Position numbers and translations under genes: made by a program | The notes under the pieces: generated by a model | The model's input: the letters and a program-made list of their open reading frames with translations, nothing else | Told to the model about the DNA's origin: nothing | Database searches by the model: none | In this document: piece by piece, positions 1 through 45,995 of the stretch | Position numbering within the stretch: the first letter of the stretch is position 1 | Layout: the number at the start of each line of letters is the position of its first letter | IMG/VR virus record: IMGVR_UViG_3300048995_000005 | Location: 1 to 45,995 of that record | From: a virus | Lineage: Duplodnaviria; Caudoviricetes | DNA length: 45,995 nt | Strand: one strand, 5' to 3'

Positions 1-134
1 TCGGCATTTTCGTTGCCGTGGTGGACGAGGACATCGACACCACCACCGAAGAGGGCAAGGCCCGCATGCGGGACAAGGCCAACGAGGCCTTCAAGGAACT
101 CATCAAGATCCGCAAGCGCACTCAGGACGGCCTT
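1..134. repeat. Terminal direct repeat, left copy (circular overlap inside the integrase gene)
   Basis: 1-134 matches 45862-45995 except position 8 (T vs C). Confidence 0.95.
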
Positions 135-1679
135 CAGGAGAAGGCCGAAGAGGGCGGCTGGGTCGGAGGCCTCCCGGCATACGGCCTTCAGATCAAGGAC
201 CAGGGCAAGAAGGGTCAGTCCGCACTGGAGGTCTGCCCCTTCGAGGCGATCGTCCTGGAGAAGGCCGCGGAGCTCATCGTGGACAAGGGCAAGAGCGCCG
301 ACGAGACGGCCGCGGCGCTGAACGCCCTGGGATACCGCACCCGTTCGGGCGCCCAGTGGACGGGCGGGAACGTGAAGGCCAAGTTCGCCAACACCGCCAT
401 GCACGGCGTGGTGATCTTCCGGAACACAGACCCGGCCGTCAATGCCGCCCGCGGCAAGCGGGCTACGCGCCTGGGCCATGACGGCCTGGCCGCCCACGGC
501 CAGACCGTGGAGATCCCGTGCCCGCTTCCCCTGCCCATCGAGCGCGTCAGGGCCGTCAGGAGGGCGCTGGAGCGCCGCGCACGCCCCAAGTCGGTCACGG
601 GGCAGGTCTACGCCCTCTCCACGCGCCTGACGGGCGCCTGTGGCGCCCACTACGTGGGCCAGTACCTCAAGGAGGAGGGCAAGCGGGCCTATCGCTGCTC
701 CGGCAGCAAGGCCGGAGGCTGCGAGGACTCGATCATCCTCGCCGATGAAGTCGAGGATGCCGTCTGGGAGTCCTTGGCCGACTATCTGTCGGACGAGGGC
801 ACGCTCCAGGAGCTGGCCCAGCGGTGGATCGGGGACAGCCCGGACCACCAAGAGCAGTACAGGGCCCGGGTGAAGGCTCTGGATGCCGAGATCGAGGAAC
901 TGACCAACGACTCGGCCCAGAAGCTCCTGGCCTTCACCACGGGCAACCAGAGCATCCCGCAGGCGGTGGTGAACGCGGCCCTGGCCGGGCTCACCAAGCA
1001 GGTCGAGGACAAGCAGAAGGAGCGCGGCTTGGCCCAGCACATGCTGGAGGACGCCGAGCGGGCCGCCACCCGCGCGTCGGACATCGCTTCCCTGATCGAG
1101 CTGGCCCGCAAGAACTTGAAGCTGATCAAGGGCGAACGCCGGGCGGACATCATCGAGTTCATGGGGATCAAAGCGGCCGTCATGGGGACTGTCCCCGTAC
1201 GGCAGGGCGGCAGGGCCTGTTCCATCGAGGCGTGGTTCGCCGGCCGGGAGCACGGTGTCCAGGAACTGACAGACGATCTCTGGGCTCAGGTGGCTCAGCA
1301 CGTCCCGCCGTACCAGGTGCGCAAGAACAGCCTGGACCCGCGGGCTGTTGTTGAGGCGACGCTGTTCAAGCTCCGTACCGGCACGGGCTGGGAGTCCCTG
1401 CCGGAGCAGTTCCCCTCCGGCCTGTCCGTACGGGCCCGGGTCAAGAACTGGATCGCCTCCGGCGCCTGGGCGCAGATGATGGAGCCCCTGTTCTCGCCGG
1501 AGGCGGAACGCTTCGAGCGGCCCCTCCTTCCGCCGCTCAAGGTGACGGGCGAGCTGGACCCGAACCTGACCCTCCTGGTGGAGGGACAGAACATTCACGA
1601 TCTTGTTTCCGGCAAGCACTCGCGACCATGCGTGTTCAGCTACGTCATGATCCCTAAAAATCACAGCCTGGCCGCCTGA
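1..1679 (+). CDS. int: Large serine recombinase/integrase, C-terminal part (joins 45504-45995; 678 aa in total)
   Basis: In frame with the YLRVSTEEQ N-terminus across the overlap. Recombinase domain (GGLPAYG..., ALNALGYRTRSGAQW), Zn ribbon (CGAHY..YRC..GC), coiled coil, then an extra DUF4096-like domain. Confidence 0.93.
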   Translation, partial: GIFVAVVDEDIDTTTEEGKARMRDKANEAFKELIKIRKRTQDGLQEKAEEGGWVGGLPAYGLQIKDQGKKGQSALEVCPFEAIVLEKAAELIVDKGKSADETAAALNALGYRTRSGAQWTGGNVKAKFANTAMHGVVIFRNTDPAVNAARGKRATRLGHDGLAAHGQTVEIPCPLPLPIERVRAVRRALERRARPKSVTGQVYALSTRLTGACGAHYVGQYLKEEGKRAYRCSGSKAGGCEDSIILADEVEDAVWESLADYLSDEGTLQELAQRWIGDSPDHQEQYRARVKALDAEIEELTNDSAQKLLAFTTGNQSIPQAVVNAALAGLTKQVEDKQKERGLAQHMLEDAERAATRASDIASLIELARKNLKLIKGERRADIIEFMGIKAAVMGTVPVRQGGRACSIEAWFAGREHGVQELTDDLWAQVAQHVPPYQVRKNSLDPRAVVEATLFKLRTGTGWESLPEQFPSGLSVRARVKNWIASGAWAQMMEPLFSPEAERFERPLLPPLKVTGELDPNLTLLVEGQNIHDLVSGKHSRPCVFSYVMIPKNHSLAA

Positions 1680-1694
1680 CCAGCAACAACACAC

Positions 1695-1722
1695 GAGCCC
1701 TCGGGAAACCGGGGGCTCTTCT
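1695..1722 (+). terminator. Stem-loop terminator after int
   Basis: GAGCCCTCGG-GAAA-CCGGGGGCTC followed by TTCT. Confidence 0.65.
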
Positions 1723-1738
1723 CATACCCGGAGGGCGT

Positions 1739-1933
1739 ATGGGCAAGAAGCAGGATCACCGCGAGGGCCTGGACAACAAGGACCCCGAGACCAAAGGGCA
1801 CGTCCGCCCCGAGTCGGACGCGGAACGCATCCTCGGACAGATCGAGCGGGGTGAGGTCACCGCGGGCCCCGAGGGGGCCCGGAAGATCGCAGCCCGGCAC
1901 GAGGAGGCGTACGGCGATGTCTGGAAGAAGTGA
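1739..1933 (+). CDS. Hypothetical protein
   Basis: GGAGG RBS; GC-rich third positions. Confidence 0.7.
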   Translation: MGKKQDHREGLDNKDPETKGHVRPESDAERILGQIERGEVTAGPEGARKIAARHEEAYGDVWKK

Positions 1934-2192
1934 CCCGGCCTGGCAAGCCGAGCTGTGGGACTGGGTGACGTGCTACGTCGGAGGCTCCGACACCGTCCAG
2001 GACGGCGCCATGGCGTCCCTTCAGCCCCACATCGACGCCGCGTACGAACGCGGCCTGGTCGCTGGCCGGAGCCAGGGCCGGTACACCACCGGCCGCAAGA
2101 AGTGGAGGAAGGAGAAGCCATGCGCAACGGCTGGTGCTGGTGCGGCAAGCCCTACCCCTGTCTCGACCACTGAGGCCGGGGATGAACCGTGA
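1917..2192 (+). CDS. Hypothetical protein
   Basis: GAGGAGG upstream of ATG 1917; overlaps its neighbours. Confidence 0.55.
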   Translation: MSGRSDPAWQAELWDWVTCYVGGSDTVQDGAMASLQPHIDAAYERGLVAGRSQGRYTTGRKKWRKEKPCATAGAGAASPTPVSTTEAGDEP

Positions 2193-2281
2193 CCCGCACT
2201 CAGAAGCTGATCATCCTGGCCGCCCTCGTGGCGGCCTTTCTTCTGGCCGGAGTGCCGCACTGGGAGGTGCTGAGTCCGTGA
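2189..2281 (+). CDS. Small membrane peptide (MTRTQKLIILAALVAAFLLAG...)
   Basis: GTGA overlaps on both sides; hydrophobic helix. Confidence 0.5.
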   Translation: MTRTQKLIILAALVAAFLLAGVPHWEVLSP

Positions 2282-2418
2282 TCAAGCGTTGCTGGAAGGC
2301 CCTGAGGCCTCACCTGGCCCCTCTGGGCTGGAGCCTCGGGAGCGGGCTGGTCGGAGCCGGCATCGGGCTCCTGGTCGCGATGCTGTGGATCTGGAGCCAA
2401 GGTGCTGTACGACCCTGA
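2278..2418 (+). CDS. Small membrane protein
   Basis: GTGA coupling; TM segment GLVGAGIGLLVAMLWIW. Confidence 0.5.
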   Translation: MIKRCWKALRPHLAPLGWSLGSGLVGAGIGLLVAMLWIWSQGAVRP

Positions 2419-3145
2419 ACGGCGGTGGGCCCCCCGCGGCATCTGCCGCTGGGAGGACCGGGAGCTGTTCTTCGCTGACGGGGCGGTCGCGGGGCGCACA
2501 TCGCAGCGGGTTCAGAAGGCCTGGGACCAGGCCAAGGAGATCTGCTCCATGTGCCCCGTCCTGGCGGAGTGCCGGCGGGACACCCTTGGTGAGGACTTCG
2601 GCGTCTGGGGCGGTCTGGACCAGAACGAGCGCGCCGCCATACGGCGTGCCCTGCCGAAGGCGGCCAAGGGATGGCCGGTGGGCCGTCGCCTCGCCTGGGG
2701 CAAGGCCGTCCAGACCCTGCGGGACGGAAGCCTGCTCTGGCGGGACATCACGCTCATGACGGGCCTGCCCCACGGCCTGGCCGAAGAGCTGGCCACGCAG
2801 TGGCGCGTGCATCTCATCGAGACGGAGAACCAGCCCAAGGTCATCGACCTGCCCTTGCCGGGGGACCGCCCCCGCGGTCCCGAGTTCCCGACCAGGGCGG
2901 GCAGGCGTCACGCCTGGGTCCGCCACGGCGGGCGCATGTCGGACGCCATGTACCGCGGCGAGACGCCCACGGGGGCGTGGGTCTTCGTGACCGTCTACTC
3001 CGGTCACGGCCACGTCAACAAATGGGTCCCGCGCAGAGACGTGCAGGTCTACCACCCCCAGCCCGTGATCATCATGTCCAAGCGCAAGGAGGAGGCGGAT
3101 GAGCCCGAACCAGCTCCCGAGCCACACGTCACACAGTGCGCGTGA
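2402..3145 (+). CDS. whiB: WhiB-family Fe-S transcription factor with a long C-terminal extension
   Basis: C..EDRELFF...AKEICSMCPVLAEC...FGVWGG motif. Confidence 0.9.
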   Translation: MLYDPERRWAPRGICRWEDRELFFADGAVAGRTSQRVQKAWDQAKEICSMCPVLAECRRDTLGEDFGVWGGLDQNERAAIRRALPKAAKGWPVGRRLAWGKAVQTLRDGSLLWRDITLMTGLPHGLAEELATQWRVHLIETENQPKVIDLPLPGDRPRGPEFPTRAGRRHAWVRHGGRMSDAMYRGETPTGAWVFVTVYSGHGHVNKWVPRRDVQVYHPQPVIIMSKRKEEADEPEPAPEPHVTQCA

Positions 3146-3962
3146 GCAGCTGGAGCGGTGCGCCAGGGCGTACTTCCTCACCCGCATCGCCAAGGCCCCT
3201 CAGAGGCCCGCCCTGTGGCTTGCCGGGGGCTCTGCGGTCCACGAGGTCACCGAGGCGTACGACCTCTGGACCCTGCCCCCGACTACGGGGCAGGAGTTCC
3301 CGGTTCAGGACTACTGGGACCGCACCTTCGAGAAGCAGCTCCAGGAACTGCGCGCCAAGGAGCCCAACGAGAACATCTGGCGCCGCTCGCAGAGCGAGCC
3401 CATCGAGGTCTGGCGCTCCATGGGGCTGGAGTTCGTCAAGGCGTACATCGACTGGCGCGAGCGCTCCCCGTGGGAGATCTGGACCACGCCCGACGGGCAG
3501 CCCGCCATCGAGCTGGACGTGTCGGGGATGCTCCCCGGCTGCCCGGTGGAGATCAAGGCGTACCTGGACCGGGTCTTCTGGGACCCGGTCTTCGAGAAGC
3601 ACCACATCGTGGACCTGAAGACGGGCAAGAGTCCGCCCAAGAACGCCGACCAGTTCGGTACCTACAAGGCCTTGGCCAAGGTCATGTACGGCATCGACGT
3701 GGACAGCGGCGTGCCCTTCATGAACCGCAAGGGCGGCCTGGGCAAGCCCTTCGACCTGACCGAGTACACGCCCGAGTACGTCGGCCTCGTCTTCGGTGAG
3801 GCCTGGGAGCAGGTGGAGAGCGGGGAGTTCCCCGCGAACGGCTTCGACAAGGCTTGTTTCATCTGCGACGTGGAGGCCGCCTGCGCGGCGGCCGGCGGGC
3901 CCCTGGCCCATCTCTACGACCCGGCGCATCCGGGTCACATCTCGAATCAACCCCAATTCTGA
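3099..3962 (+). CDS. PD-(D/E)XK Cas4/RecB-like exonuclease
   Basis: SHS..EQLERC, GSAVH, YLDRV..IVDLKTG, Q..Y and C-terminal CFICDV..AC. Confidence 0.88.
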   Translation: MSPNQLPSHTSHSAREQLERCARAYFLTRIAKAPQRPALWLAGGSAVHEVTEAYDLWTLPPTTGQEFPVQDYWDRTFEKQLQELRAKEPNENIWRRSQSEPIEVWRSMGLEFVKAYIDWRERSPWEIWTTPDGQPAIELDVSGMLPGCPVEIKAYLDRVFWDPVFEKHHIVDLKTGKSPPKNADQFGTYKALAKVMYGIDVDSGVPFMNRKGGLGKPFDLTEYTPEYVGLVFGEAWEQVESGEFPANGFDKACFICDVEAACAAAGGPLAHLYDPAHPGHISNQPQF

Positions 3963-3969
3963 GGACTCG

Positions 3970-4320
3970 ATGAAGCGAACCCTGGCCGCTGCGGCGGCCG
4001 TTGTCGTGCTGGCCTTCAGCGCCACGGCATGCAGTCAGGCGCACGAGGACAAGCGCGGCCGGGGCGATGCCCCGGTGGCCGGTCGCAAGGGCGACGACAG
4101 CGCCGCCTTCTGTACGAACATGCCGGACGAGTTCGGCAACATCTGCGGTAAGTGCATCGCGCACTTCCCGCCGTGGGCCGTGGTGGTCACCACGCACTAC
4201 TACACGTCGTCCAACATCGGCATCTTCCAGGCGCCCGAGCAGTGCGGCGGGAAGGTCGTGCCGGGTCCGCTCTCTTCGGTGAGCAAGGACTCCGCCAAGG
4301 TGCCGGACGACAACAGCTGA
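3970..4320 (+). CDS. Lipoprotein
   Basis: MKRTLAAAAAVVVLAFSATA-C signal and lipobox. Confidence 0.75.
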   Translation: MKRTLAAAAAVVVLAFSATACSQAHEDKRGRGDAPVAGRKGDDSAAFCTNMPDEFGNICGKCIAHFPPWAVVVTTHYYTSSNIGIFQAPEQCGGKVVPGPLSSVSKDSAKVPDDNS

Positions 4321-4538
4321 TGGAGTACTTCCTCCAGTCCACCTTCGCCGTGATCTACATCCTGATCGGCATGGTCCTGGGCGATGCCGTCCGCATGGTT
4401 CAGGGGCGGATGCAGCGCACCGCCCCTGGCACCCCGCCCGCGGACCCGCCGCCCCCGGCGGACGACCCGCAGCGTGACCCGAACTGGTGTCACGCGCACA
4501 ACCAGATGCAGCCGTGCGACGGCTGCCGGAGGTCCTGA
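4320..4538 (+). CDS. Small membrane protein
   Basis: TGATG overlap; N-terminal TM helix. Confidence 0.6.
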   Translation: MEYFLQSTFAVIYILIGMVLGDAVRMVQGRMQRTAPGTPPADPPPPADDPQRDPNWCHAHNQMQPCDGCRRS

Positions 4539-4719
4539 TGGACGAAGACCTCGCGGCCGTGGTCCGCGAGCAGCTCGAAGAGCTGGGTGTGGATGAGGAC
4601 TCGATCGACGAGGCCTTGGCCGCCATGGAAGACGCCGTTGAGCCTCCCCAACTGTGACTGCGGCGCCTGCTGCGAGCAGTGCGGGCACTACCGCGGCTGT
4701 ATCCGTTTCGAGGGGGCCG

Positions 4720-5367
4720 ATGAGGCCGAGAGTCCTTGACCTCTTCTGCTGCCAGGGGGCAGCATCGCGCGGCTACGAACAGGCCGGGATGGCCGTGGTG
4801 CGGGGTGTGGACATCAGTCCGCAGCCCCGCTATCCGTATCCGTTCACCCAGGCCGACGCAATCTCGTACGTGCTGGACATGGTTTTGGAGGTGGACTTCG
4901 TCCACGCATCCCCGCCCTGCCAGTTCGACTCGGACTGTCAGCGGATCCAGGGCAATGAGCACCCCGACCTGATCGGGCCGACGCGGGAGGCCCTGGATCT
5001 GACGGGCCTGCCGTACGTCATCGAGAACGTGAGCGGGGCAGTCCCCAAGCTCCGAGATCCCGTAATGCTCTGCGGGGCCATGTTCGGCCTCAGAACCTAC
5101 CGCCACCGGTACTTCGAAACCGGTGGCGGTTTCTCGTTCCGGGCTCCGGAGCATCCGGAACACACGGCCCGCCAGGCCAAGATGGGCCGCGCTCCGCGGC
5201 CCGGGGAGTTCATACAGGCCGTCGGCAACTTCTCCGGCGTCAGCCGGGTCCGCGAGGACTGGGGAGTCCCGTGGATGAACCGCGACGGCATCCGCGAAGC
5301 GATACCTCCCGCCTATACCGAGTACATCGGCAGGCAGTTCATCTCTCATCTGAAAGAGGCGTCATGA
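4720..5367 (+). CDS. DNA (cytosine-5) methyltransferase, compact phage type
   Basis: VLDLFCCQG (I), SPPCQ (IV), VIENV (VI), RHRYF (VIII), AIPPAYTEYIG (X). Confidence 0.88.
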   Translation: MRPRVLDLFCCQGAASRGYEQAGMAVVRGVDISPQPRYPYPFTQADAISYVLDMVLEVDFVHASPPCQFDSDCQRIQGNEHPDLIGPTREALDLTGLPYVIENVSGAVPKLRDPVMLCGAMFGLRTYRHRYFETGGGFSFRAPEHPEHTARQAKMGRAPRPGEFIQAVGNFSGVSRVREDWGVPWMNRDGIREAIPPAYTEYIGRQFISHLKEAS

Positions 5368-6008
5368 CCGACACCATCCCTGAGACCGTGGGCCCCGACA
5401 CCGAGGCCGAGGGCTGGGGCGACACCGGCGCGACCTACCCGGAGTACGGACCGCTGCCCGAGGCTCGCATCAGCCTCAACTTCACGCCGGGCAAGGCCCC
5501 ACAGCTCACCGTCCGGGCGCACACCGCGGCCGAACTGACCGCGGCCCTCCAGGAGCTGGAGGAGGGCAACGTGTACAACGTCATCGGTGTGGCCCACAGC
5601 TCGATGGGGGCCCAGGTGACCATCGGTGCGGGTCTCGGTCAGGCGACCCAGGTCCCGGCCCCTCAGGGCGCTCCTGTGGCCATGCCGCTGCCGCAGTCTC
5701 CCCAGGCTCAGTACCCGGTGGGTCCGCCGGTGCCCCCACAGGGCCCGGCTCCGGCCCAGTGGCAGAACGCGGGCGCTCCTGCGGCCGTGCAGAACAACGC
5801 GCCCGAGTTCCAGCAGAACGGCTGGTACCGCCTGAACGTGCCCTACCCCAAGAAGGGCCAGTTTGACGGCATCGTGGCGCAGTACGGCATGCGCAAGGGC
5901 CGCCCGACAGAAGGCGGCCTGGTCTCCTTCAACAAGGCGGACAAGTCCTGGTACGTGGCCCCGTCCCACGCTGGAGCCTTCGGCGACTTCTCGCCGATGC
6001 CGGCCTAG
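5364..6008 (+). CDS. Hypothetical replication-region protein with a Pro/Gln linker
   Basis: ATGA overlap; strong coding bias. Confidence 0.75.
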   Translation: MTDTIPETVGPDTEAEGWGDTGATYPEYGPLPEARISLNFTPGKAPQLTVRAHTAAELTAALQELEEGNVYNVIGVAHSSMGAQVTIGAGLGQATQVPAPQGAPVAMPLPQSPQAQYPVGPPVPPQGPAPAQWQNAGAPAAVQNNAPEFQQNGWYRLNVPYPKKGQFDGIVAQYGMRKGRPTEGGLVSFNKADKSWYVAPSHAGAFGDFSPMPA

Positions 6009-6068
6009 GCCATGACTTCCCCTGAGACCTCTCCCCGCGCCACACTGGCCGCGGGGAGAGGGGGTGTC

Positions 6069-6215
6069 ATGCCGAACTACAGGCTGAGCGAGTACGACCG
6101 CAAGCGCCAGGAGGAGCTGAACAGCGCGAACGTGCCGCTGTTCTGGATCGTCTTCGCGTTGCTGGTCTTCACCGGGCCGTTCCTGCTCATCCGGTTCCTG
6201 GACTGGGTGGGGTAG
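6069..6215 (+). CDS. Small membrane protein
   Basis: RBS GGAGAGGGGG; TM segment LFWIVFALLVFTG. Confidence 0.6.
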   Translation: MPNYRLSEYDRKRQEELNSANVPLFWIVFALLVFTGPFLLIRFLDWVG

Positions 6216-7046
6216 GTGCTCACCCTCTCTCGCTCTGTGAAGCGGGGGGCAGTCGGCAAAGAGCCGCTGCCCCCCGCTTTCGTTTCCTGGGAGTCGAGGG
6301 CGATCCGCTTCCGGCGGGCTTCGGTCAGCATGCTGTTCGGGCAGTCCGGGTCTCACAAGACCCGGATCGTGCTGAACGCCGTGCTGAACATGAAGGTGCC
6401 GACGCTCGCCTTCTCCACGGACTCCGACCAGGACACCGTGGCCAGTCGTCTGCTGGCCATCACCACGCGCACGCCGACCGAGACCACGGAACAGTGGCTG
6501 CGGACCGAGTCGGCCAAGTGCGCTGAACTGCTCGGGCAGTTCGACTTCCTGAAGTGGGACTTCAGGCCTGACCCGACCATGGATGACGTCTGGCTCGGGG
6601 CGTACGCCTGGCATGAGGTGGAGGGCCGGTGGCCCGACCAGATCATCGTGGACATCGCTTCGGACGTCGGTCACGACACTGGTGGGGACGAGTGGGCGAA
6701 CCTGCGGGATCTGCTGCGGCAGTCCAAGGTGCTCGCCCGGGAGACCGGGGCTCACGTCCTGCTCGTACACCACGCCTCTGACAGTGAGCGCACGAAGAGG
6801 CCCTGTCCGCGCAAGGGCGACATGCAGGGCAAGGTCTCGGCCTTGCCCGAGGTCATCGTCACATGCGGCATGACGGGCTCCGGTGATCTGCACGTGGCGT
6901 GCGTGAAGAACAGGCACGCGAAGGCGGACGCCGACGCGAACAACCACTTCCCCATGACGCTGGACGCCGCGACGTCCTTCATCGGGGACTACGTGCCGCA
7001 GGCCCCCGCGTACGGGGGCTGGGGCGGAGGAGAGGACTGGAACTGA
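6216..7046 (+). CDS. DnaB-like replicative helicase (ATPase domain only)
   Basis: Walker A GQSGSHKT, Walker B IIVD, HVLLVHH, VKNRH. Confidence 0.85.
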   Translation: MLTLSRSVKRGAVGKEPLPPAFVSWESRAIRFRRASVSMLFGQSGSHKTRIVLNAVLNMKVPTLAFSTDSDQDTVASRLLAITTRTPTETTEQWLRTESAKCAELLGQFDFLKWDFRPDPTMDDVWLGAYAWHEVEGRWPDQIIVDIASDVGHDTGGDEWANLRDLLRQSKVLARETGAHVLLVHHASDSERTKRPCPRKGDMQGKVSALPEVIVTCGMTGSGDLHVACVKNRHAKADADANNHFPMTLDAATSFIGDYVPQAPAYGGWGGGEDWN

Positions 7047-7377
7047 TGAAGCGCTGTTGGCCCCTCCATAAGTGGGGCCGCTGGACGGTCATGAACACGA
7101 CCGGCACCGACACCAGGACTGGCGTGAAGTGCATCGTCGGAGTGCAGTACCGCGAATGCGGTCGCTGCGGCAAGCGGCAGCAGGAGGAGCTACGACCTGC
7201 CGCATCTTCCACCGCTGGAGCTCCTGGGAGGTCGAGTTCGATGAGTGCCCGGACGGAGAGATGGGCACCTTCGAGTTCCGCCAGCGCCGCTGTCTGCGCG
7301 AGCGCTGCGACATGGTCGAGGAGGTATGCCAATGCGCGTCCTCGTCACCGGAAGTCGTGCGTGGCCTGACCCCGTGA
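7046..7377 (+). CDS. Two related small Cys/His proteins whose junction looks mutated (see findings)
   Basis: C..LHKW..W...QYRECGRC in one frame, then C.IFHRW..W...QRRCLRERC in another. Confidence 0.5.
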
Positions 7378-7697
7378 GGGTCGCCCACGAGCTGAACACG
7401 CTGTACCTCCAGCACGGGCCCTTCACGCTCATCCATGGCGCCTGCGCCACGGGCGCGGACGCTGCGGCCCATCACTGGTGCGAGACGGCCGGCTTCGACC
7501 TCGGTGTGATCGAGATCAAGTACCACGCCCACTGGGAGGAGTTCGGCAAGAGAGCCGGACCGATACGCAACGAGAAGATGGTGAAGGCCGGGGCCGATCT
7601 GGTCCTGGCCTTTCCTTTGCCCGGAGGCAAGGGCACTCAGCACACGATCGAGCTTGCCCGCGCTGCGGGCATCGAAGTACGGGAGATCACCCCATGA
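7332..7697 (+). CDS. DUF2493/YspA-like SLOG-family protein
   Basis: MRVLVTGSRAW, IHGACATGAD, AGPIRNEKM, GTQHTI. Confidence 0.85.
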   Translation: MRVLVTGSRAWPDPVRVAHELNTLYLQHGPFTLIHGACATGADAAAHHWCETAGFDLGVIEIKYHAHWEEFGKRAGPIRNEKMVKAGADLVLAFPLPGGKGTQHTIELARAAGIEVREITP

Positions 7698-7966
7698 GCC
7701 TGACGTTCGAAGAGCCCCCGGCCACGAGCCGTACCCCGGGCAAGCGGGGCAAGCACACGGAGGCGGCCCAGGAGCTGCGCTCGCGGCCCGGAGAGTGGGC
7801 CATCGTCAGCGTGTACGGCACGGGCGGGTCGTCTTCGGCCATGGCCCGGCACATAGCGAGCGGCTACGTGGCCGCGTACCAGCCGCCTGGGGCCTTCGAG
7901 GCCACGTCCCGCACCGTAGATGGTGAGGCGCGCGTGTACGCCCGCTACGTGGGCGGGAGCGAGTGA
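7694..7966 (+). CDS. Hypothetical protein
   Basis: ATGA/GTGA overlaps; coding bias. Confidence 0.7.
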   Translation: MSLTFEEPPATSRTPGKRGKHTEAAQELRSRPGEWAIVSVYGTGGSSSAMARHIASGYVAAYQPPGAFEATSRTVDGEARVYARYVGGSE

Positions 7967-8370
7967 CCACGAAGAGCAAGGCCAAGGGCACCACCGCAGA
8001 GCGGGAGGTGGTCCGCTACCTCCAGAACTGGTGGCCCGCAGCCGAGCGGCGGGCCCTGTCCGGCAACAAGGACAAGGGCGACGTCGCCGGTATCCCCGGC
8101 GTGGTCGTGGAGGTCAAGGCGGCTGTGACGCCGCAGCTCGCCGCATGGAAGCGGGAGACGCTCGTGGAGCGGGAGAACGCGGGCGCCAAGTACTGCGCCC
8201 TGGTTGTGAAGCGGCCGTACAAGGCCGTCTTCGAGTGGGACGCGTACCTTCCCTGGGACGTGATCGGTCCGGGAGGAGCTGAGGGATGGGTTCGTATGGA
8301 TCTTCAACTGGCCGTGTCGTTCCTGCTCTTCCCATCGCTCCTGTCCTCGCCCACTACAACGTCGACCTGA
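7963..8370 (+). CDS. Holliday junction resolvase (PD-(D/E)XK)
   Basis: SKAKGTTAEREV..GD..VVVEVK. Confidence 0.8.
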   Translation: MTTKSKAKGTTAEREVVRYLQNWWPAAERRALSGNKDKGDVAGIPGVVVEVKAAVTPQLAAWKRETLVERENAGAKYCALVVKRPYKAVFEWDAYLPWDVIGPGGAEGWVRMDLQLAVSFLLFPSLLSSPTTTST

Positions 8371-8687
8371 AAGAGGGCCGCTGGGGTAATGAGCTGGTGC
8401 TCTGCCCCGTCCACGGCGAGAGCCGTGCATCCCTGTCCGTCTCGGTCGAGAAGGGCGTCTTCCATTGCTTCGCCTGCGGCGCATCCGGCACCGCGGTGAA
8501 GCTCGTACAGCTGATGGAGGGCTGCGATCGTGCAGACGCTCTCCGCCGAGCAACGGAGATACTTCGAGCAGGCGGTCACGACGTACCAGAGCGATCTGGC
8601 GGGCGATACCAGCGCCCAGGCGTATCTGAGGACGAGGGGTCTCGGCCCCGACGCAGCCGCTATGTACCGCCTGGGCGTCGTTCGTAG
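8286..8687 (+). CDS. DNA primase CHC2 zinc-finger subunit
   Basis: CPVHGESRASLSV...FHCFACG. Confidence 0.85.
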   Translation: MGSYGSSTGRVVPALPIAPVLAHYNVDLKEGRWGNELVLCPVHGESRASLSVSVEKGVFHCFACGASGTAVKLVQLMEGCDRADALRRATEILRAGGHDVPERSGGRYQRPGVSEDEGSRPRRSRYVPPGRRS

Positions 8688-9162
8688 GCCGCTGGCGGGG
8701 CACGAGGCGTACAGGGGGCGCCTGGCCATCCCGTACCTCACGCCGGCCGGCGTGGTGAATCTGCGCTTCAGGTGCGCAGAGCAGCACGAGTGCGAGGGCC
8801 ACCCCAAGTACCTCTCGACCGAGGGCGGGGGCTCGAACCTCTTCAACGTCCTGGACCTCAAGAAGGACTCGCCCTTCATCTGCATCGCCGAGGGCGAGAT
8901 CGACACCATGAGCCTCTCCCTGGCCGGCCTCCCGGCCGTGGGCGTGCCCGGTGTGGACACCTGGCAGAAGCACTTCTCCCGCTGCCTTGAGGACTTCGAG
9001 GTCATCTACGCCTTCGGCGACGGAGACAAGGCGGGGTCCAAGTTCTCCAACTTCCTGGCCCGGGAGACCCGGGCCCGTCCCATCCGCATGCCCAACGGCA
9101 AGGACTGCAATGACATCTTCCGAGAGCAAGGAGCCGCAGGGCTCCGCGCGCTCATCGAATAA
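8530..9162 (+). CDS. DNA primase TOPRIM subunit
   Basis: YLRTRGL, RLAIPY, PKYL, IAEGEID, GDGDKAG, KDCND. Confidence 0.9.
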   Translation: MQTLSAEQRRYFEQAVTTYQSDLAGDTSAQAYLRTRGLGPDAAAMYRLGVVRRPLAGHEAYRGRLAIPYLTPAGVVNLRFRCAEQHECEGHPKYLSTEGGGSNLFNVLDLKKDSPFICIAEGEIDTMSLSLAGLPAVGVPGVDTWQKHFSRCLEDFEVIYAFGDGDKAGSKFSNFLARETRARPIRMPNGKDCNDIFREQGAAGLRALIE

Positions 9163-10039
9163 GTGCCGCTGTGGACACAGCGGAGCGTGGCATCCGTTCA
9201 GCAACGGCGGGGCGTGTACCGCAGACGGCTGCCGCTGTGTGAGCCTCGTCTGCGACCACACGCGGTGCGGCTGGAAGCCGTGGGAGGAGCCCGAGCCCGC
9301 GAAGAGCGACTTCCTGCGCTGCCAGTGCGACCACTACCAGGTGAACCACCGCCCGGTCACCAAGGGCGGCTGCCGCAACTGCTCATGCGACGGCTTCAAG
9401 CTGAAGACCGAGGAGCCCGAGCGCCGCTCGCTCACCGCCGCGTGCGCCTGCTCGCACGTCAATAACTGGCACGTACGGGCCGACCACAGCGACACGCACT
9501 GTGCGGCCACCGGGTGCCCCTGCGAGGCTTTCAGGGCCTCGTCAGAGGACGAGGAGCCTCGCTGCGAGGGCTGCGGGCATCCAGGGCACTCCGGCTTCTG
9601 CCGTGAGCTGGAGATGCCGGGCTCGCCCGGCGACGTGGACGAGTGTGGGTGTCTTGATGACAGCGAGCCGCCCCTCACGCCCGAGGAGGAAGAGGAGGCG
9701 GCCGAGGATCCGACCCTCCCGCCCCCGGAGGGGCCGGAGTACGACAAATGCGCGTGCGGCGCGGTGCGCGCCAGGCACGTCAACGCCGAGGGCGCCTGCT
9801 ACGGGGAGGACTGCGACTGCTTCCAGTTCCGCCCCAAGGCGGACGACCCGCCCCCACCCCAGCCAGAGCGGCGTCCTCCGTACGCCGTCGCCTACTCCGT
9901 CTCGGGCCACCTCTTCGAGGTGGCCCTTCCTGGTGACGCCACCGTGAGGGCCGTGGACGGGGCCCTCGTCATCCAGCACCACCTGGGGCCCGTGGCCGGG
10001 ATCGTCAGCGTGCTGCCCATCATCAACAAGGAGAGCTGA
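9110..10039 (+). CDS. Cys/His-rich repeat protein (putative multi-zinc)
   Basis: Five CxCxH..H..C..CxC-type repeats; AAGGA RBS before ATG 9110. Confidence 0.7.
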   Translation: MTSSESKEPQGSARSSNKCRCGHSGAWHPFSNGGACTADGCRCVSLVCDHTRCGWKPWEEPEPAKSDFLRCQCDHYQVNHRPVTKGGCRNCSCDGFKLKTEEPERRSLTAACACSHVNNWHVRADHSDTHCAATGCPCEAFRASSEDEEPRCEGCGHPGHSGFCRELEMPGSPGDVDECGCLDDSEPPLTPEEEEEAAEDPTLPPPEGPEYDKCACGAVRARHVNAEGACYGEDCDCFQFRPKADDPPPPQPERRPPYAVAYSVSGHLFEVALPGDATVRAVDGALVIQHHLGPVAGIVSVLPIINKES

Positions 10040-10401
10040 TGCTCAAGTTTGTGGCCGGGCGCAGCTCGGTCAAGTTCCACCACAAGGACGACGCCATGAC
10101 CGTGGCGTGGGACCTGGACGCCTCCCTGGAGGGAGACGAGCTGCTGGAGGCACTGCGGCGCATCGTCGCCTTCATGGACGCCCAGACGGGCAAGGAGCCC
10201 CTTCCCGAGCGCATCCCCGGCTTCGCGCTGGGGATGGCGCAGACGGCGTACCCGTCCATGACGGAGGTCGTCCCGGGCACGAGCCCGAAGGCCGTGAACA
10301 ACGGCTGGGCCCCGACCGCCGGGGTCGTGCCCCCGGCACCGGAGCTTCCCGCCGACCGTCAGGGCGAGTGGGAGCTCATCCCGCCGGAGGAGCAGGAATG
10401 A
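10039..10401 (+). CDS. Hypothetical protein
   Basis: TGATG overlap; AAGGAG RBS. Confidence 0.75.
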   Translation: MLKFVAGRSSVKFHHKDDAMTVAWDLDASLEGDELLEALRRIVAFMDAQTGKEPLPERIPGFALGMAQTAYPSMTEVVPGTSPKAVNNGWAPTAGVVPPAPELPADRQGEWELIPPEEQE

Positions 10402-10598
10402 GCGTCTGGACAGAGCTTCAGCAAGGCCTGTCGCTTGCGATCGGGTTCGAGAGGGCCGACGAGCTGGTGCGTGAAGCGCGCGACGAGCACGCCCGCGAGC
10501 TGGCGGGCAAGCTGCGCGACCGCTACAGCGGCACCTGCGGGTGCGGCTGTGACTGCTCCGAGTTCATCGATCCGGAGGTGTCTGACAGTGGCGCATGA
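10398..10598 (+). CDS. Hypothetical protein
   Basis: ATGA overlap; RBS. Confidence 0.65.
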   Translation: MSVWTELQQGLSLAIGFERADELVREARDEHARELAGKLRDRYSGTCGCGCDCSEFIDPEVSDSGA

Positions 10599-10788
10599 CT
10601 TGCCCAAGCTGGGCAGACAGGCGTCTGCACGCATCGACGACCAGATGCGCAAGGATCTGAACGTCCTGTGCGTCACGTGGGGCGGGACCGTGTCTGACGT
10701 CCTGCGCAGGGCCGTCAACCGCCAGGCCGAAGCCGTCAGGCTGTCCTGGCAGATCATCGAACTTCGCACGGAGGAAACCGATGGCTGA
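10588..10788 (+). CDS. Possible ribbon-helix-helix DNA-binding protein
   Basis: QASARIDDQMRKDL..TVSDVLRRAV pattern; GGAGG RBS. Confidence 0.55.
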   Translation: MAHDLPKLGRQASARIDDQMRKDLNVLCVTWGGTVSDVLRRAVNRQAEAVRLSWQIIELRTEETDG

Positions 10789-10978
10789 CGCAGAGTGGTT
10801 CGAGGTCACCGGCGACGGCGGGCTGTACCCGAACGCGGAGAGCGCGACGTCAGCGGCCAGGCAGGCCGCTTGCACGACCGACGACGAGATCGAGGTCTAC
10901 CAGTGCACGCGCACGAAGGTGCGCACCGTGCAGCGCAGGGTCACGGTCGAGGAAGCGGACGTCTCCAAGCCCGCGTGA
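10781..10978 (+). CDS. Hypothetical protein
   Basis: GGAGG RBS; coding bias. Confidence 0.7.
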   Translation: MADAEWFEVTGDGGLYPNAESATSAARQAACTTDDEIEVYQCTRTKVRTVQRRVTVEEADVSKPA

Positions 10979-11062
10979 CATCATGGACGCCGTCGGCCCT
11001 CTCCGGCCGGCAGCGCCCCGTACCTCCGGCTTCATCACCCGGAACCTCTCCTCGGAGCGCAG

Positions 11063-11094
11063 AAAGAGCCACCCTTCGGGGTGGCTCTTTTTTT
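11063..11094 (+). terminator. Rho-independent terminator
   Basis: AAAGAGCCACCC-TTCG-GGGTGGCTCTTT followed by a T run. Confidence 0.9.
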
Positions 11095-11119
11095 GCGTTC
11101 TGGGGTACCTTCCCCGGCC

Positions 11120-11512
11120 ATGAGCAAATGGATACACCGCCTGACCGAGGTCGATCGCGAAGCGTGGACAGCCGTCTGCGCGAACTGTGGACCAGTCGCG
11201 ATCAAGCGTGTCGGCAAGGGCGTGAGATGCAAAACGGCGCTACGGGAGTACCGCCGCGAGCATCCGCACTGGAAGCGTCGCCGTGGCACACACGGCCTCA
11301 CGCGCGAAGAGGCCCACGCCCTCAAAGAGGGCAAGGCTTGCGCAATATGCGGTGCTGCTGAAGATCTGCGCGTGGACCACGACCACGCCACCGGTGGCGT
11401 CCGGGGCGTTCTGTGCCAGGGGTGCAACGTCGGGCTGGGATTCTTCCGCGACAGCGCTCAGCATCTGCGGGCTGCGATCGCATACCTGGAGAAAGAAAAA
11501 GGGGCCAGCTGA
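11120..11512 (+). CDS. Endonuclease VII-like (HNH/His-Me) nuclease
   Basis: CAIC..LRVDHDHATGGVRGVLCQGCNVGLG. Confidence 0.88.
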   Translation: MSKWIHRLTEVDREAWTAVCANCGPVAIKRVGKGVRCKTALREYRREHPHWKRRRGTHGLTREEAHALKEGKACAICGAAEDLRVDHDHATGGVRGVLCQGCNVGLGFFRDSAQHLRAAIAYLEKEKGAS

Positions 11513-11528
11513 CGCTGGCCCCCTTTCT
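11494..11528. terminator. Bidirectional terminator between the convergent arms
   Basis: AAAAA-GGGGCCAGC-TGAC-GCTGGCCCC-CTTTCT. Confidence 0.8.
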
Positions 11529-11575
11529 GCGTTCCGGGACAAGGGGTGTCCGGAACGACTGCTGCTCCCGAGACC

Positions 11576-11872
11576 TTACTGCCCAGTAGTGACATCCGGA
11601 AGGTCTTCACCGGAACTCCGTGCATCGAGCACATTGTTCACCGCTTGTTCGATCCGCTCCGTCAGCACGCCGTTCGTCTGGTGCGTGATCTTCTCCAGGG
11701 CCTTGTCCTGATGGTCCGACCTGGTGTCCAGGTGGTTGATCACGAAGACCGCGCCCAGGATCGGCATCACGAGCGCGACGTACGGCGTGGTGTCCGACCC
11801 CTTCAGGGTCAGCACCACGAACCCGCCGATGACGAGCGCAGCGGTGCCGAGCTGCAAGATGGTGGATCTCAT
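11576..11872 (-). CDS. Probable holin/membrane protein
   Basis: Two TM helices and a charged tail (QTNG); last gene of the late operon. Confidence 0.6.
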   Translation of the reverse strand: MRSTILQLGTAALVIGGFVVLTLKGSDTTPYVALVMPILGAVFVINHLDTRSDHQDKALEKITHQTNGVLTERIEQAVNNVLDARSSGEDLPDVTTGQ

Positions 11873-12105
11873 TCGTCCCCCCTCAGGGATGGTGGCCGCA
11901 GGCGGTCCAGCGCCTCGGCCGTGGGCTTGTCGAGTACTCCCGTGACCGGGAGCCTGAAGAGCTGCTGTACGCCCCTCAGGGCGCTCTTGGTGGCGTTGTC
12001 CATCTCTCCGGTCACGTCCACGCTGAGAGCCCGCTGAGCGGTGCGCACGGCGTCTCTCTCGGCCTCGGAGGCCGGCGCGATGATGACGCGGTCAGGCGGC
12101 CACAT
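11869..12105 (-). CDS. Stand-alone peptidoglycan-binding domain protein
   Basis: VRTAQRAL..VTGEMDNATKSALRGVQ..LPVTGVLD..T (PG_binding_1 pattern). Confidence 0.75.
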   Translation of the reverse strand: MWPPDRVIIAPASEAERDAVRTAQRALSVDVTGEMDNATKSALRGVQQLFRLPVTGVLDKPTAEALDRLRPPSLRGDE

Positions 12106-12382
12106 CGGTGGCCTCCCGGTGGCACCAGCAGATGCACTTGGCTCCGCAGAACTTGCACTCGCCGGGCTTTTTCGGCCCGGCCTGGCCCTTCTCGTTCTGG
12201 CAGTAGCCGTGCTCCTCGTGCTCGCACGATGTGGACAGGTACACGTGCCCCTTGCCCTCCAGGCCACGGAAGCGCCGCCAGAGGGACATAACGATGATCC
12301 AGGACGTGGCGCCTTCCTCAACGAGGCGCTCAACGTCCTTCTGCGCCCGGTAGAACTGCTCGGCCTTCTCTTCGTTCGTCAT
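12092..12382 (-). CDS. Small Cys/His protein
   Basis: HVYLSTSCEH..C..CKFC..CICWCH. Confidence 0.7.
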   Translation of the reverse strand: MTNEEKAEQFYRAQKDVERLVEEGATSWIIVMSLWRRFRGLEGKGHVYLSTSCEHEEHGYCQNEKGQAGPKKPGECKFCGAKCICWCHREATDVAA

Positions 12383-14310
12383 GCCGTGATCACATCCGCG
12401 ATGGTCCGCAGCTCCACCCACAAGATCCCGCCGTAGTTGGAGTTGTTCGCGCCCGGCTGGGCGCGCTGCTCGAACCGGTAGTCGTCGATCACGACCAGAT
12501 AGCTCTGGTCGTTCCTCAGATCCTGGAAGGCCACCGCATCGCCCTTGGCGAAGATCTGCTCGAACTGGCCCAGCCGGGCCAGCGTGCGGCCCTCGGCTCC
12601 CACCATCTGCCCGGAGCGGGTCTGCTCCTTGTCGAAGCAGAGGAGCGGGATGGTGAAGACGCGCTGGCGCACGGCGCCGGGCATGGCCTTGAGCTGCCAG
12701 CCGTTGACCTCTCCGCCCTTGGTGGTGTCCGTGCCCGAGCGGCCCAGCGTCAGCTTGATCTGCACCCACTCCACCGCGCTCGCGGGTGCGGCCATCACGA
12801 CGTTCTCGATGACCGAGCTGCCGCCCTGGGAGATCGTCAGGATCGAGGTCTCGGAGCCGCCCGGCTCGATGACGGAGACGCCCACGGAGCCGAAGAGAGC
12901 CGTGGGTGTCTTCACGCTGATGAACTTGTAGATCTTCGGTTCGAGTGTGTTGTAGCGGACGCGTCCGGTCTGGAGGTAGCCGGTGGTCTCCAGGTCGCTG
13001 GCGTGCTCCAGGTAGGCGCCCGCAGCGCCTACGGCAAAGACCATGCGGTCGCTGTTGCCGAAGTTCGTCACGCTGGTGACGGCGCCCGTCAGCATGGCCT
13101 GAAGGTCGGTGGCGTACGCGAAGCGTCCGCCGGCCTGGGAACCCGAGTCCTGCACGGGCTGGCCCAGGTCCACCCGGTAGAGGCCGCTGTTGCCGTCGAT
13201 GCCGTTGGAGGCTCCGACGAAGAAGAAGCGGTCATAGGCCGCGACGGCCTTGCAGCCGGAGCTGTTGGAGATCAGCAGGGGCCCGTACTGGATGTCCCCG
13301 TTGGAGTCGATCTGCCCGACGCGGAAACCGCGGGACGTGCCGATGCCGACGAACGTACCCAGGTACGTCGTCAGGGCGTTCACGGTCTCGCCCAGCGGGA
13401 GCTGGGCGGTCTGGATGCCACCGCTTGCCAGCGTGGGCACGTTGCCCGAGGAGTCCAGGACGAACTTGTAGATGGCGCCCTGGGAGCCGGCCTGCCCGGC
13501 CGCGTAGATGGCGTTGGTGCCCTCGGCTATGGCCGTCCAGGTCCAGGCCGCATTGAGATGCGTGAACCGCAGGGTCTTCACACCTGCGGTGTCCGTCTCG
13601 TAGATCTTGTTGTCCAGGCCAACCATGATGCGGCCCTTGGCCCAGCCGAGGCAGACGTTCGTGGTGCCGGTGGCCGTCCACACGGCACCGACGCCGGACC
13701 CGGCGCCCTTGTAGACATTGACGTTGTCCGCGGCGAAGTAGTTCGTACCGTCAGAGGCCAACGCCCGGATGGTGTTGGCGCCGCCCCATGTGATGGCCGT
13801 GGTCGTCGTGCCGTCGTCGGACTTCAGGACGTTGCCGACCGCGCTCCAGAAGCGATCGGTGCCGTTGTTCCAGCCCTGGAGGAAGTGCGTGTTGCCCGAG
13901 CTGTCCGCGATGCGCTGCGTGGTCTTGCGCAGCAGGGTCAGCTTGCCGTTCGTCCACGGGTTCACGCCCACGCTGTGGCCGTACAGGATGGCGTGGCGGT
14001 TCTGGAGGTTCGCCACCTGGACCTGGTCGGGGTCCTGGTACAGGAGCCCCTCCCCGCCGATGAAGGTGGCCTGGCTCCTCAGCCACCAGTTCGCGAGCGA
14101 CTGCTCGCCGGGCTCGCGCTGGTTGTCGAACTGGTCCTTCTTCAGCTGCGCGCCCGCGCGGGTCATCACCCGCTCGTCCGAGATGCCCGACAGGAACGGC
14201 ATACCGCCGATGGCGAAGGCGTACTGGACGCCGTCGAGGGCGAAGGAGCTGGACGCCGCGGCCGTGCGCCCCGAGAGGGGGAACGGCAGCCGCGAGACAA
14301 TGCCGGCCAT
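12379..14310 (-). CDS. Tail structural protein (podovirus nozzle-like, beta-rich)
   Basis: 643 aa, beta-propeller-like composition; position in the tail block. Confidence 0.65.
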   Translation of the reverse strand: MAGIVSRLPFPLSGRTAAASSSFALDGVQYAFAIGGMPFLSGISDERVMTRAGAQLKKDQFDNQREPGEQSLANWWLRSQATFIGGEGLLYQDPDQVQVANLQNRHAILYGHSVGVNPWTNGKLTLLRKTTQRIADSSGNTHFLQGWNNGTDRFWSAVGNVLKSDDGTTTTAITWGGANTIRALASDGTNYFAADNVNVYKGAGSGVGAVWTATGTTNVCLGWAKGRIMVGLDNKIYETDTAGVKTLRFTHLNAAWTWTAIAEGTNAIYAAGQAGSQGAIYKFVLDSSGNVPTLASGGIQTAQLPLGETVNALTTYLGTFVGIGTSRGFRVGQIDSNGDIQYGPLLISNSSGCKAVAAYDRFFFVGASNGIDGNSGLYRVDLGQPVQDSGSQAGGRFAYATDLQAMLTGAVTSVTNFGNSDRMVFAVGAAGAYLEHASDLETTGYLQTGRVRYNTLEPKIYKFISVKTPTALFGSVGVSVIEPGGSETSILTISQGGSSVIENVVMAAPASAVEWVQIKLTLGRSGTDTTKGGEVNGWQLKAMPGAVRQRVFTIPLLCFDKEQTRSGQMVGAEGRTLARLGQFEQIFAKGDAVAFQDLRNDQSYLVVIDDYRFEQRAQPGANNSNYGGILWVELRTIADVITA

Positions 14311-15656
14311 TACGCCTCCAGATACCAGCCCTGAATGGTGATGACGCCACCAGCCAGGAGGTCGGCGCCGGTGAGGTTCTGCTCGCGGCCGACAGCCGCG
14401 CCCTCATCGATACGGATACGGTCGGCAGTACCGCCCGAACCGCCGGTGAAGAAGACAGCCTCACCGCCGCCGATGTGCGAGCCGTTCGGGCCGGTCGACT
14501 CGGCGTGGACCGTCAGTACCTGGCGCGTCGTGCGTTCCACGCTGGTCGGCATGTCGACGGTGAAGATGCTCGCGCCGGACCCGGCCGCGTTGATGGACAG
14601 GTAGATCTTCACAAAGATCATCTTGCCGATGCGGAAGTACAGGCCCGTGCGCGTGGTCCAGGTGACCGTGCCGCCGCCGGCCACGGTCGGCGTGAAGGGG
14701 ATACCCGAGTTGCCCTGGTAGATGCGGAAGGCGCCGTCCGAGCCCATGGCGGCCTGGATGGAGCTGTTGACCCGCAGGTTCAGCAGGTCGCCGACGGTCG
14801 CCGTCGGCAGATTGGTGCTCAGGCCGTCCTTGGCAGTGCTGGACGGAGAGGCTGTGAGCGTGCCTGAGGCGTTGAAGTCGCCCCCGGTGGTCAGGGCGCC
14901 CACGCCGCTGCGGAAGAGCGTCGTGTCCGTGCTGGACGCCCCGCCTGGGCCCCAGTTCATGAAGCCGTCCGCCTGGACGTACCAGCGGGCATTGGCCTCA
15001 GCCCCGACGCGGGTCGAGAAAGCAGCATCGCCCGTGGCCGTCCTCACACTGCGCATGAGGTCGTCCGTGGTCAGCGTGTCGGCCCCGGAGCGGTACAAGT
15101 TCGTATCGGCCGCGGCGTTGCCGGGGCCCCACAGCAGCTTTCCGTCCGCCTGCGTCTGAAGACGCGGTGTCGTGTCGGCTGTGACGCGGTGCGAGCTGGC
15201 GATGGTCGCCGCGAGACCCGCCTCGAAGACGGGGTTGCCCGTAAACAGGGCGCCGTTGACAGTCGGGCTCGTCAGCGTCTTGTTGCTCAGAACCTGCGTG
15301 TCGCTGGTGCCCACCAGCGTGCCCGCAACGCCATGGATGGCCGCGGTGGCGGCCTCGTGCGTGCGGAAGTCGGTGGCGTCCTGGGCGTTGTAGGTGTGCC
15401 GCACCACGGCGCCCAGAGAGTGGCTCTGAGCGCTCGTGCCGCCGTAGCCGCGCGTCACGGTCAGGGTCGTCCCGGCCGCTGCCGTGACCGACACCAGCTC
15501 CTCCGTGGCCGCCCCGTAGTCCAGGGCCAGGATGTACGGGAAGGAGCCGGGGAAGCCCGTGGTGGCGCCCACAGACACCGACAGGGCGCCCGCGGATATC
15601 GACCCGGACAGGGTCGTCTGCTGGGCGTTGTTGGAGTAGAAGAAGGCGTTAGCCAC
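14310..15656 (-). CDS. Tail fibre/spike
   Basis: Gly/Thr/Ala-rich; TQVLSNKTLTSP and repeated DTxLxRSG motifs. Confidence 0.75.
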   Translation of the reverse strand: MANAFFYSNNAQQTTLSGSISAGALSVSVGATTGFPGSFPYILALDYGAATEELVSVTAAAGTTLTVTRGYGGTSAQSHSLGAVVRHTYNAQDATDFRTHEAATAAIHGVAGTLVGTSDTQVLSNKTLTSPTVNGALFTGNPVFEAGLAATIASSHRVTADTTPRLQTQADGKLLWGPGNAAADTNLYRSGADTLTTDDLMRSVRTATGDAAFSTRVGAEANARWYVQADGFMNWGPGGASSTDTTLFRSGVGALTTGGDFNASGTLTASPSSTAKDGLSTNLPTATVGDLLNLRVNSSIQAAMGSDGAFRIYQGNSGIPFTPTVAGGGTVTWTTRTGLYFRIGKMIFVKIYLSINAAGSGASIFTVDMPTSVERTTRQVLTVHAESTGPNGSHIGGGEAVFFTGGSGGTADRIRIDEGAAVGREQNLTGADLLAGGVITIQGWYLEA

Positions 15657-15658
15657 GG

Positions 15659-16567
15659 TCAGCTCCCCTGGAACATCGCGTAGTTCGGGACGTCGGAGAA
15701 CATCAGGGCCCGCTCCTGTGCCAGGCGCTCCGCGTACAGGGAGGCGTACAGGGAGGCCGCCTTGGCGGCCGAGGCCGGCGGTACGAGCACGGCCCGCTCG
15801 GTGGCTTCCACGGCCTGCATTTGCAGGCGCGCGCTCTCCAGCGCGGGCAGGAGCCGCTTGCAGGCGCCGTAGACCACCAGGTCGGTGATGCGCTCCGCGA
15901 AGCCGGTGGTGGCGGCGAAGTCGTCCGAGCCGTTCACCAGCACGCTCGGAGGCTTGGCGTAGACGATGCGGATCTTCTGGCCGGGCGTGACCGCGTCGAA
16001 GACCTCGATGGACTTGCCCGAGGGGAACACGGTGGGCGAAGCCTTCGGGTTGAAGCGCCAGTTGGGCAGCGGCTGCCAGACCTTGGTGGGCCCGATCAAC
16101 TGCCCGTTGAGGTACCAGACGTCGGACAGGTCCGCGGGAAGCTCGTACTCGATGACCGAGGCGGACTTGGTGATCTCCGTGGAGGAGAAGACCACCAGGT
16201 CCGGGTAGATGCCCAAGACCGTCTGATTGATGGCTTCCTTGATCCGGGCCTTGGGGAAGGCCGGGTTGGAGGTCACCAGCGCATGCGCGCTGTGACTCGC
16301 AGCCGTCGTGCCCTCGTAACCGCGCCCGTTGGTCAGACCCATGACGCTGGCAACGCCGCTCGTGGCGTCGTAGGTCTTGAGAAGGATCAGCTCGTCATCG
16401 ATCTCGACCAGACCGCGGCTGAGGTTGTTCACCGTGGCCGCGTCGCACGTGAAGGCCGTGTCCGAGGGCGCCATGCTCACGGACAGCTCGCTGACGGACT
16501 CCTGGCTGAGGGCGAAGCCCAGCAGCTGCTGACGCACCTGCTTGGTGAGCTGATCGAAGGTGGTCAC
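15659..16567 (-). CDS. Head-tail adaptor/tail tubular protein
   Basis: VEIDDELI..GRGYEGTTAASH motif; position after the capsid block. Confidence 0.6.
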   Translation of the reverse strand: MTTFDQLTKQVRQQLLGFALSQESVSELSVSMAPSDTAFTCDAATVNNLSRGLVEIDDELILLKTYDATSGVASVMGLTNGRGYEGTTAASHSAHALVTSNPAFPKARIKEAINQTVLGIYPDLVVFSSTEITKSASVIEYELPADLSDVWYLNGQLIGPTKVWQPLPNWRFNPKASPTVFPSGKSIEVFDAVTPGQKIRIVYAKPPSVLVNGSDDFAATTGFAERITDLVVYGACKRLLPALESARLQMQAVEATERAVLVPPASAAKAASLYASLYAERLAQERALMFSDVPNYAMFQGS

Positions 16568-16947
16568 GACCGCTCGTCCACCTTCGTGGCGATGAAGAAG
16601 ACGCTGTAGACGACTGCCGCGGTGGCGGCGCCTGTGGCGTTGACGGAGAAGTTCGTGGCCCCGTCGCTGGTGAAGTACGTCTCCCACACGGTGGGGACGT
16701 TGATCGCCGGTACGAGCGGGATGGAGGACAGCACGGTCCCGCCGAAGCGGAACTCGATGTTGCCGTTGTCGGCTGCCGCCGGAGCGGCGCCGGACAGGTA
16801 GGCCCACACCTGGATGCGGTACAGGCCCTTGCCGCTGGGCGGCAGGGACGTCACCAGAGCCTGACCCGCCGTAGGCGCCGTAACGGCCTTGGCGGCCCCC
16901 ATGGAGGCGTTGGCCAGGGGCGCCGTGGTGACCCTCATGGACGTCAT
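16564..16947 (-). CDS. Virion-associated beta-sandwich protein
   Basis: Coding bias; within the late operon. Confidence 0.65.
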   Translation of the reverse strand: MTSMRVTTAPLANASMGAAKAVTAPTAGQALVTSLPPSGKGLYRIQVWAYLSGAAPAAADNGNIEFRFGGTVLSSIPLVPAINVPTVWETYFTSDGATNFSVNATGAATAAVVYSVFFIATKVDERS

Positions 16948-16948
16948 C

Positions 16949-17233
16949 TCAGGCCTCCGAGGGCATGGGGTCGGCCTTACTGAAGTCCCGCCCGTACGCC
17001 GCTCCTGCGGCGTCGCTGGCCTTCAGGGCCGACATGATCTGATTCGTCTTCGTGCCGTCGGGCTGGACGCCCTGCTTGCGCGCCTGGCGATACAGCTCCA
17101 GCTCCGAGTCCCACCGCTTCTGTTCGGTGGCATCTCCGCCACCGACGCCGCAGTACGCCACGCGGAGGTTCGCCGCGCGGGCGCAGGCGCCCCACGAGGC
17201 GTGGTCCTTCGTCGGGCACCCTGAGCGGCACAT
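16949..17233 (-). CDS. Hypothetical late protein
   Basis: MCRSGCPTKDHASWGAC...; TGATG coupling. Confidence 0.7.
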   Translation of the reverse strand: MCRSGCPTKDHASWGACARAANLRVAYCGVGGGDATEQKRWDSELELYRQARKQGVQPDGTKTNQIMSALKASDAAGAAYGRDFSKADPMPSEA

Positions 17234-17415
17234 CAGGAGCCCGCCACATCCGCGTCACGGAAGCCGATGACGACGTGCGAGTCGTCCTCAGTGCCCAGCG
17301 CGGTGTTCTGGATGGCCACAGCCGCCACCGTGGCGTTCAGGATGAGCTGCTCGTCCTGGTTGGTGATCGTGCTGTTGCCGCCGTCGCCCTCAGGGCAGTA
17401 CGAGCCGACCATCAC
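17233..17415 (-). CDS. Hypothetical late protein
   Basis: Coupled overlaps. Confidence 0.55.
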   Translation of the reverse strand: MMVGSYCPEGDGGNSTITNQDEQLILNATVAAVAIQNTALGTEDDSHVVIGFRDADVAGS

Positions 17416-17594
17416 TTGCCCCCGGACTTGCGCGGAGTGCGCTTCGGAGCGGCCTTCTTGGCCGCCTGCGCCATCCAGGGCGGCATGGCCTTGCCCGAGC
17501 CCGAGGGCGGGGGCGTACGCCCGCCCGAGGCGGGCGGCTTGGGCGGCATGGCCTTCTTCTTGGCCGCAGCCGGGAGGGTGGTCTTCTTCGCCAT
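17412..17594 (-). CDS. Small Lys/Pro/Ala-rich basic protein
   Basis: RBS; AAAKKKAMPP repeats. Confidence 0.6.
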   Translation of the reverse strand: MAKKTTLPAAAKKKAMPPKPPASGGRTPPPSGSGKAMPPWMAQAAKKAAPKRTPRKSGGK

Positions 17595-17603
17595 GGCGAG
17601 TCC

Positions 17604-17879
17604 CTACGAGATGAGCGTGAAGTTCGAGGTGGTGACGCCGACTCCGCCGGCGATCAGCGCGGCCTTGGTCGCGTCGGTGACCACGTATTCGTGGCCGCCC
17701 ATGTACGCGTTGGTCGCTGCCGCGATCTCGTCCTGGGTGGGGAAGCGGACCGCCCGGTAGGAGCCCGACGTGTCCAGGACCGTGATCCCCCGGGCCAGCT
17801 TGACCCGGAGGAACAGGGGGTCATCCCAGGACGCAGGCCCCTCATTGACAGTGGGGGGCCTGAACGTCCAGGTGGCCAT
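17604..17879 (-). CDS. Hypothetical virion protein
   Basis: Immediately after the capsid gene; coding bias. Confidence 0.7.
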   Translation of the reverse strand: MATWTFRPPTVNEGPASWDDPLFLRVKLARGITVLDTSGSYRAVRFPTQDEIAAATNAYMGGHEYVVTDATKAALIAGGVGVTTSNFTLIS

Positions 17880-17881
17880 GA

Positions 17882-18856
17882 CTAGTTGAAGTCGATGCTG
17901 GAAGTCGTCTCGGCGCGGATCAGCGCCTCGTTGCGGTAGATCTTCCAGCCCGCCACGCCGTACCAGCCCAGAGGCCGGAAACGGGCCAATTTGTCCACAA
18001 TTGGCCCGGCCACGACATGAAATTCATCGGCCACGGCCTCCGCCAGGGCCTGCTGGCCCGCGTAGTACGTACGGAAGCGGCGCACGGTGTTGTCGCCGGT
18101 TCCGGCGTCCACGGCGTTGTAGCAACGCGGGGACTCGATGTAGTAGGCGCCCTCGTAGGCGCCGATCTCACCGGCCCAGATGTTGCCCGCGGCGGAGTAG
18201 TTGTGCGGGTCGCGCCAGGCAGCCGCACCGGTCTCCGCGCGAAGGTCGTGGGAGACCTCCGGGTGGATGCCGCACCAGTACAGGCCCGACTTGCGGGGAA
18301 CGGCCTTGTTGGTGCGCAGCTTCACCGGAGCGATGCGGGCGATGGCGGAGTTGAACGTGTCGGTGTTCGTCATCGTGGTGCCCACGGGCAGCGAGACCGT
18401 ACCGGTGGTCACGTAGGAGACCGTGCCGGCCTTGCGCTGGATGACGTTGGTGCCCGAGCGGAGCTCGGTCTGCACCACGGTGTCGATGCTGTCTGCGGCG
18501 TTGAACGCGATGATGTTCGCGATAGCCGGGTCCACGTCGGTCAGCGAGTACAGGTACAGCTTCCGGGTCCGGAGGATCGGGTTGCCGTACTCGTTGAGCG
18601 TGAGCGTGGTGGTGGTCGGGTTGCCCATCGCCACCGAGTCGGGGTCGGTCGTCTCGGTGAGTGCGGTGGTGGCAACCGCCAGATCCTGGTAGCGCTCCAG
18701 CACGATCGAGCCGCCGGGGGCGGTCGTGTCAGCGGGGCGCTTGTCCGCGATGGCGCGGAACAGGGGCTGGCTGCGAAGAGCGAACTCGAAGCGCTTGTCG
18801 TACGCGGTCTGGACCGCGTTGGACATGGCGCTTGTGTCTGTATAGGCGTTAGCCAT
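17882..18856 (-). CDS. Major capsid protein (N4-gp56-like)
   Basis: LNEYGN, IHPEVSHDLR, GEIGAYEG, VDKLARFRPLGWYG; follows the scaffold gene. Confidence 0.9.
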   Translation of the reverse strand: MANAYTDTSAMSNAVQTAYDKRFEFALRSQPLFRAIADKRPADTTAPGGSIVLERYQDLAVATTALTETTDPDSVAMGNPTTTTLTLNEYGNPILRTRKLYLYSLTDVDPAIANIIAFNAADSIDTVVQTELRSGTNVIQRKAGTVSYVTTGTVSLPVGTTMTNTDTFNSAIARIAPVKLRTNKAVPRKSGLYWCGIHPEVSHDLRAETGAAAWRDPHNYSAAGNIWAGEIGAYEGAYYIESPRCYNAVDAGTGDNTVRRFRTYYAGQQALAEAVADEFHVVAGPIVDKLARFRPLGWYGVAGWKIYRNEALIRAETTSSIDFN

Positions 18857-18902
18857 GGTGGCCTCTCACCCCCTCCGGGGTGCCGTAGTGAACGGGGAGA
18901 GG

Positions 18903-19436
18903 TCAGGACCAGTCGTAGGGACTGCCGTGCGACTGCATGAGCTGGTTGAACTCTTCTGGGGTCTGGCACGCCGCGAGAGCGGCAGCCAGCTCCTTGTCAG
19001 AGCCCTGTGGAGGGGCCACGCCCTGCGTGCCCTGCTCCGCCATGCGTTGCATCTGCTCCTGACCCGAAGCCGGAACGACGGAGACCGGAGGCCCCGTGGG
19101 GGCCTGCTCGCCCTGCTGCCCTTCCTCGCCGGGAGCGGCGGGGAGCTTGGCCAGGGCGCCGCCATTGGCGGTCAGCCAGTCGTCCAGCTTGGCGGGGTCG
19201 CCCTGATACAGGCCTGCGGCCTGCGGTGCGTACCCCTTCGCCTTGAGCGCGTCCTCTACCTGGCCTTTGACCTGAGCTGCCTTCAGGCGGTCGTTCTCCG
19301 CCTTCAGCTCGCTTACCTGACTGGAGAGCTTGTCCAGGCCCTCGCGGAACCACTTGGGTCCCTGGGGCTGGCTCTGTGTCTCGCCCAGGTCCGACTCATC
19401 GCCGGAGGGGTCGTAGCCAAAGCTGTACTCGCTCAC
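18903..19436 (-). CDS. Capsid scaffolding protein
   Basis: Acidic, coiled-coil; directly upstream of the capsid gene. Confidence 0.8.
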   Translation of the reverse strand: MSEYSFGYDPSGDESDLGETQSQPQGPKWFREGLDKLSSQVSELKAENDRLKAAQVKGQVEDALKAKGYAPQAAGLYQGDPAKLDDWLTANGGALAKLPAAPGEEGQQGEQAPTGPPVSVVPASGQEQMQRMAEQGTQGVAPPQGSDKELAAALAACQTPEEFNQLMQSHGSPYDWS

Positions 19437-19544
19437 TGCGCACTCCCGTTCATCGGTCGCGGCCTGCTCGCCCTCCGGGGGAAGGGGTCACGCTCCGCTG
19501 CCGGCCTTGTCCTGGGACGGGGCCGGTCGGTCCGTCGGGCGGGG

Positions 19545-19575
19545 AATGTACGCGCGCTAGCGCTATTCCGCTAGC
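19545..19575 (-). promoter_or_regulatory. Putative late promoter (GCTAGC-N8-GCTAGC-N5-TACATT)
   Basis: Same architecture as 35335-35365; sits between a terminator and the scaffold gene. Confidence 0.7.
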
Positions 19576-19603
19576 ACTGTTAGTTGAAAGCCGTACAGAC
19601 ATG

Positions 19604-19630
19604 AAAAACCCCGCCCACAAGGGGCGGGGT
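19604..19630 (-). terminator. Terminator ending the terminase-to-ejection-protein transcript
   Basis: ACCCCGCCC/GGGCGGGGT stem with a T run on the minus strand. Confidence 0.75.
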
Positions 19631-19712
19631 GGGTTGGATGGCGGCTGCCCTTCTCAGCACTCTTCACGGTCTCCCGCTGGCGCCGGAACAGCTCTGACCT
19701 AGTGCGAGGCCA

Positions 19713-20915
19713 TCACGTCTGAGAGTACCCGGCGTTCAGGCCCGCGCTGGAGGAGCCCTGCTGGCCCGCGAACTGGGCCCGCTCCTGGGAGCGGAGCCGC
19801 TTGCCCTTCTCCGAGGCGCTCTCGGCCCCCACGGAGGCCGCAGCGCCCGGCGTGAACACTTCCTGCTCCGCCTGCTGCTGGTTCCACGTGGTGCCGTAGC
19901 GGCCCGCGATGCCGAGCATGGACTCGAAGCCGTCCGCGATCTGCGCGTACGCCTGCTCCGCCTGATCGGCCGTGATGCCGATCGTGGCGTACCCCTCCAG
20001 GTCCAGCGTGGAGGTCTTGAAGCCGCGGCGGATGGCCGCGGCGCCGATGGCGCCCGCTGCTGCCTGCTTCTTCAGGATCGGCTCTGCGGTCTTCCGGTCC
20101 AGGAAGTACGCCGCGAGGTCGGCCTCGTTGATCCCGTACATCTGGTACAGGGCCTGCTTGTACTGCGGGTTGGCCTGGCCGGTGGCGGCCACCGCCAGGT
20201 CCACGCGGTCCTTGATCTCCGTCGGAGAGACGTCCCCTGCTATCCAGTTCTGGAAGTCGGCCGGGTTGTCATAGAAGCCCTTCGGCAGCCCAGCGGAGCT
20301 GAGGATCTGCCGGTACGACGCCTCGGTCGCCAGGTAGTCAGCCGGGTTCAGCACGGCCAGGCCCGCCTTCGCGCGGGCGTCATTGGCCGCGAAGCGGGTC
20401 TTGTACTCCTTGGTGTCCTGGAGCAACAGGCCGATGGTGTCGGCCCCGTAGCCCTGCTTCACGTAGTCGAAAATCTTGCCCGCAAGGGAGTCCAGGCCGT
20501 ACTGGCCGAAGAGGCTCTTGAGCGCCAGGTACGCGTCCCGGTTGTCGCCCTTCAGCAGCTTGTCGTACTGGCCGCTGGCCTCGTAGACCTTGTTCTGGAG
20601 GGCGCCCTGATTCTTGATCGAGGCCTTCTGGGCCGTGCTCTGCGACTTGATGTACGCATTCTGGGCGGCGATCTCCCTCTGGAGCGCCGCCTTCCGCGTC
20701 CCCGAGATGTGCTTGTCCTTGAGCTGGGCCTCAAGGCGGGTCAGCCTGTGGTGGGCTGCACCGATGTTCATGGCGTTCTGGTGACCGCGGATCTTCTCCT
20801 TGGTCAGGTTGCCCTTCGCCTTGTTGACCGCTGCCTGGTCGACCTGTCCGGGCTCGGGGAGGTCCAGCTCGTTCTGGAACTCGTCCGGGACGTTCTGCTG
20901 CACGGGACTCGACAT
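19713..20915 (-). CDS. Probable internal virion (ejection) protein
   Basis: Helical, Ala/Gln-rich; context. Confidence 0.65.
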   Translation of the reverse strand: MSSPVQQNVPDEFQNELDLPEPGQVDQAAVNKAKGNLTKEKIRGHQNAMNIGAAHHRLTRLEAQLKDKHISGTRKAALQREIAAQNAYIKSQSTAQKASIKNQGALQNKVYEASGQYDKLLKGDNRDAYLALKSLFGQYGLDSLAGKIFDYVKQGYGADTIGLLLQDTKEYKTRFAANDARAKAGLAVLNPADYLATEASYRQILSSAGLPKGFYDNPADFQNWIAGDVSPTEIKDRVDLAVAATGQANPQYKQALYQMYGINEADLAAYFLDRKTAEPILKKQAAAGAIGAAAIRRGFKTSTLDLEGYATIGITADQAEQAYAQIADGFESMLGIAGRYGTTWNQQQAEQEVFTPGAAASVGAESASEKGKRLRSQERAQFAGQQGSSSAGLNAGYSQT

Positions 20916-20916
20916 G

Positions 20917-22209
20917 TCAGTACGCCAATCCAAAGTCCTTGGCGACCTGGCGGGCCACCGTCATCATGCTTTCGCGGGCGTTGTTGGTCTTGCGCCAGAG
21001 CGGGTCAGCCCGCACCTCGTTCTCGAACTGCCACAAGGGCATCTGAGAGCCGCTCTCCGCGCCCTTGGCGACCCTGGCCGTCATCGCCTTGGCGATGTGG
21101 TTGTTGAAGAGATCCATGTCCGTCTCGGGCAGCTCCAGGAGCGTGGCCGCGGACTTGATGTACGGCGCGGCCAGGTCCATGACGTTCTGCCCGGCGTTGA
21201 TCTGCTCCGCGAAGGCGCCGTAGCGGGCCGCTGCGGCCTTGCGGATGCCTGCCTCTACGTTCTCCAGCGTGGACTTCCCGGAGACCACGGAGACGGCGTT
21301 CTTCTTGTACCAGTCGCTGCTGTAGCGCATGCCGTTGAGGTACGCCAGCTCGTGGAACTTGTCGAAGGCCTCGCCGGCTTCGCCCCACATCACGCCGCCG
21401 TGCGTGGACGCCTTGGAGCCCAGCCAGTCCTTGATCCGGGCATCGCTCCAGCCGAGGGCCAGTGAGTTGTAGATCGCTGCCTTCAGCAGCTTCGAGGACT
21501 TGCCCTTGGTGATCTGGTTGCCCAGGCCGACGGTGACGGCCAGCTGGTTGACCTTGTACTGAGCATTGCCCCAGTTCTGCTTGAAGGTTGCGGGGTCTGT
21601 GAACTTGGTGGTGAGGTACTTCCGCAGCGTGCTGCTCTGCGTACGCCACCACTTGGAGTTCTTCAGCTGCGCACCGAACTTGGCGGCGCTCCAGCCGCCG
21701 GAGACGGCCTTGTTGAAGAGGTTCTTCAACTCCTTGGAGGAGTTGATCAGGGCGGCCGACAGGCCGTACTGCGAGGCCAGCTCGTCCTTGTCGAGCTTCG
21801 GCGTCACCGTGCCCGTCCCTGCGTACCCGGAGCCCGTGTAATAGCCGCCGCTGGAGTTGCCCACCTGAGCGCCGGAACCGCCGTAGTACGTCTTGTACGC
21901 GCCATTGCCGTATGTCGACCACGGGCCCCAGTTCTTGCCCCCGTTCGACATCTTGTAGGCGACTTTGGCGTTCGTGAGCGGGTCGAAGAGAGCCTCGTTC
22001 GAGGACAGGCCGTAGCGGCTTCTGCGCTCCGGCCCCATGCCCCCCAGCATGTTGATCTGGAAGAGGCCGTACGAATTGTCGCCCGTACCGGCGTTGCCGT
22101 TGTGCGCGCGGGCGTTGCCCGAGGACTCGGCCATGGCGATGGCGTAGGCCATCTTCAGGCCCTCGCCGCGGAATCCTGCCTGTTGCAGGATGCTCATGAG
22201 GCTCGCCAT
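20917..22209 (-). CDS. Virion protein with an N-terminal lytic transglycosylase (SLT-like) domain
   Basis: IAMAESSGN..SYGLFQINM..DPLTNAKVAY..WGPWSTY. Confidence 0.85.
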   Translation of the reverse strand: MASLMSILQQAGFRGEGLKMAYAIAMAESSGNARAHNGNAGTGDNSYGLFQINMLGGMGPERRSRYGLSSNEALFDPLTNAKVAYKMSNGGKNWGPWSTYGNGAYKTYYGGSGAQVGNSSGGYYTGSGYAGTGTVTPKLDKDELASQYGLSAALINSSKELKNLFNKAVSGGWSAAKFGAQLKNSKWWRTQSSTLRKYLTTKFTDPATFKQNWGNAQYKVNQLAVTVGLGNQITKGKSSKLLKAAIYNSLALGWSDARIKDWLGSKASTHGGVMWGEAGEAFDKFHELAYLNGMRYSSDWYKKNAVSVVSGKSTLENVEAGIRKAAAARYGAFAEQINAGQNVMDLAAPYIKSAATLLELPETDMDLFNNHIAKAMTARVAKGAESGSQMPLWQFENEVRADPLWRKTNNARESMMTVARQVAKDFGLAY

Positions 22210-23501
22210 CAGCGCGTCAACCCCATGTCTGTCAGTACCTGACGCCCGATGTTCATCGTCTTGTCCGCCACGGCCGTGGTCTTGCGCCAGCTCGGGTCAT
22301 TGCGCACCAGCTGCGTGAAGTCGTGCAGGTCCATCGGCTCCGCTTGCCCCTTGCTGTTCGCGCGGTTCAGGGCCTGCTTCACCTTCGGTGAGAAGGCGTT
22401 GACGTCCGTCTCCGGAACGCCCAGCTCCTGGGCCACCACCTGGACGTAGGGCTGGGCCAGATCCTGGATGCTGGCCCCCGCCTTGATCTGTTCGGCGAAA
22501 GCGGGGTAGAGCCCCGCGCTCTGCTCGCGAAGGCTGCCCTGGATCTTCTCCATGCTCGTCAGGCCCCGCACGAGGTACTGCGCGTTGTTCAGGACGGACT
22601 GCTCGGTGACGGCTACGCCGTTCTTGTACGCCTCGTCCTTGATGGCCTTGGCCGCCTGGCCGGCGAGACCGCCCAGCGTGTGATCCTTGCCGAAGCTCAC
22701 GTACTGGCCCAGGAAGTTCGTGACCTGGGCCTCTTCCCAGCCGTACCAGACCATGTTCTTGGCGAGCTTCTCCACGTTCTTGTCAGAGAGGATGGCGCCC
22801 GCCTTCACGGCCATCTGCCTGGCCGCCACGCGGGCGGCCTCCATCGAGGCCCTGTAGGTCGCTGGGTCGGTCTTCTGCAAGACCTGCGCCTCGCGCGTGG
22901 TCTTGGAGTTCTTCTTCCACCAGGTGGAGTTCTTGATCTCGGCCTGGAACTTCTCCGGGGTCCACTGCCCGGCCACGGCGCCCTTCAGCATCTTCATCAG
23001 CTCGGGCTGGGACTTGAAGAACGCGTACGACATGCCGTACGTCTCGGCCAGCTCGTTGGCGTCCAGGCGCGGAGCAACCTCTTCGGCGAACCCGCCACCG
23101 GCCGTGGGCGACGCGGAGACGCCGGGAACCCGGCGTCCGCCCATCCAGCGGTCCATGTAGTAGCCCTCGGCCAGGGACGAGATCTTCACGCCCTGGCCGG
23201 GCTGCGGGCTGTGGATGAACTTGCCGCCGCCTATGTAGATGCCGACGTGATCGGCACCCTTCAGCTTGCGGTCGGTGTCGAAGAACACCAGATCGCCGGG
23301 GCGCAGCTTGTTGGGCTGCACCGAGTAGCCCACCTGGATCTGGTTGTACGAGGTCCGCGGCAGGCTGATGCCGTTCTTGCCGAAGATATAGCTGACCAGC
23401 CCCGAGCAGTCGAAACCGCTGTTCGGAGTCGAGCCGCCCCATGCGTACTTCGTGCCCAGGTACTGCCGGGCCTGGCTGGCAATGTCGTCTCCGCTCGCCA
23501 T
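22209..23501 (-). CDS. Virion protein with an N-terminal NlpC/P60 peptidase
   Basis: YAWGG..GFDCSGLV..LPRTS..PGDLVFF..HVGIYIGGGKFIH. Confidence 0.9.
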   Translation of the reverse strand: MASGDDIASQARQYLGTKYAWGGSTPNSGFDCSGLVSYIFGKNGISLPRTSYNQIQVGYSVQPNKLRPGDLVFFDTDRKLKGADHVGIYIGGGKFIHSPQPGQGVKISSLAEGYYMDRWMGGRRVPGVSASPTAGGGFAEEVAPRLDANELAETYGMSYAFFKSQPELMKMLKGAVAGQWTPEKFQAEIKNSTWWKKNSKTTREAQVLQKTDPATYRASMEAARVAARQMAVKAGAILSDKNVEKLAKNMVWYGWEEAQVTNFLGQYVSFGKDHTLGGLAGQAAKAIKDEAYKNGVAVTEQSVLNNAQYLVRGLTSMEKIQGSLREQSAGLYPAFAEQIKAGASIQDLAQPYVQVVAQELGVPETDVNAFSPKVKQALNRANSKGQAEPMDLHDFTQLVRNDPSWRKTTAVADKTMNIGRQVLTDMGLTR

Positions 23502-23504
23502 GGC

Positions 23505-24398
23505 CTACTCCGGAGCGCCGAAGACGAGGGACTCCAGGGCGTTCTGGTAGGTCGTCGCGGCCTGGAAGGCCCCGTACTCCTTCTTCTTCTTGACCTGCTG
23601 CTCGCCGAGGTACGCCTTGCCCTCAGCGCTCACGCCACCGGAGGACGCCGTGGAAGAGCTGAGCGCCTGCCCGGTGTCCATGTCGTATGTGGTGGTCGTG
23701 TTCGCCACGACCGGTGAGTTCTGCTCAGCGGAGTGCAGGGCGCTCGCGAAGTTGCCCAGCTCGCCCGCTCCGGGGTCGCGGCCCATCATGTCCTGGAAGA
23801 GCTTGGTGGCCACGGCCTTGGCCGTGTCCGGGTCCGTGAGGTCCACGCGCGAGCTGGTCTCCAGCGCCTGCCCGTTGCCCAGGTACTTGCCGGGGCCCTT
23901 GTACCGGCGCTGCCCCGTCTGTGTGTTGATCTCCCATACGCCTTGCTGCGTCCAGGCGTTGCCACCCCCGGAGGCGCCCACATACGTGGCCAAGATGTCC
24001 CAGGGCGTGACCTTCTTGCCGGCGGAGCCGAACTGTGCGGCCAGTGAGACAAGCTTCTTCCAGTCCGCCGCGCCCTCCTGAAGGCCCGCGCCCAGCGGCA
24101 GGCGCCCAGCCAGGATGCCCTTCGATATGAAGTCGCCCTGCTTCTTGGCTGACCAGTAGAAGAAGTCCTTGGTGGCCTCCTCCTCGGTCATCGTGATGTC
24201 CTTGGTGCCGTACATGGTCTTGCCGCGGGGCAGCTGGCCACCGCTGCCCTTGTCCATGCCGCCCTTGGTGTAACGCTCCGAGCCCATGTAGACGACCCCG
24301 CCGCCCGCGGAGGCGGACGGGCCAGAAGCCAGGGACAGCAGCGCCTGCATCATGACCGGGTCTACGCCGCCGGGGCTCTTGCTCGATGCGACGGCCAT
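23505..24398 (-). CDS. Probable internal virion protein
   Basis: Context; coding bias. Confidence 0.65.
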   Translation of the reverse strand: MAVASSKSPGGVDPVMMQALLSLASGPSASAGGGVVYMGSERYTKGGMDKGSGGQLPRGKTMYGTKDITMTEEEATKDFFYWSAKKQGDFISKGILAGRLPLGAGLQEGAADWKKLVSLAAQFGSAGKKVTPWDILATYVGASGGGNAWTQQGVWEINTQTGQRRYKGPGKYLGNGQALETSSRVDLTDPDTAKAVATKLFQDMMGRDPGAGELGNFASALHSAEQNSPVVANTTTTYDMDTGQALSSSTASSGGVSAEGKAYLGEQQVKKKKEYGAFQAATTYQNALESLVFGAPE

Positions 24399-27300
24399 TA
24401 CGCCTCCTCCATGTTCATCCCGAGGTCCCGCGACAGATAGCGATGGAAGAGGTCACCGAAGCGGGTGTCCGACTCCACAAGGCCGTCCACGATGCGGCCC
24501 CAGGCCGTGGCCAGGTCGGTATTGCTCTTCGCGGCGAGCATCGCGGAGCCGCCCGCCTTGTCCCGCTGCGCGAGCGTGGTCGTCAGGGCCTTGCGGTAGC
24601 CCAGGTACTCCTGGAGCTTGCGCAGGTCGGAGCGGTTCTTCAGCTGCGCGAGGTCGGAGTGGGCGACGGCCGTCAGGCCGGGGATCATCCGGTCGTAGCG
24701 CTTGGCGTCGATCGTGTAGAAGTCCCTGCTCCACTGCTCGTTGTAGTACGGGTTCTGGCTGCCGTCGGGCAACAGGGGGTTGCCGAGGAGCTTGGAGATG
24801 GCCGAGCGCATGCTCTTGAACTGCTCAGCTCCCGCGTCCTCGAAGGAGTCGTAGCCGGCCGAGTGCATCTGCGCCGTGATGGCGTTGCTGAGCTGCGTGA
24901 ACTTCGCCCAGCCCAGGCGCCGCTGGTTCTCCTTCATCGCGTCGTCCGCGCTCAGGTGCGTGCGCTGCATCTCCGCCCCGCCGGGCGTGAGGGGCGTGCT
25001 GAGCTGGTAGGCGTACGCCTCCGGCGAGAAGGGCCCGTTGCCCTCAGGACCCACGATCAGGGCCGCCAGGTCGGGGTTCTTGGCGATCAGGCCCGCGTAC
25101 TTCTGTGTGAGCTCCGCGGCCTTCTTCGTGGCCGGAACACCGCCCGCGTTCTCGGTGCTCGCCTGGGCGAAGATGAAGTAGCTCTCGTCGAAGCGCTTGA
25201 GGAACTCCTCATCCGCCGTCAGCGGGTTCTTGCGCCGCAGGGCGTTGTACTGGTCCCGGTAGAACTGGTACTGGTCGGGCTTCTGCGTACTGAAGGGCTG
25301 CGTCCAGGCGCTGACCGCGCTGAACATCCAGTAGTTGCGCGTGCGGTCCGCGATCTCCTGAGCGGACGGCATGGGCTTGCCGAGGTTCGCGTGCTCGTAC
25401 GCGGCCTTCTGCATGATCTGGAGCTTGATGCGCTGGTACCGGTCGTCCGACGTGTCGAAGGCCGTCAGGAAGTTGCGCGCGTACGCCGGCACGCTCTGCT
25501 GAACCAGCGTGTCGGTGATGCCGCCCGGCGTGGGGCCGAACGGCAGCACGCCCAGGTGCCGCAGCAACTCCGCCTGCTTCGGCTTGTCCTTCACCAGCAT
25601 GGAGGCGGGGATGGACACGATCGGCCCGGTGCCCGGGTTGAACCAGGGATCTCCCTGGGTGATCAGGTTCATGGAGTCCTGGGAGATCTTCCAGTTCCCG
25701 GAGCTGTCCATGCCCCAGATCTTGCCGATCGGCCCGTCCGCGATGAACTTGGGCACCCTCGCCATGATCTGGCGCTCGGACTTCGGCACGAACCGCGGGA
25801 CGAGGCGGTTCGCCTTCTCGTCCCAGACCCTCACCGTGCCGTCCTTGTTCAGGACGTTGCCGTCCTGGTCCTGCATCCAGCCCTGGGCAACCGGCCCGTT
25901 GAAGAAGATCGAGGCGTAGCCGACCGTCTGAGGCCGGTCCGCGATGATGCGCGCCCAGCGCTGCCAGGCCTCTGTGGTCGCCGCATAGAACGGCGACATG
26001 AAGCGCAGCATGGCCCCCGCATCGCTCCGGTGGGCGATGTCAAAGACCAGCTTGCGCGTGTCCTTCAGGGCCAGGCGGCGCGCCGTCTCCGCGATACGGT
26101 CGGCGTCCTTCTGCGAGATCTTGACGCCCTGCTTCAGCTCCTGGCCCGCGATGGCGCGGGCGTGGCCCTCGTAGAGCTGGTTGAAGAGCGGATGGCGTGA
26201 CATACGGTCTGCGGGCTGGGAGGCGGCCCACTTGTACCACCAGTCCACCACGCGATCCATGGCGCGCGTGGCGCTGTTGGTGCCCGCCAGGGCCTCTCCG
26301 AGCTGGGCCGAGTGCACGTACTGCGGGTAGATGCCGCCCTTGGCGGCCTCGGTCAGGAGCTCCTGGTCAGCCTCGCCCTTCAGGGCGGCCTCACGGATGC
26401 CGGAGCCGGCGGGCATGTACTCGTCCACCTCGTGCCAGACGGAGGCGGCAATGCGCTCAGGCGTGTCGTACTTGATCCCAAGACGCTTGCGGTACGCCCG
26501 GCCGGCGGGCGTACGCCGCAGCCACTGCGCCATGTCGTTGATCGAGGCGCCCTTGACGGCCCGGGTCGCGAACTCGTCTTGCATGATCTGGTGGTTGATC
26601 GCCTTGTCCCAGGCCTGCACGAAGAGGTTCTCGTTGCCCGGGTAGGAGATCGGCGCAGCGGCCGTGTTCCCGTACGCGCGCTGCAAGTTGCTGTGGATCA
26701 TCTGCTTGTTGCGCTGGAGCAGCGTGCGCAGCGAGTCGTCCGAGCTGATCATCTTCATGTAGTACTCGCCCTGCTTGCCCCCGAGCGCCGGGGGCAGCAC
26801 CACGCCGGGCGCCACCTCGGTCTGCTTGTAGAGCTGCGAGGACTGCCGGAGGCCACGCATACGGGCCTGCTTCGCGGCCTCCGCCGCGCTCACGTGCAGG
26901 TCGCGGTGCGACGCCAGTTCGGCAAGCTGGTCGTCCAGGTCGGCCAGGCGCTGCTTGCGCAGCGGCGAATGACCGGCGAGACGGCTCTCGGCCGTCGTCA
27001 CGCCCTTGTCGAGCTTGCTGACCAGCTGCTGCATCGCGGCGTGCTTCACGGCGTCGGCCGCCGGGTCCATCGCGGCCAGCTTGGCCTGGGCGCGCGAGGC
27101 GCGCCCCTTGGCGCGGCTCAGGTCCGTCTTGTGGACGGCCTCACGCTGCGCGATGGTCTCCCGCAGTCTGTCGGCCGTGGGCTGGAGGGCCTTGACCTCG
27201 TCATCCGCATACCTGATGCCCTCGCGGGCAGCGGCCTCGGCTCCCGCGTAATGGCTGGACGGCTTCCAGTGGAAGAGGTTGGTGGCCAGGTTCTTGACGC

Positions 27301-29284
27301 CGTACCCCGTGCGACTGGCCATGGTGGCCGCGCCCACGCGCGCGACCTGACCGAGCAGGTCATCGGAGAGCACGCGGGGGATGTAGCCCAGCCTGAACAG
27401 CGTGGCGAACTTCCACAGGTGCGACAGGCCATCGAGGCCGTCGATGATCCAGTCGGGGTTACCGACCCGTGATGTACGGATGCCCTTGAGCATCGAGGCG
27501 TTGCGCGCCAGCGTCTTGTTCAGGGCCGGGAGGTCGATCAGAACCTGATCGTTGGCCAGCTTGGTGACCATGTTCGGGTGGGGGCGCAGGATCGCGCCGT
27601 CCTCGCCCTGGAACAGGTCGGCAGTGGTGCGCTCATCGCCGAAGTTCGCGCCGGAGTAGCGGCGCAGCTCATCCTGGCCATGGCTGATGTTGGCCCGGTA
27701 CTCGCGGTACAGGGCCATGCCTTCGTCGTAGGTGAAGCCGTGCTTCTGCGCGACCTTGATGACGCCCAGGCGCTGGATCTCGTCCAACTGCTGGATGCGC
27801 TCGCCCTCGGTCGCAGTCTTGAGGTACTGGTTCACCAGGCTGGCGCGGATGTCCGAGCCGATGCCCGGGATGCGGGCCACCTGGCCCCGCAGCTCGTCAA
27901 TGGCCTCGGGGTGGATGTCATCCACGGCTATCAGGCCGTTGGGGTGCGCCTCCTGGAAGGAGCGCACGAGGGTGAAGCTCTGCCCGAAGAGGTCGTTGGC
28001 GTAGATCCGCGTCTTGGCCAGGCCCTCGGCCTTGGCGGCCACCGAACCAGCGCCATCCGGTCGCGCAACGCCATGCGTCCCGAGCGCAGGGCCCGTCCTG
28101 AACAGGTTCTGCTTCGAGGTGCGCGTGTACGCGCGGCTGGCGCTGTACTTGGTGAGGTTCAGCGCGTCCAGTTCCGCGTAGTGGTCAAGCGTCTGGCTGT
28201 AGCGCTGGGCCAGGTCTTCGTCCGCCGCGATGCGGTCGCGCAGCTGGTCAGCGCGACGGGTGACAAGGGCCTCCAGGTTCGGGTTCGCCAGGGCCTGAAC
28301 CCGCGGCATGATGCCCAGCTCGATGTTCGCCAGGCGTGAGGTGTCCTGGTCCATGCGCGTGGCCGCGGCGGCGTTCTCCGTCTGGAGCTGAGCGCGGGCG
28401 TCCACGTCGCCCAGCGTCGTGCGCAGGAAGAGGTTGACCTCCTCGGGGCTCTTGAGCTGGGAGATGATGCCGCCGGCGCGGGGACCGAGGGCCGACTTGC
28501 GGAACATGCTCAGGTTGTTGATGAGCTGGGCATTGTCCTTGTTCTGCCAGAGGAAGTCCTGCGCCTTGGCCATGCGCGAGCTCTTCATCAGACTGTCGAT
28601 GTCCCCGCCCGACCAGCCCCCGGCCGGACGCGGCGTCACCACGAACTTCGTGCGGGCAGCCCCCACCGCCCGGCCGCCCAGGACCACGGGGTCCAGCCAC
28701 CAGCGGGCCGCGAAGTCGGTCGCCCCCGAGGCGTACTTGAAGAAGGAGCTGTCCCTGCGCATCGCCTCAACGTCGCGGTTGCCGATGACCGGCATGCCCG
28801 CCTTCTTCAGCGCGTTCTGCTGCTCGTCCTCGGACATGTCCTTCCAGTCCGGCGGCAGGTAGGCCGCGCCCGGGGTGGCGTACAGCGGACGGTCCTTGAG
28901 GATCTGCTCCACTTCGCCGTGGTTGGCCCAGAAGGCCTGACCGGGGCTCACGTGGTTCGCAACGTGCCAGGCCTTGGCCCAGGCGCTGCCGCTGAGCAGC
29001 TCGCCCACGCCCTTGCTCTCCGCGTGCGTGCCCGCGAGCAGGAAGGTGCTCATGGGCTGGCTGACGCCGTTGTCGTACAGCCAGGCCATGCCGTGCATCG
29101 CCTTCTCGATCGGCATCGAGCCGGGCTTGAGGAAGTTGTTCTCGATGAACTTGCCGGTGCCCGAGGGCTTGTCATCGAGGTTGGCGGCCCAGTCGATTCC
29201 GGCGCCCACGTAGGTACCGACGATGGGGACCATCAAGGCCCCATCGCGGACGTTCTTGAGGAAGCCGCCCCATCCGTCGCCCAT
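24398..29284 (-). CDS. Large (1628 aa) internal virion/DNA ejection protein
   Basis: Size, helical composition, TLFRLGY and FMSPF motifs; podovirus-type context. Confidence 0.7.
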   Translation of the reverse strand: MGDGWGGFLKNVRDGALMVPIVGTYVGAGIDWAANLDDKPSGTGKFIENNFLKPGSMPIEKAMHGMAWLYDNGVSQPMSTFLLAGTHAESKGVGELLSGSAWAKAWHVANHVSPGQAFWANHGEVEQILKDRPLYATPGAAYLPPDWKDMSEDEQQNALKKAGMPVIGNRDVEAMRRDSSFFKYASGATDFAARWWLDPVVLGGRAVGAARTKFVVTPRPAGGWSGGDIDSLMKSSRMAKAQDFLWQNKDNAQLINNLSMFRKSALGPRAGGIISQLKSPEEVNLFLRTTLGDVDARAQLQTENAAAATRMDQDTSRLANIELGIMPRVQALANPNLEALVTRRADQLRDRIAADEDLAQRYSQTLDHYAELDALNLTKYSASRAYTRTSKQNLFRTGPALGTHGVARPDGAGSVAAKAEGLAKTRIYANDLFGQSFTLVRSFQEAHPNGLIAVDDIHPEAIDELRGQVARIPGIGSDIRASLVNQYLKTATEGERIQQLDEIQRLGVIKVAQKHGFTYDEGMALYREYRANISHGQDELRRYSGANFGDERTTADLFQGEDGAILRPHPNMVTKLANDQVLIDLPALNKTLARNASMLKGIRTSRVGNPDWIIDGLDGLSHLWKFATLFRLGYIPRVLSDDLLGQVARVGAATMASRTGYGVKNLATNLFHWKPSSHYAGAEAAAREGIRYADDEVKALQPTADRLRETIAQREAVHKTDLSRAKGRASRAQAKLAAMDPAADAVKHAAMQQLVSKLDKGVTTAESRLAGHSPLRKQRLADLDDQLAELASHRDLHVSAAEAAKQARMRGLRQSSQLYKQTEVAPGVVLPPALGGKQGEYYMKMISSDDSLRTLLQRNKQMIHSNLQRAYGNTAAAPISYPGNENLFVQAWDKAINHQIMQDEFATRAVKGASINDMAQWLRRTPAGRAYRKRLGIKYDTPERIAASVWHEVDEYMPAGSGIREAALKGEADQELLTEAAKGGIYPQYVHSAQLGEALAGTNSATRAMDRVVDWWYKWAASQPADRMSRHPLFNQLYEGHARAIAGQELKQGVKISQKDADRIAETARRLALKDTRKLVFDIAHRSDAGAMLRFMSPFYAATTEAWQRWARIIADRPQTVGYASIFFNGPVAQGWMQDQDGNVLNKDGTVRVWDEKANRLVPRFVPKSERQIMARVPKFIADGPIGKIWGMDSSGNWKISQDSMNLITQGDPWFNPGTGPIVSIPASMLVKDKPKQAELLRHLGVLPFGPTPGGITDTLVQQSVPAYARNFLTAFDTSDDRYQRIKLQIMQKAAYEHANLGKPMPSAQEIADRTRNYWMFSAVSAWTQPFSTQKPDQYQFYRDQYNALRRKNPLTADEEFLKRFDESYFIFAQASTENAGGVPATKKAAELTQKYAGLIAKNPDLAALIVGPEGNGPFSPEAYAYQLSTPLTPGGAEMQRTHLSADDAMKENQRRLGWAKFTQLSNAITAQMHSAGYDSFEDAGAEQFKSMRSAISKLLGNPLLPDGSQNPYYNEQWSRDFYTIDAKRYDRMIPGLTAVAHSDLAQLKNRSDLRKLQEYLGYRKALTTTLAQRDKAGGSAMLAAKSNTDLATAWGRIVDGLVESDTRFGDLFHRYLSRDLGMNMEEA

Positions 29285-29475
29285 CAGACCCCCGGCTCAG
29301 CGAGGGACGTCTCCGAGGGGTAGACGTCAATGGGCGTCGGCGCGGCCTGAAGGCCGAACGCGAGGTCATAGCCGACGTGATCAGGGTTCGCGCCGTTCAG
29401 GGCCATGTCGACGGCCAGGGCCGGCGTGTCGCCGAAGAAGTCGACCATGTTGCCGACGCTCTGCCACCAGTCCAC
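29284..29475 (-). CDS. Hypothetical protein
   Basis: GGAGG RBS; coupled overlaps. Confidence 0.6.
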   Translation of the reverse strand: MDWWQSVGNMVDFFGDTPALAVDMALNGANPDHVGYDLAFGLQAAPTPIDVYPSETSLAEPGV

Positions 29476-29627
29476 TACGACCTCCGCTCGATCCGCTGGA
29501 GAGCGAAGAAGATCGCGGGCTCGGTCACGCCGAACTCCTCGGCGATGGCCTTCAGCGTCATGCCGTGGTCCCGCATGACGCGGATCTTCGTCAGGTCCGC
29601 ACTGGAGAGCTTGTTCTTCTCGCCCAT
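29475..29627 (-). CDS. 50-aa helix-turn-helix protein (too short for the ORF track)
   Basis: MGEKNKLSSADLTKIRVMRDHGMTLKAIAEEFGVTEPAIFFALQRIERRS; exactly fills the gap. Confidence 0.75.
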   Translation of the reverse strand: MGEKNKLSSADLTKIRVMRDHGMTLKAIAEEFGVTEPAIFFALQRIERRS

Positions 29628-30085
29628 CACGCCATCCCCTTCAGCCCGCGGACCAGGTTCCGGGCGGCCTTCGAACTGCCCGGCTGGTTCGCCATGTGCT
29701 CGAAGACCGGGAGCCAGGCCACCAGGCGGCGCATGTCCTCGTCCGGCTGATTGGGCAGACCCAGAGCCTCCGGACCCGGCCCGTCACCCATGGGCGCGCC
29801 AGCCGTGACCGGCGTGTCCGGCTGCTGCGTGGGCTGGTCGAAGCCCACAACATTGGCGTCCACCGGCGCACCCTGTGGCGCGCCGACGTCCCCGCCCGGA
29901 TCGGCCGCGAGCGGGGCCGCCTGCTGCATCTGCTCCAGCGCCTGACGCTCCCCGTACTTCCCGCCCGAGGGCGCGCGCACGGGCTGGCTGCCGCCGCCCT
30001 GTGGGCCGTCCGTACGGCGCGACAGAGCCCCCGGCCCGCTGACGGGGGCCGGGTTGCTGGGCTGTCGGTAACCGCCGGAGGCCAT
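29627..30085 (-). CDS. Hypothetical virion protein
   Basis: GGYRQPSNPAPVSGPGALSRRTDG. Confidence 0.75.
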   Translation of the reverse strand: MASGGYRQPSNPAPVSGPGALSRRTDGPQGGGSQPVRAPSGGKYGERQALEQMQQAAPLAADPGGDVGAPQGAPVDANVVGFDQPTQQPDTPVTAGAPMGDGPGPEALGLPNQPDEDMRRLVAWLPVFEHMANQPGSSKAARNLVRGLKGMA

Positions 30086-30088
30086 GGC

Positions 30089-30322
30089 CTACTTCGCCTT
30101 GTTGCTGTCGTTGCTGCCCGTGGTCGGGTGCCCCGGCTGGAGGCTGGTGCTGGCCCAGCCGACGATGTTGCCGGTGGTGTCGTTGGCGCCACCCATCGAG
30201 TTGCCGGAGTTGTCGCCCGACATGGGCATCTGGGTGTTCGGTGTCTCCATGCCGCCCTTCTGGGACGCCATGGGCTGGCTTCCGCCCTCGTGGTACGGGT
30301 CGCCGCTGAGTCCGTCGCTCAC
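30089..30322 (-). CDS. Hypothetical low-complexity protein
   Basis: GTGA coupling. Confidence 0.6.
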   Translation of the reverse strand: MSDGLSGDPYHEGGSQPMASQKGGMETPNTQMPMSGDNSGNSMGGANDTTGNIVGWASTSLQPGHPTTGSNDSNKAK

Positions 30323-30537
30323 TTCTTGCTCCCTGTCTTGTGGTCGTCGCAGTACTTCGTGGGCCGGGGGCCCTTGCTGACCGCACGGGGGTTCGTGCAG
30401 CCGTCCTTGATGCACTCGCTCTCACGGGTGCGTTCGCGCTCGACCGGCTCGACCACCGGGAACACGGCCTCGCAGCCAAGCCAATGGGTCTGCTGGCCGT
30501 CCTCAGGCGGACGCCCGCAGGTCTCGCAGTTCGTCAC
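30319..30537 (-). CDS. Small Cys/His protein
   Basis: CETC..HWLGC..C..GC..YCDDH. Confidence 0.6.
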   Translation of the reverse strand: MTNCETCGRPPEDGQQTHWLGCEAVFPVVEPVERERTRESECIKDGCTNPRAVSKGPRPTKYCDDHKTGSKK

Positions 30538-32357
30538 GCCGGAACACTCCTCTTGACTGATGCGGATGCGCGGGGTGCGCCACCGCTGGTGAGCCCGGCG
30601 AGCAGGCTCATGACGTCGGGCTTTCCGCCCGGCCCCATCTCGGCCTGGCCCGGCGCGACGCCGCCGGGGGCGCCGGTGGTCGGATTGACACCGAAGGGCA
30701 CCCCGGGCCCGCCCTCACCCGGGCCCGGGGCACCAGGAGGCCCAGCCGCGGACATGGCGGACGCAGGCTGAGGCTCCGGCTTGAACGCGGTCAGGATCGC
30801 CTCATGCATGGGCATCTTTTCCCGGAGGTCGATCAGCTTCGCCGCGTTGGTCAGGATCATCGTCGGGTCCATGCCCTGCTGGGCCATGATCCCGATCGAG
30901 GAGAGCATGGCGAAGATCCCTTGCTTGAGGGCGTCGGTGGTCTGCTCCTTGTCGACCTCGGCCTGAAGCGACGTCACGTCGATGTCCATCGGCAACTGGC
31001 GCTGCACGAAGTCCCGGCTGACGAGCTGGTCACCGCGGAGCTGGAGAAGGAAGATCAGCGCCTGGTTCGGGTTCATCCCCGAGGCGAAGCCGTAGCTCAC
31101 GCTCACGCGGTAGTTGCCGCGGATGTCCTTGGCCGGGGTGTACGTCTCCTCGAAGGGCGTGCCGTTGATGACGCCGCTGATGCTCTTCTTCGAGTCCGGC
31201 CAGAACTTCTCATCCATCTCGAAGGCCAGCTCCAGCGCCCGCTGGAGCGCGTCACCGATCATGAGCTGGCCGGTGGCCACCTGGATGTCATAGCCGCCGT
31301 TCAGGGCGTTGACGCCCTGGCCGGTGATGATCGAGGCGTGAACGTCGCCGGTGGCGCTGGCCGGCGTGCGCGTCCCGCGCATCACCTCTTCCTGAAGCAG
31401 GGCATCCTGCTGCCAGGCGGCCTGAGGCATGTCCGTACCCACGCGCCGGATCTTCTCCGGGCTGTTCGTGCGGATCACCGCATCGTCGCCGAAGGGAATT
31501 TTTTGGACATCGGTCGGAATGGCCAAGGGGGCCCTGACCGTCTGCTGCGTGGCCTGAAGGCCCAGCATCGCCATCCGGTTGCGCGCGAGCATCGGCCAGA
31601 CCACGTCATCGAACTGGCCGCGGTCCTGGTCGTCCCAGGGGGGCTTCTGGCCGACGGCAACGGGGACCTTGCCGAAGGCGTTCGGCGTCTCCAGGAGAAC
31701 TAGGTTCCGGCGCTCCGGCATGTAGAGGACGTACGAGTTGGCGTCGCAGAACTTGACGAGCTCAAGCTCCGTATCGCCGGTCGTCTGCTGGCCGAAGGGC
31801 CGGTCCCGGCCGAGGATCGCGGCCTCGTGCTCGGGGAACTTCGCCGCGAGCTGGCGGGCAGCCTCGCGCCAGACCTTCGTGTACGAGCGGACGTCGCCAT
31901 TGAGGCTGTACTCGACGTACGACTTCATCGGGTTGTCGATGCGCAGCCGCGGACGGCCGTTCTCGAAGTCCGGCTCCACCACGATCGGCATCGAGCCGTA
32001 CGTCAGGTACCAGTCACACCCGGTCGGCATGTGCTTCTTGAGGTGCGACTCCGTGATGTACGAGTACGCGATCTTCGTCTTCTTCGCCACGAAGCGCTTC
32101 TGCCGCTCCGAATTCATCACGCCAGAGGCGCAGTTGATCGACGGCAGCGGGGCCAGGTTCTCCGCGAGCTGGCGCGCCGCGGTGTCGATGGCGTTCGCCG
32201 TGATCGGACGCGGCCAGGCGTCCGGCATCGAGCCCGGCGCAATGTTGTCGATCTTCTGCGCGCGGGCGTCAGTGATCGTCTGATGCCGTGCGTCACGCTC
32301 CTGGGCATCACGGCGGAGAGCCTCCACCCGGGCCGATATCTGCGCAATGTCCGCCAT
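30534..32357 (-). CDS. Portal protein
   Basis: ~607 aa after the terminase; GGAGG RBS; portal-like helical/beta pattern with a Pro/Gly tail. Confidence 0.82.
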   Translation of the reverse strand: MADIAQISARVEALRRDAQERDARHQTITDARAQKIDNIAPGSMPDAWPRPITANAIDTAARQLAENLAPLPSINCASGVMNSERQKRFVAKKTKIAYSYITESHLKKHMPTGCDWYLTYGSMPIVVEPDFENGRPRLRIDNPMKSYVEYSLNGDVRSYTKVWREAARQLAAKFPEHEAAILGRDRPFGQQTTGDTELELVKFCDANSYVLYMPERRNLVLLETPNAFGKVPVAVGQKPPWDDQDRGQFDDVVWPMLARNRMAMLGLQATQQTVRAPLAIPTDVQKIPFGDDAVIRTNSPEKIRRVGTDMPQAAWQQDALLQEEVMRGTRTPASATGDVHASIITGQGVNALNGGYDIQVATGQLMIGDALQRALELAFEMDEKFWPDSKKSISGVINGTPFEETYTPAKDIRGNYRVSVSYGFASGMNPNQALIFLLQLRGDQLVSRDFVQRQLPMDIDVTSLQAEVDKEQTTDALKQGIFAMLSSIGIMAQQGMDPTMILTNAAKLIDLREKMPMHEAILTAFKPEPQPASAMSAAGPPGAPGPGEGGPGVPFGVNPTTGAPGGVAPGQAEMGPGGKPDVMSLLAGLTSGGAPRASASVKRSVPA

Positions 32358-32394
32358 GACCACCTCCTGCCGGGAAAATGTACGTCCTGTACAG

Positions 32395-33138
32395 CTACTT
32401 CTGCGCCCGCAAGGCCTTGACGGCCGCTTCGAGGGCGGCCACACGCTGCTCCAGCGTCAGCTTCACCTTGACGACCACGCCGCCCCACTTGCCGGCCGGG
32501 AGGGCCAGGCATGCGGCAACGTCCTTGCGGAGCTTGGGCATCGGGACGCCCTTGGGGTCCGACTTCCAGTCCGACCACTCCAGGTGGCCGATGATGCTCT
32601 TGCCCTTCAGGCCCCAGTTGTCGCCCTTCGCGCGGTGCGCGCGGATGATGGCGGCCTGCACCTTGACGATGGCCACGTACTGCGCGGCAGGCCAGGTCTC
32701 CTTGCCGTCGCCGCGGTTGACGCACTCCCAGCCGTAGAAGTGGCTGTTGCCGTCCACGGCACCCGAGCTGCCTTCGTGCTCGTGCGTGGCGGGCGGGAAG
32801 TCGCCGTAGTTCTCCTCGGTCACCGCGGCCAGGACTCGGGGGTCACCGCCCCCGGCGTGGTTCGCGCGGCCGTTGGCCGTCAGGTAGACGTCGCCCTTCT
32901 TGCCGATGACGCCCGTGGCCAGCGGCCCCGGAAGGGCGGAGCTGCCGGACCAGATGTAGCCGAGGATCTGCGCCTCGGAGACGTACGGGCCGGTGTGGTG
33001 CACGACGGAGCCGTTCACCGGCCCCCAGCCGCCGTGACCGGCGCGGTTGTGCGTACGCCAGCCCGCGTGCTCATGGACGGTGACGCCCTCGGCCTTGAGG
33101 GCCGCGAGGAGCTGGTCTGCCGTCAGGGGGGTGGCCAT
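32395..33138 (-). CDS. Endolysin, N-acetylmuramoyl-L-alanine amidase
   Basis: VVHHT..NHAG..GN..FYGWECVN..IIGHLEW..KSDP. Confidence 0.9.
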   Translation of the reverse strand: MATPLTADQLLAALKAEGVTVHEHAGWRTHNRAGHGGWGPVNGSVVHHTGPYVSEAQILGYIWSGSSALPGPLATGVIGKKGDVYLTANGRANHAGGGDPRVLAAVTEENYGDFPPATHEHEGSSGAVDGNSHFYGWECVNRGDGKETWPAAQYVAIVKVQAAIIRAHRAKGDNWGLKGKSIIGHLEWSDWKSDPKGVPMPKLRKDVAACLALPAGKWGGVVVKVKLTLEQRVAALEAAVKALRAQK

Positions 33139-33353
33139 CAGGCACCTGCCCGGGCAATCGCGGCGTTGGCCCAGAACATGACCTCTTCGAGCTTGGTCAT
33201 GACGACGGCCTTCTCCCGGCCCTCCGGGAGCGCCTCGTTCAGTGAGTCGGCCAGCTGGCGGCACTGTTGCCGCACGCTGGTGTGCTCATCCCGCTTCTCC
33301 TGCGTTGCTGCCGCGTGGAACGCGAAGCGATGCTCGATGTCCAAGGGGTCCAT
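33138..33353 (-). CDS. Acb2/Tad1-hairpin-like protein (candidate anti-defence nucleotide sponge)
   Basis: IEHRFAFH...LPEGREKAVVMTKLEEVMFWANAAIAR. Confidence 0.7.
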   Translation of the reverse strand: MDPLDIEHRFAFHAAATQEKRDEHTSVRQQCRQLADSLNEALPEGREKAVVMTKLEEVMFWANAAIARAGA

Positions 33354-33360
33354 GTCTCTC

Positions 33361-35289
33361 CTACCAGTCCAAGGCGCCGTTCCAGGCGCCCGCGCCCTGC
33401 TGTTGCAGGGCAAAGTCGATGTCCACGACCATCTGTCCGGCCTGGTCGCGCTCCGAGCTGAACTCGCTGGTCTGCATGTGCCAGCCGGAGAAGTCGCTCA
33501 CCATCAGGTCGCGGCAGCGGATCTCCGCGAACCAGAAGGCCATGACGATGTCCGTGAGCCCCTTGGTCTCCGGCATCCAGGAGACGAACTGCTCCACCAG
33601 CGCCTTCATCGACTCGGACTGCGTCCGCGACGGCAGGCGGATCAGGTTCGCGTTCTCGCGCCAGCCCTCGAAGAGGGTGCTCATGCTCGCGACGCCGAAG
33701 TCCGGGTCCCACTTGTTGCTGTTGGTGTGGTGCGGGCTGATCAGACAGCCGCGGGCCGAGAGGAACGTACGGATCAGCTGGTCCTGGACGATCGACGCCT
33801 GGTAGGCGTTCTTCTCCACCCGCCACTCGGATATCCCGTAGCGCTCGGTCAGGCGCTCGATCTCCGCACGCATCTCGTGCGGCGGCATGGCGCGCTTGTT
33901 CACCACATCCAGTAGCCACCGCACACCGGTGCGGCGGTCCAGCCCCAGCACCACCATCGCCGTGAACCCGGCCGCCGCCGGGTCCAGGCCCCCCACGACG
34001 AGGAGGCCGTCCATCCCGTAGGGGCGGTGCTGAGGCTGGCCGTCGAACATCCGGCCGGGATAGCGGGCGCGGTCGGTACAGCCGTCAATATCGACCTGCT
34101 TGAAGGTCGAGTTCTCGGCCACCTGGTCCTGCATGTAGACGAGCGACCAGTTGCGCGGGCTCATCTTCCGCCGCTTGCGGGAGAGGGCCGGACCGTCCCA
34201 CATCGGCCACAGGCCGTCCTCATCCTGCGAGACGAGCTTGCGGGCCGTGATGGTGACCGGCGGCCGGTTCGTCTTCGGCCACAGCGTCACCCAGTCCTTC
34301 GGGTCCTCCGCGGACTCCAGGACGGCCGGCTGAGTCAGGTACGTCCAGGGCGACTCGCCCTCGGTGTAGTACTGCGGCTTGAGGATCTCGGAGTAGAGGT
34401 CCGTCGTCTCCATGCGGGTGCCGATCAGCAGCATGCGCCCGCCGGCGTCCGCCACGCGCGAGCCCACCTGGTTCTGAATCCAGGTGATCTGGTTCTCGAA
34501 CTGGCTGAAGTTCGTGTGGTCAACGCAGTCGTCCATGATCGCGAGATCACAGCGCGAGCCGTAGATGTGGCCCCCGATGCCCACCGCTTGGACGGTGGGG
34601 TCCTTCTCGCCCGAGTCCCGGCCGGCCACATAGATCTTGTCGGCGCTCCACGAGGCGGAGCCCTCCGAGAAGCCGCCAGGCGGGCCGAAGGCCTGCTGCA
34701 AGTCGATGTACGTCTCCGACTCGGCCAGGCGCTCCTTGATCTGGAGCAAGAACTTCTTCGCCATGTCCTGCGTCTTGGAGATCAGCAGGATGCGGACGTT
34801 GGGGTCCTGGCAGATGCGCCACACCACATAGTTCGTGGTGAGCGTCGTCGACTTCGCGTGCTCCGGGGGCGTGTTGACGACGATCTGGTCGTCGTCCCCG
34901 CGGATGTAGCGCTGGCGCGGGTGCAGCCCGCGGGGCTCCTTGCCCTCCAGCAGGTCGAACCACTGCAAGTGGTGCCAGAAGAGCTGGGTGTTCAGGTACT
35001 TCTGGCAGAACTCCGGGAAGTCGGGGACTTCCTTGCGCTCCCCCTTGGCCTTCTCCACGTTGGACTGCAAGGCCCGGTCGATCAGGTCCCGGAAGTCCGG
35101 GTCCTTCTTGCGGTAGTAGTCGTACGTGCTGCGCACGCACCCGGCCTGGATGCAGCCCTCCGCGATCGTGTGCCCCATGCGCACGGTCGCCAGGATGATG
35201 TTCTTGCGGTCCTGGGAGGACGCCTGGCTGATGCGGCGGTCGCGGGGCTTCGCCAGCGACCCGTCCTTGTCGACCCGAAGCCGCGCCAT
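33361..35289 (-). CDS. terL: Terminase large subunit with an N-terminal HTH
   Basis: PPEHAKST Walker A, GSRCDLAIMDD, IGTR, GLDPA nuclease motif, VEKNAYQ, TDIVMAFWF. Confidence 0.93.
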   Translation of the reverse strand: MARLRVDKDGSLAKPRDRRISQASSQDRKNIILATVRMGHTIAEGCIQAGCVRSTYDYYRKKDPDFRDLIDRALQSNVEKAKGERKEVPDFPEFCQKYLNTQLFWHHLQWFDLLEGKEPRGLHPRQRYIRGDDDQIVVNTPPEHAKSTTLTTNYVVWRICQDPNVRILLISKTQDMAKKFLLQIKERLAESETYIDLQQAFGPPGGFSEGSASWSADKIYVAGRDSGEKDPTVQAVGIGGHIYGSRCDLAIMDDCVDHTNFSQFENQITWIQNQVGSRVADAGGRMLLIGTRMETTDLYSEILKPQYYTEGESPWTYLTQPAVLESAEDPKDWVTLWPKTNRPPVTITARKLVSQDEDGLWPMWDGPALSRKRRKMSPRNWSLVYMQDQVAENSTFKQVDIDGCTDRARYPGRMFDGQPQHRPYGMDGLLVVGGLDPAAAGFTAMVVLGLDRRTGVRWLLDVVNKRAMPPHEMRAEIERLTERYGISEWRVEKNAYQASIVQDQLIRTFLSARGCLISPHHTNSNKWDPDFGVASMSTLFEGWRENANLIRLPSRTQSESMKALVEQFVSWMPETKGLTDIVMAFWFAEIRCRDLMVSDFSGWHMQTSEFSSERDQAGQMVVDIDFALQQQGAGAWNGALDW

Positions 35290-35334
35290 GCCACCTCCGC
35301 CCGCCCAGGGCCCCTTGGGGGCCAGCAGCAGGCG

Positions 35335-35365
35335 AGAGTAAGCGTGCTAGCACTTTTCTGCTAGT
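35335..35365 (-). promoter_or_regulatory. Putative late promoter (ACTAGC-N8-GCTAGC-N5-TACTCT)
   Basis: Aligns without gaps to 19545-19575. Confidence 0.7.
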
Positions 35366-35399
35366 AGTACGGAATTCAACTTCCCAGGGCTCCGGAAAA

Positions 35400-35421
35400 T
35401 CTTTGTAGGAACCTACAAAGA
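35400..35421. promoter_or_regulatory. Perfect inverted repeat, operator-like
   Basis: TCTTTGTAGG-AA-CCTACAAAGA. Confidence 0.55.
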
Positions 35422-35459
35422 CGACACGCCGTGCGGATTTGCTTTTTGCCCCGATTGAT

Positions 35460-36310
35460 CAGCTAAGCTCGACCCAGCGAAGCTCGACCGGAAGGAAGAA
35501 CGCCTCCCGGTCTGCGTGCGGACTTCAGTCCGCAGCGGACGCCCCCTCGGGGCGTCAGAGCAGCTCAGGGCCCCTCCGGGGGCCCTTTCGCATGAGCGGC
35601 GCCGGCCGCCACCAAGGCGGCCTGATAAGCGCCGCAGCGGGGCCCTGAAGGGCCCAGCCGAGCCGCCCTCAGCGGCTCCGCACTGGGGGGTTGCGCACGA
35701 GTCCCTGGGCGGAGACCAGGACTCGGGGGCAGCGTCGGGTTTAACACCGGGGGGTCAAACCCGGTGGAAAGCCGCAGGTCAGACACGCTGAGGCCCCAGA
35801 CAGGGCCTCCGCTGCCCCCGAGTGAGCGAGGGGGACCACCGCCCCGCATCGTCAGATGCGGTGCTGCCCCCTCATGCATGGATGGATGAGCTCGGCCACG
35901 AGCTCATAGCTCAAGAGCACGCACCACCACACCAGTGGTGGTGAGCACAGCGGTGCACCACACCAGTGGTGCACACCATGAGTGAGCGTGCTGACGCACG
36001 CTCACAGCTGTGCATGCGTGCTGACGCACGCTCATGCATGCGTGCGGGTGCAGGGCTTGGCCCAGCACCACTCGCCCGCTCTCCACCGCCAGCCCCTCCG
36101 GGGCGTACGGCGGAAGGGGGGAGCTGTGGCCTGAAGGCCACCGCGGCGCGCCTTCGGCGCGCAGCTGTGCTCTCACAGCTTGATCATCTTCTAGGTGCCG
36201 GCCCCTGCCGGCGAATCCATGATCATCTTCCCTTTGCGCGCGTCTCGTCACGCGTGGCATGTGCCATGTACACGTGCTGTGACGTGCATATATGCACGCA
36301 CCTCTGAGTC
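35460..36310. repeat. Non-coding array of short hairpins and tandem duplications
   Basis: Well over a dozen consecutive inverted repeats; no ORF with phage codon bias. Confidence 0.75.
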
Positions 36311-36481
36311 TCCTCTGAGCCGTCTTCACGTCCTCTTCGCATCCGAAAGAGACGTCTTCCGGTACTCAGATGAGAGTCATTTGAGGATTCATCGAACCGA
36401 TCATGAGCGGTAAGGCAACCCTCATTCATGCAGGTCAGAGTGCATCCTAAAAGAATCATGAAAGAAACCCGAACTGCCCTC

Positions 36482-36511
36482 TTGACTCACATGTGAGTAG
36501 AGGCGCAGTCT
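36482..36511 (+). promoter_or_regulatory. Putative major early promoter with an overlapping palindromic operator
   Basis: TTGACT-N18-CAGTCT, A-rich upstream tract, palindrome ACTCACATGTGAGT at 36485-36498. Confidence 0.6.
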
Positions 36512-36931
36512 GGCACTCCCACCGGGGGACGACGCGAAAGCGGAGGAACCGGGAGGAACCCTGGAGCATCAACCACCCAGACTTCACCGGGTGTTCGAGA
36601 GCTTCGAACAGACGAAGAGCATGGCCCCGTTGGAACCGCAGCCGCGGATCAATTCACGGGCAGGACGCCAGGACATGGCGCAGGGAAATGACCGAGGGGA
36701 TCTCGGTACCACCCCCTGTGGGCACAGGTGGCGTTCCGTCAAGACGATGACGGGCCGTATAGCCCGTCACTCGTCATGCGGGCAGGGAACGCCTCCAGCC
36801 GTACAGGCAATGTCTGGGGCAACCCACACCGGAGTACCGGTTGTACGGCGCTTACCGGGGCGCCCCTGCCCGCTTGATGAGTTGAGATGATCAACTGCAA
36901 GGCTGGCATTTCCTGGAGAGGGGAAATGATC

Positions 36932-37051
36932 ATGAGGTACGAGATCTTCTACGGGCAGCTGTTGACCCGTATCGACCAGTTCCACGCCGACGGCCGCTGG
37001 GCCGCCACGGTCTACGTTCACCGCGCCGAGTACCGCACGTGGGAGGCGTGA
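36932..37051 (+). CDS. Small early protein (MRYEIFYGQ...)
   Basis: GGAGAGG RBS; coding bias. Confidence 0.6.
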   Translation: MRYEIFYGQLLTRIDQFHADGRWAATVYVHRAEYRTWEA

Positions 37052-37053
37052 TC

Positions 37054-37566
37054 ATGAGTGAAGAGGTTGAGCTGAGCGTGGGAGACCGCGTCTGTCACGC
37101 TGACGTCAAGGACGTCGCTGGGACCATCGTGCGCTTCCAGGCGTACCCCATGGTCACGGTCCAGTGGGACTCCACTGGACGGGAGTCCAGCGAGAACATG
37201 CATCTGCTGGTTCCGGCGGTCGAGTACCGCGAGGGCCCCCACGGCTCCGTGAGGCTCTTCGTTGCGGGTGAGGAGTACGGCTTCTTTGGGGTAGAGCTCT
37301 CCGCGAGGGCCGCTGGCGAGTGGTGGGCCCGTCACTTCGCGGCGGGTGGACACCCGCTCACCGAAGAGGAGAGGCAGTCCTCCCGCCGCGACACGTACGT
37401 GATGGAGCACCACATCACGTACCGCGAGCATCTCGGGGGCCCCGGCTACACGCCGGACACGTGGGAGATCTTCCAGGATGGCGCCCGTGTGGGGCTCTAT
37501 CAGACCCTGGAGGGCGCTCAGCACCGCATCGAACGACTCAAGGAGCAGGGAAACCGCTCTGACTGA
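37054..37566 (+). CDS. Early hypothetical protein
   Basis: GGAGG RBS; SH3-like N-terminus. Confidence 0.7.
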   Translation: MSEEVELSVGDRVCHADVKDVAGTIVRFQAYPMVTVQWDSTGRESSENMHLLVPAVEYREGPHGSVRLFVAGEEYGFFGVELSARAAGEWWARHFAAGGHPLTEEERQSSRRDTYVMEHHITYREHLGGPGYTPDTWEIFQDGARVGLYQTLEGAQHRIERLKEQGNRSD

Positions 37567-37682
37567 CCCTGTAAGAGCCATCGGGCGTACGGACTTGAGC
37601 CGTACGCCCTTTTGGTTCCGCAGGAACCACCCCTGGAAGTGATGAGCCAGGGGCCACATGATCAATGGAGAGGTTGATCATG
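37564..37682 (+). promoter_or_regulatory. Structured early leader module, copy A
   Basis: Long hairpin, then TGATGA-loop hairpin, then SD-in-loop hairpin. Confidence 0.8.
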
Positions 37683-38093
37683 AACATCAGCGAGCGTCGC
37701 GAATACGCGACAGGCATTCAGGCCTCACAGGCGTACACCACGTACGAGCGTGAGATCAACGGCACGCTGTATCGCCTCGTGTCTCACGAGGACATGTACA
37801 CGGGCAAGCGGCTCGGCATCTCCGTCAGCCGCATGACGGGCCCGGACAAGGCCGTGAAGATTCACAACTTCGGCCGCCCCGTGACCCGGTGGGGCACTCC
37901 TGAGCCGCAGAGCGGCTACACCCCCTGCGCGTGCCGTGACTGCATGGACACCACGGTGTCCAGCGACATGAGCAAGCCGGAGCTGTGCTCGGAGTGCAAG
38001 GACGCGGGATGCACGGCCATCGCGCCGTACAACGCGGGCGTCCAGTTCTGCACCACGTACGAGTGCCAGCGCGACGACGCGTACGGCGCCTGA
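37680..38093 (+). CDS. Early Cys-rich hypothetical protein
   Basis: RBS; CACRDC..CSEC..C. Confidence 0.7.
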   Translation: MNISERREYATGIQASQAYTTYEREINGTLYRLVSHEDMYTGKRLGISVSRMTGPDKAVKIHNFGRPVTRWGTPEPQSGYTPCACRDCMDTTVSSDMSKPELCSECKDAGCTAIAPYNAGVQFCTTYECQRDDAYGA

Positions 38094-38095
38094 CC

Positions 38096-38239
38096 ATGGA
38101 CCAGCAACGCGAGGACATGATCATTGCCCGTGCTGCCGATTTGTATCGGCAGTGGGAGGCGCGTCCCTGGCACGCAAAGCTCAGGGGCCGCATGCGCGCC
38201 GCATGGCAGCGGTTCCGTATCGCCCGGAAGGGGTGGTGA
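38096..38239 (+). CDS. Small early protein
   Basis: Fills the gap; GTGA coupling. Confidence 0.5.
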   Translation: MDQQREDMIIARAADLYRQWEARPWHAKLRGRMRAAWQRFRIARKGW

Positions 38240-38418
38240 GCGTGAAGGCCAAGTTCGTACGGCTGTACACAACGGGCTCTGGAGTTCAGTTCATGGTGTT
38301 CGAGGGTCCCGAAGGGCGTCGTATCGACGTCAAGACCCGGGCAGATCGACACTCCGTCCCTCTGCTCACTCGCGCCGAGGCCAAGCAGGAGGCGATTCGA
38401 CGCCTCACCGCTGCCTGA
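38236..38418 (+). CDS. Small early protein
   Basis: Coupled start; ends at the next leader. Confidence 0.6.
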   Translation: MSVKAKFVRLYTTGSGVQFMVFEGPEGRRIDVKTRADRHSVPLLTRAEAKQEAIRRLTAA

Positions 38419-38540
38419 TCATCCGCCGCAGCATCGGGTCCGCACTCACGGGTGCGGGCCCCCTTGCTCTTACGGATGAGAGCACGCACGGGAAGTGATG
38501 AGCCCGCGCGCCGCATGGTTGATGGAGAGGTCACACCATG
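38416..38540 (+). promoter_or_regulatory. Structured early leader module, copy B
   Basis: Same fold as copy A with diverged, compensatory sequence. Confidence 0.75.
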
Positions 38541-38924
38541 ACGTACGAGATTGAGATCATCAAGCGCGTCGTCACGTACTACGGCAGCGACGGGGCATGG
38601 CTCGATGGCTCGCATGTCGAGCTGGAGACGCCGGACACCGAGACCCTGGAGTACGACGCCGCGGAGGACGCGGAGGAGCACGGTTCGCCCATCGGGTGGG
38701 CCGTCGACATGCTGGACCGTACGGACGTCGTAGAGGCCAGCATGTGGCCCATCACGGACCAGGTCCAGGAACACAACTGGTTGCACGGCACGTACGCCGA
38801 CCCGTACCAGGGCCCCGGGCGTCACGACACGGAGACGACCGCGCGCTTGATCGGCGACTGGACCCCCGAGGAGCGCGCTCAGGTGTTCCGCGCTGCCGTC
38901 CGCACTGACCAGCATGGGGTGTGA
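38538..38924 (+). CDS. Acidic early protein
   Basis: RBS; coding bias. Confidence 0.75.
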   Translation: MTYEIEIIKRVVTYYGSDGAWLDGSHVELETPDTETLEYDAAEDAEEHGSPIGWAVDMLDRTDVVEASMWPITDQVQEHNWLHGTYADPYQGPGRHDTETTARLIGDWTPEERAQVFRAAVRTDQHGV

Positions 38925-38926
38925 TC

Positions 38927-39208
38927 ATGGCCCTGACGCTCGCCAAGATCTACGCACCCGGTACCCGGGTGACGCTCGATGACCCGGACTACGGCACGTG
39001 GCACGGCCGTGTGGTGGTGTGCCTCTGCAAGCGGCACGTCTGGCAACAGCAGGTCGGGGAGGGTGGTCCCGGCCGCGAATGCGGGCACGCACGGTGCGGT
39101 TACCCCAGGGCCGCGGAAGCCTGCCCGTGGCCCATGCACGTTGTCTGGGACAACGAGAACGAGTCGCACCAGGGCATGGACGGCATGACCGCCGTGACGA
39201 CGCCGTGA
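38927..39208 (+). CDS. Early hypothetical protein
   Basis: Coding bias; Cys/His residues. Confidence 0.6.
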   Translation: MALTLAKIYAPGTRVTLDDPDYGTWHGRVVVCLCKRHVWQQQVGEGGPGRECGHARCGYPRAAEACPWPMHVVWDNENESHQGMDGMTAVTTP

Positions 39209-39297
39209 GCGCCGTTGTGACGGTCTTCTGGGACGTCGTGGCAGTGCTGGCCATGGCCGGTGTCGCGCAGCTTCTATGCGGCCACCACAGGACGCAC

Positions 39298-39417
39298 TGA
39301 CCCTGTAAGAGCCATCGGGCGCCCGTCTCGTACGGGCGCCCTCTTGGTTCCGCAGGAACCACACCGGTGGCCTGATGAACCACCGGCGCATTGCTGCATG
39401 GAGAGGTGCAGATCATG
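39298..39417 (+). promoter_or_regulatory. Structured early leader module, copy C
   Basis: Shares ACTGACCCTGTAAGAGCCATCGGGCG and TTGGTTCCGCAGGAACCAC with copy A. Confidence 0.8.
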
Positions 39418-39624
39418 AGCGTGACCCTGAACAAGACCCGTGCCGGCATCCGGCACTCCGACGGAACGCGGGACCGGCGCTACACGGTCGCGCTGGAGTA
39501 CTGCGGGTACGAGACCCCCCGCCTGGTCGCCCGCTTCTGCGGGCACTGGATTTCGTCTCACAAGACCGAGTCCGCGGCATGGGCCGCAGCCCAGCGCCAC
39601 ATGGCGCGGCGGTGGTCGGCATGA
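39415..39624 (+). CDS. Early hypothetical protein
   Basis: RBS; YTVALEYCG..VARFCG.WI. Confidence 0.7.
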   Translation: MSVTLNKTRAGIRHSDGTRDRRYTVALEYCGYETPRLVARFCGHWISSHKTESAAWAAAQRHMARRWSA

Positions 39625-39947
39625 CCAAACGTCAGCAAGCCCGGGAGGCCTGGGAGACCGCGCAGCAGCGCGCTACGGCCGCGTTCACGTGGCCCATGGA
39701 GGAACCCCGGCCCGACCCGTCCAAGGACCCTCAGTACCCGTACTACGCCAGCGAGGAGCGCTACCAGCTGACGCTTGCGGACGAGGCGAGCTCGTACGTC
39801 GTGGCGAAGTGGGCTGAGAGGCGAGACGACTTCAACCCGGACACGGACGCGCGGCTGTACGTCCTCAAGGGCGTACCGGAGGACTCCGGAGAGGGTGCGA
39901 TCTACACACCCGAGTACCTCAAGCGACGCTCCGCCGGCGAAGCCTGA
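39621..39947 (+). CDS. Early hypothetical protein
   Basis: ATGA overlap. Confidence 0.7.
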   Translation: MTKRQQAREAWETAQQRATAAFTWPMEEPRPDPSKDPQYPYYASEERYQLTLADEASSYVVAKWAERRDDFNPDTDARLYVLKGVPEDSGEGAIYTPEYLKRRSAGEA

Positions 39948-40130
39948 CCCCACAGACCCGGCGCTATCCCCCCGGCGCCGATGAGAGACCCCTGCCCCCC
40001 TCCCCTTGGGCAGGGGTCTCGCCCCACCAAGTCCGTGCGTTCGCATGTCCACGCGTCTGCCACCTCTCCGGTGGACGCGTGGATTTGGGTCCGCACGGGC
40101 CAACACGCCATGACCTACGGAGAGGTAGCA

Positions 40131-40460
40131 ATGGCCAACACCGAAGGGCTCCAGAAGACGCTGGAGCACATCAAGGAGCACCCGGGCGAGTGGAACCAAG
40201 GGAGTTGGTCCACGTGCTTCGCGGGGGCCTCCCTGCGGGTCCTCAAGGGCGCCGTCGTCGTCGAGTCCACATGCTGCCGACTTTGCGACGACCTGGAGAT
40301 TGATGGCTCCCCCATACAGGGCAACGGCATCGCGACCCTCGCCCAGGAAGCCCTGGGGCTGACGGATGAGCAGCGGAGCGTGCTCTTCAACGGAAACAAC
40401 GACCTGGAGCGCATCACGGCCCTGGTCGCGGAGTTCACCGCGGAGCAGGTGCCCGCATGA
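40131..40460 (+). CDS. Early hypothetical protein
   Basis: RBS; HPGEWNQGSW..CFAG..A..ALGL..LF. Confidence 0.75.
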   Translation: MANTEGLQKTLEHIKEHPGEWNQGSWSTCFAGASLRVLKGAVVVESTCCRLCDDLEIDGSPIQGNGIATLAQEALGLTDEQRSVLFNGNNDLERITALVAEFTAEQVPA

Positions 40461-40864
40461 TCGAGCTGACCATGGAGCGGACCAAGGAGCTCTTGGCCGA
40501 AGCCGTCGCGGAACGCGGCGCGGACTACGTCTACACCACGCCGAACGGCACTGTCGTTACGCCGGAGAGTGGCCTCAGGTGCCTCTACGTCCACCGCAAC
40601 AACGCGGAGGGTGAGTTGCCCGAGCCCGTAGCGGGCTGCATCGCGGGCCTTGTGCTGCACAAGGCGGGGGTCTCCCTGGAAGCCCTCAGGGGCCACGAGG
40701 ACCAGCCCGCAGACGACGTTCTGGAGCGCCTGGAGACCAACGAGGTAGCGCGCGGCGATGCGGCCGTACGAACGCTCCTGCGCAACGTCCAGCGGCGCCA
40801 GGACGACGGGCAGCCCTGGGGCCAGGCCGTGGCCAATTCGCTGGCCGGGGAGGCCAAGGCATGA
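40457..40864 (+). CDS. Early hypothetical protein
   Basis: ATGA overlap; GADYVY..CLY..GCIAG..QD.GQPWG. Confidence 0.75.
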   Translation: MIELTMERTKELLAEAVAERGADYVYTTPNGTVVTPESGLRCLYVHRNNAEGELPEPVAGCIAGLVLHKAGVSLEALRGHEDQPADDVLERLETNEVARGDAAVRTLLRNVQRRQDDGQPWGQAVANSLAGEAKA

Positions 40865-41199
40865 ACGAGATCGACTACGCGGCACGCGTCGCCAAGGGCG
40901 TGGCCCTGCTGGACGAGAAGAAGCCCGGCTGGGAGCGCCAGATCGACCTGGACACGCTCAGCATCTCCTCGCCCGAGAGGTGCGTTACGGCGCAGCTCAG
41001 CGGCGTACGGGACTTCAAGGCAGGCCAGCACCAGCTGGAGCTGGACGACGCTTCATATGTCGCCCACGGCTTCAACGCCGATGCCGAGTGCTCGTGCTGC
41101 GCCCCTCCAGACCTGCCCGAGGGCTACGACCAGGACGAGGCCTACGCCAAGCTCAACGCCCTGTGGCGTGAGGTGATCACGGGCCGGCTGGCGGCCTGA
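40861..41199 (+). CDS. Early hypothetical protein
   Basis: ATGA overlap; GVALLDEKKPGW. Confidence 0.75.
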   Translation: MNEIDYAARVAKGVALLDEKKPGWERQIDLDTLSISSPERCVTAQLSGVRDFKAGQHQLELDDASYVAHGFNADAECSCCAPPDLPEGYDQDEAYAKLNALWREVITGRLAA

Positions 41200-41264
41200 C
41201 CCATCAAGCGACCCCTGCCCGGCGGTGTGGCGAAGCCCGCCGGGTGGGGGTTCATGGAGTCGCA

Positions 41265-41393
41265 ATGCGTCAACAGCGCGTGACCAAGCCCAAGCGAGTG
41301 GCAGACAAGCGCCGTTCTGCGCGGGAGGATGAACCGCAGGGAGAGAAGAAAGAGATCCGCAAGGATCTACGGCACTGGTTCGAGGAGAGGTGA
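41265..41393 (+). CDS. 42-aa basic peptide (MRQQRVTKPKRVADKRRSARE...)
   Basis: GGAG RBS; its stop overlaps the GTG of the next gene. Confidence 0.55.
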   Translation: MRQQRVTKPKRVADKRRSAREDEPQGEKKEIRKDLRHWFEER

Positions 41394-42196
41394 GCCATGT
41401 CATGCAGACTGCCGAGGAACTGATCAGGCAGTTAAGGGCCCCCGACCAGCGGGGGATGGGTCGTATCGAAGCGAGCGACAGCGGCCCCAGCAACATCAAC
41501 AGGCTGGCCGATCTTGACGCCACGGCCAGTCACATCCGCGTCTGGGACAGCACGGTCATCCCCGGCAACCTCCAGACGCCGGAGTACTCCGATGCGGTGA
41601 TCCGCGCAGCGCACCCGCGACTGCCGGCCATGGAGGTCCGGCGCCGCGTCATCCGCAAGGAGCAGCGGGCCAAGGCGTTCCTGCGGCGCACGTTTGACGA
41701 AGCCCTCACGCACGCATGGTTCGTCATCGGGGAACGCGCGGTCACTCAGTGCATGCATCTCGATGACGAAGGCAGCGTGCACACCAGTCAGCTCTGGCAT
41801 CTGTCGCGTCTCGCAGCGCACGGGAAGATCATCGTTCAGGTGCTGCCGGAGGACGTGGTCACGCCGGGCCTGGCCGATCAGTTCAGCCTGTACACCCTGG
41901 ACGCGGACCACCGTGTTGGTTACGTTGAGACGATCATGGGCTCGTGGTACTCCACGCGTCTTGAGGACGTGGCCAAGCTCCATTCCACCTTCACGGAGAT
42001 CGGGAGTCAGGCCATGTCCCCCTCAGCCACGCGGGCGTTCATCCGAGAGGTGCTTGGCACATGGCGATCCACAAAGAGGCAATCACCCGAACCCACCGAG
42101 GAGAACGGTTCCTCTTCTCCTCCTTCTCCCGGGCGGGAGACGAGTGCATCGGAGTCGCAGGAGCGACCGCGGGCGCCCTGGCGCTCGGAACCGTAG
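41390..42196 (+). CDS. DUF5753 (Scr1/WhiJ-type C-terminal domain) protein lacking the XRE HTH
   Basis: IPGNLQTPEY..VRRRV..R..FVIGE..QL.HL..IVQVLP..YVE..AMSP..TRAFI. Confidence 0.85.
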   Translation: MSHVMQTAEELIRQLRAPDQRGMGRIEASDSGPSNINRLADLDATASHIRVWDSTVIPGNLQTPEYSDAVIRAAHPRLPAMEVRRRVIRKEQRAKAFLRRTFDEALTHAWFVIGERAVTQCMHLDDEGSVHTSQLWHLSRLAAHGKIIVQVLPEDVVTPGLADQFSLYTLDADHRVGYVETIMGSWYSTRLEDVAKLHSTFTEIGSQAMSPSATRAFIREVLGTWRSTKRQSPEPTEENGSSSPPSPGRETSASESQERPRAPWRSEP

Positions 42197-42288
42197 CCAT
42201 ACTCGACTCCAAGGACCCTGACGGTCCCGTCCTGGAGGTCTCAGGAAGCGCCTGGAGCGCCTTCTACGCCTCCGTCAAGGCTCTCTGA
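42061..42288 (+). CDS. DUF397 (BldB/Scr2-like) protein
   Basis: SSFS..ECIGVA..VAILDSKDPDGPVL..AWSAF. Confidence 0.85.
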   Translation: MAIHKEAITRTHRGERFLFSSFSRAGDECIGVAGATAGALALGTVAILDSKDPDGPVLEVSGSAWSAFYASVKAL

Positions 42289-42300
42289 GCCTTCCCTTAC

Positions 42301-42335
42301 CGAAGCCCCCCGCGACTGCCTCTCGGGGGGCTTCG
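42301..42335 (+). terminator. Stem-loop after DUF397
   Basis: CGAAGCCCCCCG...CGGGGGGCTTCG. Confidence 0.55.
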
Positions 42336-42435
42336 TCATACCCGCCCTTGTGGGGCGTTGCGGGCGTCGATCCCTGTTCCCTCAGGGTCCGCGCGGCCGG
42401 TCTGGCACCACCGGTGACGCATAACGGTGCCTCAA

Positions 42436-42523
42436 GGGCTGGGCCCCGGGTCGCTCCCGGGGCGCCTGGGGATAGGGGGAGATGCACATCAAACCCGAGC
42501 AGGTTCGATTCCTGCCCAGCCCA
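42436..42523 (+). ncRNA. tRNA-like RNA 1 (acceptor stem and T-arm, non-canonical D/anticodon region)
   Basis: GGGCTGG/CCAGCCC-A; GCAGG-TTCGATT-CCTGC. Confidence 0.65.
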
Positions 42524-42544
42524 CGCGCCCGGTAGCTCCGGGCA

Positions 42545-42614
42545 GGGAGGCCGTGACGACGGCACGGTAAAGCACCCGGTGAGGGTGCGAGCGGGTTCGA
42601 ATCCCGCACTCCCA
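42545..42614 (+). ncRNA. tRNA-like RNA 2
   Basis: GGGAG/CTCCC-A; GCGGG-TTCGAAT-CCCGC; two internal hairpins. Confidence 0.6.
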
Positions 42615-42823
42615 CGGGTTCCATGAGAGACGTCATGCCGGCATTCGCGCGCCTTGGGCGTGGCTACCCGGCGACGGGAACAGGACCCGGTGAGTTTCGC
42701 TCCAACCGCATCTCAGGAGGAGCCGTAAGGGTCTGGCCAGCCTGAACCGAAACCAAATGGCCACCGCCCCGCCGGCCCGATGACCGGCGGGGCTTCCCAT
42801 GCCCCGAGGAGAGGAGCACGGCA

Positions 42824-43723
42824 ATGACCTTGCCGCGCAAGATCGAAGCAGACGAGGAACTGGTTCCAGCCAATGATCCGCACTCGCTCCCTAGCGAGTC
42901 GGGGGTCTACCCCGTCACAGCCGAGATGGCCAGTTCCTGGCTCTCGTACCGCAACCATCCGCGGAATCGCCCCCTCAGCCCGTCCGTCTCCGCCCGCTAC
43001 CAGGCGGACATGGAAGGCGGCCGGTGGCGCGAGGGGACCCCCGAGGGCCTGATCTTCGACACCGAGGGCTGGATCGTCTCCGGCCAGCACCGCATGAGGG
43101 CGCAGGCCAACTCCGGGATGACGCTCAGCTGGTGGGTCTTCGTGGACGAGCCCCGCGAGATCTTCGACCACATCGATCAGGGCTTTCGCCGTACCGCGGC
43201 GCACCTGATCCGCGACAAGTACGCCTCGCAGACCGCGGCCGGCGCCCGCCACCTGGCGGCCCTGGCCGACGGGGACCGCTGGGGGATGCCCCGTTACGGG
43301 CGTATCACGACGCCCGAGACGATCGAGGCCTACCACGCCTGGCCGGAGCTGACCTGGTACCTCAAGGACGTGGTGGGCGCGCACTTCGATGCCGGAATAC
43401 CGGCCCCGGCACATCTCGCCGTGATCGCACAGGCGGCCCGCACGGAGCACCGGGACCTGATCCCGGCGTGGCTGGAGGGCGTGAGGACGGGCTACAGCCT
43501 GGACCGCGGTGACCCGCGGGTTCATTTGCGGAATCGGTTCCGCAACGGCTTCGCCACCACCGGCCAGGGCATCAAGCGCGACGTGATGTACGCGCTGATC
43601 GTCAAGGCGTGGAACGCCTACGTGCGAGGCGAGAGCGTGACCGTCCTGGTCTGGCGGAGCGTCGAAGAACTGCCCAGAGTCGAAGGCTCCGGCTTCGAGA
43701 ACATCAAGGAGATTGCGGCGTGA
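42824..43723 (+). CDS. ParB/Srx-like (xGQHR) domain protein
   Basis: VTAEMA..NRPLS..YQADM..GRW..IVSGQHRM. Confidence 0.7.
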   Translation: MTLPRKIEADEELVPANDPHSLPSESGVYPVTAEMASSWLSYRNHPRNRPLSPSVSARYQADMEGGRWREGTPEGLIFDTEGWIVSGQHRMRAQANSGMTLSWWVFVDEPREIFDHIDQGFRRTAAHLIRDKYASQTAAGARHLAALADGDRWGMPRYGRITTPETIEAYHAWPELTWYLKDVVGAHFDAGIPAPAHLAVIAQAARTEHRDLIPAWLEGVRTGYSLDRGDPRVHLRNRFRNGFATTGQGIKRDVMYALIVKAWNAYVRGESVTVLVWRSVEELPRVEGSGFENIKEIAA

Positions 43724-43971
43724 GTACGCCCACGAAGATCACCACCCGCCGGCTGCGTCAGCTTCAGCAGGTGGCCGACAGGCTCACCGACGCCCGGGAG
43801 AAGGCCGACGAAGACATCCTCGTCTTCATCCACGAGGCGAAGGCCGAGGGGCTGAGCAACGCCGCGGTGGCGGGCATGTTCCGCGTGCACGCCACGGGCG
43901 TCCCGGCCAAGGCCGAGAAGGGCGCCGAGATCCTCGCCGAGAGGAAGGGCCGAAGGAAGGGCGACGGGTGA
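43720..43971 (+). CDS. Small HTH-like protein
   Basis: IHEAKAEGLSNAAVAGMFRV. Confidence 0.6.
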   Translation: MSTPTKITTRRLRQLQQVADRLTDAREKADEDILVFIHEAKAEGLSNAAVAGMFRVHATGVPAKAEKGAEILAERKGRRKGDG

Positions 43972-44174
43972 CCGTCTATCCCGGCACGCCGGTCCTGCTG
44001 GCGCCCCCGAGAGGGCGGGGGCTGCCCAGCTACGCCATGGTGGTACGGACGCTGACCCCACACACCGTTCGAGTGGTCATCACCGCCGACAGTGGAGGGC
44101 GCCGCAAAGGCGCCCTCTGCGTCATGCCACGGGCTGCGCTTCAGCGGCGCGCCTGTGGCCGCCATCGCAGAGAG

Positions 44175-44209
44175 AGACCAAGGCGTCGCAGGTGGTGTCT
44201 GGTTTTTTT
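44175..44209 (+). terminator. GU-rich stem with a T7 run, probable terminator
   Basis: ACCAAGGCGTCGC..GTGGTGTCTGG-TTTTTTT. Confidence 0.5.
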
Positions 44210-44359
44210 GCTATTTGGCAATTCCTGATCCGCATCAGTTCGGCATGCCGCCTATTGGGCTAGGTTTCCAGCAACGCGTTCCACTGGGGCTCACGTACGG
44301 ACCACGCTTCAGGGCACGCGCTGCTGCTGCTGCCAAATACGCCGACAAGGGGACCCCAC

Positions 44360-44659
44360 ATGCCGCCCAAGAAACGAGTCGACTTGCCAGACCATGTCAG
44401 AGCCGCGGTGCTGGCCGATGTAGGGGTGTCCTACGAGCAGTCGGTCAGCGCAGACGAAGCCGCCAAGATCCGCATCTTCCTCGCCACGGAGCAGGGCCTG
44501 ACCACAGGCGAGATCGCTGAGCAGCTGAACGTCTCACAGCAGAGCGTGAGCCGGTACAGCCGTGAAGGGAAGGAGGCCCTTGCCCGACGTGAACAAACGC
44601 GAGGTCAACACGCTGGTGAAGATCCTCTCAGACCCGGAGAACGAGAACCGGTCGGCTGA
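44360..44659 (+). CDS. HTH DNA-binding protein (candidate repressor)
   Basis: QGLTTGEIAEQLNVSQQSVSRY; first gene of the unit leading to int. Confidence 0.7.
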   Translation: MPPKKRVDLPDHVRAAVLADVGVSYEQSVSADEAAKIRIFLATEQGLTTGEIAEQLNVSQQSVSRYSREGKEALARREQTRGQHAGEDPLRPGEREPVG

Positions 44660-45212
44660 GGAGGTCGCCGAACTCGCCCTCGCTGCACTGACGGACTACG
44701 TCAAGCAGATCCGGGCGGACGAGGTCGACCGGATCGCACGACAGGTCGTCGAATCCATCGAAGGAGAGAAGGCCGGGGGCATCCCCGCCCGCATCGCCGA
44801 TGCGATCGACGACATGAGATCCACAACCCATCGCCTGGCCGTCGTCGGCCAGATCAAGTACGGGCCCCAGGGAGCGACTCACACGGTCGTCCTGGGGCCT
44901 TTCCGTGCCCGGGGCATCCTGGACACCCAGGAGAAGTTCCAGGCCGCCATACAGGGCGGCACAGCCGCCCGCGAAGCGGGCCAGCACCTGGCCTGGGACA
45001 CCAAGACAGGGACCGGATCAGGCCGATTCCTGCTCGCCCCGGCATTCCGCAGTCCGCGGGACGCCTGGGACTTCTTCCGGCCCCCCAGGGACGAGGCCGG
45101 CCAGCCCATGAACCTCCTGCTCCCGCCGCCCCGGCACATCGCCGAGTCGGTAGCCGGCTGGAAGGCCGGGCTATGGGCCGAGGAGAACCACCAAGGCCGC
45201 CCAGCGGCGTGA
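44580..45212 (+). CDS. Hypothetical protein (start uncertain)
   Basis: AGGAGG RBS; coding bias. Confidence 0.7.
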   Translation: MPDVNKREVNTLVKILSDPENENRSAEEVAELALAALTDYVKQIRADEVDRIARQVVESIEGEKAGGIPARIADAIDDMRSTTHRLAVVGQIKYGPQGATHTVVLGPFRARGILDTQEKFQAAIQGGTAAREAGQHLAWDTKTGTGSGRFLLAPAFRSPRDAWDFFRPPRDEAGQPMNLLLPPPRHIAESVAGWKAGLWAEENHQGRPAA

Positions 45213-45248
45213 CACCCCGCCCTTGAGGGGCGGGAGAGAGGCCACCCC

Positions 45249-45431
45249 ATGCAGGACGGCAAGGCCATACCGGCTGACGGGGCCGGTGAGTGGCTGAGGA
45301 ACCACGTCGCGGGCGGCTCGGAGCCCGAGATCACCATCGAGTGGACAGAGCGCCACGAGCGGGACGATGCGGGATTCGCACGCTTTCTCGCCGCGCTGTT
45401 CACGCCCCTGCCTGACAGTCCCAAGCCATAG
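45249..45431 (+). CDS. Small protein upstream of int (possible directionality factor)
   Basis: RBS and position only. Confidence 0.55.
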   Translation: MQDGKAIPADGAGEWLRNHVAGGSEPEITIEWTERHERDDAGFARFLAALFTPLPDSPKP

Positions 45432-45503
45432 GATGCCCGCCACGTGGGTGACCCCGGCGACGCTGCGAACGTCCCGGGGTCTGGCCAGTCGGGAAGGACT
45501 GAC

Positions 45504-45995
45504 ATGACGCAGGCTCTCATGAGCAGCATCGCCGTAGCTCAGCGGACTATCGCGGGCCAGCTCCGCGCCGTTGACTACCTCCGGGTGAGCACCGAGGAGC
45601 AGACGCGCGGCTACGGCATCGCATATACCGGCAAGAAGACCGCGGCTCACATCGGCCGCAAGGGATGGGCGCACGTCGGCACCTTCAAGGATGAGGGCGA
45701 GTCCGGAACGCTCCCCTGGCAGGAGCGCCCCGACGCCAAGAGGCTGATGGCTCTCGCTCGGCAGGACCCCCGCCCGTTCGACCTGGTCACGGTCCACGAG
45801 ACCCGGGCGCTCGGGCGCGAAGAGCGCGCGTTCTACCGGTGGTACTGGGAGCTGGAAGACCTCGGCATCTTCGTTGCCGTGGTGGACGAGGACATCGACA
45901 CCACCACCGAAGAGGGCAAGGCCCGCATGCGGGACAAGGCCAACGAGGCCTTCAAGGAACTCATCAAGATCCGCAAGCGCACTCAGGACGGCCTT
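45504..45995 (+). CDS. int: Serine integrase N-terminal catalytic domain (continues at 135)
   Basis: MTQALMSS..RAVDYLRVSTEEQ..DEGESG..RP..FDLV..RALGR; GGAAGG RBS. Confidence 0.93.
   Translation, partial: MTQALMSSIAVAQRTIAGQLRAVDYLRVSTEEQTRGYGIAYTGKKTAAHIGRKGWAHVGTFKDEGESGTLPWQERPDAKRLMALARQDPRPFDLVTVHETRALGREERAFYRWYWELEDLGIFVAVVDEDIDTTTEEGKARMRDKANEAFKELIKIRKRTQDGL
45862..45995. repeat. Terminal direct repeat, right copy
   Basis: Matches 1-134 with one mismatch. Confidence 0.95.

Follow-up and report, generated by a model that had tools for sequence, protein, structure and literature searches.

An IS5-type domain predicted in the zinc-domain hairpin of a Streptomyces phage serine integrase with attP inside its own gene

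The integrase gene and its insert

The window (the whole stretch of viral DNA analysed, 45,995 nucleotides) has ends that overlap by 134 bp with one mismatch, 45862-45995 repeating 1-134, and from this overlap it is a circle of 45,861 bp. The integrase gene, int, starts with an ATG at 45504, runs across the end overlap and stops at 1679, and the resulting protein of 678 residues (Int) is identical to database protein P0001. The genes adjoining int are phage replication genes, and the features of the locus are collected in Table 1. Elsewhere in the window, a DUF5753 and DUF397 gene pair lies at 41390-42288, and a WhiB-family protein with a long C-terminal extension is encoded at 2402-3145. Scans of viral contigs and metagenomes with P0001 as the query returned no relative.

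Table 1. Features of the int locus (window coordinates; aa, residues of Int)
Feature	Position	Strand	Content	Basis
60-aa ORF, candidate recombination directionality factor (RDF)	45249..45431	+	one strand and an amphipathic helix	upstream look-alikes, predicted complex
Conserved int leader	45450..45503	+	GC hairpin, then second hairpin predicted over ribosome-binding site	
int, 5' part	45504..45995	+	start codon, catalytic resolvase domain, Ser29 at 45588-45590	
int, 3' part	1..1679	+	recombinase domain 243-446, zinc ribbon 627-776, coiled coil ~849-1112, final hairpin, tail	Pfam and model
First strand of final zinc-domain hairpin (beta13 equivalent)	1170..1181	+	aa 510-513	models, sister proteins
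118-aa insert in hairpin loop	1182..1535	+	aa 514-631: linker, short helix, DUF4096, linker	models, sister proteins
DUF4096, IS5-family transposase N-terminal helical domain	1266..1481	+	aa 542-613	Pfam, tblastn with host IS5 proteins
beta14 equivalent (last strand of solved integrases)	1536..1556	+	aa 632-638	structural alignments, predicted RDF interface
attP inside int	1599..1652		imperfect inverted repeat of 7 bp at +/-21 to 27; crossover at core GAC, 1624-1626	
Free-phage-only tail	1626..1679	+	aa 662-678: predicted strand 663-669, LAA C-terminus	models; absent from chromosomal forms

In the joined 678-aa protein, Pfam recognises Resolvase (22-173; PF00239, 73.9 bits, with the catalytic Ser29 invariant), Recombinase (201-268; PF07508), a zinc ribbon (329-378; PF13408) and DUF4096 (542-613), and both PF07508 and PF13408 exceed the cut-off. 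The catalytic, recombinase, zinc-ribbon and coiled-coil domains follow one another in the same order in the integrases of LI/A118, phiC31, Bxb1 and SPbeta (SprA), the coiled-coil helices being long in the Int model (403-490). The AlphaFold model of Int has a mean pLDDT of 78.8 and a pTM of 0.40 with 23 sequences in the alignment, a separate model of residues 501-678 is consistent with it (pTM 0.65), and Foldseek matches the Int model to Bxb1 with E 7e-20. The protein belongs to the large serine integrases, here that of a temperate Streptomyces phage, and does not qualify as an insertion sequence.

The DUF4096 match (PF13340) covers the full model, 1-76 of 76, with 67.8-68.6 bits and E ~1e-18 against a cut-off of 34.3. 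This confirms the first-pass annotation, which had recognised an in-frame peptide of this type in a serine integrase at 1263-1490 and had named a Pfam search of the joined protein as its check. The same annotation stated that no DDE domain follows, and this also holds. Int has no Pfam DDE domain, and in tblastn against the whole window the proteins of 20 host IS5 loci match at 1230-1511 only, over their first domain, their DDE parts matching nowhere in the window. With blastn, these 20 loci gave no IS-end match near the insert, the sole match being one of 43 bp with 77% identity. The GC3 of the DUF4096 region (0.86) is similar to that of the rest of int (0.82-0.93). Compared with the IS5 N-terminal domain, whose full Pfam model it matches, the domain in Int differs in being embedded in another fold, in a protein without DDE, and in having lost the helix-3 consensus. 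The candidate phrog_6657 was rejected as a separate family for the insert, being one more IS5 match, and the regulator encoded next to int in three of the cultured phages gave no match to the PHROG families that match the insert.

In the models, strand 510-513 is followed by the helical insert, strand 632-638, a helix and a further strand, 663-669. The structural alignments of Int to LI, SprA, Bxb1 and most phiC31 chains stop at model residues 637-645, which align to the ends of those chains, and two phiC31 chains align as far as residue 660. The zinc domain of LI integrase is described as completed by a final hairpin, beta13-beta14 (PMC3783163), and given where the alignments end, the 118-aa insert would lie in the loop of that hairpin, with strand 663-669 as an extra element. 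DUF4096 is thus predicted to interrupt the zinc domain ahead of its final strand, just after the penultimate one, and not to be appended to it, with 65 residues of Int lying C-terminal to DUF4096. This amends the earlier placement after the zinc ribbon and the coiled coil, in that the domain would not simply follow the fold.

The helices of the insert (544-551, 566-579 and 593-606) have pLDDT values of ~83-96 in the model of residues 501-678. The best result of a fold comparison with the insert model (Z 4.0, rmsd 3.3, 79 residues aligned) is at background level; Foldseek with the same model gave no match, a PDB sequence search found no chain resembling the insert, and the ESM Atlas returned nothing for it. 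The profile matches of Int to Bxb1, SprA and phiC31 end before the insert. In sister integrases, the hairpin loop is a short turn or a CxxC-type finger. The CxxC...CxxC finger, which we take to be DnaJ-like, occupies the loop in 24 sisters (P0132, P0136-P0138, P0140, P0146, P0149 and others), and many of these also have a hydrophobic strand at their end.

Distribution and history of the insert

PF13340 is listed for 34 of 44 homologues, and nine of the remaining ten were rescanned and all match it below the cut-off. The phage records matched are Streptomyces phages in 24 of 25 cases, and in the Arquatrovirinae phiHau3, Haizum, Hank144 and Sentinel the model scores 17.8-31.3 bits, under the cut-off. 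With an HMM built from the family, 43 of 49 actinomycete loci prove to carry the insert, against none of 31 other LSR loci (80 of 269 matches, from a scan of 19 of the 64 parts), and the six actinomycete loci that it missed are broken, cut or unparsed genes. A profile search found the insert in 75 of 147 further representatives. The survey of domain architectures that had been suggested as a check thus shows the insert as the mark of one actinomycete integrase clade, phiHau3-type phages included. Two integrases, P0193 and P0194, are named 'transposase' at NCBI, probably owing to the insert. Among the carriers are elements of prophage size and one element of 7.6 kb that presumably holds a RepSA-like gene and an XRE gene.

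For the core tree, 120 proteins of at least 500 aa were considered and the 109 with a full core were used, leaving the insert out; the tree was calculated with FastTree and midpoint-rooted, and its sequences had been chosen by a profile of the family itself. In this tree, 58 carriers and 4 non-carriers share one branch (SH-like 100), separate from 47 sisters (23 plain and 24 with the CxxC finger). Two of the non-carriers, the phage-type proteins P0067 and P0084, have a loop of ~17 residues with both ends intact, and by their sequences they represent two clean losses of the insert; the other two appear broken. Given the midpoint root, the history is likely to have been a single gain with a few losses. 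A tree of the domain only (64 integrase and 23 IS5 rows, 84 columns) needs two changes and its base is without resolution, so that, as a sequence comparison, it neither shows nor excludes a single origin and names no donor IS group.

The dN/dS values, obtained from 13 pairs of which four belong to one subfamily, are 0.29 for DUF4096, 0.23 for RD+ZD, 0.21 for the coiled coil and 0.10 for the catalytic domain, and by this estimate the insert is under purifying selection. Its mean identity to the host IS5 domains is 26%.

The attP site within int and the protein's C-terminal end

The arms of the attP inverted repeat are found at 1599-1605 and 1646-1652, around a centre at 1625-1626. As in LI/A118, phiC31, Bxb1 and SprA, attP is of ~54 bp with a short core and the target lies within a host gene; unlike in these systems, attP is inside int, and the protein has the 118-aa hairpin insert and an extra last strand. 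The consequence of this position can be followed in genome G006, in a close prophage whose int is 82% identical in DNA. Its match to the window ends at 1630, and the int side runs into positions 246-386 of the Xan_ur_permease profile. At the far end, on another contig, positions 1-244 of the permease profile are followed by the sequence that codes for the lost tail with its LAA end, and a second match covers window 1616-1684. Both junctions were found, the common core of attL and attR is GAC, and joining the two permease parts again gives an open frame of 488 aa. By these sequences, the G006 prophage is inserted in a xanthine/uracil permease gene, and its junctions, together with the presence of attP in the 3' end of int, mean that integration shortens Int from 678 to 662 aa; by homology this extends to the phage of the window.

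Two distant elements, one in G003 and one in G001, are arranged alike, their far arms coding for a hydrophobic strand and the ends LAG and AAV, and in G005 the far arm gives a strand and VAA, a weaker case in which the int frame is shifted ahead of the junction. Among the six elements searched for junctions, two yielded no far arm (that of L048 and L012/G002); the element of L048 is decayed, with an IS30-like piece and the P' arm absent. The contigs aligned to the window showed no recombined joint at the att core, which was covered only by X1, possibly the source itself.

Some further observations concern the att region and its relatives. The stretch 1653-1663 in the P' arm is AT-rich with an A-tract, identical in G006 and unusual in a genome of 67% GC, and it also codes for the tail. 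In the attB halves of G006 (L150:1478-1484 and L148 ~2904-2910), the sequences most like the outer repeat of attP are found at -32 and +29, and their distance from the core is larger than in attP and not 5 bp smaller, which may be chance; a zinc-domain motif shifted by 5 bp gave no clear match in attB. A GC hairpin at 1695-1718, absent from the terminator scan, directly follows the int stop and moves to the far prophage end on integration. The 41-kb element of G001 (L089-L091) has a second copy of the target-gene region beside its far junction. Different host genes lie at the int 3' end in the subfamilies L005/L016/L032/L048, L024/L028, L006, L011/L014, L040/L042 and L050, which we take to be, in this order, a DUF4191-like gene near lipA, an htpX-like gene, an MFS transporter, a dprA-like gene, an acyl-CoA synthetase and an ABC permease; this variety means many new attB sites. 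The distant non-actinomycete LSR frames L058, L063, L068 and L082 presumably end in tRNA-like read-through peptides, a hint that att-in-int arrangements exist at tRNA genes elsewhere.

Among the close relatives, 12 have the 17-residue tail and the chromosomal ones end 16 residues earlier, mostly at HSRR. All 12 free forms end in AA or VA (LAA in eight, and MAA, VAA, MVA and LVA), with varied preceding residues. An XXXAA end is given as the criterion for an ssrA-like tag (PMC8092301), and the end of the tail has, as a sequence, the pattern of such a degron, so that integration likely strips a protease tag. Across the family these ends are looser, being present in 16 of 58 proteins when free and integrated forms are mixed, and the tails of four cultured phages do not end in AA or VA. 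Free forms throughout the clade, and sisters as well, have a strand of alternating hydrophobic residues ahead of their end, and integrated forms of other subfamilies carry arbitrary host read-through tails.

A strict pattern finds look-alikes of the 60-aa ORF upstream of int in 20 of 52 loci, and the ORF gave no Pfam or PHROG family and no ESM Atlas match. Its predicted complex with Int 320-661 scores 0.74, against 0.00 for the best of three controls, a score that may reflect likeness to the LSR-RDF complexes already solved; 116 of 157 solved complexes attain the mark set for this score, as do 2 of 215 mismatched pairs, counts that are only approximate here because custom alignments were used. 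The runs share at least 69% of contacts, with a partner pLDDT of at least 58. Residues 27-40 of the ORF contact Int 632-643 and its helix contacts Int 388-395 and 484-495, no residue of the insert being among the confident contacts. The ORF product is thus predicted to bind truncated Int at the RDF site, with its strand on 632-643 and its helix on the base of the coiled coil. RDFs have been predicted to bind at the junction of DBD2 and the coiled coil, most of them adding a strand to the DBD2 sheet, and the extra C-terminal strands of SCCmec LSRs were proposed as able to block this site (PMC12286644). In Int, the sheet has its free edge at beta14, and we infer from this that tail strand 663-669 would lie on the same edge as the RDF strand; the edge predicted to be bound by the candidate RDF is probably the one taken by the tail strand.

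The hairpins of the int leader may possibly provide translational control of int. The pattern of the first is found in 21 of 54 family leaders, the fold of the leader is weak (z -1.85), and the leader has no Rfam match. Within 45429-45503, a TAnnAT hexamer overlaps the stop of the small ORF, ahead of the two hairpins.

Role of the insert and of the truncation

The N-terminal domains of IS5 transposases bind element ends. When 48 non-redundant integrase domains were compared with 15 host IS5 domains, the residues found common to both were W547, R567, K576-x-R578-T-G, W583, W603 and G607; the integrase inserts keep the core W547, W583, W603 and G607, with R567 in 100%, K576 in 97% and R578 in 81%. 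The IS-consensus residues W593, Y597, R599, F600, R584 and P587 are not kept in the integrase domains, and the putative recognition helix (helix 3) has lost its IS-conserved residues. The mean net charge is +1.3 for the integrase inserts and +3.3 for the IS5 domains, and -1 for Int of the window. The zinc domain of phiC31 is reported to cover att positions 17-27 (bioRxiv 10.1101/2025.05.02.651858), and attP of the window phage is of ordinary size, its outer inverted repeat ending at +/-27.

The first-pass annotation proposed a domesticated DNA-binding module that may alter att recognition, directionality or autoregulation. Domestication stands, on account of the restriction to one clade, the dN/dS and the low identity to host IS5 domains. 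The DNA-binding and regulatory part stays hypothetical: attP is of the usual size, the IS-conserved residues of helix 3 are lost, the predicted RDF interface includes no confident contact with the insert, and two phage-type relatives do cleanly without it. As a lead on directionality, the attP in the 3' end of int is better than the insert.

The reading tentatively preferred here is that the insert is a retained but dispensable module that would give additional, non-specific grip on DNA through backbone contacts of R567, K576 and R578. Its low charge, the lost IS consensus, the normal attP and the absence of the insert from P0067 and P0084 count against any binding of DNA. These losses, both clean and in phage-type proteins, are what would be expected of a folded passenger in a tolerant loop, kept since a misfolded insert would harm the enzyme and having no partner of its own. 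This possibility, which we hold to be somewhat doubtful, fits a loop that most of the 23 unlabelled sisters reduce to a short turn and that forms a CxxC finger in 24 others, retained residues that are chiefly core Trp and Gly, and a dN/dS above that of all other large regions. It does not sit well with the presence of the insert in 58 of 62 clade members, although the proteins are just 30-40% identical, with three near-invariant basic residues, or with the rarity of a clean deletion that is evidently possible.

The original idea of a sequence-specific reader, of a site outside core att or at the int promoter, appears improbable. It draws on a helical fold that weakly resembles Myb/SANT, domain IV of DnaA and sigma helices (Z up to 4.0, rmsd 3-4 A, 55-82 residues aligned), on a helix-3 sequence that varies by subfamily as the targets do, and on an A-tract that the window and G006 have in common in the P' arm, at +30 to +36. 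However, these structural matches are at background level, there is no second inverted repeat outside +/-27, the same A-tract codes for the tail, and the conserved int leader differs in stem sequence and resembles an RNA structure. A module for protein contact, aiding synapsis or tuning the movement of coiled coil and RDF, would agree with the low net charge of the insert and with its position next to the predicted RDF strand site at 632-643; it is nonetheless quite unlikely, the candidate RDF making no confident contact with residues 514-631, where residues not named remain uncertain.

Taken together with the preferred reading of the insert as additional DNA grip, the observations can be brought into one explanation, to which we lean with modest confidence. 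The N-terminal domain of an IS5 transposase was likely captured once, in an ancestor. In the infection form of 678 aa, the tail strand would occupy the RDF docking edge, leaving the enzyme blind to the RDF and capable of integration only, and the protease tag would make this form short-lived. With attP within the 3' end of int, integration would remove the last 17 residues, tag and strand together, and the prophage form of 662 aa would be stable, responsive to the RDF and able to excise. It is less probable that the truncation matters for stability only, by loss of the degron, or not at all, and that the tail strand is no competitor of the RDF. That all 12 close free forms end in AA or VA would be expected on that account, as would the arbitrary host read-through tails of integrated forms in other subfamilies, and some free tails end otherwise, as in the four cultured phages. 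Against it, the hydrophobic strand is present near the end of free forms of the clade and of sisters even when these lack an AA end.

Parts of this arrangement are already known, namely att within int, removal of a tag by integration and a small RDF encoded upstream, while blocking strands are a model-based suggestion. In the tyrosine integrase of Mx8 and the serine integrases of streptococcal rumA ICEs, integration is likewise described as replacing the integrase's C-terminal end (PMC4701971, PMC6070905); here only 17 residues are lost, with a predicted strand and an AA end, and the available parts of those accounts name no degron, RDF-site mechanism or IS5 insert. In BPs-type mycobacteriophages, where attP is also described within a gene and integration removes an ssrA-like AA tag, the protein edited is the repressor and the integrase is of the tyrosine type (PMC8092301), whereas here a serine integrase edits itself. 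The extra C-terminal strands of SCCmec Ccr are modelled over the RDF site (PMC12286644), and in the present family the strand is removable by recombination itself. The 60-aa ORF can be compared with the 64-aa RDF gene reported directly upstream of the LSR Skr of the B. subtilis skin element (PMC6957869). The Samy integrase was set aside as a case of the same type, being described with 510 aa and an attP upstream (PMC12924846). In listings of the openly accessible literature, no description of an IS5 insert or of a strand-plus-tag switch was found, and members of the family may appear in the supplements to PMC12286644 and to large LSR surveys.

Serine integrases are core tools of genome engineering and their directionality is an active question. 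The family offers the same enzyme with and without a C-terminal strand, made by its own reaction, together with a candidate RDF and a mapped attB, and it bears on the question, raised in 2025, of whether extra C-terminal strands block the RDF site (PMC12286644). The chromosomal copies in databases are the truncated form, and a clone made from one of them would lack the tail as well as one half of attP. The hairpin loop tolerates a folded domain of 118 aa and is a possible site for engineered DNA-binding fusions, and the insert is an example of a transposase domain domesticated by a site-specific recombinase. More broadly, and with rather less assurance than the explanation given above, it is conceivable that this widespread family of actinomycete integrases sets its own directionality by gene editing, the 60-aa RDF supplying the missing strand after integration and thereby licensing excision, with the hairpin loop serving as a slot for modules such as the IS5 domain or the CxxC finger.

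Follow-up and report, generated by a model that had tools for sequence, protein, structure and literature searches.

The window, by which we mean the whole 45,995-nucleotide stretch of viral DNA analysed here, is a temperate relative of the cluster BF Streptomyces podoviruses. Its early region contains three intergenic modules, A, B and C, each of which begins with the TGA stop codon of the upstream gene (37564, 38416 and 39298) and continues through a long hairpin, an alternative hairpin, a tag hairpin and a final hairpin that displays the SD (Table 1). A sequence-only reading had proposed this shared fold, and all four parts, including the SD GGAGAGG, were located in each of the three modules. 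Upstream of them, a head-of-operon element is capable of the same three-strand swap, in which CUCGUCA (36770) can pair either with GACGA (36743) or, across a variable insert, with UGAUGAG (36875-36881); next come a hairpin with the SD at 36915 and then the first gene of the early operon. A putative early promoter, proposed from sequence only, contains a palindrome within its spacer and was not called in a sigma-70 scan of the window.

Table 1. Positions of the early-region modules and associated elements in the window
Feature	Position	Strand	Details
Putative early promoter	36482..36511	+	TTGACT-N18-CAGTCT
Head-of-operon element	36743..36928	+	three-strand swap
Module A	37564..37682	+	long, alternative, tag and SD/start hairpins
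A, upper stem of long hairpin	37583-37609	+	loop UC x UUU; UC strand 37581-82
A, alternative hairpin	37613-37629	+	
A, tag hairpin	37630-37653	+	loop AAGUGAUGAG; TGATGA loop at 37640
A, SD/start hairpin	37657-37682	+	SD GGAGAGG at 37667
Module B	38416..38540	+	SD GGAGAGG at 38524
B, upper stem of long hairpin	38436-38461	+	loop UC x CCU; UC strand 38434-35
B, alternative hairpin	38465-38484	+	
B, tag hairpin	38485-38510	+	TGATGA at 38496
Module C	39298..39417	+	SD GGAGAGG at 39400
C, upper stem of long hairpin	39317-39341	+	loop UC x UCU; UC strand 39315-16
C, alternative hairpin	39345-39361	+	
C, tag hairpin	~39364-39386	+	loop CCUGAUGAA; TGATGA at 39373
Distal tag-like hairpin	42767..42792	+	loop CCCGAUGA; precedes SD of 299-aa gene
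Candidate antisense RNA	10989..11095	+ (putative)	3' end of replication arm; terminator-ended
Anti-SD loop	10999-11004	+ (putative)	CUCUCC
Anti-tag loop	11030-11038	+ (putative)	CUUCAUCAC
Second anti-SD	11043-11051	+ (putative)	
Intrinsic terminator	11063-11095	+ (putative)	

Modules A, B and C gave folding z-scores of −6.3, −2.9 and −3.3, respectively, against 200 dinucleotide shuffles, and the pattern TGATGA...TGGAGAGG occurred three times in the window compared with a mean of 0.00 in 100 shuffles. As a genome-wide homologue finder, a TGATGA...SD pattern was rejected, the matches listed being unrelated, chance occurrences. Using nhmmer, we collected at least 103 distinct homologues from 46 phage, prophage or remnant records, with one to six per record (103 kept from 130 listed hits at a cut-off of E≤0.05, two reverse-strand duplicates being dropped); genome and metagenome contig scans with the core pattern listed mainly chance matches, and the homologue counts are minimum values. 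Excluding 26 of the 103 copies with variant loops left 77 copies anchored by sequence alone, and excluding nine more left 68 regular copies for the upper-stem count. A covariance model built from 40 copies, A, B and C among them, made exactly three strong hits in the window, each on the + strand. A coding-like stop lies 1-6 nt upstream of the module in 66 of 76 cases, with same-strand early genes on either side in the gene maps. The gene maps also showed that gene content between the elements varies strongly among relatives. The only blastn match of the early region to named phages was a 104-nt coding stretch, no Rfam family overlapped modules A-C at E≤5, and a description of the element was absent from Rfam and from the papers that the literature searches brought up.

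The long hairpin consists of a fixed 10-bp upper stem over a 2x3 pyrimidine loop, in a two-turn geometry centred on the loop. Upper-stem positions 1-10 were paired in 64-68 of the 68 regular copies and position 11 in only 28, while in the lower arm position 1 was A-U and position 11 was paired in all 77 copies, and position 12 was paired in 55. Across 51 distinct upper stems, 98.8% of positions were paired, compared with 72.5 ± 1.3% when partners were shuffled; in a MAFFT alignment of the 40 copies, 97.2% of cells were paired versus 78.7% after shuffling and 33-48% in slid controls, with double changes at 13 of 19 pairs. The claim that the upper stems differ in sequence yet stay paired is thus borne out, both by the stems of the three modules and by strong covariation in the homologues. 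Upper stems contained 18 G-U/U-G and four A-C/C-A, an excess which favours the mRNA strand for the core. Few unpaired bases are invariant across the homologues.

A mutually exclusive hairpin, formed by the 3' strand below the loop and downstream sequence, had also been proposed; it is present in A, B and C and, like the long hairpin, covaries in the homologues. It begins at the first base below the internal loop in 51 of 77 copies, and at least five of its first seven bases were paired in 69 of 74 distinct cases, compared with 46 (maximum 56) in swapped controls. Its energy, taken once per strand type, was −7.3 versus −4.8 ± 0.4 kcal; the swap hairpin is weak in short copies from L125, L126, L129 and L152. 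In the uncut molecule, the long fold was predicted to be favoured in 60 of 77 copies and the alternative fold in 17, including module B (p 0.71), the only one of the three modules in the window with this preference.

The third hairpin had been described as one with TGATGA in its loop, which holds for A, B and C and is typical of this phage's lineage, but is not a general feature. Its loops in the 103 homologues were UGAUG (11), UGAU[U/C] (11), YGSCA (32) and other (4), with none parsed in 45, some of which are parser misses. The third loop is therefore a phage-specific tag rather than a universal TGATGA. Tags agreed within a phage in 34 of 35 pairs versus a shuffle mean of 7.0 (maximum 17), where the tag classes were set after data inspection and also track phage lineage. 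The core subtype, by comparison, agreed in only nine of 35 pairs, and stem similarity was no higher within phages (0.40) than between them (0.42-0.43). At the site matching the distal tag-like hairpin, the sequence is CCUGAUGA in two close relatives and GUGCCA in a phage with the GUGCCA tag.

Tags private to each phage are also known from N/boxB systems, and one reading of the modules is that they are attenuators: transcription would end or pause at the 10-bp G+C stem and the pyrimidines behind it, the alternative folds would serve as terminator and antiterminator, and the tag hairpin would be a boxB-like site read by an antitermination or translation factor of the phage. All three upper stems were flagged as terminator-like in a loose scan, and the two folds are mutually exclusive, with near-equal energies in a minority of copies. 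The would-be tail, however, reads CCU in 40, UCU in 13, UGU in 10, GCU in nine, UUU in only three and other triplets in two of 77 copies, and its bases are tied up in the lower stem instead of forming a free U tract. A terminator would require neither a stem fixed at 10 bp nor a loop without variation nor a lower arm of 11 positions, and ordinary U-tailed terminators occur elsewhere in these phages. A 42-aa Arg/Lys-rich ORF (41265-41393) conserved in 10 phages would suit a factor that reads the tag, but the basic peptide of a GUGCCA phage resembles that of this phage, and the ORF was rejected as a clean match. Similarity, gene maps and trees in 25 records revealed no protein family that tracks tag class better than lineage does, the best trees being those of structural or ParB/HTH-like families with five changes against a minimum of four, and a literature search yielded no paper on antitermination of the boxB type in temperate phages of Streptomyces. 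We consider attenuation unlikely.

We instead favour, with slightly better than even confidence, the reading that the modules are two-state RNA elements of the early operon that act as host RNase III processing sites, followed by a tag and a ribosome-binding hairpin. Host RNase III would cut at the 2x3 pyrimidine loop, with a stagger that would place the 5'-side cut between U and C and the 3'-side cut after the three loop bases, leaving two 11-position arms. The downstream message would then start with a fully paired hairpin, which could shield the new 5'-monophosphate end from RNase J/E, and one long transcript of variable accessory genes would become a set of separately stabilised units. This process-and-cap idea had been put forward in the sequence-only reading, and covariation, the fixed geometry, the start of the swap strand and parallels in lytic BF phages speak for it, whereas the proximal-box rule and the predicted energetics of a nick speak against it. 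If only the 3' side is nicked, the original duplex was predicted to be stronger than the newly available hairpin for 57 of the 77 copies (−13.3 versus −8.8 kcal in modules A and C), so self-release following one nick is not favoured in the model, and capping would need either cuts on both sides or some way of stripping off the upstream strand.

As for substrate rules, one study states that an arm of 11 bp is required by the E. coli enzyme, that internal loops steer its cut and that G-C/C-G at proximal-box position 2 is a block (PMC1540722). In the symmetric register that we infer, the modules have 10 bp plus one mismatch above the loop and 11 positions below it, and G-C/C-G dominates at proximal-box position 2 in both arms, in place of the AU/UA determinant of E. 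coli. The E. coli rule may not hold in Streptomyces: according to PMC10126417, poly(G)-poly(C) is the preferred substrate of RNase III from S. coelicolor, which cleaves on either side of an internal loop of the 4/4 type, and S. coelicolor RNase J prefers 5'-monophosphates.

The same G-C pairs, which in PMC1540722 are binding or catalytic antideterminants for the E. coli enzyme, would fit hairpins that are bound uncut or cut by another nuclease and that work as intercistronic barriers against exonucleases and RNase E, and RNase families matched none of the 36 non-structural proteins scanned. A passive barrier leaves unexplained, however, why a covarying swap strand starts exactly below the loop and why lytic BF phages keep the geometry in unrelated sequence, and we think such a role quite improbable. 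GG-UU-(about 10 bp)-UU-CC hairpins, one to three each, were found in six of seven named lytic BF phages scanned, detected solely by folding and a descriptor whose background includes 7-9 bp stems; in several of them a swap hairpin and an SD come next, and the sequence is unrelated to that of the modules. The same folding and descriptor scan found no clear copy in Stella, and the covariance model hit none of four lytic BF records.

On a further reading the elements, or at least their tag hairpins, act as DNA: like the attC sites of integrons, they would be recombined as single strands or cruciforms, and cassettes of accessory genes would be exchanged there. The highly variable gene content between elements, three identical upper hairpins that sit on differing lower-stem types in different phages, tag stems without strand preference (21 G-U, 27 A-C) and the fact that the tag TGGCAC is the exact reverse complement of GTGCCA, whether in the short or the long form, all point that way. 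Yet the core favours the mRNA strand, tag orientation is constant within a phage, the geometry is maintained in lytic phages, and the recombinase is a serine integrase, with no tyrosine integrase among 36 proteins in a scan that covered the late structural genes in part. Long BLAST matches to relatives seldom end at modules, which leaves the evidence for an earlier suggestion, that the module is a recombination point for accessory genes, thin; we regard a DNA site as very unlikely. A self-cleaving ribozyme, prompted by the hammerhead-like UGAUGA (CUGAUGA in module C) in a repeated, structured intergenic element of phage early regions, is hardly credible: a hammerhead core has CUGANGA and GAAA at a three-way junction, and UGAUGA here is a hairpin loop lacking a GAAA strand and missing from most homologues, with no Rfam overlap and few invariant unpaired bases.

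Beyond processing, the tag and the exposed SD may offer a point of joint control. We tentatively propose that a candidate small RNA encoded at the end of the replication arm would, in this lineage, dock on the loops of the UGAUGA tag and the SD and silence the early units together once the middle genes are transcribed. In UGAU-tag phages the antisense loop shifts with the tag (UGAUGA/UCAUCA and UGAUUA/UAAUCA). The cognate loop score in seven such phages was 5.83 versus 4.68 when permuted (fraction 0.003), a permutation that overstates independence because the loops of the seven phages fall into only about three types; for G006/G033, other phages' tags score slightly above their own. The rare hexamer TGATTA occurs five times in G007, whose loop is UAAUCA, and is absent from the window, G004 and G016. 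Among 1756 + strand hairpin loops in the window, only two match all three tags this well. Start-codon regions gave no comparable match (0.44) and were rejected as the target of the loop.

Matching loops were also predicted for the YGSCA-tag phages, and this failed in all five that have the element (scores 2.0-3.0); in three of the five the loop still reads UCAUCAC, which suits the UGAUGAG of the head element alone. A scan of whole genomes for loops that could pair with YGSCA tags revealed no conserved site. The element was not found at the corresponding place in seven of 15 records; out of sample, four viral fragments contained no module, and prophage G039 had a UGAUC-type loop in its head element and no module. 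At the antisense site the opposite strand folds better in six of six cases, by 2.5-7.5 kcal, and the stems closing the anti-SD loop contain five U-G versus nine A-C/C-A. An SD and start codon can be read on that strand in 10 of 18 cases without a conserved peptide; we consider a reverse-strand gene unlikely, since the peptides are alike for no more than four to five codons and eight of 18 have no start. Rfam returned nothing above threshold for the candidate, with neither a C4 family nor a 6C match. Taking processing and silencing together, we speculate that RNase III splits the transcript into capped, privately tagged units and that one small RNA kisses tag and SD to silence them all, the loops co-evolving between lineages; we judge this combined scheme somewhat unlikely.

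If the processing reading is right, T7-style processing of early mRNA extends to actinobacterial phages, about a hundred natural substrates become available for learning how a G+C-adapted RNase III chooses its sites, and the swap hairpin is a portable design with which processed mRNAs could be stabilised in Streptomyces. The idea is testable with the existing S. coelicolor rnc mutant and with lytic phages already in culture (WRightOn, Immanuel3, Abafar and Manuel). The tag and its matching antisense loop, if true, would be a rare case in which one RNA addresses interchangeable accessory genes, and their co-evolution could provide a switch for timing, or a code for immunity, that consists of RNA alone.

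Several known systems resemble parts of this arrangement. In the 6C RNA, loops rich in C can base-pair with the G-rich stretches at which ribosomes bind; the candidate small RNA has comparable C-rich loops and, compared with 6C of Actinomycetota (RF01066), adds a loop that follows the tag. A sub-threshold 6C-like match lies at 39952-40025, after the module C genes (37.9 bits versus 47). The c4 RNA of P1/P7, as described in PMC5320573, uses one of its two loops to cover part of the ribosome-binding sites and the other to confer specificity upstream, and the candidate is likewise predicted to combine a loop complementary to the ribosome-binding site with a target-specific loop. In contrast to c4, it ends in an intrinsic terminator, lies at the end of the replication arm, would target several processed early units and mismatches the YGSCA tags.

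RNase III is known to process T7 early mRNA. Like the intercistronic hairpins of coliphage T7 (R1.1 type, geometry as given in PMC1540722) and the RNase III sites in early mRNA of the Bacillus phage SP82 (mentioned in PMC4838370), the modules present an internal loop within about two helical turns on a polycistronic early transcript. In PMC10126417, the rpsO-pnp hairpin of S. coelicolor, an RNase III/AbsB substrate, is also intergenic with an internal loop cut on both sides; it is a single copy with a 4/4 loop, compared with the 2x3 loop of the modules, and the covariance model made no hit in the rpsO-pnp regions of two Streptomyces genomes. Unlike the T7 and SP82 sites, the modules belong to phages of an actinobacterial host, their cleavage is predicted, and they combine G+C-rich stems that run against the E. 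coli proximal-box rule with downstream tag and SD hairpins and a covarying swap hairpin.

Every part of the four-part structure that the sequence-only reading had described in modules A, B and C was found: a long hairpin with a 2x3 pyrimidine internal loop, a swap hairpin in which the 3′ strand below that loop pairs alternatively with downstream sequence, a third (tag) hairpin and a hairpin displaying the SD. Folding z values were −6.3, −2.9 and −3.3 versus shuffles, and the three modules were the sole strong matches in the window to a covariance model built including them. Homologous loci were gathered via terminase and sequence patterns and then by iterated nhmmer, from which 103 of 130 listed matches were retained at E≤0.05, while two reverse-strand duplicates and 25 weaker matches (about six of which appear genuine) were removed. 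Among the matches listed, the 103 homologues are spread over 46 records with 1–6 each. Three are chromosomal, and both examined ones lie in remnants of similar small-gene arrays; the arrays of the chromosomal records L509 and L510 contain one gene homologous by eye to the gene downstream of module B. A coding-like stop lies 1–6 nt 5′ of the module in 66/76 copies, and the SD core is predicted to be unpaired in 83/95.

Features of the window and related records
Feature	Record	Position	Strand	Remarks
Module A	window	37564-37682	+
Module B	window	38416-38540	+
Module C	window	39298-39417	+
Operon-head element	window	36743-36928		Three-strand swap before first early gene
Palindrome CTCACATGTGAG	window	36484-36496		In spacer of putative early promoter; another palindrome at the corresponding position in related record G016
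Candidate antisense RNA	window	10989-11095	+ (provisional)	Between last small replication-arm gene and endonuclease VII gene
GGAAAC-GUGGUCCAC insert	L575	about 370-415		Conserved structured insert ending in this sequence, between antisense candidate and terminator in some relatives; also G014, G035, L642, L650, variant in L621; no Rfam match above threshold
Single module	L509	5620-5689	-	Streptomyces chromosome, array of small phage-like genes
Single module	L510	5616-5687	-	Streptomyces chromosome, array of small phage-like genes
Serine integrase	window	66-1679	+	DUF4096 (IS4/5-type) domain at C-terminus
Paralogous small HTH proteins	window	43720-43971, 44360-44659	+	Predicted recognition helices differ among phages
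Arg/Lys-rich ORF, 42 aa	window	41265-41393	+	Downstream of long hairpin 41198-41262; coupled to DUF5753/DUF397 pair; kept in 10 related phages; no match to a known family found
Two tRNA-like segments	window	42437-42600	+	T-loop GGUUCGA motifs; weak tRNA-Sec score; no tRNA called by ARAGORN
Conserved non-coding stretch	window	42690-42765	+	Ahead of distal tag hairpin; common to G004, G017, G011, G039
6C-like RNA (RF01066)	window	39952-40025	+	Two C-rich loops; 37.9 bits, below 47-bit threshold; directly after last gene under module C

The window is a complete virus record of 46 kb whose terminase shares 51–52% identity with cluster BF Streptomyces phages (Beephvirinae) and 67–83% with prophage-like contigs within Streptomyces genomes; given these identities and the encoded serine integrase, the best reading makes the phage a temperate sister group of BF. 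The two HTH proteins are a candidate immunity repressor pair, and the promoter-spacer palindrome is a possible repressor operator. The modules sit among consecutive small plus-strand genes, nearly all without a family match, divergent from the structural genes. Gene content between modules is highly variable and three identical upper hairpins were found on differing lower stems; exchange therefore occurs inside modules, but a dedicated hotspot at the suggested recombination point is not supported, as long matches to relatives seldom end at modules.

In the 40-copy MAFFT alignment, the long hairpin was 97.2% paired versus 78.7% when shuffled, a contrast inflated by relatedness of the copies, with double changes at 13/19 pairs and slid controls 33–48% paired; among 51 distinct upper stems, the corresponding figures were 98.8% and 72.5% with partners shuffled. 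Geometry was read from 77 copies anchored from sequence alone, excluding 26 variant copies. The upper stem is fixed in length and free in sequence, since positions 1–10 are paired in 64–68 of 68 regular copies and position 11 in 28/68; its wobble pairs point to the mRNA as the working strand, by 18 to 4. Under the loop, the lower stem has an invariant A-U and is paired through position 11 in 77/77, the next position pairing in 55/77. The mutually exclusive swap hairpin likewise covaries with its partner strand (69/74 vs 46 when swapped) and starts at the first base under the internal loop in 51/77. A further element that follows this three-strand logic lies at the operon head.

E. coli RNase III requires an 11-bp arm, and its cut is steered or limited by internal loops, as described in PMC1540722. 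A staggered cut over the 2x3 loop would leave arms of 11 + 11, with the new 5′ end falling exactly where the swap hairpin begins. We lean slightly towards the modules being RNase III processing sites. The proposal of a cut followed by a refolding 5′ cap agrees with the stem and swap covariation and the swap start, but the E. coli rule for proximal-box position 2 is violated in both arms, the old duplex is predicted to beat the swap hairpin after a single nick in 57/77 copies, and the swap fold is preferred uncut in 17/77, including module B. With a double cut, context worth two base pairs would be lost and the upstream end opened to decay, which would aid release. That the modules instead act as terminators is less likely, as the tail after the upper stem is mostly CCU and base-paired.

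The module geometry has outlasted its sequence across BF relatives. The covariance model matched 0/4 lytic BF phages; GG-UU-[about 10 bp]-UU-CC hairpins occur on the early strand in 6/7 named ones scanned, several of them with a swap hairpin and an SD downstream. Separately, the early arms (minus strand) of lytic BF phages L001 and L002 carry a fixed RBS motif, CAAGGGRGAGA, ahead of most early genes.

The third hairpin is a tag private to a phage. Its loops were classed as UGAUG, UGAU[U/C], UGGCA, UGCCA or CGGCA in 54/103 copies, and the class agreed within a record in 34/35 pairs versus 7.0 on shuffling, although the classes were set after inspection and partly track lineage. Simple duplication fails to account for the agreement, because core subtypes are mixed within records (9/35 pairs agree) and the similarity of tag stems is no greater within phages than between them. 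The tag also appears at the tip of some upper stems, in some head inserts and in a distal hairpin; in G021, a tRNA-like sequence lies immediately 5′ of a tagged hairpin. UGGCAC and GUGCCA tags are exact reverse complements, tag stems lack strand bias, and a search for a protein reader of the tag found none.

A candidate antisense RNA comprises a CUCUCC-loop hairpin, a CUUCAUCAC-loop hairpin, a further anti-SD copy (CCUCUCC) and a terminator with a U tail (z −5.9). Its anti-SD is predicted to pair with the cassette SD over 7–9 bp and its second loop with the tags over 7–8 bp; only 2 of the window's 1756 plus-strand loops fit the tags equally well. Present at that place in 8/15 records examined and 5 further prophages, the candidate has a UUCAUCAC loop with UGAUGA tags, UAAUCAC with UGAUUA and UGAUC-type with UGAUC, and cognate loops score 5.83 versus 4.68 when permuted (fraction 0.003; 7 phages, about three independent types). 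Start-codon regions, considered as the loop's target, showed no covariation. In five phages with YGSCA tags (UGGCA/UGCCA/CGGCA-type) the loop fits none of their tags; three of these retain a UCAUCAC loop, fitting the near-universal head motif UGAUGAG. We conjecture that the antisense RNA may first have targeted the operon head, and that the window lineage then added copies of the site to each cassette. In 6/6, folding is better on the opposite strand, which is often readable as an SD plus start, with no conserved peptide; the candidate's position directly before a plus-strand U tract argues for the plus strand.

A literature search of main texts found no description of these elements, including in the parts considered of PMC4681348 and PMC4838370; Abafar is described without mention of RNase or hairpins in the portion of PMC11536984 covered. 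The double cut considered here is a feature reported for rpsO-pnp. The P1 c4 RNA, as described in PMC5320573, follows a logic similar to that of the antisense candidate, but shares no sequence or Rfam similarity with it. It is the tag, together with the matching loop of the antisense candidate, that makes this case stand out.
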